62,717 nt of DNA, filler included, from Platydemus manokwari (GCA_037951405.1; 6 parts of 6 records of this genome joined end to end with filler, not necessarily neighbours in it); one strand, 5' to 3'. Shown: positions 1 through 62,717, counted from the first letter of the whole stretch. The notes: generated by a model not told the origin, from the sequence alone. A program made the numbers and translations.

Positions 1-13460: not shown

Positions 13461-13627
13461 ATTCTTTTACTATTAATCTAAGCAATAAGTCTTCCTGGTT
13501 TTTATGTTTATTGATTGACTAGATAACTCAGAATAAGATTTTGTTGCTCTGTTTATCTTGAAAATTAAATAAATCAGATTTATATTAAAATTTTACTTTT
13601 TTCACTTTCTTATCATAGTTTTTAGAG

Positions 13628-13760
13628 ATGTTTGTCTGACCCCACAATATCAACCTCAACAATGGAGAATGTCAATGCATTCCATTAACAAAGATATTTT
13701 AAATCTTAAAGGAAATCTTCTTATGACAAAACCAGTCGGTTACTTCTTTACACATGGATT
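13628..13760 (+). mobile_element. Short Chapaev3/CMC-like transposase remnant
   Basis: YQPQQWRMSMHS...LNLKGNLLMTKPVGY resembles the 'Y.P.EWRLFIDSS...LLH.GN..PSIP.GY' motif. Confidence 0.3.
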
Positions 13761-15273
13761 GACTGTACTTTTTCTATTTATAATTCGTAATAGTATTCAG
13801 TTAACGTTTTCATAAATTTAATAGCTATATTTTCACAGCTATGTTTCTCATTTAATTGTAAATAAAATTCTTTTTTTAGTTTCATTTTAAATAAAGCGCT
13901 TCTCGTCATAATTCGAAAATTTATCCACTTAATATTTAGTTTCTAAAATTTAATCTCTACGTACGAAAATTGTTGTTTTAGTACATGTAATAAATGCTTT
14001 ATCGATTTTCCCTTATTTATTCCTCAATTTACAAAAGCCTTTTTTAAAATTACAAAAATAAAATAATGAATTTTGCTAATGAATATTTGTAATTTTATTT
14101 AATTTACATGTCCCTCACTTTTTCAAAAATTTCATTTAGATACCAATTTTCTTTAGCTTGTTACCAGATTCTTGTAACCACTGAGGAGAGACCAGCAAAA
14201 TATCATTTTATAATAGCAGTTGGTCCAAATTTATCAGCACTATTAAATTCACACCATTAAACATTTTTTTATTCAATTCGTTATCCAAATTTTACTTTTC
14301 ATACTCTTTTCCTTCGAACAAACAAATTATAATAAATTAATTGATGTTTTGCACCAATTTATGGATTTCTTTTAATTATTGATAATAAACTTCTTCTCTC
14401 ATCACCTAACTCCTGAAATATGTTTAGTTTTATCACAAATTAACTCGTCAATCAGAGCTTAAACGGAAAATCTGGTGACTAATGTTTTTATTCCATTTCC
14501 ACCATCTAAATTGAATAGAATATTGAAGTTGTGATTACAATATTAATAATAATTATTATTATTATTAATAAATACTATTATGAATTACTTGATGGTGCTG
14601 AAGTCAAAATATTATTATCTAGAATAAAATCAATATATTATCATTATTTTATTTTATTTTCAATCTACTTACTGATTATCAGTATTAAAAACACATTCAA
14701 ACAATTTGTTTTCATTTCAATTTCAATGAAAATATATTTAAGTTTTTACTGTCAATTATTTATCAAATACATCAAAGTAAATGAAAGTAGTGACGAAAGA
14801 ATATAAAAATCGTTCCAAATATTAATTACTCAATAATTTATTGATTTTAAGTCAAAAGAGATTAAATTGATTTTCAATGAAATCGACGAATATCCTTCCA
14901 TTCTATTTTCTTGTAATCTTATCGATCATCCCTGAAGAAGTTCTTCATTTGAAAAACCAATAGTTTGCATTATTTTTTGAGCAACAAAAGTTGCTTGTAA
15001 AACATTTACTGAATCTGTGACGCCTTCAAAATTATTAATTTCGAATGTGTTTTAAGCAAGGGTCTTGATCAAAGTTTTATCCAATCAAAAGCTTAGTCAT
15101 TTTTGTCATAATAATTGCAAATATTGATTCCTTGTCCATGTGCACACCATTGTCATTGTAATGCAACTTGTCTGATAAATCTTAAAATTTAAAATTGAAG
15201 CAAATATGTTTTTCATCTTCTATCAATGACAAGTGAGTGAATAAATTGATTTTATAAATTATTGAATTTATAT

Positions 15274-16498
15274 ATTTCGTTTTTATTAGAAAAAAGATAT
15301 CTGAAGATCAAAGTTAAAATATTCTCGGTACATCATTAACAAGACTGGAAAGTTCAAGATTTAAATTTAAATAAATCGATTAGAGTTGGTTATATGATTT
15401 ATCCTGCAAGATGAAGAATAACCAATGCGACTTAAATTTTTTTTGCAACTTTAACACGAAACAACTTTCGGCTACCGAAATTAATCACTTTCTCGTCGAA
15501 AGTTGTGGAGCATAGAACGTCATCAGCCTTCAGAGAGTACAGCAGATTATCAAGAAGCGAAAAGAAGGTTCGGGACGACCAAGAACGAGCACCGCTGTAG
15601 AAGATGTCATTATTACGCGTAAAATGATTGAAGAAGATTGCTACTTAAGCTGTAGGCCATTTCAAGAGTCAGTGATATTAAAGAAACAAGTGTTCGATGC
15701 ATATTGAAATAAGAACTTGGAAAGAAGTCACTTTGCCGCAGATGAATTCCTCACATTCTGACGGATAATAGAAGAGAATAAGAGTGACTTGTTATCAAGA
15801 AATGTTGATAATTTATTCGGGAAGAAAGGATAAGAATTATTGTGATCGGTGAAAAATGGATTTATCTTCGAGAATGCAACCGTGTTTGGATGGATGGCAC
15901 AGGTGATGGTCCAACTATTGCTAGGCGTACAATATCTGATCGCAAAGTTCTGATTATTGTTGCCAGCAACTATGCAAAATCACTAACATATTTCGAAATT
16001 CTTAAGAAAGGTGGATCCATCAAAGCTGAGAGATACTCACAACTCCTGCAGAATATAAATTTAAACTTTCAAACAAGACTACCTACTTAGGAAACGCCCA
16101 TTCAGCATGACAACGCTAGATCTCAAGCAACACAGTTAATTCGACTTTGGCTTAAAGAACACCGTATGTCTCTATTAAAGCAGCCGGCCTACTCACTCAA
16201 CTCAAAGCTTATGGATCGCTTTATCTTTAGAAACTACAAGTGGTACCGAAGTGAAAAAAACTTCAATAATTCATGAGAAATGAGCAACGATTTTCGCCAA
16301 AATTTTGAGTTAACATCGGAGGCCAAGATCGCAAGTGAGTTTCAAATTTTTACCCATCACCACCGGAGTATCATTAAAGCTGATGGAGACTATGTTTAGG
16401 CTTTGTTATGGTTTGCTAACACTTTTAAATTGTATTTTTTTTAGATTTTGATAAGATTTCATCGACGTAGAAAAAAGAATTTTTTGCCGGCCTATATA
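15274..16498 (+). mobile_element. Mariner (DD34D) element, copy B, near full-length pseudogene
   Basis: ATG at 15411, HFLVESCGA.NVISLQRVQQII, KEGSGRPRTS, WIPH-like motif, IVIGEKWIY, IQHDNAR and QPAYS..S.LMDRFIF. The right TIR ends ...TTTGCCGGCCTATATA and the left TIR is partly lost. Multiple stops and frameshifts. Confidence 0.92.
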
Positions 16499-17479
16499 TA
16501 AAAAATGAAATATAATTTTTCATTAATAAAATTAGACAATAATCGAGATGACGTACTCTGTTTTTTCTTAAAAATTATTAATAACAACATTATATATTAA
16601 TTTATAAATACAATTTTTTTCAAGCTCGCGCGAAAATAACATAAAATATTCTTAATTAGTCGACTTTATAATTCAAAATATGAATATTGGCCTTAGTGGA
16701 ACACTAAATGTAAATTTATTGAATCACATTTGTAATATTACCTTAAAAACTTTCAACTCTACCTTAATGATCAAATTCTGTTTTAATAATAATCAATACT
16801 GGTTTCAGAATTATTTTTCTCATTTTAATTATTAACGAAAACAATGTCATTATCATTATCGTTATTCTATTTCAGCTGAATTCTCTTTTAAAATTTCATT
16901 TCTGACTTTATTCAATAAATGAAGTCAATAATTTTAATAATTTTCAGATTTTTTTTACTTTATCAAAGTGTGCGTCATTGATAAAATTTATTGACTTATC
17001 AACACCGATAGAAAGATTGATATTTTTCAGTTAGTCATATTAAAAGTAGACACCATCGCAGGTGCTTTTTGATACGTCCTGTTGATTTCTTCGGTGTATT
17101 ATATTTAAAATTTCCTGGACTATCTTTTCCCATTAAGTTCTCATAAAGTGTTTTAAAATGGCTATGAATTCCAGCAATACATCTTCAGAACAACGACAAA
17201 ATATTTGGAAAGAAATAAATGAGAATCAGTTGTACCACTGAGTTAAGTGAAATTAGTAAATAATATAAAGACCTGGAAGATGTGAAAGATGGAGTAAAAA
17301 GAGAAAATTGAGAGGAATCGAAAAATGTGGAAATAATGTAAGAATGAAAATTATTAGATGCTAAAATTAACTTAGTCTTGATCATTGATTTAAACGTTTT
17401 AGTTTTTTGGTTCAGATGATGCCATATTCAGTCATACTATGTGTACTTAGTTTGTATTTCAATTGTAAAGAGGCTATCG

Positions 17480-17700
17480 TTATTGTTAACTGAGCCATAT
17501 GCAGCACTTCCTTATCCCATTTTAATAATGCTCTTCTTTTATACTAACTCGTCGAAAGTATTTCCAACATACACACTTGAACTAGCTCTTAAATATGTTC
17601 AAAAGCCTTCATATAGGTGGTCTATATATCGTTTTACATAACGCTTGACCATAGGTCCCTGTCAAAAAGGCTAGATCAGCTAGAAAACTTAAATGATACC
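17480..17700 (-). mobile_element. Possible LINE reverse-transcriptase remnant
   Basis: Minus-strand AFD-like and NGIRKCCI (GIRQGC-like) motifs in the expected order, very degraded. Confidence 0.3.
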
Positions 17701-18855
17701 CAAAAATTAGATATTTGAACCACTGTTATAAAAGGTACCGTCGTGTATCAGTGAGTAAAATTTGAAGGCTTAATTCTTTTCTAAAATTTTTTCAATTTGA
17801 AGATGATGTAGTTGTGGTCATTAAAGAATTGAATTTTTTTCTGGACAAAGATGACAAAAATTCACAAACACATATATATACACTTTTTATCATTTATTCC
17901 TAGATTGTGCCATAGGCTTAAGAAATCTCATAATAATCATCAATGAATTAGTGGTACAAACTGCTACAACATGGTTCAATATATCACTTTAAAAATTACC
18001 TTTCGTAAGCACATTATTATTAGATGTAGTCGGTTTAAATAAAAGATAATTATCGTTATCGTTATTTCTGTTCATAATAGAGAGAGAGATTTGTATCGAA
18101 TATCAGTTGTTATATTATTATTACGATATCCATGTTGATAGGCTTACTGGTTTTTAAAATATCTTGAAAGTTCTTGTATATTGTTCTTTTAATTAAATAT
18201 AGAAACAGTTCAACGGATTAACTATTATTAGATGTTTAAAATGGTCATGCAAGTAAGACAAATCTGTGATTTATTCGACTATAACCTTGTTCTGATTGAA
18301 ACTCTATAGATAATAATGCGATTTATTTATGTACCAAAAATATTGATTTATTCGATAAATAAAAAATAATCTTAAACCACACAACTTTTGTTCGGTTAAT
18401 TAGATTAAAAAAATAATTAATTAAAGAGATTTTTATTGTGGAACTATAGATCATTGAGAACAATGTACCGGGCTTGTGTATTTGGTACAGTAACATGTTT
18501 CAACAACAAAAAGACGGTGAAAAATATAAAAGGAGTCGTTTATAGATGTAAAAACTTGCTAAATTATCAAATAATTTAGGAGTAACAGTTATAATTTCAA
18601 TGGACAAAGATAAAAATAATCATTAAACACATTTTGTTTAAAATTTTGAATATTCCAATATTTAAACAATCGAGAAATTTAATATCAATTACTGGCAATT
18701 TCTAAACATTAAATAATGATAATATTAGAAAATAGTTAGCTTAAATAATGCATATTTAATTATTAACGTGATTCGTTAATGTGAGATATTTGATATTAAA
18801 TGAATTTCAATTTGATTCGAAACAATTTTAATTTACATTTATTCAAATTTTAATC

Positions 18856-18955
18856 NNNNNNNNNNNNNNNNNNNNNNNNNNNNNNNNNNNNNNNNNNNNT
18901 TAATTAATTAANNNNNNNNNNNNNNNNNNNNNNNNNNNNNNNNNNNNNNNNNNNN
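18856..18955. other. Artificial assembly spacer
   Basis: N-TTAATTAATTAA-N. Confidence 0.95.
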
Positions 18956-19646
18956 ATGGATATTTGTCATTAAATAAACAATTTATTACTTTAAATAAAT
19001 TTATATTCTAATTTTACCAACACCATCTTTCAAATACAATGTAAATGGAATAACAATAAAATCTATTACATACACATTCCAAGAATATTTGAATATTTAT
19101 GTCATTAAATAAACAATTTGTGACTTTAAATAAATTTAGATTCTAATTTTACCCACAAAATTTGATTATCATTTAAATATAATATATTGGACTAATAATA
19201 CATTATTAACAATAATAAAATCCATTGTAAACAAATACATATGTAATCGAATAATGCACACATTTGTCTACTGCCAACATGAGTATTCTTCCTAATGCGC
19301 TTGTATGCATTATTATGTACAATGTTGAATTTATGTGTAGAAATAAAAGGACAAATACGAACAGCTAAGGTTGTATGTGTGTTCATCAATTATTTCTAGG
19401 ACACATAAAGTTATTGGCTGTTTCCAAATTTAAACGACTAATCAAATTGGCTTATCAGACAAAAGTTCAATCTTATTTTTGATAATTTAAATTACAAAAA
19501 TTAATATTGTTTTATTTTTGGACAGATTTCAGTCAATTTTATAACATTATATCAATTATTTATTGAACATTTATTATTTGAATTATATGATGTTTATTTT
19601 AAAGTAAGCAGTTCTATTGTAATTAAAATTTTTATTTTGTCTACAG

Positions 19647-22600
19647 ACTAGGAGCCGAAGCATTAAATCGCTTGGAAGAACATTTGAATGAACAATCAAA
19701 CCAACCAACACAAATTAATCAGAAAAATATCACAAATAATTGCCTCTATTCATACACTTCAAACATTGAATCTAGTATTCTTTATAATTTATTATTAACG
19801 GATGACGGATCATTGTCTAAACCTAAAAGTCTACTAAATCCAAATTATAAAATCAACATTGACCAACCAATGCCACCCAGATCAAATACTATTTCATATT
19901 GTGAACAGCATCATGATCCTGTCAATCTCTCTCCCAGACCTTATTCAGCACCTCAGTCTTTAACAGAAAATTCTTCAAATATCCGAAAACGAAAACATTC
20001 TATTATGTCAGATATCGAAGAGCTAAAAACTATGATATTTATCAAAAATTGTAAAATTAACATGTCCAAATTACCAGAAAAAGCTGATTCACCCACCTTT
20101 TCTTGTTCAACAGATTCATTTAGTGAAGAACCTATGGATTTGTCGAAAACCGGTGACCAAATTCAAATTCACAGCACAGCATACAATGCCAGATCAATTG
20201 TTATCTCGTGGCTTATAGACATTGTTGCGATGATAAATCCTAATAATGAACAGTCCAATCGAAATCTTGCAGAATTATCACTAAACGTAAGACTGCATTT
20301 ACTTCAGTCTACGTGGCATAGAATTATTGTGACATATTTATTCGAACATTTAATGAAAACATCAAATATTCACATGGAAGGAATAACAAAATTTATTGCT
20401 TCATTGAGTGGAATTAGTAACAGATCAGTATTGAGTAATAAAAAAACTTCGAAAATGTACAAAACTCAGCTAGAAGAATTAAATAATATATTATATCAAA
20501 TAAAAAAACTCAATCTTGATCCAAATTCGATGCATTTTTTTAGATTGGGCCTCTTTTTAACAGGTAATTTGTTTATTGTTTGACAATTTAAATTTCAGAC
20601 AAATTATTTATTCATAGATATTATGTTTAATAATGAATAACTGACTTATAAAATAAAAATTACAAAATATATTAATGAAATTTTTAATAAGATAAATGTA
20701 CAAATGCGATTTTAAATAATATTCATATTATTTGAATTTTGTAAATCTTTTTATAAGTGTAATTAGTAAGATCATTAATTGAACACACACTTCAATAATT
20801 TCCCGAATTTCGATTTAATCAAAGTTTTAGTTCAATATAGATATTCTATAATTAATTTTCAATTATATATTAAACAATAATTATTAGAAAATTTGTTCAT
20901 GAATATCTAATTTAAGAATTATAGTGCGATTCATATTTTGCAAGTTATTTGTACTTTACTGACATTCTAATTATTACCTAGCGTTAATGCTTAAATTGAA
21001 AATCAATTTTCTGCTGTCAATATTTACAATTCGAAAATATGTATTACGTACTACATAGTAAAACGTTATGAAAATGTAGAACGTTAGAAAAATAGAAATT
21101 TGTGACTGATGATTAGTTGTAGATTTGACTGTTTTGTTCCCCATCAATTGGAAAAAATAGACAGGTTTATGCTATAAATTTTTTATTGGTAAATATTATT
21201 TCCAGAATTATCATTTCTACATGAATGACATAATAAGAAAACTTGTTAGAATTTATAATTAATAATTTATACTGTAATGTTGGCTTTTCAAATATTAGAA
21301 GAAACTAAGATTGTAATAGTGATTATTCATTAAAACAAAAATGATTAATCAATCAGTCAGATAAATAATGATTAAATTTGACATAATAAATTATTTGAAT
21401 TTTTTAATAAATAAGATCTAATTTACAATGTTTGATCAGTGGGAAACTATTAGTAAAAATCTTGATCCAAGAAAAAATTTTAATCACATTTTTAAAATTT
21501 TCAAATCTAATTGATGATCTCGATTGTAATTCTAATAAAATTTAACTGCTAAATTAAGATTAGTTTTCATTAAATATTCGATAATTACTATAACATATCA
21601 CTGATATTTAATAATGTAAATCTATATTGAATTTATTAATAAGTCTGTACAAAACTATTTGTAAGTAAACTCATTCACTAACGAACGTAGAAATAATGTG
21701 AAATGTTAGCCAGTCATCATTTCATTTCATATGAGAGATGTATTAATTGACGAGAGAATGAATATGATTCACTCTATGTTAGTCTTATTAATTTTAAAAA
21801 AGTCCTGAATAATTACTGAAAAAAATATGTAGATCTTTAAAATCTCAAATTGTTTCCAAAAATGTCGAAAAAATTATAGAATAAAATCATAAATATTTAT
21901 GTAGGTGATGTGTAATCATTGTATAATTGAACATATAAAATAAATTTTATTTCACCATATCATTTTAGTTCAAGTTCTATGATTGATCCTGATAAAACTT
22001 TCACAACAGTACATTATGAATAAATCATGACGGATGTTGACTGATCTATATTAAGTCTAATTTAATTGTTGATTTGATTTTTGGTATTTCATAATTCAAG
22101 TGTAAATTTAATTCAATGCGCACTTTAGGGTTAAAATCGAAAATCGTATGAATTATTCATTAAATTATATACCTAGATTTTCATTTAACGTATTCTAATT
22201 TTAAAGAATAACATGGCAATGGTCAAGTGAAAATAATAATTTTTTTTCATTCGAAATTCATCACGTTAAATTAAACTAATTTTAGTAAAAATAACCACGA
22301 ATAACATTTTCAGGTCGCTACTATTCTTCAAATAAGTATATCTTAATACGAATCTATTTATAATTAATTATTATAATTAATGTTTATTTTCATATTTATT
22401 CTGTTTACATAATTGAAATCTGGCGGAAAATTTCTTTTAAATCACTTCTTTAGATTAAATTCTTTAATTAAATTAATACACAAAAAATAATTAAAATGTA
22501 GATATAATAACTACGATTAATGTTACAATCAAAGTTGATAATAAAAATTTATTTTCCACATAATGCATTGGATGAATTTTCTGCAATGAACAAAGCTACT

Positions 22601-23458
22601 TTAATCATCGTCAGGTAAGAACTACGTAAATGTAGGGGTTTGCTTGTAGAAATTGTAATCGGCCAATTTTATCTAGTGGCTAAAATGATGTACTTTTTTG
22701 TTTCATTTATAAACTCTAGACAGATGTCCTAGTTTTGTAGACACACTGTATTACATGCTAGGATGAAGGTGGAATTTTCTTCCCGGCATTGTCTGTGAGA
22801 CTTTATCACAGTAACACACACACAATCTCGTTAGCAGTTTCCGAGTGCATTAAGTTGAGTCAGTTGCTGGTAAAGCAATTGTCGAGTCTATTGATCTGTA
22901 TAATGGAAATATATTGTGTTTGGTTAGGAAAGAAAAATATTATTTTTAATACGTTTTTTCTCAGATTTGTTTTTGCAATTTTGAAGGTCATTATTATAAT
23001 GTCGATCAACGCGATTTTGTTATTTTAAAAATATATCATAAATAGAACATTAGTAATCAAAGTAATGTGATACTGTTTAATCATCACGTAATTGATGTGA
23101 ATAGAGCAGTTTTTCGTCGCTTACAATTTACAAATCGATTTAAAATAATCAATTCCACTTTATGAATAGACTTTGAAAAAATATTTTTGGAAAACATTGT
23201 TATTTATTATATGTAATTAATGTAATATTTTTTATTTTTTCTCTAGGAAATCATGATGAAACAAATAAAAAGAATCTAAATCTTATAGAAATGTTCATTC
23301 ATTCGAAAATCGGGATAAATGAATTGAATATATCAATTATCAGAGATACCATTGATAACGTTTTGAAATTAAACTCGGTGATTATTGAAACAATCTTTTA
23401 CGGCCATCTCGATGAGTCGGTGGAAAAAGTTATTGAACATTTACTTCATCAATCATGA
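19647..23458 (+). CDS. Divergent nuclear hormone receptor (hinge/disordered region plus ligand-binding domain, NR2/NR0B-like); 5' end uncertain
   Basis: Exon 19647-20563 (acceptor CTACAG, donor GTAATT) splices in phase 1 to exon 23247-23458 (acceptor CTCTAG). LBD signatures: LAELSLNVRLHLLQSTWHRI (F..L...DQ..LL...W), QIKKLNLDPNSMHFFRLGLFLT (L.lD..E...Lka..LF) and the C-terminal VIIETIFYGHLDESVEKVIEHLL (H11/AF-2-like). RKRK basic motif and EEPMDLSK lie upstream. Candidate 5' exons are 19279-19302 and 19350-19369. Confidence 0.75.
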
Positions 23459-26400
23459 ATTATTATTTTTATCATACCTCGATAATTTTTCTATGTTGCT
23501 TTATACCAAATGTCAATGCATGTAAAAAAGATTTTTAAAATAATGTTATTTTTAAGTTATTTTAGTTCTGTTATTATAAATGAAATGGATCACTAAAAAG
23601 AGAAATCTTGTCTTATCACGAAAAAAACTTGAATGTGTTTTGTATAAATTATTTACTTCGAAAGAATCTCGAGGTTAAATAAGTTCAGTGGATTAGTACA
23701 CTTATAGATTTGAATCGGTTGATTTTTAGAAGATGACGTAATCAGAAATACATGCACAAAAATCAGCACTTTTGCTTATTTGTTACTTTATTCTAATATG
23801 GCATGTTAGCATATAATGAGAAATAAATTTGGATGAATCAGCAATTATCTTTAGTAGTGATAGCGCAGAAAAAATCCGTGAGTATTTCCTTTTGATTTGT
23901 GTTTGTATGTAAATGATTTTGGTACAAAGTTAAATTTCTTTATTAGGCAGCTTTGTCGATAAAAATTACGTCACAGTTGCCCAGTTACAAGCATGAGTCA
24001 TTTGATTTCTTTATTTGGCCCTGATTATTTCTAAGATTATACTTAAAAGAGAATTTGTTTCTCTGATTAAATTATTTCATGATAAACAATGCTGGTTCGT
24101 CCTCGTTACTTACAGTTTGTAGGATTAACAATATTATGAAATAATATTTCTAACATTAGAGGAAAATTTTATTTATTATTTTGGTAATAGTTTTGTTTGA
24201 TAAGTAGTTTATAATTAATAAAATAGCTGCTAAATTAGGCAGATTTTACTGAAAATTTTTAGTTGAAACAAATTTCACTGATCACTAATTTCAACCGGTT
24301 CTTTTTAGTTAGGACTTCAATACACTTCACCGTTCATTATATTAATGCTCCTTAAATGTAATGCATTCCGTATTGATAACTGAAACTCTTTATTAAAGTT
24401 ATGTATTTATAATCTTCTAATTAATATTAAAATCCTTTCAAACGGTTCTGAAAGATATGCTTCTTCATAATATGAATCTTGTTTCATCTTACTACACGAG
24501 ACAAAGATTTGAATATGTATTAATTTTAAATGATGAAGACTGTTTCAATGTGATGGTAGATATACCTTCACAGATGAATTACAAATCAGACTACTTTCAT
24601 TTATTAAAATTCTTTAGTTGTTTTTTATTAAACAAATTTGGTAGTGAAATTATAATTGAAAATAGGTTAAAAAATGCCGTGGATTATATAAAAGCTGAAA
24701 TCAAAAACGTTTTATTTAAGAAATACTAAACTTGCTTATGAATTCGAAAAACTTAATTTTTAATAATTGATTAATTTTTATGGATAATGTTAAAATCTTT
24801 AATTTTTTATAAGTAAAAGCTCAAATACAAAATTTCCCATTAAATTAATTTTGGTTTTTTAAAACTATACTCGAATAATCTCTTATAATAAATCTCTTAT
24901 GTAAACTCTTATAATCTTCCAGTAAATTGATGTTTTGTGCAAATTTAAAATTACTTTGTTACATATTAGAAACATTTGGCAGGATAAATTCTTAATTAAA
25001 ATAGCTCTTTGAATTCTATTAGAATTTCCTCAACATTAAATAAATATTGCAATAAAATTTATTAGAAAGTTTTTTAGGACTAGTTCATGAGATCGTACTA
25101 ACATTAATTTAAATGCTTAATAATCTTCGTGACAAACATACTAGTTATCATGATATAAAAAATTTCGTAGATTTATTAAGTTGACATGGTAGTTATGAAA
25201 TGGAACAACACTCAATTAGAATTAGACTAAACGCATTGGATTTAACAAAAAAGGACACGAAAATAGTATATTACCATTTTGTAGATAAGTTAAATATCAC
25301 AATTGGTGAAAGTCTATTAATCTACTTTAGTGCTTATTTAAATTTACTGATAAAGTTACTCTCACCAGCTCGTGAGTCTCTTAATATTGCAATACAAAAA
25401 TTATCAAGCAAGACAAAATAATATCTTAACCTTTCACAATTATATGTGAATTTGCAAGGGTTAGGTTTAATAAAATACAGGTTGAGCTTGTCAAATAATT
25501 TCGAAAGTTATATATTGCTATAATAACTATCTGACTTCATTGTCTGTTACCCTGTCTATACTACTCGATAATATTTAAACAGATAGTAATAATAACAATA
25601 AGGACAAATTTGATTTAAATAACATATTCAAATTATCAAAATAAAGGAATAGACTTTGGTTTAACCCAATCAAGATATTAGTATAACTATTGCTACATAT
25701 TATAGACTGCAAGAAAACATCAATGGGTCTTACAAGGTGGTGCAATATCTTGTTAAAAGTAGTGGGTATGTGATAGTGTTGGTCTGCTAATGATTTTCAT
25801 AGACTTTGCTTAAACATTTAATAACATTACCAGTTTGTATATTGTTGCAAACTATAAGTTTGAATAGAAGGTTTTAATCTTGAGAATAACTAAACATGGA
25901 GATAATAATATAAATTTCAAACTATAAGTACCTTGAATGTTACGCTTAATCCTTGTTTAAAGTTTCTTCGTAAAATTATAGTGTTTAAATTTCGACGAGT
26001 GAGAACTGATATTTTTTGTTGTAACTTTAAATGCGGAGAATAATGGCCGAATAATGAGTAATTTTGTGATCAAATCTTACCCTTATGTAGTAATTTTCCG
26101 CGAACGCGAGGGTTGTTAATGCTTTGTTTGTTCTTTGAAAAAGATAAGATATGGGATTTCTATGAACAGTTTTTATACTAATTACTTTATTGGCCTTTGT
26201 TTGTTTTCGTGTCTTTATGTTTTATTTATTCGTATTGATCTGCTTTTGGAATCGTTTCTTCGCACTGTCTTTATTATTTACTTTGTATTTGATTTCATGA
26301 TTAATATATTATTGGATTGTGTGTGGTTTAAGACTGAATTATTTAATGATCTGACTCCAAAATCCATGGTAGTTGTCATACTGCAGTAATATGCGTTATT

Positions 26401-28079
26401 GATAAATCAAAAAAAATAAATGAATAAATATATTTAAATCTACTTGATTTGTTTTCAACTATATATGTTGCTTGGTACACCAGAAAGCGTAATATCAAGT
26501 TTAATTTGTGGAATTGGAGCGAATCTATTGATTGATTTCCTGTGGCTCTACGTTTCTACGTGTGAGTAGAATTTTGTCTGCCTTGAATTTATGTTTGTGA
26601 AATTTTCTCTCCTTTATCAAGTTTTTTTCACGTGGTATTGGTAATGTGACAAGAGCGCTTTTTATATCTCTTTTTGCTTTGTGACATATTTTTATTTATT
26701 TGCACTTTCATTTAAACGTATTTTTAAATATAATTTAATGTATTGTTTGATCTTAAATCTGGATTATTTACTATGATGCACTATTTTCATTAACTGATAT
26801 TTATTTAATCTATTTGTAGAAATATTTAAGTTTAAAAGTAAATATATGATTATATTTAGATTATGGATTATTAGAGTTATGTGTAATTTTTTTTCAGAAT
26901 TAATTATCCCTTAATTGGGATTTTGCCAGGGTGGGGTCTGTACCCAATAATATATATTGTTGAGTACAACTCATAATAAATAATAATTATTAATGCAAAT
27001 ATTTTTTTCCAAATTGTACAATGACTCACACGAATAGAAGATAGAGATATTTCTACCTAAAAATAGAATAAAAGAAATATGAAAATAGAAATGAAATAAA
27101 TGAGTTACTAAATATAGTAACTATAAAAATAAATTGGTAAAATTAGTATAGATAAATTCTAAAAATAGAATAAAAATCTAAAACAAAAAAATTAACGATT
27201 TAGAAAACAGTATAAGAGAAAAAAGAATAAAATAAAAACCGCTCTTTACGAAGTCTAAGAAGTTACTAATATAATCGAATTTTGCGAATCTTATTTGTTT
27301 TATCTGAAAGTGGCAAACTATTCTTGTCACATATTATATTAATTTGTTTATATAATTGTAATTAGATGCAAAATTTGATATCGAGGGTTTTCAGTTCATT
27401 TTCAATGCATGCTTTATAAAATAGTGTATTATAACCTGATTTTAATTCAATTTTTATATTGCTATTTATATTTTTATACAAATTGCTGGATCACTTGTAA
27501 TAATTATTATAGATTATTATGATTATAACTACATTGGCAACAGGTGACAATAACCAAATGATAATGAAGTTGAACAAAATAAAAGTAAGTTTGAATTGAC
27601 CAGTGAACGAATTATGAAATTATGCGTTAGATGAACAATTAATATTAATTATTAGATAAACTTGCGAAGCTGGAATATCAGTGGCTTAAACATGGTTCGT
27701 AATATTTTTTGGAATATTTAAACCACCTGGGATTTTTTGAAATTTCCTTTTCTAATATGTCCCATTTGAATGAGAACATAAAATATGGTATTTAGTAGTT
27801 TTATATGAATACCTTCATTTTATTTTAATTTTATCGAGATAATTATTATTTAATACTAGTTTTTATGACATTCTTAGGTTTATAAAAAAATGAAAACATT
27901 TTATTATTCATTATTTTGGAATATTTTCGCTTGAAAAAATCAATCAAAGGTTAAAAATATGTTAATCTCAAGGTTAGATTGCAATTGCAGAACATTTATC
28001 CCACATCCGGGTCAAATGTTCCAGATCGATTATCATTTTAAAAGTAACGCATTGGATTTCTGTGTGCATTGGCTTTATC

Positions 28080-28179
28080 NNNNNNNNNNNNNNNNNNNNN
28101 NNNNNNNNNNNNNNNNNNNNNNNTTAATTAATTAANNNNNNNNNNNNNNNNNNNNNNNNNNNNNNNNNNNNNNNNNNNN
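28080..28179. other. Artificial assembly spacer
   Basis: N-TTAATTAATTAA-N. Confidence 0.95.
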
Positions 28180-28183
28180 AGTA

Positions 28184-30362
28184 TCACATCTTTCTACTTC
28201 TTTTCCTGAATTTATAGTCATCAGTCTTCTCAGAATCGAATCCAGATGCGTGGTCGCCATGTAAGCCGCTACTTTTTAAAGGAACGCATCGAAAACGAAC
28301 TGTAAAAGACTCGACATTCAATTCTATTCAAAGACAATTATTTAAACAAAAATAAAATTTAATATCAAATAAAATTTAATATCAAATAAATTTTAATATC
28401 AAATAAAATTTAATATCAAATAAAATTTAATATCAAATAAATTTTAATATCAAATTAAATTCAATGTAAATTCAAATTCAATTAGATATTCTCACAACAT
28501 GCTTGTTAGATTTCAATTTCATGTAAAGATTTCAGGAATTTTTATTTTGGATTTTTATTTTCTCGAACTGGGACTCCTCAATTCCACTTTCTGAATCTGT
28601 TCTTTGTCAAATTAAAATTTCGATTCAATAATAATTCCGAGTCGTTGGAATGCATACTTGTATGGTTGTGTAGGCATGCATATGCGAAATTGTCGAAAAC
28701 AGAGGTTGTGTGATATCAAAGGTCGTTATTTAATTATCAAATTCTTCTACACTGTACTATATTTAGATGTGATTTATGGAATTAAATTAAAGATAATTAT
28801 TGAATCTCTTTTTAACCTTTATTGAATTGGACGTTTTAAATATTTTAAGAGACTGGCTTTAGAATGTAAAATATGATTGTATACTCGAAAACATTGAGTC
28901 AGTCTTTATTTCAGATAGCATTGAAATTGAGTAATTTACTTTTGTTTAATTTACCAGTTACATCACAAAAAAGTAACAAGAGCAAATTATAAAATTCAAA
29001 GGTAGAATTTACCAGTATCAGTATCCTAGGGGAAAAATTGTAATTTCATTGTTATAATTATATGATTTTTAATACTTTTTTTAAAAAATTATATTTTATT
29101 AAAAATTTTTAAATTATTTAATTAGAGAACCAATTAGGGCTCAAAATTATAACAAATATCAAAATGAACATCTTTGAGCAATATTTGAAAACTTGCCGGA
29201 CAAGAAATAGACAAAAAGAGAAGGAAATTATCATTGACAATTATTATGATAAGCGGCAGCAGCTGGTGGTGGTTTTTAACTGAGTTTTTATCTGTTCTTC
29301 AAAGATAATGAAGTCATAATTTTGATAAATTGTTCTCTGATGATTGATTTGTTGACAAATCGGATCAATTATAAAAACACTAATAATTATGATAAAATCA
29401 ATAAAAAAAATCATTGAAAAATAATAATTCAAGTTGGAATATATCCAAAAATAAACCAATCAATGTCAAATGCAGGAAACAATATTCACCAGTTCCGACC
29501 AAGCATCCATTTAATACTATTTGGAAAAAAAATCATTCATCCGATTAATTAAGGGAACAAACTTCGAAATTGTTATGGTTAATAAATATTGATGGAGCAA
29601 AATTAAAATAAAAAATAATTTACAAGAAAAACCATTCTTTATTCTGACTGTCAACGATTAATTGCCTTTTGCAGATAAAAATTGAAAAAAAAATCATAAA
29701 ATTTTGTCTCTACAATAAAAACATTATTTGCATAGTTGCGGAAAAATGTTTACCGCGAAATCTCCACTTGTAACATCAATTCATAATTCAAGCTTGAATA
29801 AATGGGATAATTTATGATAAATGAAACTGACAAAGCCGCCTATACAATGAATGCATGACAATCTAATAAATTTTAATAAATGATTTCTATAAATTTACCA
29901 TTTTTTTCTCTTTCACAACAAGATTATTGATGTTACAGAAATTAATCGATAAAACTTTTATCAGAATTAATAATTATTTTTCAAATAATTAATTACATAT
30001 TATGATAATTTTTGTTAAAATTATAATAAATCTAGTGACCGGTGGATTATCAACAATGTATTAACGAGGGAAACAAAAAATTAATCTCGAATCAAAGTAA
30101 ATATTACAAAAATTATTTATAATAATATTCCTTTCTATAATTGAAAGAAAAATATTAGAAATGTCTAAATTAATATTGATTTTAATTATTACATCTATAG
30201 TAATTATTTTAGTACCATCATTATTATCGATTTGCAATAATCCACATCGGAGCTACTATAAATCCATTCTGGGTCATGGGTTGGATTTTGAAAGATCGAG
30301 ATGGGGTTGACTAACAAAATAATAATCTTTCAATGTGCAATCGGAATTTGAGATCTTATGTC
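28184..30362 (-). CDS. Candidate micro-exon gene, product unknown
   Basis: Phase-compatible small exons 30362-30316, 30252-30216, 29516-29490 and 28299-28184 with GT-AG boundaries. Reads GHKISNSDCTLKDYYF|LRCGLLQIDNND|VLNGCLVGT|VRFRCVPLKSSGLHGDHASGFDSEKTDDYKFRKRSRKM*. Start and terminal exon are ambiguous. Confidence 0.35.
28350..28451. repeat. 17-bp tandem repeat (AAATAAAATTTAATATC) x6
   Basis: Six near-identical copies visible. Confidence 0.9.
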
Positions 30363-31181
30363 CTGAGAAATAAAATCGGAGCATTGGATATTATGTGAAG
30401 AAAATTTGATTTAGTTTCTTGATTGTCTATTTAAGAAAAATGCTAATCATAATCTTGCAATCGATGCTGACAAGAAAACCCAGAAAACGTTTTCTTTCAT
30501 TTGTAGAAAACCTAGGATTTTATTTGGAATTAAATTACAATATAGGATATCCATTTCATTCACTGTTAGATATCTACATGTAAATGTGATCACAAGTTGC
30601 ACTTTAAAATCAATTTGTCAATACTCGCACTCAAAATCATTTCTCTAAAACAAATTCAATAATAAATCCACAACGGAATCAGCACTCGAAAGTTAAAACA
30701 GAAGCAAAAAAACTATCAATAAATACTGGTCATACTAAAATTAAGACAGACAGATAATTACAAATCATGAAGGACTGGCAATTGCTCGTGAGATTTGACT
30801 TCTTTTATAGACTTTTTTTATTTATTGAAAACATCTACATACTAGTTTTTTAGTAGACTCTATTCTAACTCTCTTGCCATTGGCTTATTTTGGGGTTTGT
30901 CACTTGTTGTTGATATGCGTCAATTAATGATCGAAAGTACCGGTATTTTATAAGCATCTGATGGATTATTGGCACATGCTCTCATCGAGTATATGTGTGT
31001 CGAGCCTTTTCAGATTTATTCCAAGTTGGTGTAGGTATCTTGCTTTGTTTTTGCATTGTATATTTTATGCTGAAAGTAATTTTTTGTCAATTAATTTTTA
31101 AATTTATTTATCTACATGAAATTTCTTTAACTCTACATTTTATAAACTTATTAATTGACCTCATTAATCAAGTTGTAAATT

Positions 31182-31344
31182 NNNNNNNNNNNNNNNNNNN
31201 NNNNNNNNNNNNNNNNNNNNNNNNNNNNNNNNNNNNNNNNNNNNNNNNNNNNNNNNNNNNNNNNNNNNNNNNNNNNNNNNNNNNNNNNNNNNNNNNNNNN
31301 NNNNNNNNNNNNNNNNNNNNNNNNNNNNNNNNNNNNNNNNNNNN
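31182..31344. other. Ordinary scaffold gap (plain N-run)
   Basis: N-run without the linker. Confidence 0.95.
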
Positions 31345-32636
31345 TATTTGTATTATCAAATGAAGAGGATAAGGATACTATTCCTGATTTAGTTCTAATT
31401 ATAACAAAAACAAATTGCTTACTGATATAATTATTATTTATATTCCTTTGAAGACTTTTACTGCATTACGGAATTATTAACGAAATACAATAACGAGCAT
31501 TTGTAATAATCATCTTATAAAAAATAAAACAAATGATCAATTGATTTTTTCCTATGCCAAATTAATTGGAAATTCTTTCATCAATCAATATGAGTTCGAT
31601 GTACTGACGTAAATAGCGAAAAACATAAATAAAATCAATATATTTTTATGTGTATAATTTTTACTGATTAAAATCGAATCATTTTTAATCCCATCATAAA
31701 AACTTACCGCAATAAATAAATATTGTCATATTTTTTCAAAATTGTTTTCTGATGAATTGTGATTTCACGAAAAAGTGATTGTTGAAATGCTTGATAATTT
31801 ACGTTCCACTGCTCACGTGAGAACCACTTCAAAGAGGATATTAAAATCTAGCTTTCTCCAAATGGGGCAAATTGAAGCTAGAATTATTGAGCTTATAAAT
31901 AGATTTGGAATTTAATTTGAAGTTATAAAAATCATTAGCCAGTGAGCAGATTTATACTTGCGCTGAATATGTATTGATATTTAAATTTTTGTTTTAATGG
32001 TCTGGTGATCAAAAAAAATTGATAATACTCTGTATGCATTTATATAAGAAAATTAAGAGTTACTTTAAAATATTATATTGGAAATATTTTAGTGTAAATT
32101 TTCAAAAGCTGATTTATTTGATGAGCATTATAGTTGATAAAGTTTTGTTTTCTGCTTGATTATCATGAGATTATTAGTTTTTTAGAAAAATATTGAGTTC
32201 TGAATTTTAATTTATCAATTTAAAAACCAGATTTATTTATATTTATAAAATGTAATCACTTTTTGCCAAAGAGAGAGAAACTGTTCAAGGAGAAGCTTGT
32301 TAACAGTTCCATTCATATCACAAAGTTCCTTGGGTTTTTTATTTCTGATAAAACTTCTACTTAAAAATTAATACATGGGAAAATAAACATCTAACAAAAT
32401 GCAGTGAATTTTAACAATTTAAATAAAACTTGATTTATATATATTTAATTTTTTAATGAATCTTTTCTAAGGTAAAATTTAAAAAATAATTTAACTGATG
32501 GAAATAATTTTGAATGATACATTTATATCCTTTGGCTATTATTTGTCTTTATTTATTATTTATGCTCTCTTTCATTTTATTATGTTTATATATCTATATT
32601 AGCAGAGTTAGATCAATCTTAGGTATTCGATTTGTG

Positions 32637-33882
32637 TATATAGGAGCCGACAAAAACATTTCGTTTTTCTATGACAATGAAATCTTATCAAAATCTAAAA
32701 AAATTACAATTTAAAATCTTTATTTGTAAAAATCGCATGTGCGATTATAATAGTGTTAGCAAAACATAAGAGAGTATAAACATAGTCTCCATCAGCTTTA
32801 ATGACGCTCTGGAGGTGACGTGTAAAAATTTGAAAATCGCTTGTGTGCTTGGAATCCGATGTTGACTCCAAATATTGACTAAAATTAAAATAGGTAGCAC
32901 TCGTAGTACTTGAAGATAAAGCGATCCATGAGGTTTGTGTCTGGTGAGTAGGGGGGGGGGTTGCTTTAATAGAGACACGCGATGTTCTTTAAACCAAAGT
33001 CTAATTAACTGTGCTGCGTGAGGTCTGTCATTGTGATGCTGAATGACCATTTCCCAAGCAGGTAGTCTTGTTTGAAAGTTTAAAATCATATTCTCCAGGA
33101 ATTGTAGGTTTCTCTCAGGGTTGATGGATCCACCGTCGTGAAGATTTTCGAAATACGTAAATGATTTTGCATAGTTGCTGGAAACAATAATCAGAACTTT
33201 GCGATCAGACATTATCTGGCCTAGAAATACTTGGACGATCACCTGTGTCATCTACCAAAACACGGTTGCATTCTTTTGGAGGTACGTCTCGAAGGAAAAT
33301 CCATTTTTCATATATCACAATGATCTTTTCCTTAGTCCTTCTTGGTGAACATTCAAAAATTTTTGACACCAAGTGACTCTAATTCTCTTGTTAATATCCG
33401 TCAGAATATGAAGAACCCATCTGTTGCAAAGTGACTTCTTTCCAAGTTCTTGTTTCAATATGCGACGAATAGTAATTTCTTTAATGTCAGTAACTCTTGA
33501 AATGGCTGGACAGCTTCAGTGGCAATCTTCTTCAATCATTTTTCACACAATAATGGCATCTTCTCCTGCAGTGCTCGTTCTTGGTCTTCCTGAACCTTCT
33601 TTTCGCTCAAAAAGTATTCGCTATTCTCCTGCAAACTCTTTGATAACCTGCTGTACTCTCCGAAGGCTGAGGACGTTCTCTGCTCATCAATTTTAGACAA
33701 GAAAGCTATGGCTTTCGGTAGCCGAAAAGTTGTTTCGTGTTAAAATTACAACTTCATCTTTCAGGCAACTCTAACTGATTTATTTAAATTTATGTTTTGA
33801 ACTTTCCAGTAGATTATTTTCACTTTGATATTCAGATATTTTCTTACTGATAAAAACGAAATTTTATACCGGCCCCTATATA
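32637..33882 (-). mobile_element. Mariner (DD34D) element, copy C, both TIRs and TA flanks present, transposase disrupted
   Basis: Ends TATATAGGAGCCGACAAAAACATTTCGTTTTT and AAAAACGAAATTTTATACCGGCCCCTATATA are imperfect TIRs. About 1.25 kb. WVLHILT, IIVIYEKWIF, MVIQHHNDRPH and KQPP..SPDTNLMDRFIF give 34 residues between the 2nd and 3rd catalytic positions in the three-copy consensus. Confidence 0.93.
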
Positions 33883-35879
33883 ACGTGGTTTGTCATATTT
33901 AATAAACTGTTTTAGAAGTGAATGTAGTTTTTACTGGCATAATTTATATTCAACTAATGATAATTATTATTTTAATATTTATTAATTTAGATTTTTTGAT
34001 GATTTTCTTTCTAAAATACAAGTTTTTTAATGAACAACTTTTGGAATCATTTCTACTCTTTGATATTAGACTGAACTTTCAACAATTATTTTTTCGTCTA
34101 TCCTCGTGGGATCACATACACATTAATATGTTCCGTATTAACATTGCATCGTAATTATAAAATAGCAAATTTTTAATCCGAAATAATAAAAATCAAACGT
34201 ATTTTAAAGAAATATAAATAATGTTCATTAATCATAACTGTTTTACTTTTTTAATTGAAACTTGTGATAGCAATTAATTGGAATCATCTCAAGTTGGGAA
34301 TTTCGTCAATTAAAATGAGTACAATTTTGAAAAATAAAACATTAATTTGAATTTCGAAATTTTAACGAGTAAAGAAACAGTAATTTTCCCTTGTGCCAAG
34401 TTTTGGAATACGGTTTATTAAATAGTTTCTCCAGTCGCGATTTATATATTGGAAAAATTCTTTTCGTTCAATCAGCTTTTATAGACAAGACAATAATTAA
34501 AATTTTGATTAAAAAAAAACTCAGACAAAGTGCTTTTTGTTTTACATTGATAAGGAGGCTTTTATTGTTGAAATTGTGCTATTGAAGTCGAAAGATTTCT
34601 GATTAAATTATTCCCAATACATTTTCATAATCTGATAACGTTTTGCATTGTATCAGTGAAACATTCTTTAACTGGATTGTCGTAAAATAAGTAATGTTTC
34701 GATAAATGAATCAATCAATAGCAAGAAAATAAATTTTATGGAGAATGAATTCTTTATTCCGTCAATCGTGGGAAACAGAAAATCATTTCCACCCTGTTCG
34801 GGGAAATTGTAGGTGTAAAATATTTAGAGATTTCTAATCGCTATTTTTGGATTTCCCAGTTTAGCTTTATTATCACTAAAATATAATGATTTAATTTTTC
34901 AAATAATTATTAATATATTAATAGATATATGTTAATTGGTTAAAAATAATCATAAAACATAACTTATTTAAGTAAAACCAATATTTTAGCTCATGCTATC
35001 CGAATAGAATTTTGATAAGAAAATTAAGCTGTTATTCCATTAATACGATTTCATGAAATGTCATTGAAAGTCAAAAGAAATCAGCTAATCCATAAAAATT
35101 ATATTCAACCCATAGCATCCATACAAATTATTTAAATTTATTTTTATTATTAATTTAATTTAAAATGATTAAAAATTAAAAATCTTCATACAGTAAGAAT
35201 AATATTATTTTACAACAAGATAGTTTTGTTGGATCAATTCGCCGAAGTCCAAAATGATACTTTCATTGAAATTCTATTTAAACCTTGGATGAGATCTAAT
35301 TAGATAGAGTGTTAAGATGGTTGGTATATATATAATGTGAAAGCAATAATATTTAAAACATTAAAAAACAAAATTTAACTCGTGTATTCAATTCATATTC
35401 AAATAAGGGTGGCATAGTAAATATACAAGATTTTAAAAATTATTTAAAGATGTTATTTGAAAATAATAGGTAAGAAGATGACTATATCACGAATAAGTAA
35501 ACAAGAAACAAATATTTCCCTTCGTATTCAGATGACGAGCAATTCCGATTGCTGTAACACCCAGGTCAAGCGGAAGAACAAGAATCATGTGGAGATAACT
35601 GAAAGTCATTTTCTTGTGAAATTGATGAACTAAAGAAGAGAGTAGTGAAGCTTCAGGGTAAGTTGGAGAAGGTCCTGAAGCGAAGCCAAGATATAAAAAA
35701 TGAGGAAAGGCATGAAGAACGTTGATGGAAATGAAAAAAAAATACAATTTTCATTATTGATTTAATTTTTCAGCAACAAAAAAATTCTTTATCATAAATT
35801 TTCTTAATTATTATTACCATAGTAGTTATATAAAATACAATTTCAAAAAGATTATATTATAATTATTGATTTATAGTGT

Positions 35880-37090
35880 GAAAGCAAATGAAACTCTTTG
35901 AAAATCTTCATCCAATAGCTTCGTTCGCGGTATGAGCAAGTGAAAACCATTGAACCGTACGGTATTCTTTATAAAAGGTACTTTATCAAAGGAGCAGTAT
36001 GTTACAGGAAATTACTGGCTGCATACATATATTTATGGAGAAGAGTTAGGAGACAAGTGCCACTTCGTAATGTCAGTTTAGGCACCCAGAGCAGAAGAAA
36101 TTAATAAATCTGCAGAAATCGATTAGATATCAAATGAAAATCTTTTGTTTATTATATTTGCTGCATTTCAGATTTATCAACAATTTTACTAACACTTCAT
36201 ATTATAGCATGGGCAATTTGATTGTCAATGATGGCTTTCTCGTCAAAAATAACAAATCATAGGATTTAACTTTATTTTTTGTGTCACAAAAACATGATTA
36301 GGATCCCACAATCCATTAACCGATGTTTGATGAAATACAATAAACGAAAATAGCATTTAATGAATTGAAAAATTACTGTCTCCAAGGACCTAAATCTAAT
36401 AGAACAGCCTGATATTTTGAATTATTTTGTTTCGAATAATATCTCTTATGTGAAAATATGATATAAGTTTCCCTTTCTTATGTATGAAAATATTTTGAAA
36501 GTGACTGCACTTTTGGAGAATAACTTACCTTTATTAAAGTGATAGCCATGTGAACCGATATTATTTAATATCTCGCGCATTGAAAATGAACTGACAATTA
36601 AAATTATATGTAACCAAATGTACTGAGAAAATAATTATTTCTATTAAAAAATCGGAATTAATTCTTTAAAATTTCAATTCATTTTACAACCTTCACACTC
36701 TGCTTGAAAAGATAGGCTACCCTTGCATAACCTAGTGATCATCTTATTTTAAAAAATTACATTTATATATATAGTCACAACTGCAAACAACAACATCAAA
36801 CTACTTTCGGAATAATTAATTGCTTCCTAAATTTTGTGAGAAAAATGATCATCATTGATTTCAAAATGTTTGCTTCTCAATCAAACTTTTGAGAAACCCT
36901 TCCCAGTCTCTTCGACAAAAATGATACCATTTTTCATTAATAAAATAAGCACAGTCTGTTAGATCTTTCAAAAAGACTCTTGTTATGTGGGTAGTCTTTA
37001 AAACACACTCGATCAAGTTAACTCAGGAGCACATTTTGACCCTTTACAATTGAAAATATTTTCAACACTGCCTTCATAGACAACCTAAAA
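35880..37090 (-). mobile_element. Decayed Chapaev3/CMC-like DNA transposase
   Basis: Minus-strand remnants in family order: FVYC...GLM..GI (~36340-36300), QIAHAI.MK (~36215), ISADLLISSALGA*TDITK (like ICADLKV..LLG.Q.GFTK, ~36115-36060) and FNG...KLLDEDF (~35950-35905). Confidence 0.5.
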
Positions 37091-37126
37091 ATAATGAACA
37101 TATATGAATAATATGTATTTTGTAAA

Positions 37127-37330
37127 TAGGTCGAATAGCAATTTATTGAAAATTAGCGAGGGCACCTTTATTAACATAAGAAACAAATTGAGAGATCATC
37201 TAAATCTTTTAACTTATTTTATAAAAATAAGTGATATTAAATGTCTGTAAAAAAATTAACTTAAATCTTTAAAAAGGGATACTTTGACCTACTTCCGTAG
37301 TCACGAATTTTCGCGTGAGATAATTTTATA
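37127..37330. repeat. Dispersed repeat (likely transposon subterminal sequence) shared with 55391-55760
   Basis: TAGGTCGAAT.GCAATTT(T)ATTGAAAATTAGCGA... occurs at both loci. AAAAGGG..ACTTTGACCTACTT.CGTA..ACGAATTTTCG at ~37272 appears reverse-complemented at ~55712-55753. Confidence 0.65.
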
Positions 37331-37474
37331 ACTTCATTTATTATATAATTTCGATATATCTAATATATCTTATATGGACAAACATAGTTTTAAAACCAAG
37401 TTCCAATACCAAAAATTCTATATCATTATTTAGGATTTTAAATGTAAATATTGAAATAATGAATGGGGTTAGTT

Positions 37475-37574
37475 NNNNNNNNNNNNNNNNNNNNNNNNNN
37501 NNNNNNNNNNNNNNNNNNTTAATTAATTAANNNNNNNNNNNNNNNNNNNNNNNNNNNNNNNNNNNNNNNNNNNN
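37475..37574. other. Artificial assembly spacer
   Basis: N-TTAATTAATTAA-N. Confidence 0.95.
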
Positions 37575-37681
37575 TAATTGATCTAAATATATTTATCGAC
37601 GATGAAGGCTTCCAACTTGTCAGAAATAAAAAACAGGAAGTTGGAAGCCTTCATCGTCGATAAATATATTTAGATCAATTA
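37575..37681. repeat. Perfect 44-bp inverted repeat with 19-nt loop at a segment start
   Basis: 37575-37618 is the exact reverse complement of 37638-37681. Confidence 0.95.
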
Positions 37682-37804
37682 TTTATTTTAGATTTTCAGA
37701 GATTAATAATTCTTATATTGAAAACATTAACAAATAAATTAATAAATAAATATTAATTAAGCCAAGAAGTGAATTTTGTGATGAATCAAGTCTTAAAGTA
37801 CTAC

Positions 37805-37851
<47 letters not shown>
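37805..37851. repeat. (AAT)n microsatellite
   Basis: Visible repeat. Confidence 0.95.
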
Positions 37852-37854
<3 letters not shown>

Positions 37855-38763
37855 GCATACAAAGCATATAACTAACTTAGAGATAATTTTACAATCCACT
37901 TAACTTAAGTCTTATCATCCGTGATAATTTCAGAATTTTCTACTCTTTGTTTATGCATGTATGTATAGATATAAATTATTTCGGTAACACATAACAATAA
38001 TAAAAATTAAAAGTACAACAACAAAATATTATAAATAGCATCGAAATTAAATTAATTATTTAAAAAATGCGCCAAAATTTTAATAAAAACTGTAAAAAAT
38101 TGGATTAAATAAATTGTTTATATTTAATTAAAAATCTATTGCGATCAATTAAAACAAGAAATGAGCGAGATTTCCACTTGATGAACTCAAATAATATTTC
38201 ATTTTCACGAACTCTTATTCGTTGTTGCATTTAATCAAGTTTTTATTTCTGGATAATGATCGCACTTAAATTTGAATATCAAATAAATATGCTGTAAATC
38301 ACCATTAAATACCGGACAACCTTTTAATTTTATTGATTCAAATATAAAAAATCTTCAATAACAAATTCCAGGGATCAATCAAACACTAAACACAACTAAA
38401 AAATGAATAAAAATCGAACTATCCAATCAAATAGATGATCAATAATAACTTTCTCTGTTGATGGATTTGACTAAAATTTTGTGCTTTATTTCAATAAAAT
38501 ATCTGTTGACATGGACACAAAAATCGATTCGTAAAATGTAGCCAATAATATTAAAAATATACACTAGCATAGCTCATTCGCTATGACAACAAAGGTCATT
38601 CACGCACACACACATACATGATGTGGAAGGAAATTCAAACAACAATATTGCATATATTTCAATATATTTCGAGACAAAATTAGTCAGCAACCAATCGAAC
38701 GGTCCTGGAAATATTGGCCATCAATAATGAGAACAACAAATACAACATAAAACATAAATTCAG

Positions 38764-39366
38764 TCATTCAGACAGCATTTTCATAACAATGTCTTTGATT
38801 TGTTCATGTACCTCACTCAATGATTTGTTGCCATCAATGATTTCCCATTTAACATTGGAATTGTCCATCAGCTTCATGAAATTATCATAAACCTTTCTTT
38901 GCATTTCTTGTTTCTCATAAATTTCATCTCCAAATCCTTCACGACTCATAATATTATGCAAAGAAACGTCTATAAAAAATACAACATGTGGGTCAGGAAG
39001 ACCATTTTCAACTGATTGACACCATTTGAAATTAAGATTTTCTTTAGCACTGGAATATGCAATTCCAGAATAAGAATATCGATCACAAATTATTATTTCT
39101 TCATTGGCAAGCAATGACTTGATTTTGGAAACATTTTCCCATCGATTGGCTGTGAACAATAAATGAATAGCTTCGTCAGCAAGACTTGTTTCTCTTTTCA
39201 AATATGAATCGATAAATTTCCCGATGTTTGTTTCACGATCTGGGAACTTAATTACATTGGTTGGGTACTTGGATTCAGTTAAGTAATCATAAAGTAACTT
39301 AACTTGACTACTTTTCCCAGTTCTGTCAAGTCCTTCAAATACAATGAACAATGGTTTTTTAATCAT
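38764..39366 (-). CDS. DTYMK: Thymidylate kinase (dTMP kinase), intronless, 200 aa
   Basis: P-loop FIVFEGLDRTGKSSQ, FPDRETNIGKFIDSYL, HLLFTANRWE, ICDRYSYSGIAYSSAK, GLPDPHVVFF and GFGDEIYE are all eukaryotic TMPK motifs. First ATG is at 39366; the ORF track starts at an upstream TTG. Confidence 0.96.
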   Translation of the reverse strand: MIKKPLFIVFEGLDRTGKSSQVKLLYDYLTESKYPTNVIKFPDRETNIGKFIDSYLKRETSLADEAIHLLFTANRWENVSKIKSLLANEEIIICDRYSYSGIAYSSAKENLNFKWCQSVENGLPDPHVVFFIDVSLHNIMSREGFGDEIYEKQEMQRKVYDNFMKLMDNSNVKWEIIDGNKSLSEVHEQIKDIVMKMLSE

Positions 39367-40267
39367 TTCTTTAAACAATTAGGATGTAATGTAATAAAAT
39401 TTTAACAAAATATCGATATAATTGTAATTGGAACAAAATTAAACTTAATTTTAATTGAAAAAAAATTGAAAATATTGCCTTAATTATTATTTAAACAACT
39501 TTCAGCTTTCATAACATTTTTCTTTATTAAATTTAAGTATTAAAATTTTACAAAAATTTGAACTGATAGGCACTTTCTTTCTGTTCAAAATCTCATACCA
39601 TTGACTCATCTAGTGTTCGTTGAATCTTGTTGATGTGAGCCTATCAATTTCTTTTAATGGGTTGATATTTTGGAGGCATATGTGCTCATAATTTCAGTAT
39701 ATCAATTCTTTAGATTTTTAACTCTAATTTTTCGTTGGTATTTTGCTTTATTTTCACTTCACACTTAGTACCAGGATCTCCCGAGTTTATTATTTTGCAA
39801 TAATTTAATCCCAAATCTCCTTTCATATAATCTTCATCTTCATCAAAATATTTCCTATAATAAATTTATTCTTTAGGATCAAACATTCTTTAAAAATTCC
39901 TATATAATTTGCTAAGCAATTTTCAAATTTATGAACCATAAATATTTTTATTTTAAAAATTATATGAAATGCCAACGATCGCTATTTTATTTTCCATATG
40001 ATCAATAATATTATCAATTTTTAATCCAATATCTAAGCAATATAAAATATACATGGATAATTGACTAAATAATTCTCTCACAGTTTATATTTTAATTTTA
40101 TAATAAATCATTTTATCATATCAAGGGATTCATAAACTTATTTAGTGGGTTAATTTCTCTATGGATCATATTGTATTATGAGATTAACTTATTTATACCC
40201 AATTTGATTCTAAAGAATTTATTTTATATTTCCATGTAAAAAATCGGATGGAGAAGATTTTTTGTAG

Positions 40268-40385
40268 AAATAGAAATAAAAATAAAATAAAATAAAATAA
40301 AATAAAATAAAATAACATAATATAATATAATAATATAATAGAAGAATAATAGTGTAATAAAATAATATAATAAAATAAACTATAA
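40268..40385. repeat. AAAAT / ATATA-type simple repeats
   Basis: Visible pentamer runs; they explain spurious ORFs 40193-40507 and 40219-40461. Confidence 0.85.
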
Positions 40386-40741
40386 CATAATAAGATGAAA
40401 AGGGGCCAAAAAAACAAATGCGTGAAATAGCTAGAAAGTAATAGCGGGGTTGCGCAGGCACCTAAAATAGTAACACTGCTGCAGTACAAATACCGAGCAG
40501 TGATCAACCAAAAAAATCACTAAAAAGCGAAACAGAAAGTCTGCACATAAAAATAGTTACATTCGGAATTAAATTAAACTCGGTTAGGGTATTAGTAACT
40601 TTTCCGATAGAATGGTCTTCATACCCGTTATTGAAGCTCCTTAGAGCCAGTCTAATGTTAAGGCTTAATCAAAAGATAAAACCAGTGACATAATAATAAT
40701 AAACCCAAACAATCAAAATACCTCATATAACACAATTTTAT

Positions 40742-40742
<1 letters not shown>

Positions 40743-40803
<61 letters not shown>
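40743..40803. repeat. (AAT)n microsatellite
   Basis: Visible repeat. Confidence 0.95.
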
Positions 40804-40807
<4 letters not shown>

Positions 40808-42110
40808 TAAACAAGAGTTAAAATTAAAAATAAAATAAAGCTAAAATGTTTTTAGAATAATTTTAAAAGTCAAAACCAAAAATAGCTTTTCTATTTTAGT
40901 GATGATGATTTTGTCTTTCGATAAAATCACAAAAATTCTATTGAAAATGAAAAAAAGGATTATTTGTTTGAAAACATTAGAAATGACGGTCTGGTCTAGC
41001 GAAATCAAATTGCGAATTTCTGCTAAATTCAAGTCACATAAGAAAATCTCAATTGAGAATTAGCTTTCATCAAAATGCTTTACCGACAAGTTAGCTTTTA
41101 TACATATGTTGCGGTTCTGAGCTGGTTTTCTCTGAACCGGTTCCAAAACAGATTTCGCTTGTGATGTCGTTAATTTCATTATCATGGATTTTTATATTTA
41201 AATGAGAACTGATAATAAAATTGATGATCGGTTTTCTCTCTCTCTCTCTCTATCTCTGAGTGGAATTTAATTTCCAAAAATTGGACAATTTGTCGCACTG
41301 TGCAGCAATTGAAATTTTTACGAGCTGTTCTTATCAGGTGTTGTTATATTTGATAGAGAAATTGGTCTGGATTTTTGTGAGCAAGATTTCCATCAATGTC
41401 TAATTGAAGAAGGATAATATTACGAGAAGATCGGCACTAGTAAGTAATGGGGTTAATTAAACATTGTAAATTTAGTCGATAATATTTAAAATTAAAAAAA
41501 TAATATAATTCTATTATTTGTTTAAATTAATGAGTTAATATTTTGAAATAACAGACTAAGTTTTTCAATATTAAAAAGAAAATGGAAATTTACGAAAAAA
41601 TTTAAAGAAATAAGAAGTTATAAAAGGCCTTGAGAATAAATGTAATAAAAAAAAGTAAACAAAAATCAAGAGAATCAATTACTTTAGAAACACGTGAGGA
41701 AGTATTAAGCATCACTCGAATAAGCTGAAATTTCAACTGATCTGTCTCTCGTGTGACTTTTAAAACTTTCTGATAATTGCTACTCTGTCGAATGATTTGC
41801 TTTCAATATTTTCCGAGCATATATCGCAATCTAAAGCTCGAGAAAATTTGAATAACAATCATTCTGTTCATACTGAAAGGTATGTTTTAGAAAATGCTAC
41901 ATTTAATAAATAAAATATTACAATTCATTGCACTTGACTTAGATGGTGTTTCTCAAAACACATCAAGATATTTTTATTGTCGAAGACTGAAGTGAATTTC
42001 AAGAGAAATACATCGGTGTAGACTAAAAGATGTAAGGACAAATTCTGAAGATAATAAGGAAATCATTTATAAGTAGTTAAAATTCCATTGGCTTATGAAA
42101 TAGTCTAGGA

Positions 42111-42213
42111 CAGAGATGGCCAACTTTTGTGTACGTAAGATCGACTTTTCATTTGGATAACATCTCATGCGATAGACTAAAATTGGCTTCAAGATCGACC
42201 GGTTGGCCACCTC
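42111..42213. mobile_element. Tiny hAT (Charlie-type) MITE
   Basis: Termini CAGAGATGGCCAAC ... GTTGGCCACCTCT. TCTAGGA is present on both flanks, resembling an NTCTAGAN-type 8-bp TSD. AAGATCGAC occurs near both ends. Confidence 0.6.
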
Positions 42214-42408
42214 TAGGAAATGTAAAATTCATTTTGAATCCGTGTTGACAGAGATACTCAATAAATATTCTGCAAGTTCATTCGTGACTTCGATAAGAGA
42301 ATAATGATTGTTAGGAGATAATTATTAAGGGCTTCCATCAACTAAAGTGACTCAATTTGGTAATCTATTAACTCCTGCTAAGGACTTTGTTATTAGAATT
42401 GTAAAAAC

Positions 42409-42915
42409 TTTGGGATTGGAACGAAAGCATTGTCCGATAGAAAACAATATTTATTTAATCAATAAAGAAAATATGTAAATTGAGAAATAAAACAAAACAT
42501 CATTCGTCTGTAAATGTGAAATGATGAAAATAATTACCTTTAAGGTCCACACACTTTTAACAGAATTCCTCAGGTTTTGAAGCGAATCACTTTTCCAAAT
42601 CATCATTAACATCTTCTGCGGAGTGATATGTTTTCTCACGAAGTGAGTTTTTCATAGGATAAAACAGTCTAAAAGGGCCAATGTCTGGGGAGTCTGGTGG
42701 ATGTGGTATTACCGTAAAACCAATCTGAGCAAGCTTATTTCGAATTAAACGTGCTGTATGCGGTCGAGCGTTATCGTGAAGGAAATGGGACTTTTTAAAT
42801 CTGTTTCCACACATTTTAAATATTTGTATTGCTTATATCTCCAATTTACATACTGTTTTTATTGGTTAAAAAAATATTATTTTCTATCGGACCAAACTTT
42901 CGTTCCAATTCCATA
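42409..42915 (-). mobile_element. Internally deleted mariner (second family) retaining both TIRs
   Basis: TIRs TGGGATTGGAACGAAAGCATTGTCCGATAGAAAACAATATT and AATATTATTTTCTATCGGACCAAACTTTCGTTCCAATTCCA. The internal remnant reads FLHDNARPHTAR...VIPHPPDSPDIGP. Confidence 0.88.
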
Positions 42916-44894
42916 GTTTATATCAATGCTTTGTTTCCTCTTGTTTTATATTGAGCTGGGCCTTTGTGAATGAGGAGCGATTATTGAAAATTAATTTTGT
43001 AGCGCAAAGAAATTTGAAATTTTGAATTTAATTTGTTTTATGTTTTGAAAATTTAAAATTTTAAAAATTAAAATTCGATATTTAAAAAAATTTATAAATT
43101 CAAAATATTCATGTTTGATATTTCAGATATTTATCACATGTTTATTAAGGAATAACGTTGATTTTTTATTTCTTGAAAGCAATTGTTCACACATGTTTTT
43201 TGTGTTGTTCAAATATTATCATTATTTATATTGTGATTAAGTTAAGTGGGGAATGAAATTAGACAACACAAAGTACAGTAAAACCATAAATGGAAGCCGT
43301 AATAGAAATAAAACGTATGAAGTCATGCTAAAATGAATAATTTTCGAAAAATATCTAAAATAAATATTGCTTCATTAAATTTAAGATATCAAATTTAAAT
43401 AGTTTTTCAAAGTAGAAATTAAAAATATTTGTTTATGTAAACTATTTACAATTCCAAAGGGAAATGTTTGAAGTAAACAAAGAAATAATTTAGCAAATTT
43501 TGAAGTGTTATGGTCAAGCTATGGTCATTCATGATTAACTACAAAATCAAATCTCAAAATTAACTAAAGGTAATTTTTAATTTCTTTTGATTTTGAATGT
43601 TAGTGGCTTTAAATGTATTATCAAAACATTAAAGCTATGGCGTCCACTTAAATGAATTCAATGTGTATTTAGCTACTCTAGTTTTCTGGTTTATTAACAT
43701 TATATTAAAGTTATTTCAGTGAATTGGTAAAATATAAACTAATGTAAAAGTAAAATATTGTGTCATGCAAATATTTGATTGGTATTGATAATGGTACAAA
43801 AGTGGTTAAAAATTATATGGTTTATGTGATTGTTTGATTCGACTCTTAACATGTTCCTTTGTAATTATCGTTTGAAATACATCTATTCTCATGATACCTT
43901 CCTGCTATAGGGAATTGTTGATTTTCGTAGGTCACTAACGATCTACGAGAATATTCTTGGAAGATAATATGTTTTAATTTCCCTTTAATATTAAATATAT
44001 TCAATACTTTAATATTAATAAAAAGTCAATGCAATAATTTGTATAAATTTTATTAACCTCAAAAATCTTCACATTGATAATTTTAGCACAAACAACTTAA
44101 ACGAAAGCATAAAATTATAACATCATTTTCATATTACTACGTTTTGTGGATCATATTATATTTTGTTAATCATATTATTTTGCTTTTCCAATGCATAACA
44201 TTTTTAATTCTTAAGCTTTGGTAATTCAATACTAGTTTGTTATAAAATCTTTGGCTCATTCATTTATAAAAATATTAACAATTGAATCATTATTAATGAT
44301 ATTTATTCCAAAAATATTTCCTTTAAGATAAAAATATGAACAATTCTGCTTTGAACCTGTGGTTATTTTATTCGAATTGGAAACCGATGACCACTGAACT
44401 TATTTTTGTCTCCGATTTAATATCGATTGCTTAATTTCGCCTACAGATTTGGGTAAGTGATATTCATAACGTTTGTTATTTTCTTAAACAGAATGCGTAT
44501 AATTTACAACGCAGCAATAACGGGTTTTAATGATTGTTTTTTATTTATCATCAGTTATAAGTCTTCTAAAAATTTGTGCAGACATCTATTTGCGAAAAAT
44601 AAAGCTAACTACTTTACTATTGAGTATTCAGGAAAAATTGAAACAACACTAATTGAATCAATTAGTGAAGTAATTAAATTACTACTTAATCAGAAAGCAA
44701 TTTAATCAATCAATCTGAAAATATTGAATATAAATCTCGATACTAATATAATTTTTACTTCTTTAACTTCCACTATCATGATCTAGTATCCGTGAACTTT
44801 TCTAGTCCTATTAGATGTCAAGTTTTACTTGGTATTTTATTTAGTATATTGTATATATTAAGTATACTTCATTTATTATTCTATACTATATATT

Positions 44895-45260
44895 GTTGTA
44901 AAAGTTCCCACCATTTCTTAAATATTTATTTTCAAAGAAATCAAAGAATTTTAACAGCAAAAATAATAAAACTTCAATCAATTATACAATCTCGTTCATT
45001 GTTCACTACTTCTCATCTTTCCACTAGTTTGTTGATTCAATTTCGCCAGAAATCCTTAGGTCGAATCTCGAAGAAGTTGTTAAGCCAATTCTTAAGATGA
45101 TCCTGATTTTCGAAGCTAAGACCCCTCATTTCATTTGAAAGGCAGCGGAAGAAATGGTAATCCGCTGGGATGAGATCTGTGGAAAAGGAAGGATGTTCAA
45201 GGACCTCCTGACCGAGCTCTTGGAGTGCCATATTGACAGTTTTTGCCTTGTGTGGTCCTT
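44895..45260 (-). mobile_element. Mariner transposase 3' fragment (third family)
   Basis: GPHKAKTVNMALQELGQEVLEHPSFSTDLIPADYHFFRCL...KDFWRN*INKLVE resembles HPPYSPDLAPSDYHLF of mariners. Confidence 0.85.
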
Positions 45261-48200
45261 GAATTTTAATTCCTTTAGTTTATTTTAACTCTATTTGCTT
45301 TCATATTTTTACTATATAACTCAATTTTAACGATAAAAACAAAATAAACGTGAAACCCACATTTTTACGTTAAGCAACTGCTAATAAATTGAAAGTCAAT
45401 GATTTTGTTATTTGTGCAATATTAATGTCATAAAATATCAGAGAAAATATACAAGTTTTGGAAAAATGTTTTATATGTTTGGAATTGATATTTTGAATCG
45501 GAGGATTGACGTTTTATTTGGTTATAGAGTGAATTATGAGATGGATTTGAGCTAAAAAGGATATAATTTTGTTGTTTAGGAATATGTTAATTACAGGAAA
45601 ATTGAAATGAATTAATGACTATTGAAGTCTCGACGAATTTGGGATATATGAAAATTTTCTGAGCTGTTAGAGGTTACATAACTTATTTTAGATTAGTTTC
45701 TTATTTTATTGTTGAGATGCAGAAGTTTTGTTAAAAAATTCGAATTGAGTGAGAGATTAGTTGGAAACGGGAGTATATGTAACGCTATCTTATTTTTTAT
45801 AGTAGTCATCTTTAATGATTAAATTTTACTCGTTACATTTTTTCGATGACGCTAATGATATTGAACATATTTTCCTACATTAGGTCAAGTTTCATTATTT
45901 CTTCGAGTATCATATAAACTTTGAAATTAATCTATAAAATTTAGTTTGAAATTAATATAAAAAAATAATTAATAAAATTCCCGTTTACAAAATTTGAGGC
46001 CAATGTAAGTCTTAACTTGAGTTCTCAAATTTAACGAACTTTTGCTTTCCTATCTGACTACTTGCTATATAGAAGATTCTTACTTATAATAAAATCCTTC
46101 TATTTAAATATGTTTTGTATAACAATATATACAGATTCACCTGATTAAAACCTTAAATTAGCAATTAAATATTATTAAAATTGGATCACATCTCATACCT
46201 TCTGTTAATCTACTAGTTCATAAACTCCTTTTGGTTGTATAACAAAACTTTCAGTAACTGTTTCGGTTACTGCTATTACCAAATACTATTAACTGCACTA
46301 GCTGTCGATGGAAATCCCAAAATCATCACCGTAAAACTGTTTATTTAATAATCAATGTTATTTTATTTTTATTTTGACACAATTTTTTTTCAAAATTATC
46401 GGTTAAACGCGTCCATTGGTAATATCTGTCCGACCGCCATTGTCATAATTTGGTCTGATTCTCCTTTAAGTACTTCATTTGTTATTATATTTATTTACTG
46501 TATTTGGCTACCACCTTTCCAGTAAACATATTCTGGTTCAATTAAGTAATCTTTGATTGTAACTCATTCATAGTCATTTTTAATTTTATTTATGACTGTT
46601 TCCACCGCTTAGTCTTTTGACTTTTTAAAAATTGTTAACATTTTTCCTTGCAAAATCCTAAACATTTGCAAAGAAAATAAAACTAAATCTAAAATTTATT
46701 AATCACTAATCAGCGTTATTTAATGAATTTTGTATAATCGGTGTTCGATTTTTTCTTTTCATTATTTTTTTTTAATTTATAATCGTCAAAGTTTTAGTTT
46801 TCTTGTTGATGGCTTCGCATCCTTAGTTTTTCTAATCTTTCTTCGATCATTCAAACTGTGTCTTTCATCTGCAGCTTTTCTATTTTTTCATTCTTTTCCT
46901 ACGTGTTAGAATATCTTCATTATTAAATAAGTTACTGTGGAATCCGCAGTTTCCTTTTCTAGGTCAAAAATTATTTTTTGCCTTTATACCTGTTCTCGTG
47001 CAGCGTCGTGTAATATATAATTCTATGTCTTTCGCATAAATTAGCTCACCCACGTCGTTGACAGATACTGGTAAGATTTTAGTTGTAAATTCTGGTTGTT
47101 TCAATTTGATCGAAGATTTATTTTGCTTTTTATAATTTCGGAAATTTGGCCATAATCTGAAAATTTTTTGAATTATGTACTCTATTGATCGCTTTAAGGT
47201 ATTGAAAGAAAATAAGTTATATTGTACATATAATTCTGTCAACAATTATATAAATTGTTGGTGACTTTAGATTTTGAATTGTATATGTTACCAACTTGAC
47301 ACTTATTGCGGTTCGACCTATGGGACTTCAATATCTTATGAGAGAATAAACTATTGGATTTTTCAATTAATTTGACTGAATGTTAAAAGGTTTATAATAA
47401 GTTAGGTAAAACACTATATTAAGTTAACCTCTGTGGCTATCTAAATAAGTCGTATCAAAAAATATTTTACTAGAAAATAACCTGTACAGAAATGGGAATA
47501 TCAATATTCCTCGAGAAATATGTATTTTACAATCCAAAATGTTATCAAAAACTCAATTGTAAATAAAATTATTTATTTGAGAGTAATAAGGAAAAGGAAT
47601 AACAAAACCAAAATAGGCAGTGCACTAGATATTAATGTGTTTCATTTTACTTTTTTGATGATTTTAACCATCAATAAATAAGTTCCATTAAATTTCATAA
47701 AAACATTATTTAACTTCAAAATAAAACTGAAAAGAGGATTGAGTTTGAATGAGTTTGAAACACACAACGATTGTATAAATATTTTTGAAAACATCAAAAT
47801 GCATTTTGATTGAATGTATGCAGTCATTCTTTCATCCCTACCGTTGACTTCATCAAGCATTGCTTAAAATAGCAGTCTGAATCCGTTAATCAATGAATTA
47901 ACGCTTATATTCATAAAAATATTTTTGGTGGCTTAGATTGTTATTTTATATTGATGTTTTAAAGAATATATTTTTTTTGTATCTTATTCGAAAAAACAAT
48001 AGAAACTAACCAAGTGATGAGAATTTATAATAATAATAGTAAAATAGTGATATTGATAATATCAATGAAATCTACAAATGACGATGACGATAAATAATGG
48101 AATAAATAAATTAGTTAATTAAAAAATTAGTTGATTATGGTTCAAAAATAATAATAGGAAATAGATAATATTATAAATGTATTAATACAATAATAAAACG

Positions 48201-49989
48201 ATGTATTAGTCAGGATATATAAAAATTGGTAAATTAGTTAATGTATATTGCGGATATTATTGTTGGTGTTATTATGGTAGATCTATAGGAACTTCAGCAA
48301 TTTGTATGGCGACAAACTATTGTAAAAATATTAGAAATTATTACTTAAATATAGTTATCATTATGAGTTTAACGCCGTTGAAAGCGGTGAATGATTTTAA
48401 TAAAAATACTGCCACCTACATAAATAAGTTTACACACTATCACGATATACCAAACCGATTTACTTATTATCTGAAAATCTTTTAAATTTTTCCTCCATTT
48501 GATGGGTAATGAAGGTAAAGTAGGGCTATTTATTCTCTACTATATATATAGCTCGTTTTCGCTTGAATGTTTTTGATTCATTTTTGATTTATCTTATTTC
48601 TTTTAATTGATTTTTAAACAAATGACTTATTTTCCATTTGATATTTTATGAATATCAATAAATTTTTAATGAATAACTATTGATTCTGTGACTTAAGTAG
48701 TTTAAGTATTGACTATGATAATCATCTCAATATATCGTGTATTTCAGTATTTAAATTACAACAAACAATCAAATAATAAAGCGTCAAACGAAAGATCAAA
48801 AGCTTGGAATCAATAGGTAAAGATTATCACAAAAGAGATAAAATACAAAGATTACCACAAAAGAGCGGAAATTCTTCTCCATAACAACTTCAATCCCACT
48901 TAAATAAGAATTTTTGTTATCTTGCAATCTTTTTCGATATTTTACATACATATATACCTACACAGTCATACAGACACGATTACCGACAAATCAGAAGCAC
49001 TATAGAACGAAGATTTCAATATGGCAAAACACATGCACAAAAATTTGCCAAACCAAAGTGACGTAAAAAAGTGACCCCAAATATCGATTGAGTAAATATT
49101 TATTAATTCTTGAATAATCAACTAAAATATTATAAAACGATAAATGATTATTGTGGTTAAATTAACCTTTTGTGTTGAATTTTTCTATTTCTTTTTATTG
49201 TGTACGCGTTGAATTGGTAACAATTAACAAAATAAAAGTTGAGTATACGTAACACATGTAAATGTTGCAACGAACATTGTATAAACCAGCGAAAATGTTT
49301 TTTATTTTTTTGTATTGTTGAAAATGCTGAATAGCATATGCATACTTTGTCAATAAACAATTATCATTCAACTATTTTCGATATTCAACAATGCTAATTG
49401 TAGAAAGACGTGTATCTAGTGAACCCTTGACTGTTTATATAGCCCGGATGTAAAATAGGAATTATATCCCACATATTTAATATATTTATCACTAAACTAC
49501 TTTATCTATATTAATTTTTTAATAAGTTACACTTTTATTATATCGTTTGACAATTGGATTTTTATTTTTACTAATTTTATATCTTACTCTTATTTTATTC
49601 CACCTTCTATTTACTTGCATAAAATTCCTCTATACTATATACTATGTGTGAATATTTATATTAAATAATCAGAAATATATCACCAGCAATAACATATATA
49701 GTTTTATATTAATATGATTCAAAGATATAATTCATGAGCGTTTAGAAGCACACAATAAAATAACTCAAATCAAAATATAATTAAGTATTCAAAATTAATT
49801 TTTAAAGGAAATTTGCAAAATGTTAAAAACTATTTATGAAGTTTAATAAAGTTGCACAATTATTGTTTTCCGAAGATTATATTCATCGTTTTTAGGGAAA
49901 CAGAAAAGTATTATGAAAATGAAACCAGCATTAGAAAGATCTTAGGGACAATGTGTAATTATAATAATTCATCAAAATTGTGATAAGCT

Positions 49990-51075
49990 TGTGACAACGA
50001 CGATGTTTTATGAAACTGCTTAGTTTTTATATTATATCTTTCCAATAATTAATTATTTCCCAATACAATATATTTATATTTATTTTCCTGTGTTAACATG
50101 AATTTTTCTGAAAAATTATTACTAATTGATTTTTGATAAGGAGATAACATTTCATAATTTACTTTCCTTTTACTTGAATCTAAAGGATAAAACTTTGTTT
50201 TTTCATTAATATTTTCAGGATAATCTAAATCAACCACATAAACAAATTGAATATTTATTTTTAAATTTTCATTTTCTTCAAATACACGTTTAAATTTTTC
50301 TGTTTTTTCATAAACTAAATCATCACTCCATTCCATATCTCCATAAGGTAATGGAAAATGCATACAGCTTGGATATAATGAATTTGTGTCTACTAAATGA
50401 GTTTCAATGAAAGTTTTTTCAGGTATTGAAATATTATTTTTTTATCATTTTTATTAATCTTTTTACTTCACATGGTTATAATATTTTGAAATCATTAAAC
50501 CCATCATTAGTTATTTTATTTTTTAAATTAACAACTCTTTCTCCTGTTACTCCAGAAAACCCACCTCGAAGTCCTTTAAAGAATAATAATTTGTCATATA
50601 TCTTTATAATATTTTAACTTAACTCTTTTTTAAACCAGCATCCCAACTTAATCCGGGAGCTGAACAAAAATAACACATCAATTTGATAATCTCATTTTCT
50701 AAATAATCAGCTAATATTAAAGCATCTAATTTCATGTAATACATCATATATTATTTTAAATTTTAATCGGATATAATTTAGTTTTCCTAAAAGATATTAT
50801 TTTCTAGTTATTCCTTTGCCTTTTAATCTAGAATAAAATCTAAAGAAATTTGGGAACTTTTCATTATTTAATATTCTGTCACCAAAATTCTTTTCCTTAA
50901 TATAATCATGTGGAAATATTTGTTCTTTAGGTTTTAAATTATATTCATTTGATAATTTACATTTACTCAAATCTTTATTTAATATTTCCTTCATTTTATC
51001 AATAGAAGATGTTGGGCCAACTAATCTTTATGAATCTAAAAATCTAATATTTTTATAACGAAATGAGATATATTA
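49990..51075 (-). pseudogene. Protein-primed family-B DNA polymerase of a Polinton/Maverick-like element (relic)
   Basis: YISFRYKNIRFLDS, QIFPHDYI, FYSRLKG, YMKLDALILADYLEN, CSAPGLSWDA, GLRGGFSG, motif A VDTNSLYPSCMHFPLPYG and VVDLDYPENI are the ordered pPolB motifs, with stops and frameshifts. Confidence 0.9.
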
Positions 51076-51084
51076 TTAATGTGT

Positions 51085-51245
51085 ATGATATTCTTGATAA
51101 ACAGTTTTTGAAAATATTAAATTATCACAATCGAAAAATCCTGGTGTTGATAACATTTTCAGTAATTAAGTTTTACCATAACCAGGACTTCCAACAATTA
51201 ACATTCTAAAGGAAGAAGAAATATTTAGATGATTATTAAATTTTG
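51085..51245 (-). pseudogene. Polinton-type (A32/FtsK-like) packaging ATPase N-terminal fragment
   Basis: NNHLNISSSFRMLIVGSPGYGKT*LLKMLSTPGFFDCDNLIFSKTVYQEY shows a Walker A motif plus the 'fskS..Q..Y' segment typical of Polinton ATPases. Confidence 0.8.
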
Positions 51246-51249
51246 TTTT

Positions 51250-51760
51250 TTTTCCAATCCAGTTTATCTTGAAATTCTCAAATAAAAGATTCAGAAATAT
51301 GTTCATTAAATGAAATATATTTCCAATATACTTTCACTTGGAATTCTCTATAATGATTTCATAAAGATACCGATTCCATTCAATAAAATAGCTCTCCAAT
51401 TAATTTATCTTCAAATTCTTGGATAAAATCTTCAGATAATGATTATTGTTCTGAAATAGATTCCCTTAGATTAACTTTATCTTGAAATTCTCTAATAAAA
51501 GAATTTGATAATTTTTGACGATTAGAAATCTTGTAAATCTTCATTAGAGGATTCTGAAAGTTCTTGATTTAAACAATCAATTATAAGATTTTTTTCATGT
51601 AAATTTTGTTTACAATATGGGCATTTATCACATTTTTTTATTTTATCACAGTTTTCAAACATATAATGTTTACAACAAGTAAGCATAAAAACACATTCTT
51701 CATAATTATCTGATTTTTCAAGTAATCGTGTTCCATTTTCCACAATTAATTTTAATTTAT
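51250..51760 (-). pseudogene. RING-like finger plus 23-aa tryptophan-repeat protein (viral-type), relic
   Basis: LTCCKHYMFENC...CDKCPYCKQ, then repeats ISNRQKLSNSFIREFQDKVN, ISEQ*SLSEDFIQEFEDKL and VYWKYISFNEHISESFI*EFQDKLDW. Confidence 0.75.
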
Positions 51761-52149
51761 TTCGCTACATTTTCAAGAGCTGTTTAGAAGATTGAAAAAA
51801 CGTGTAAAATCAGTGGACGACATTTATGTCATATTTGTAATAAAGAAATTTCTGAATCTGGTTCAGAAAATATATGTGAACAATTTTGATGAAGAAAGAA
51901 TTGAAAGTAAAATAAATATAAAAAGTTACATGATAAAGATAATTTATTAGCCAATTGTAAGCATTATTATTAACTTATCTCTGAAATAGGGTCCACTAAA
52001 TTCTTCGATAATCAATATAACTGTACGTTTTAAAACCAATTTTTTTGAAAAAGTTTCTGGATTCCTGAAAGGTTAGACAATATTTTAAGTGTTAAATCGA
52101 TTTAATATATATATTACTTTTTGATGTTTTATTATACATAATAAGGTAG

Positions 52150-53140
52150 GAATATTAAGAGTGAGAATCTTTGTAGCAAGAGCAGGCATTTTTTAGAGTC
52201 ACTGATCACTCTGAAACAAAGAATAATATTTTTTTCAACTGACACTAAATGTAATTCAAGAGGAACTAATCGTTTTTCTTTGGTATATTGTGCAAGGATG
52301 TTGAGTTTGAGTAAGAAATAAAAATAAGGAACATTACAGTAATGAATCAGATAAAATAACAGTTAAGAAGCTAAATAAACTCAGAAATAAATAAAAGAGA
52401 GATTAACTCTGTGTTAGCAACAGTGCCGACCATGATAGTCAGATCACAACCAAAACCAAAAGACCAAGAAGAAATCACTAGCGATATATAACTTGTGGGA
52501 GCAATTCAATTTCCATTTTTACAGGAAACTAGAAACTGATTACAAAGCAATCATATCCGTGCTAATGACTAAAATATGTAATACTAACATCCAGAAATAA
52601 ATAAAACGAGGAAACAAAGGAAAGAATGAATTAAAATCAATTTGCATTGAAATACAAAGAACACGAGGAAATACACGTAGATGGAAGCAAATGTTACCAC
52701 TCACAGATAATAAACGATGTGATTTCAAAGTGGGATGCTCTCGAGTTCTTATCATTAGAGCGTCAATGAAACCATTGAACGAAGTTTTGAACGATAGGGG
52801 AAAGACAAAATATAAACTGGCCTTATCAGAGATTGAATAAACGTTGAATGCCACAATGCAAAAACCATTAGAGCCATTCCAGCATAAGACATATTTTAGA
52901 AAAAGATAAACAGATTACATCTGGTAATCAAGTACCAGAATAATCACAGATTAGTTAAAGAAGAACATGGAAGAAAAACAAAATAACGAGAGGAAAACAA
53001 CAATTTAAGGTAATTTCAAAGAAGGAGAAAAACAAAGAAAGAAATGCCAAATAAGGATCAAGAAAGATAAGAAAGAATCATGAAAGAAGTTACCGACTAC
53101 AAAATGGAAAATGAACAGTAATAACATAAGATAATGATTT
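52150..53140 (+). mobile_element. Possible LINE ORF2 (endonuclease region) remnant
   Basis: A-rich coding-like strand with degraded SDH/GD.N-like and K.SW-like remnants. Family assignment is weak. Confidence 0.3.
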
Positions 53141-53229
53141 TAAAAGGAAGGAGTGTAAGGGTTATTTAAAAATACATTAAATAATTAAAATTTACATAAT
53201 ATTTAAATAATAAATTAAAAGATATTTTT

Positions 53230-53665
53230 ATATCAACTTGTATAAATCAAGAATCCACTATTACAGAATTACAAGTTAAAGTGGATTAGAAATCTATTTC
53301 ACATTATCAACCACTTTCAGAATCACTTATTAGAGGATTACAGGGTAAAATGGATTGGAAAGCTATTTCAGAATATCACATGTTATCTAAAGATTTTATC
53401 CGAGAATTTCAAGATAAGAAGGATGCATGCTTTTTTTCTTATTATTAAAAAATTATTAGATTCTTTAATTAAAGAATTTCGAAATAAAGTTGTTTGGAAA
53501 GCTATTTCAGAAGATCAATAACTATCTGAAAATTTTATCCAAGAGTTCCAAGATAAAGTGGATTGGTTTTTTTTATTTCACGTTTTAAAAATTTTCAGAA
53601 TCTTATCTGAGAATTCCAAGATAAAATAGATTCTTAAATAAATTTCACGTTGTCAAAAATTATCT
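53230..53665 (+). pseudogene. Second 23-aa (69-bp) tryptophan-repeat gene relic
   Basis: VD*KSISHYQPLSESLIRGLQGK, MDWKAISEYHMLSKDFIREFQDK and VVWKAISEDQ*LSENFIQEFQDKVDW; about six units. Confidence 0.85.
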
Positions 53666-53681
53666 ATCTTGGTGCTTTGTT

Positions 53682-53781
53682 NNNNNNNNNNNNNNNNNNN
53701 NNNNNNNNNNNNNNNNNNNNNNNNNTTAATTAATTAANNNNNNNNNNNNNNNNNNNNNNNNNNNNNNNNNNNNNNNNNNNN
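53682..53781. other. Artificial assembly spacer
   Basis: N-TTAATTAATTAA-N. Confidence 0.95.
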
Positions 53782-54569
53782 ATAAAAGAAATGAGAAACA
53801 ATACAAAAATATCAAGTAGTTGGTTGAGTTATACCCAACTCAATAAAGGGCAAACAACAGTATTTTAAAAATATAAGAAAGTAAAAGATGATAAATCAAT
53901 AATTGTTTAAACATAATATAAGATATTAGAAAGAATCATTAAATTGTGGACATGAAAATATGGGTATGTATAATATGTACATCCATTGGTTTTTTATATT
54001 TAATTCCTCAATAATAAATGTGTCACATAATACTAGTACTAACACAACACTGCTCGTTCTATAAGAGTAACACACAGTTACCGTGGCATACCATTGCAAT
54101 CATTGCGAACGATCAAAACACTATTCTATTAAATATTATTTTGAAAAACGCAAATTATAAATTATATATCGGTTCAATTTAAAATAAAATTACAAGAATT
54201 AAATTAAACTTTGACATCTGCATAAAAATATAAAATAAAATAAAAAAATATTGAAAATACTCAAAAATTCAAAATAAAATAATTTCATGGAAGATATTTT
54301 TGGAAAATATATTTCAATCAAAATCGTAATGTGTCATCGGTAAAATTGTAACGAATGTAAATATCTCATCTAGCATGTGACTTGTTCAATCTGACAGTTG
54401 ATAGTAGTATCATATCAAAATTCGAAATATTTATATGCAATTACCATTTTTAATTCTCTTTCAACACACCTCAATTGCTCATTAAATGCTTACATCACTA
54501 ATGATTTGTGTTCAATCAATCGACTATAAATTTAGATTAAAAATGTTTTCGTATTTTGAAATTAAATTT

Positions 54570-55090
54570 AGTTCACTTGTTACCAGCTTATGGAAAATTT
54601 ATTACAAATAAATGCTTTTGTAGAACCATTGTTAATTGGAAAAAACAAGTAACTATGACGATACTATTAATATTTTAAGGAAATTTGTTTAAATAAACCA
54701 AACTTGAAAAACAATACACGTGCATTTATAAATATACTGGATTTGGTTTATGAAATGTTATGGCGCCATCATTCAGAGATGAATGGTGTATGATACTATA
54801 CTGAATTTATATAGATAATAAATTTTTATTTGATTTTATAATCAATATGGAAACTTAAAAATCAATAAATGTTTCACTATAAAAATTCCAGAACTCTAAT
54901 TACATATTTATGTGGTGTGAAACCAATTTTATACTGAATTTATTTCATTTTTTTTAATATTAAAACTACATCCGGGCTTCTTATAACGATGTCGATCATA
55001 TTATCATTGGATCGCATATTTATATGACATTGTAACGATTTGTTTTCTTATTCCAGCTATTTTAATAATATTGAATATCACACTTTAAGG
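54570..55090 (+). pseudogene. Possible rhodopsin-family GPCR pseudogene (flatworm orphan-receptor-like)
   Basis: Ordered broken-frame segments: NAFVEPLLIG (TM1-like), NTRAFINILDLVYEMLW..GV*YYT (TM2/ECL1), SGLLITMSIILSLDRIF (TM3 DR motif) and IVTICFLIPAILIILNITL (TM5-like). Confidence 0.35.
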
Positions 55091-55390
55091 TTTTAATATT
55101 TTGTCATCTGACATTCCAAAAAGAATTCAGAAGTGCTTTAAAAGTCTTATGGAACTCAAGAATTCATTGAATGATGACAATCCAAATAATAATAATAAAA
55201 TTACGCGTACGTATAAAATTGATAAAGCCTATAAATTGCAATAATCTATATAGTTTAATTAAATTATATTCTTTAAAGCCATTTTGAACTTTTTATTTAA
55301 GTTTTTAAGAAGAATTTTAGTAGTTTGAAATCAAATAGTGAAAAGACTAGAGCTTCAAAATCCCCTAAAATTATTTGAAAACGGATTAAA

Positions 55391-55760
55391 TTAGGTCGAA
55401 TTGCAATTTATTGAAAATTAGCGAAGATCCCTTTTTAACATTACAAGCAAAATGAGAGATATTCTCAATTTTTATAATTATTTAATAAAAATAAACATGT
55501 ATATAGTTAAATAACTCAACTTTAAATACAAAACATTTAAATTGAAAATTCTAATAAGTATATGGAATTGTTGTGTTCAGAATAGTAACTTGGTTTTAAA
55601 ACTCTGTTTTGTTCCTATTAGACATCCTAAAAAGTGATATATTAACTGAATTATACGAATAAATCAAACATCGCAATTATATATAAAATTAATTTATAAA
55701 AGTATCGCATGCACGAAAATTCATTATTACGAAAGTAGGTCAATAGACCCTTTTTCTTAA
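55391..55760. repeat. Dispersed repeat related to 37127-37330
   Basis: Shared sequence blocks as described for 37127-37330. Confidence 0.6.
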
Positions 55761-58700
55761 CTTAAGCCTTCAAAACAATGATAATTAATTTAAATATTTA
55801 AATATTATGTATCTCGCACAATATTAAAACATTATTTGAATAATAAAAAATGAAACTCTTTCAATTTTATATTGAAAAATTATCATTTTATTATTTTTTT
55901 TTATTATTACCATTTTTACTATTATCATTTTATAGAATATATTTTTAACATTTATCCTGATTTTCTCTAAAATTTATCGATGAAAGTAACTGGCTAATTT
56001 TTCTCAACCCTAAGACTTGACAAAGGAATAATTATAGCCTCGTTTGAATCCATAATTGGTAAATTATAAGAATTATCTTTCGATGAAATGTTCAATTGAT
56101 ATTATTTCTGTTTGCCAAATTTTCTTTTTTTTAAATCCTACTATTTACTCGTTATATCATTCTTTATTTTTGAATATATGATGGTGAAATGTTTCTGATT
56201 ATGTACTCATCTTGTTCCCAGTAAATCTGATATAAATTGTCTGTAAAAATTGAATTTTCACTTCAAAGCATAAAGTACAAAATAGTTGTTACTCATCACT
56301 TCTCTTAGCTGCAAAATTTCTTGATTATACGCAGCAATGTTTTACAACACTTGTTCTGATAATGTTAGGCCATCAAACTAAGTTAAGCGTAGACATTTGT
56401 TGTATTATTTTTTCGAAATAATAATAAGTTTTTGTTGTAAGAAAAAATAGCTTCTTAATTTGAGAAATTTTAGTCGACGTCATCGTTTACTCAGCTTATT
56501 TAAATGATAAACAACAAATTTTATGACTTGTCATAAGGGAGTAACTCATATGAATCTGGCAGTCAGAGGTTGTGAAACTATCTCGACGTACTTACCAAAC
56601 TTCTTTTTGGCAAGACATCCAATGAGAGTGACTAATTTTCTTCCCCCAATTATTGAGAAGAGGGAATAAGAATTTAAACCGGCTACAAACCAACAAATTT
56701 GTACTTTTATGAAAAATATTTGCACCTAAAATTTTCAGGCACAAATATTGTGATCAAAGAGCTTTGCCAAAAGGACATTTTTTCATTGTCAACATGCTCA
56801 TATTATCAATATTTTACGTGTAAAATTAAATTTAATATATTCTAATATTTCTCTTCCTATGCTAAAAACCTTTGATTTTTAATTTTAGAATCCATTTCAT
56901 ACCTCAATCATTTGCAATTAGTGGATTCACAAAACCAATTCACATGCAATTTGAATTTCAGCAACTAATTCTGGTATTTAAGTTTTAAATTAACTTTAAC
57001 AATAGTACCATTCAAATTTTTTTATCCACAGACCTAACCTCACTATTTAGAAACAAATAGTTCGAGACATTCACATTTATAAATATAAAAACGATATTAA
57101 TTTTTATTTGACAATCTACTTACAATTTCAATTTTTTTATTTGTAAAAACGTTTCAACCACATTTATTTATTTTAATGTATCTCGATTAATTGTTTATAT
57201 TATTTCGATATTTTAAATCTATTTCTAATCGGTATTAGTTCTTCTGACTTAAACGAAAGACTTCATTGAATTGACGCGGTATTTACAAATTTAAAAATTA
57301 AATATTTACGGTATGACTCATCAATGAAATGAGATTTTAGAAAAATGACATTTTAAGATATGAATTTATTTTTATTTTTGAATACACTATGCATGTTTGG
57401 AAGGAATTAACACTTCTTTTAAATGGAATATAATAAATCTGAGAACCTTAAGAAAGGTATACAGATCCAATGAAAAATCATTTGTGTAGCTTTTAAATTT
57501 TTAGCTACACTACAAAGTAGCTAATTGAAAAATGTTTTTTTGATTTTGGTGGTATTTTTGACTTAAGTTAGTAGGCTAATTATTCCAAATATTATCATGA
57601 TTAAAATGGTTCATCATATAAAACTTTTAAATTTCTTGAAAGCTACTCAACGTTAATATTATCATAAAAATTACAGTATACTCCAATACATGACCTGTTC
57701 CTGGTGGACAATCATCACCTGTGAAAACTTTCAACTATAACTCGTAAGATATGCTTAAGCTATTTATTAAGAATCATTTGAACGATATTGAGTGCATTTA
57801 AATGGTTTAAAACAAATCTTTTTAAGTTAATATCGCTACAGTAATGAATTTATTACCTTTATCTAATTGACCAAATAATTAAAGTTGTTTTGTGAATTTA
57901 TTTTGATAGATTGAAGTTGATATAATTTTTTCGGTATAATTAAATGATGAAGAACAATCCTGGTGAACTCAGAAAAAATATTTCGAAAGCAAAATACAAA
58001 CCACACTGATAGGGTTCCAAGGGCTTGATTATGATGAATGGACTTTGCAAGAGGGCAGAACACGAGATCGAAATAAAAAAAAACATGTTTCAGTTTAAAA
58101 GTGTCTGTCCTGGGGGTTTTGGTTTCCTGGCATTTTACGCTGTAGTTAATTAAATCAACAGATGAGTTTGAAAATCAATTTAATTCAAAACAAAATTAAT
58201 CAAGCAATTAATATTTTTGTTTTAATTTCATTACAAAATCAAATTGATCACGTCCATGTTGTTCACTTAATTTTTAAAAATAGGAATGAACAAAGCTTCT
58301 TAATTAAATATTATTTATTTATTCTATCGAACACTGCGTCGTTATTTTTAAAATATTGGTGACATTTTAGTCGACTTTTGTACTTTTGAATTATTTATTA
58401 TTATTGATTTCAATAAAGAATAGACCTTCGTCCATGGTAAGTCCGAAGTAAAATATTTTTATTCCATATTTTTGCACGAACCAATTTTCCAGAAACACAC
58501 ACAGATCATGAAATTTAAATGTAATCAAGAATAGCAAATGAAAATCATTAAAAAGTTGATTATCAGTTATTTAAAAGTTATGAGTGCTCGGTTGAATCTG
58601 AGCATTGGCATAGTTAGATCTCTGTTTCACTTTCCATTTAAAACGGTACGTGGTAACTTCATACATTATTGGTTTTATTAATATTGTCGGGTACCATACG

Positions 58701-59270
58701 CCACCCCAATTAAACACGATAATTAACAACATTTTTTTGAAAAAAAACATAAAAATATATCTGAAAATAAAAATAGTAACAATAAAATACCAAATTGGGA
58801 AGATGAAATGAGAACAACCAAAAATAGCCTCAGAAAATAATAAATTATAAAATTAGAATAAATAAAATACGAAAATGGAAATGAAAGCAAACAAAGAAAA
58901 TACATGCAGTATAAATATCCATAAAAATTCACAACACGCGCCCCCATTGTATTAGCCCATTATCATAGTGTCATTATTAAACGAACGCTATTACATGTAA
59001 TTATACGACAATCGGATAATCAGTTCACAAAATACGACAAAGGTACAATCATAATTTTAAACAAGTCATTGAACACCTAAAGAGAATTTACACCTGGACG
59101 GTTTCTACTTAGACAAAGCAAATCTTGTTCAGCAGAAAATCGATTGATTGAAAAGGAAAATCCTAGGAAAACTAAATAATCTAAATGATAAAAAAATATT
59201 CCGTCATCGATATTAATTTGTACTTCCAAGAAGTTTTATTTGCTAACATGTATTTTGTAATCATAATTGT

Positions 59271-59510
59271 ATGAATTCATATGAATTTATATGAATTTAT
59301 ATGAATTTATATGAATTTGTATGAATTTGTATGAATTTGTATGAATTTATATGAATTTGTATGAATTTGTATGAATTTATATGAATTTATATGAATTTAT
59401 ATGAATTTATATGAATTTGTATGAATTTGTATGAATTTGTATGAATTTAGATGAATTTATATGAATTCATATGAATTAATATGAATTTCTATGAATTTAT
59501 ATGAATTTGC
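59271..59510. repeat. 10-bp minisatellite ATGAATTT(A/G)T x24
   Basis: 24 in-register units visible. The variant ATGAATTCAT is a perfect palindrome. Confidence 0.97.
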
Positions 59511-62509
59511 CTTAACTATAAATATATCGAACCAATCTAACCATCCAATAAGTTAAGTCCAACTTATTAACGTAAATTTATAACAACAAAAGGGCTTTCT
59601 GGCACACATATGGGCCCAAACTTCGTTAAGTGATTCACCAACCAGTGCTCTTGCTATATATCATTACTATGGAAACAATATAACCCTACATTAATAATCT
59701 AAAAGATACCTGGTTAGTGTTTCATCTAAATAATTATTGTTCCATCATTGTTGTTTATTTAAATTGTTATATTAATTTGTATTTGTTATCATTTTAATCA
59801 TATTTATTAAAAATCATTTGTTATTTTATTTGGAGTCATATATCGTTCTATAATTATAATTTTATTTATATATTTGCTGCTATTTTTAGTGTTTTATATC
59901 AATTCTAAAATTATTTATTCGTAATATTTTTACAAAACACCCAAGAAACCAACAATATTAAAGAACTCACCAAATAAACATAATTGATTAAAAGAGATAA
60001 TAAACAAAAATTAATTGATTAAAAAAGAAAAGAGTTTGGGTTGGAATGCTGTAAATGTGGAAATAAATAAATAAAAACTAATATAGAACATTAATTATTA
60101 AAATAAAAATATTTTTCCTAAAATATATTTATACAAAACAATATTAAAAATAAATAACGTAATTAATTATTTAAATAATTCAGTTTGTTTAATAGAATCA
60201 TTTAATTAAAAATAGAAAACAATTTCCGAGGTCGGAAATCATCATTCATTTAGAATAGGCCAGGACCAAAGTACCCACTAGTGAAGTTGGCGAGAAAATA
60301 CAGTTTGGCCTAACTGGAAAATATTTAATCGGTGAAAGGATTTCGACCAATTACGGGATGGATAAACATCAATTCGTGGAATTGGTGGAAAAACCAGCAC
60401 GGAGTGGTGGTTAATTAGTTTACAACACAGTGCTGCAGTATAAAAGTGAAGGCACTCAGTAGCCTTCGACACAGTTAATGGCAACCAGAAAACAGTACAG
60501 AAAATTGGAGAAGACTATTAGACAAATCGATTTGCTAATATTGGAAAATTAGAAAGACAGGCTTTTTGGAATATATTTTTGTTGGAACAGAAATCAGATT
60601 ACTTGTTTATTTCATTCAGACAGAACTATTCGAGGTAATTGTTTCCCGAATATTTGCATTACATATTAACTATAACTGTGGGATATTGGCGGACGTTGCT
60701 CCCGAATATCGATAAATCAGAAACGTTTGTCCAATGAGTCAGTTTGTTGAGGACGCTTAAATCTAGTAAAAACTAGGAGCAGTTCCTCGGCCGGTTGATC
60801 AAATTTATGAGAGGACAAGTTGTTATTAACTTGAATTTAGGAGTTGGACCCTTGATTGTGTTCTTCTTGAGTGTAATTTGACCAAGCTTTGTAAAGTTCT
60901 TATAATAATAAATCGTAGTGTTCAACTAATATTTTTTTGGAATCAGGTAGATAGGATCTTACGGCAGGTATACCCAACAACATTATCTTACAGTTATATT
61001 CGTGATATGACTGGGTGGGATCAAGTGTTATTTGAATAATAATAATAATTTGCACTCAAATTGTCACAGAAAATTATCCGATGATTTTATACATTAAAAC
61101 ATTACACTTTTATACATCGATATACAAAATCGTCAGAAAGGTTGATTTTCGACAAAATTGTACTGCTTTCTTTTTTAAATATTACTTTGGAATTAAACCA
61201 ATTATTCTTTTCAGGTCTTTTTGTCACATCAACGACAATTGGATTCAGCATCAATTCAAAAAGCCAAATTGCAAATGTTGATTGAAAGAATGAAATAAAA
61301 TAAGTAATGAATAGAATCACTGATAAATCATAAATATGTAGTTGGCCAAAAAATATTTTTAACTAACCTATGAAGTTCATAATGAATTTTCGTGTAATTT
61401 ACTTAAGCTTCGACATAATATGACAGAAATATAATTAAAGGGAGGCGGCAACTAATTTCATTGAAAATCTAAGGCTAGACAAATTGAAAAATTACTAAGT
61501 GCTACAAATGGAGTTTAAAGTGAATAAATAACGATACTTTGATCTGAGCCAGAAAAAATGTTAATTCTCTTGAATCATGAATCGTAAAAACTGGGTGACG
61601 AAATGATTTTTGGATAATTCAAATAAAATTTTTGTGGATTTAATGTGTTCAACTAGGTCTGCATATTCTCAGTTATTACGAGCAATCTTTAGTGATCCGT
61701 AAAAAGATTCGTCATTAAATTACGTCAATTAATTGATTGTTAATTAATTGATTATCAAAAAAATCACGTGAAAGTCACACTGAATAGAGGTTACCGAACA
61801 AAAAGATGGGCAGATCTTTTTAAAATCCAACTCATTTTATAGGCTTATCGTGCACGTTCACTTGATATCTCAGAGTTTCACCTTTTATTCATTTTTCATT
61901 TAGTCATTCATACGTCGACCTGTTAGCAATTTCTCTTTCAATTATCGTACTATTTGCGAATCTCGATATTTGCTGCCAGTTGTTGGTATGCGGCAGTTGA
62001 TTATCGAATTGTAAATTAAGAATAGATATTTAGGAGGAATCTGGTTGGCTATTTCCATGTGCCCTAACCGAATATGTGTATCAAATAATCTTTTGAGAGT
62101 TGTTTCCATGGTTTCCATGAATATTTTGGTTGTTTTTGCGACATACCCAACAAACTGAACTGCATACCTTAGAAAAATTCATGACATTTTCTTTATCAGT
62201 TCTTTGAATTAACTTGAACATAATTTTTTGATTTGAAGTGCTTATCCTTACTTGATAATTTCATATAGTACCAGAATGCAAGGTTTTTATCTTTTTTCAT
62301 AGATAGCCGAGGTGGATTTCTTCAAATATTAAGTCTAGAATTATATTAGATATAAAAGTAAATTTAAATGAGATTTTCTGCTATTCAAGTGCAGACCTTT
62401 AATATTTGACCTTCATATTAAGTTTTTAAGTTCAATTTTTGATAGTTATTTGTTGGGAATACAATGAAATACAACAAACAAATACAACAAACATACAAAC
62501 ATTATATTA

Positions 62510-62597
62510 TAAGATGTGGATAATATTCCATTATTATAATAGGAATAGTTATTCTAAAAATACTAAGATGTGGATAATGCTCCATTATTATAATAGT
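62510..62597. repeat. Short direct duplication, 54-bp period (TAAGATGTGGATAAT..TCCATTATTATAATAG)
   Basis: Two copies, at 62510 and 62564. Confidence 0.75.
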
Positions 62598-62717
62598 CCA
62601 ATATGTGAAAATAAATGGAGTGGAATAATATTCCACGTTCTATTATTGGGTCTATAACTTAAAAACCGGAATTTTTTTAGAACAATTGAGTGTTTATTAA
62701 AGAAAATCTTGTACAAT

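Follow-up and report, generated by a model that had tools for sequence, protein, structure and literature searches.

A locus of the planarian Platydemus manokwari raises the question of whether it encodes a nuclear receptor without a DNA-binding domain (DBD) and, if so, whether such a protein descends from the NR0B receptors or arose independently in flatworms. The window analysed here is a stretch of 62,717 nucleotides, filler included, joined from six parts of six records of assembly GCA_037951405.1, and all positions are counted from its first letter. A preliminary description of this DNA had placed at the locus a nuclear receptor ligand-binding domain (LBD) with a CtBP-type motif.

Gene structure and conservation

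The planarian gene encodes a protein of 382 amino acids in three coding exons on the plus strand. The elements of the gene model, together with the 5' exons that had been proposed earlier, are as follows.

19279..19369, plus strand: exons of the preliminary description (19279-19302 and 19350-19369); unsupported as coding, with a conserved ATG exon downstream of them
19587..19603, plus strand: first coding exon, or at least its coding part; ATGATG and 11 further nucleotides give M-M-F-I-L and two bases of a Lys codon
19604..19646, plus strand: short intron, 43 nt, phase 2; GTAAGC...ACAG as read from the sequence, with a homologous short intron in locus L001
19647..20566, plus strand: large exon, 920 nt; N-terminal helix, NR box, candidate nuclear localisation signal, PMDLS and LBD-like H3 to H8
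20567..23246, plus strand: large intron, 2680 nt, phase 1, GT...AG; splits a Gly codon after LFLT
23247..23458, plus strand: last exon, 69 2/3 codons and TGA (23456-23458); predicted H9 to H12, AF-2-like VIEHLL

The orthologue in S. mediterranea is a protein deposited as "hypothetical protein" (AFJ24814.1 / I1ZIG0, here P0002), which is unannotated in the databases. It shares its exon junctions and motifs with the Platydemus manokwari protein and lacks a 15-residue stretch that both the window and L001 carry. The record can be traced to the same submission batch as Ndl-5 (AFJ24803.1). The open reading frame of the large exon (19648-20565) is 83% identical to P0001 and 72% identical to P0002, and the last exon and the C-terminus of P0002 share 84% identity. 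Large and last exon join in phase (G/GA), and P0002 crosses the junction as LLTG/NHDE. On this basis the two coding segments recognised in the preliminary description are real.

Its 5' model, although consistent in phase as a matter of arithmetic, is superseded. All 17 bases of the first exon, together with the donor, have a near-identical counterpart in L001 (ATGATGTTTATTTTGAA followed by GTGAGC), where the adjoining intron has diverged. The N-terminus of P0002 reads MFIFK-LGAEAL, which matches this exon spliced to the large exon, whereas MSILPNAL-DKYEQLR, the product of the earlier 5' exons, is without counterpart in P0002 or in the second planarian species. An in-frame TAA (19542-19544) lies upstream of the ATG exon, and no AG occurs between this stop and the ATG.

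This is a genuine gene that evolves under purifying selection. Compared with L001, the large exon has a dN of 0.094, with synonymous sites saturated in both its halves. Inside the 2680-nt intron we observed a GC-richer block (22556-22855). Scanning the piece that carries the gene for Rfam families and tRNAs returned no matches.

Homology searches were run with the exons of the window separately, and the natural S. mediterranea protein was used in place of the spliced product. An exhaustive HMMER search of 1.84 billion representatives, with a profile of 145 positions that covers H3 to H8, gave a planarian relative as the sole accepted match. The columns of the last exon were half-empty, and H9 to H12 were searched by a word-based tool alone; this protein search found planarian relatives and nothing beyond planarians. 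One additional HMMER match, P0003, is an ankyrin-repeat giant of 3597 residues whose score accumulates from many weak matches to its repeats, and it was discarded.

Short linear motifs of the N-terminal half

The N-terminal half contains four conserved elements.

19648..19686, plus strand: N-terminal amphipathic helix LGAEALNRLEEHL, conserved in three species; predicted helix 2-19 in a low-confidence model
19774..19794, plus strand: SILYNLL, an exact LxxLL NR box of the DAX1 type, invariant in three species
19984..19995, plus strand: RKRK basic cluster, candidate nuclear localisation signal; lies in SSNIRKRKHS, which is unchanged across three species
20131..20145, plus strand: PMDLS, a CtBP-binding-type PxDLS motif, followed by K; lies in EEPMDLSKTGDQ, which is unchanged across three species

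The preliminary description had pointed out RKRK and EEPMDLSK, and both are present and identical in the three planarian species. RKRK may serve as a nuclear localisation signal. The PMDLS motif, which is conserved and of the CtBP-binding type, lies in a region that is predicted to be non-helical and has low pLDDT in the full-length AlphaFold model, and so would be accessible. The PMDLS of Knirps recruits CtBP, and AAxxL is the core of the Sin3-interacting motif (PMC9890238). A Sin3-type repression helix had been suspected in LGAEALNRL, which is doubtful: the conserved GAEAL deviates from AAxxL, as L-G-A-E-A-L corresponds to GAxxL and retains one of the two alanines.

SILYNLL goes unmentioned in the preliminary description. 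It matches six of the seven residues of the box SILYNIL in sea bass DAX1, where the NR box reads NSILYNILKS (PMC1891300). A chance LxxLL is expected in roughly every second protein of similar size and Leu content. Class-III-like boxes, in which S and a hydrophobic residue precede LxxLL, can also arise by convergence.

The description of this half as disordered holds as a prediction (no helices, pLDDT of about 30), but its sequence is not free to vary. Against L001 its dN is 0.091, compared with 0.098 for the LBD-like half, so that the two halves are equally constrained.

The C-terminal half resembles a ligand-binding domain

The first part of the LBD-like domain lies in the large exon.

20155..20566, plus strand: first section of the LBD-like domain, with predicted helices H3 to H8; PF00104 top match, fold searches

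A recognisable LBD had been reported here. When the isolated domain was compared with 24,736 Pfam models, PF00104 ranked first in all three orthologues and in the same register, although these are non-independent trials. The matches start at profile position 38 in each case and extend to positions 133-159. The window pieces score 14.3-14.9 bits (E 0.019-0.029) and the orthologues reach E 0.0011-0.0019; the best match, P0002:180-361 (18.9 bits, E 0.0011), remains below the Pfam gathering cutoff of 23.5 bits. The domain is invisible to PF00104 in whole-exon and whole-protein Pfam scans. Med21 appeared in those scans at E 0.02-0.05 and was taken as a chance match in the low-complexity N-terminal half. 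In phmmer and profile searches of PDB sequences no nuclear receptor LBD was detected, and matches to prenylcysteine oxidase, penicillinase repressor and coclaurine N-methyltransferase were judged to be chance.

A template-free AlphaFold2 model of the domain, calculated from an alignment of planarian sequences alone, contains nine helices at low confidence (pLDDT 57, pTM 0.49). The full-length model (pLDDT 34) is unusable. With the domain model as query, 46 of the 50 top Foldseek matches are nuclear receptor LBDs, each insignificant on its own (E 0.2-0.6, TM 0.3-0.4). VIA-align returned such LBDs for 20 of the best 50 of 48,161 cluster representatives (Z 5.4-7.4); two unrelated helical proteins ranked first in this wide search. 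The best structural match is RXR-alpha, with Z 7.8 over 138 residues and a colinear alignment from H3 to H11; for helical models, a Z of up to about 13 may lack specificity. Enrichment for LBDs, whose fold is a three-layer alpha-helical sandwich, is clear in both searches, with every individual score, Z included, short of significance. The sequence VIEHLL (23429-23446), five residues from the stop and in a predicted terminal helix, fits by eye the AF-2 pattern hydrophobic-hydrophobic-x-E-hydrophobic-hydrophobic.

These signals are below threshold but consistent, and they suggest that the C-terminal half is LBD-like. The alternative is a nuclear helical protein, confined to planarians and carrying linear motifs of the repression type, in which the PF00104 and fold signals would be chance products of an N/K/I/L-rich helical sequence. 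The sub-cutoff score, its loss in whole-protein scans, the low pLDDT and a Z below 8, well within the range that the tool calls possibly unspecific, would all be expected for such a protein, and the PDB contains a disproportionate number of nuclear receptor LBDs. Over-representation does not readily account for the 20 LBDs among the best 50 representatives of a redundancy-reduced library, in which their share is estimated at well under 1%. Nor does composition readily explain why a single family leads 24,736 models in three orthologues in one register, why the structural alignments keep the helix order from H3 to H11, or why there is an AF-2-like helix at the extreme C-terminus and an LBD-like intron placement. 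We regard a non-LBD helical protein as rather improbable.

Absence of a DNA-binding domain

No open frame with a CxxC...CxxC pattern was found in the six frames of the piece carrying the gene, and PF00105 has no match in the Pfam scans of exons and protein. The lack of a C4 zinc-finger exon noted in the preliminary description is thus confirmed for this piece. The conserved start codon in the ATG exon follows an in-frame stop and leaves no room for a DBD upstream. For the product defined by this exon and by the S. mediterranea orthologue, the protein is DBD-less: it combines an LBD-like domain with the absence of a C4 zinc finger, with the 631 nt upstream of the ATG covered.

The locus could still belong to an ordinary receptor if DBD exons lay upstream of the piece and an isoform skipped the 17-nt ATG exon to splice into 19647. 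The acceptor is compatible with any upstream exon whose last codon is cut after its second base, just 631 nt of the piece precede the ATG, and the sole public sequencing run with DNA of this Platydemus manokwari locus is genomic (colinear through the introns), with no RNA for the species. However, the S. mediterranea protein record begins at the homologous ATG exon, and this exon and its donor are kept in a species in which synonymous sites are saturated. The stop ahead of the ATG is separated from it by no acceptor, and a conserved N-terminal region of 125 residues with its own NR box stands where DBD and hinge would be. A DBD-bearing isoform is in our estimate highly improbable.

Comparison with NR0B receptors

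The architecture of the planarian protein recalls NR0B1 (DAX1) and NR0B2 (SHP). Like these, it is without a zinc-finger DBD, has an LxxLL-type box in the N-terminal region, which DAX1 and SHP use to dock on receptor AF-2, and ends in an LBD-like domain with an AF-2-like terminus. The gene structure is also similar, with most of the protein in one exon and a single phase-1 intron that leaves about 70-80 codons up to the stop. In DAX1 and SHP the LBD is interrupted by a single intron. Exon 2 of human NR0B1 begins in phase 1 at c.1169, within codon 390 of 470, and the sea bass DAX1 intron is at residues 221/222 of 301. In the planarian gene, 69 2/3 codons separate the phase-1 intron from the stop, a correspondence in distance and phase. 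We take the human DAX1 intron to be placed after LFNPD.

Several features set the planarian protein apart. Its LBD is so divergent that PF00104 falls below the cutoff, and about 125 residues with RKRK and PxDLS separate the box from H3. The gene has an additional 17-nt first coding exon and a 43-nt intron near the ATG, and its last exon falls short of that of DAX1 by about 11 codons. We know of no CtBP motif described for DAX1 or SHP, both of which, to our knowledge, use other corepressors.

NR0B members are present in other spiralians, namely oyster CgNR0B (EKC26839, PMC4070562) and Platynereis nr0b1/2 (PMC13012086); flatworms are unmentioned in both studies. These lophotrochozoan proteins resemble the planarian protein in having LxxLL-related motifs and no zinc-finger DBD, but BLAST and phylogeny identify them as NR0B, and the planarian protein is not recognisable in this way. 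The published forward primer for CgNR0B reads E-P-I-D-L-S in its sole plausible PxDLS frame, and from this primer oyster NR0B probably shares a PxDLS in its D/E region.

The preliminary description had raised the possibility of an independently derived LBD-only repressor. Its DBD-less corepressor logic is NR0B-like and is strengthened by the conserved SILYNLL, whereas the independent derivation is doubtful. Such an origin would involve loss of the DBD from a canonical receptor within flatworms, with LxxLL and PxDLS acquired by convergence and no relation to NR0B. Extreme divergence, with no detectable relative beyond planarians, fits this scenario, and so does the spread of the best structural matches over NR2, NR3 and NR5 LBDs, with no specific group among them. 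Short linear motifs evolve easily, and surveys of flatworm receptors report extensive gene loss and divergence (PMC8363021). What speaks against it is that the NR box resembles that of DAX1 in its flanks as well as in its core, and that the gene structure, with a single phase-1 intron between a big exon and a small last one, parallels that of DAX1/SHP. The existence of NR0B in other spiralians and the probable PxDLS of the oyster protein also disfavour it, and we consider an independent origin unlikely. Because of the DAX1-type NR box, the DAX1-like placement and phase of the intron, and NR0B in oyster and Platynereis, descent from an ancestral NR0B is at least as likely as independent origin.

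A putative trans-repressor

We favour, with somewhat more confidence than doubt, an atypical nuclear receptor that lacks a DBD, is NR0B-like in architecture and probably in descent, and is a putative trans-repressor. The order of its parts (N-terminal helix, SILYNLL, RKRK, PMDLS and a divergent LBD-like helical domain with an AF-2-like end helix) suggests how it could act. The protein would enter the nucleus, where its LxxLL box, and possibly the LBD-like domain, may dock on the coactivator groove formed by AF-2 in partner receptors that are bound to DNA. Once docked, it would compete there with coactivators, and PMDLS could bring CtBP to the partner receptor. The outcome would be trans-repression of other nuclear receptors.

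Known corepressors act in a similar way. RIP140 (NRIP1) and LCoR, which are agonist-dependent, combine LxxLL docking on receptor AF-2 with CtBP recruitment; the CtBP contact of both is said, from work by Vo in 2001 and Fernandes in 2003, to be of the PxDLS type. Unlike the planarian protein they have no LBD-like domain, and their sequences are unrelated, so the analogy is purely functional. Drosophila Knirps (NR0A), another atypical member of the nuclear receptor family, carries the identical PMDLS CtBP motif in the opposite truncation, with a zinc-finger DBD and without an LBD.

Implications for flatworm receptors

NR0B was "long considered a vertebrate novelty", and its function in an annelid was shown only in 2026 (PMC13012086). 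A planarian member would extend NR0B to Platyhelminthes. Flatworm receptor complements, those of parasites included, have been counted by the DBD, with 27 receptors and no NR0 in S. mediterranea (PMC8363021). We put forward tentatively, and as less probable than the assignment of the protein itself, that flatworms keep a fast-evolving descendant of an ancestral bilaterian NR0B that every flatworm census has missed, and that a spiralian lineage of this family was wired to CtBP through PxDLS. DBD-based searching, together with an LBD below the Pfam cutoff, would explain why it was missed. The spiralian PxDLS-CtBP link (PMDLS in planarians, probably PIDLS in oyster) would then be a corepressor connection that is undescribed for vertebrate DAX1 and SHP.

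Since the gene is small, its motifs are clear and mutable, and RNAi is easy in planarians, the corepressor model is directly testable. Receptor signalling in planarians is implicated in reproduction, patterning and metabolism, and an LBD-only trans-repressor would supply a level of regulation that has been missing from it.

Gene structure

The piece at 18956-28079 (JBBMOY011295761.1) has a G+C content of 25%, contains no N and carries a single long ORF, at 19672-20583 on the + strand. A search of its translation against 5.8 billion clusters returned exactly two relatives:

P0001, encoded by a Logan contig of another organism (locus L001): 83% identity to the ORF translation
P0002, a Schmidtea mediterranea 'hypothetical protein' of 361 aa (AFJ24814.1 / I1ZIG0): 72% identity to the ORF translation

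These two relatives mark the sequence as that of a triclad planarian. Only one public run contains the stretch, and it holds genomic DNA that runs colinear across the introns. The exons were searched separately, with the natural P0002 protein standing in for the spliced product. The large exon ends in ...ACAG/GT at 20566/20567 and the last exon begins after the AG at 23246, with a Gly codon split across the big intron (one base from the large exon, two from the last). P0002 runs uninterrupted over the junction (LLTG/NHDE), confirming a phase-1 intron of 2680 nt.

Two 5' exons had been proposed at 19279-19302 and 19350-19369. Their arithmetic fits, but the P0002 N-terminus (MFIFK-LGAEAL) and a conserved ATG exon point elsewhere:

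19587-19603, +: first coding exon, ATGATGTTTATTTTAAA, followed by the donor GTAAGC at 19604; 43 nt 5' of the acceptor at 19645-46

L001 has ATGATGTTTATTTTGAA followed by GTGAGC at the homologous place, and its intervening intron has diverged from that of the window. Spliced to the large exon, the ATG exon gives MMFILK-LGAEAL. An in-frame TAA is located at 19542-44, with no AG separating it from the ATG, which, given exon 19587-19603, is therefore the start. The gene product has 382 aa (17 + 920 + 212 nt).

This start codon leaves no space for a DNA-binding domain (DBD) within the encoded protein. The apparent DBD absence reported in the preliminary description is borne out: no open CxxC(10-20)CxxC was found in any frame of the piece, and PF00105 was never seen in Pfam scans of the exons, the protein or the domain. 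An alternative isoform could carry a DBD on exons beyond the contig edge, which is just 631 nt upstream, but we regard this as very improbable.

Flanking and intronic DNA

A 63-nt AT-rich direct repeat lies about 430-630 nt 5' of the start codon, in two copies (18960-19022 and 19095-19157; 90% identical, 135 nt apart). A duplication in the promoter region or a small satellite could explain it. Within the big intron, a block at 22556-22855 has a G+C content of 36.7%, against 31-35% in the coding exons and half as much (18%) in its surroundings. It overlaps a 79-aa ORF (22789-23028) that has no Pfam match, and the block itself matches no Rfam family even at E 1. A conserved intronic element, a transposon remnant and an unannotated exon are all conceivable readings of it. 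In 23459-28079 no second gene came to light; three further ORFs there have probably arisen by chance in intergenic DNA that is AT-rich:

24457-24729, 25200-25421 and 26135-26389, +: ORFs of 73-90 aa, 3' of the gene, no significant Pfam family

Conserved motifs

Three motifs are found in the large exon:

19774-19794, +: SILYNLL, an exact LxxLL box
19984-19995, +: RKRK, a plausible NLS
20131-20145, +: PMDLS, fitting PxDLS

The PMDLS of Knirps recruits CtBP (PMC9890238), and by likeness to it the planarian motif is a candidate for the CtBP-type role first proposed. RIP140 and LCoR similarly repress agonist-bound receptors via LxxLL and CtBP recruitment (PMC1693901), a combination resembling the SILYNLL and PMDLS pair read from the planarian sequence. 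The SILYNLL box, overlooked earlier, is identical in three species. The I-L-Y-x-x-L type also includes the human DAX1 repeats and SHP box 1. In sea bass DAX1 the conserved NR box is NSILYNILKS (PMC1891300). Such boxes let DAX1 and SHP bind other receptors at their AF-2 surface. A Sin3 contact by the N-terminal helix stays speculative because the helix has GAEAL, not AAxxL.

Synonymous sites are saturated between the window gene and L001 (pS 0.8-1.0), and dN is 0.094 overall. The N-terminal (0.091) and C-terminal (0.098) halves are nearly equal, and the 'disordered' N-terminal half is therefore as constrained as the domain. Its invariant islands are:

LGAEAL.RLEEHLN
ESSILYNLL
QPMPPR.NTIS
SPRPYSAPQS
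SSNIRKRKHS
DSF.EEPMDLSKTGDQ

The orthologous exon has 31% G+C in the window (19648-20565) and 45% in L001 (L001:85-1002) with 83% identical protein; base composition has shifted strongly between the two planarian genomes.

The C-terminal domain resembles a nuclear-receptor LBD

With whole exons or the whole protein as query, no match with the ligand-binding domain (LBD) family PF00104 was obtained. For the isolated domain, PF00104 ranked first among 24,736 families in each of the three orthologues, and every match began at profile position 38. E-values were 0.0011-0.0016 in S. mediterranea (18.4-18.9 bits), 0.0019 in L001 and 0.019-0.029 in the window, with every score below the 23.5-bit cutoff. 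Pairwise searches against PDB sequences returned nothing, and exhaustive HMMER searching with an H3-H8 profile found no relatives outside planarians. P0003, an ankyrin-repeat giant of 3597 aa (E 1.6e-06 against the domain profile), was rejected as a domain relative; its repeat-inflated score sums many weak one-repeat-unit matches to the segment GENGRLIVNSWLIDIV..NPNNE.

AlphaFold2 failed on the full protein (pLDDT 34). The domain alone, modelled from planarian rows only and no templates, gave nine helices (pLDDT 57, pTM 0.49). Nuclear-receptor LBDs made up 46 of the 50 best Foldseek matches in the PDB (E 0.2-0.6, TM 0.3-0.4). In VIA-align against 48,161 cluster representatives they were 20 of the best 50 (Z 5.4-7.4), including LRH-1, GR, SF-1, EcR, USP, ERR, FTZ-F1, VDR, Rev-erb, DAF-12, FXR, CAR, PNR and ROR; ranks 1-2 were unrelated helical proteins. 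A second structural comparison aligned model residues 7-196 with 264-440 of RXR-alpha (H3 to H11; Z 7.8, rmsd 5.2 Å, 138 residues), and its matches include LRH-1 and SF-1 PDB entries with SHP peptides.

For the LBD originally assigned to the C-terminal half, every score is sub-threshold or insignificant. What counts is that the sequence profile and the template-free model converge on one family in one register, making LBD homology quite probable; that this half is not an LBD at all appears unlikely.

Origin of the gene

An LBD-only NR0B orthologue, CgNR0B, has been published from oyster (PMC4070562). NR0B orthologues have been published from Platynereis too; that study calls nr0b1/2 'long considered vertebrate novelties', states that arthropods and nematodes have lost them and reports LxxLL-related motifs (PMC13012086). 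Neither study mentions flatworms, and the DBD-based flatworm nuclear-receptor census holds zero NR0 members (PMC8363021). The CgNR0B forward RT-PCR primer CGAGCCCATTGACCTGTCTT (EKC26839; PMC4070562 supplementary file 3) reads E-P-I-D-L-S in frame 2, with a stop in frame 1. This suggests that oyster/mollusc NR0B may also have a CtBP-type PxDLS, which the available portion of the article text does not mention.

Gene structure agrees as well. SHP has two exons. DAX1 genes also have two, with their intron at one LBD position in all taxa (aa 221/222 of 301 in sea bass); human NR0B1 exon 2 starts from c.1169 (codon 390 of 470, phase 1). The planarian phase-1 intron follows LFLTG, 69 2/3 codons before the stop. 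We take the DAX1 intron to lie at LFNPD, at the end of H8, where LFLTG aligns by eye. Other receptor groups may share this intron, which makes it better evidence for LBD homology than for NR0B in particular.

The preliminary description had a possible LBD-only repressor arising independently. This is probably wrong: the published spiralian NR0B, the NR-box likeness and the DAX1-like gene structure favour a divergent NR0B-like protein, and we consider independent derivation rather unlikely. The NR0B-like reading is the one we prefer, with modest confidence, over independent derivation, a non-LBD domain and a hidden DBD isoform. The earlier observations were largely right and their interpretation right in kind; the 5' model was wrong.

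As a candidate for the first DBD-less nuclear-receptor-type corepressor in a flatworm, the gene is credible and testable, and its S. mediterranea orthologue is already in GenBank, labelled a hypothetical protein.
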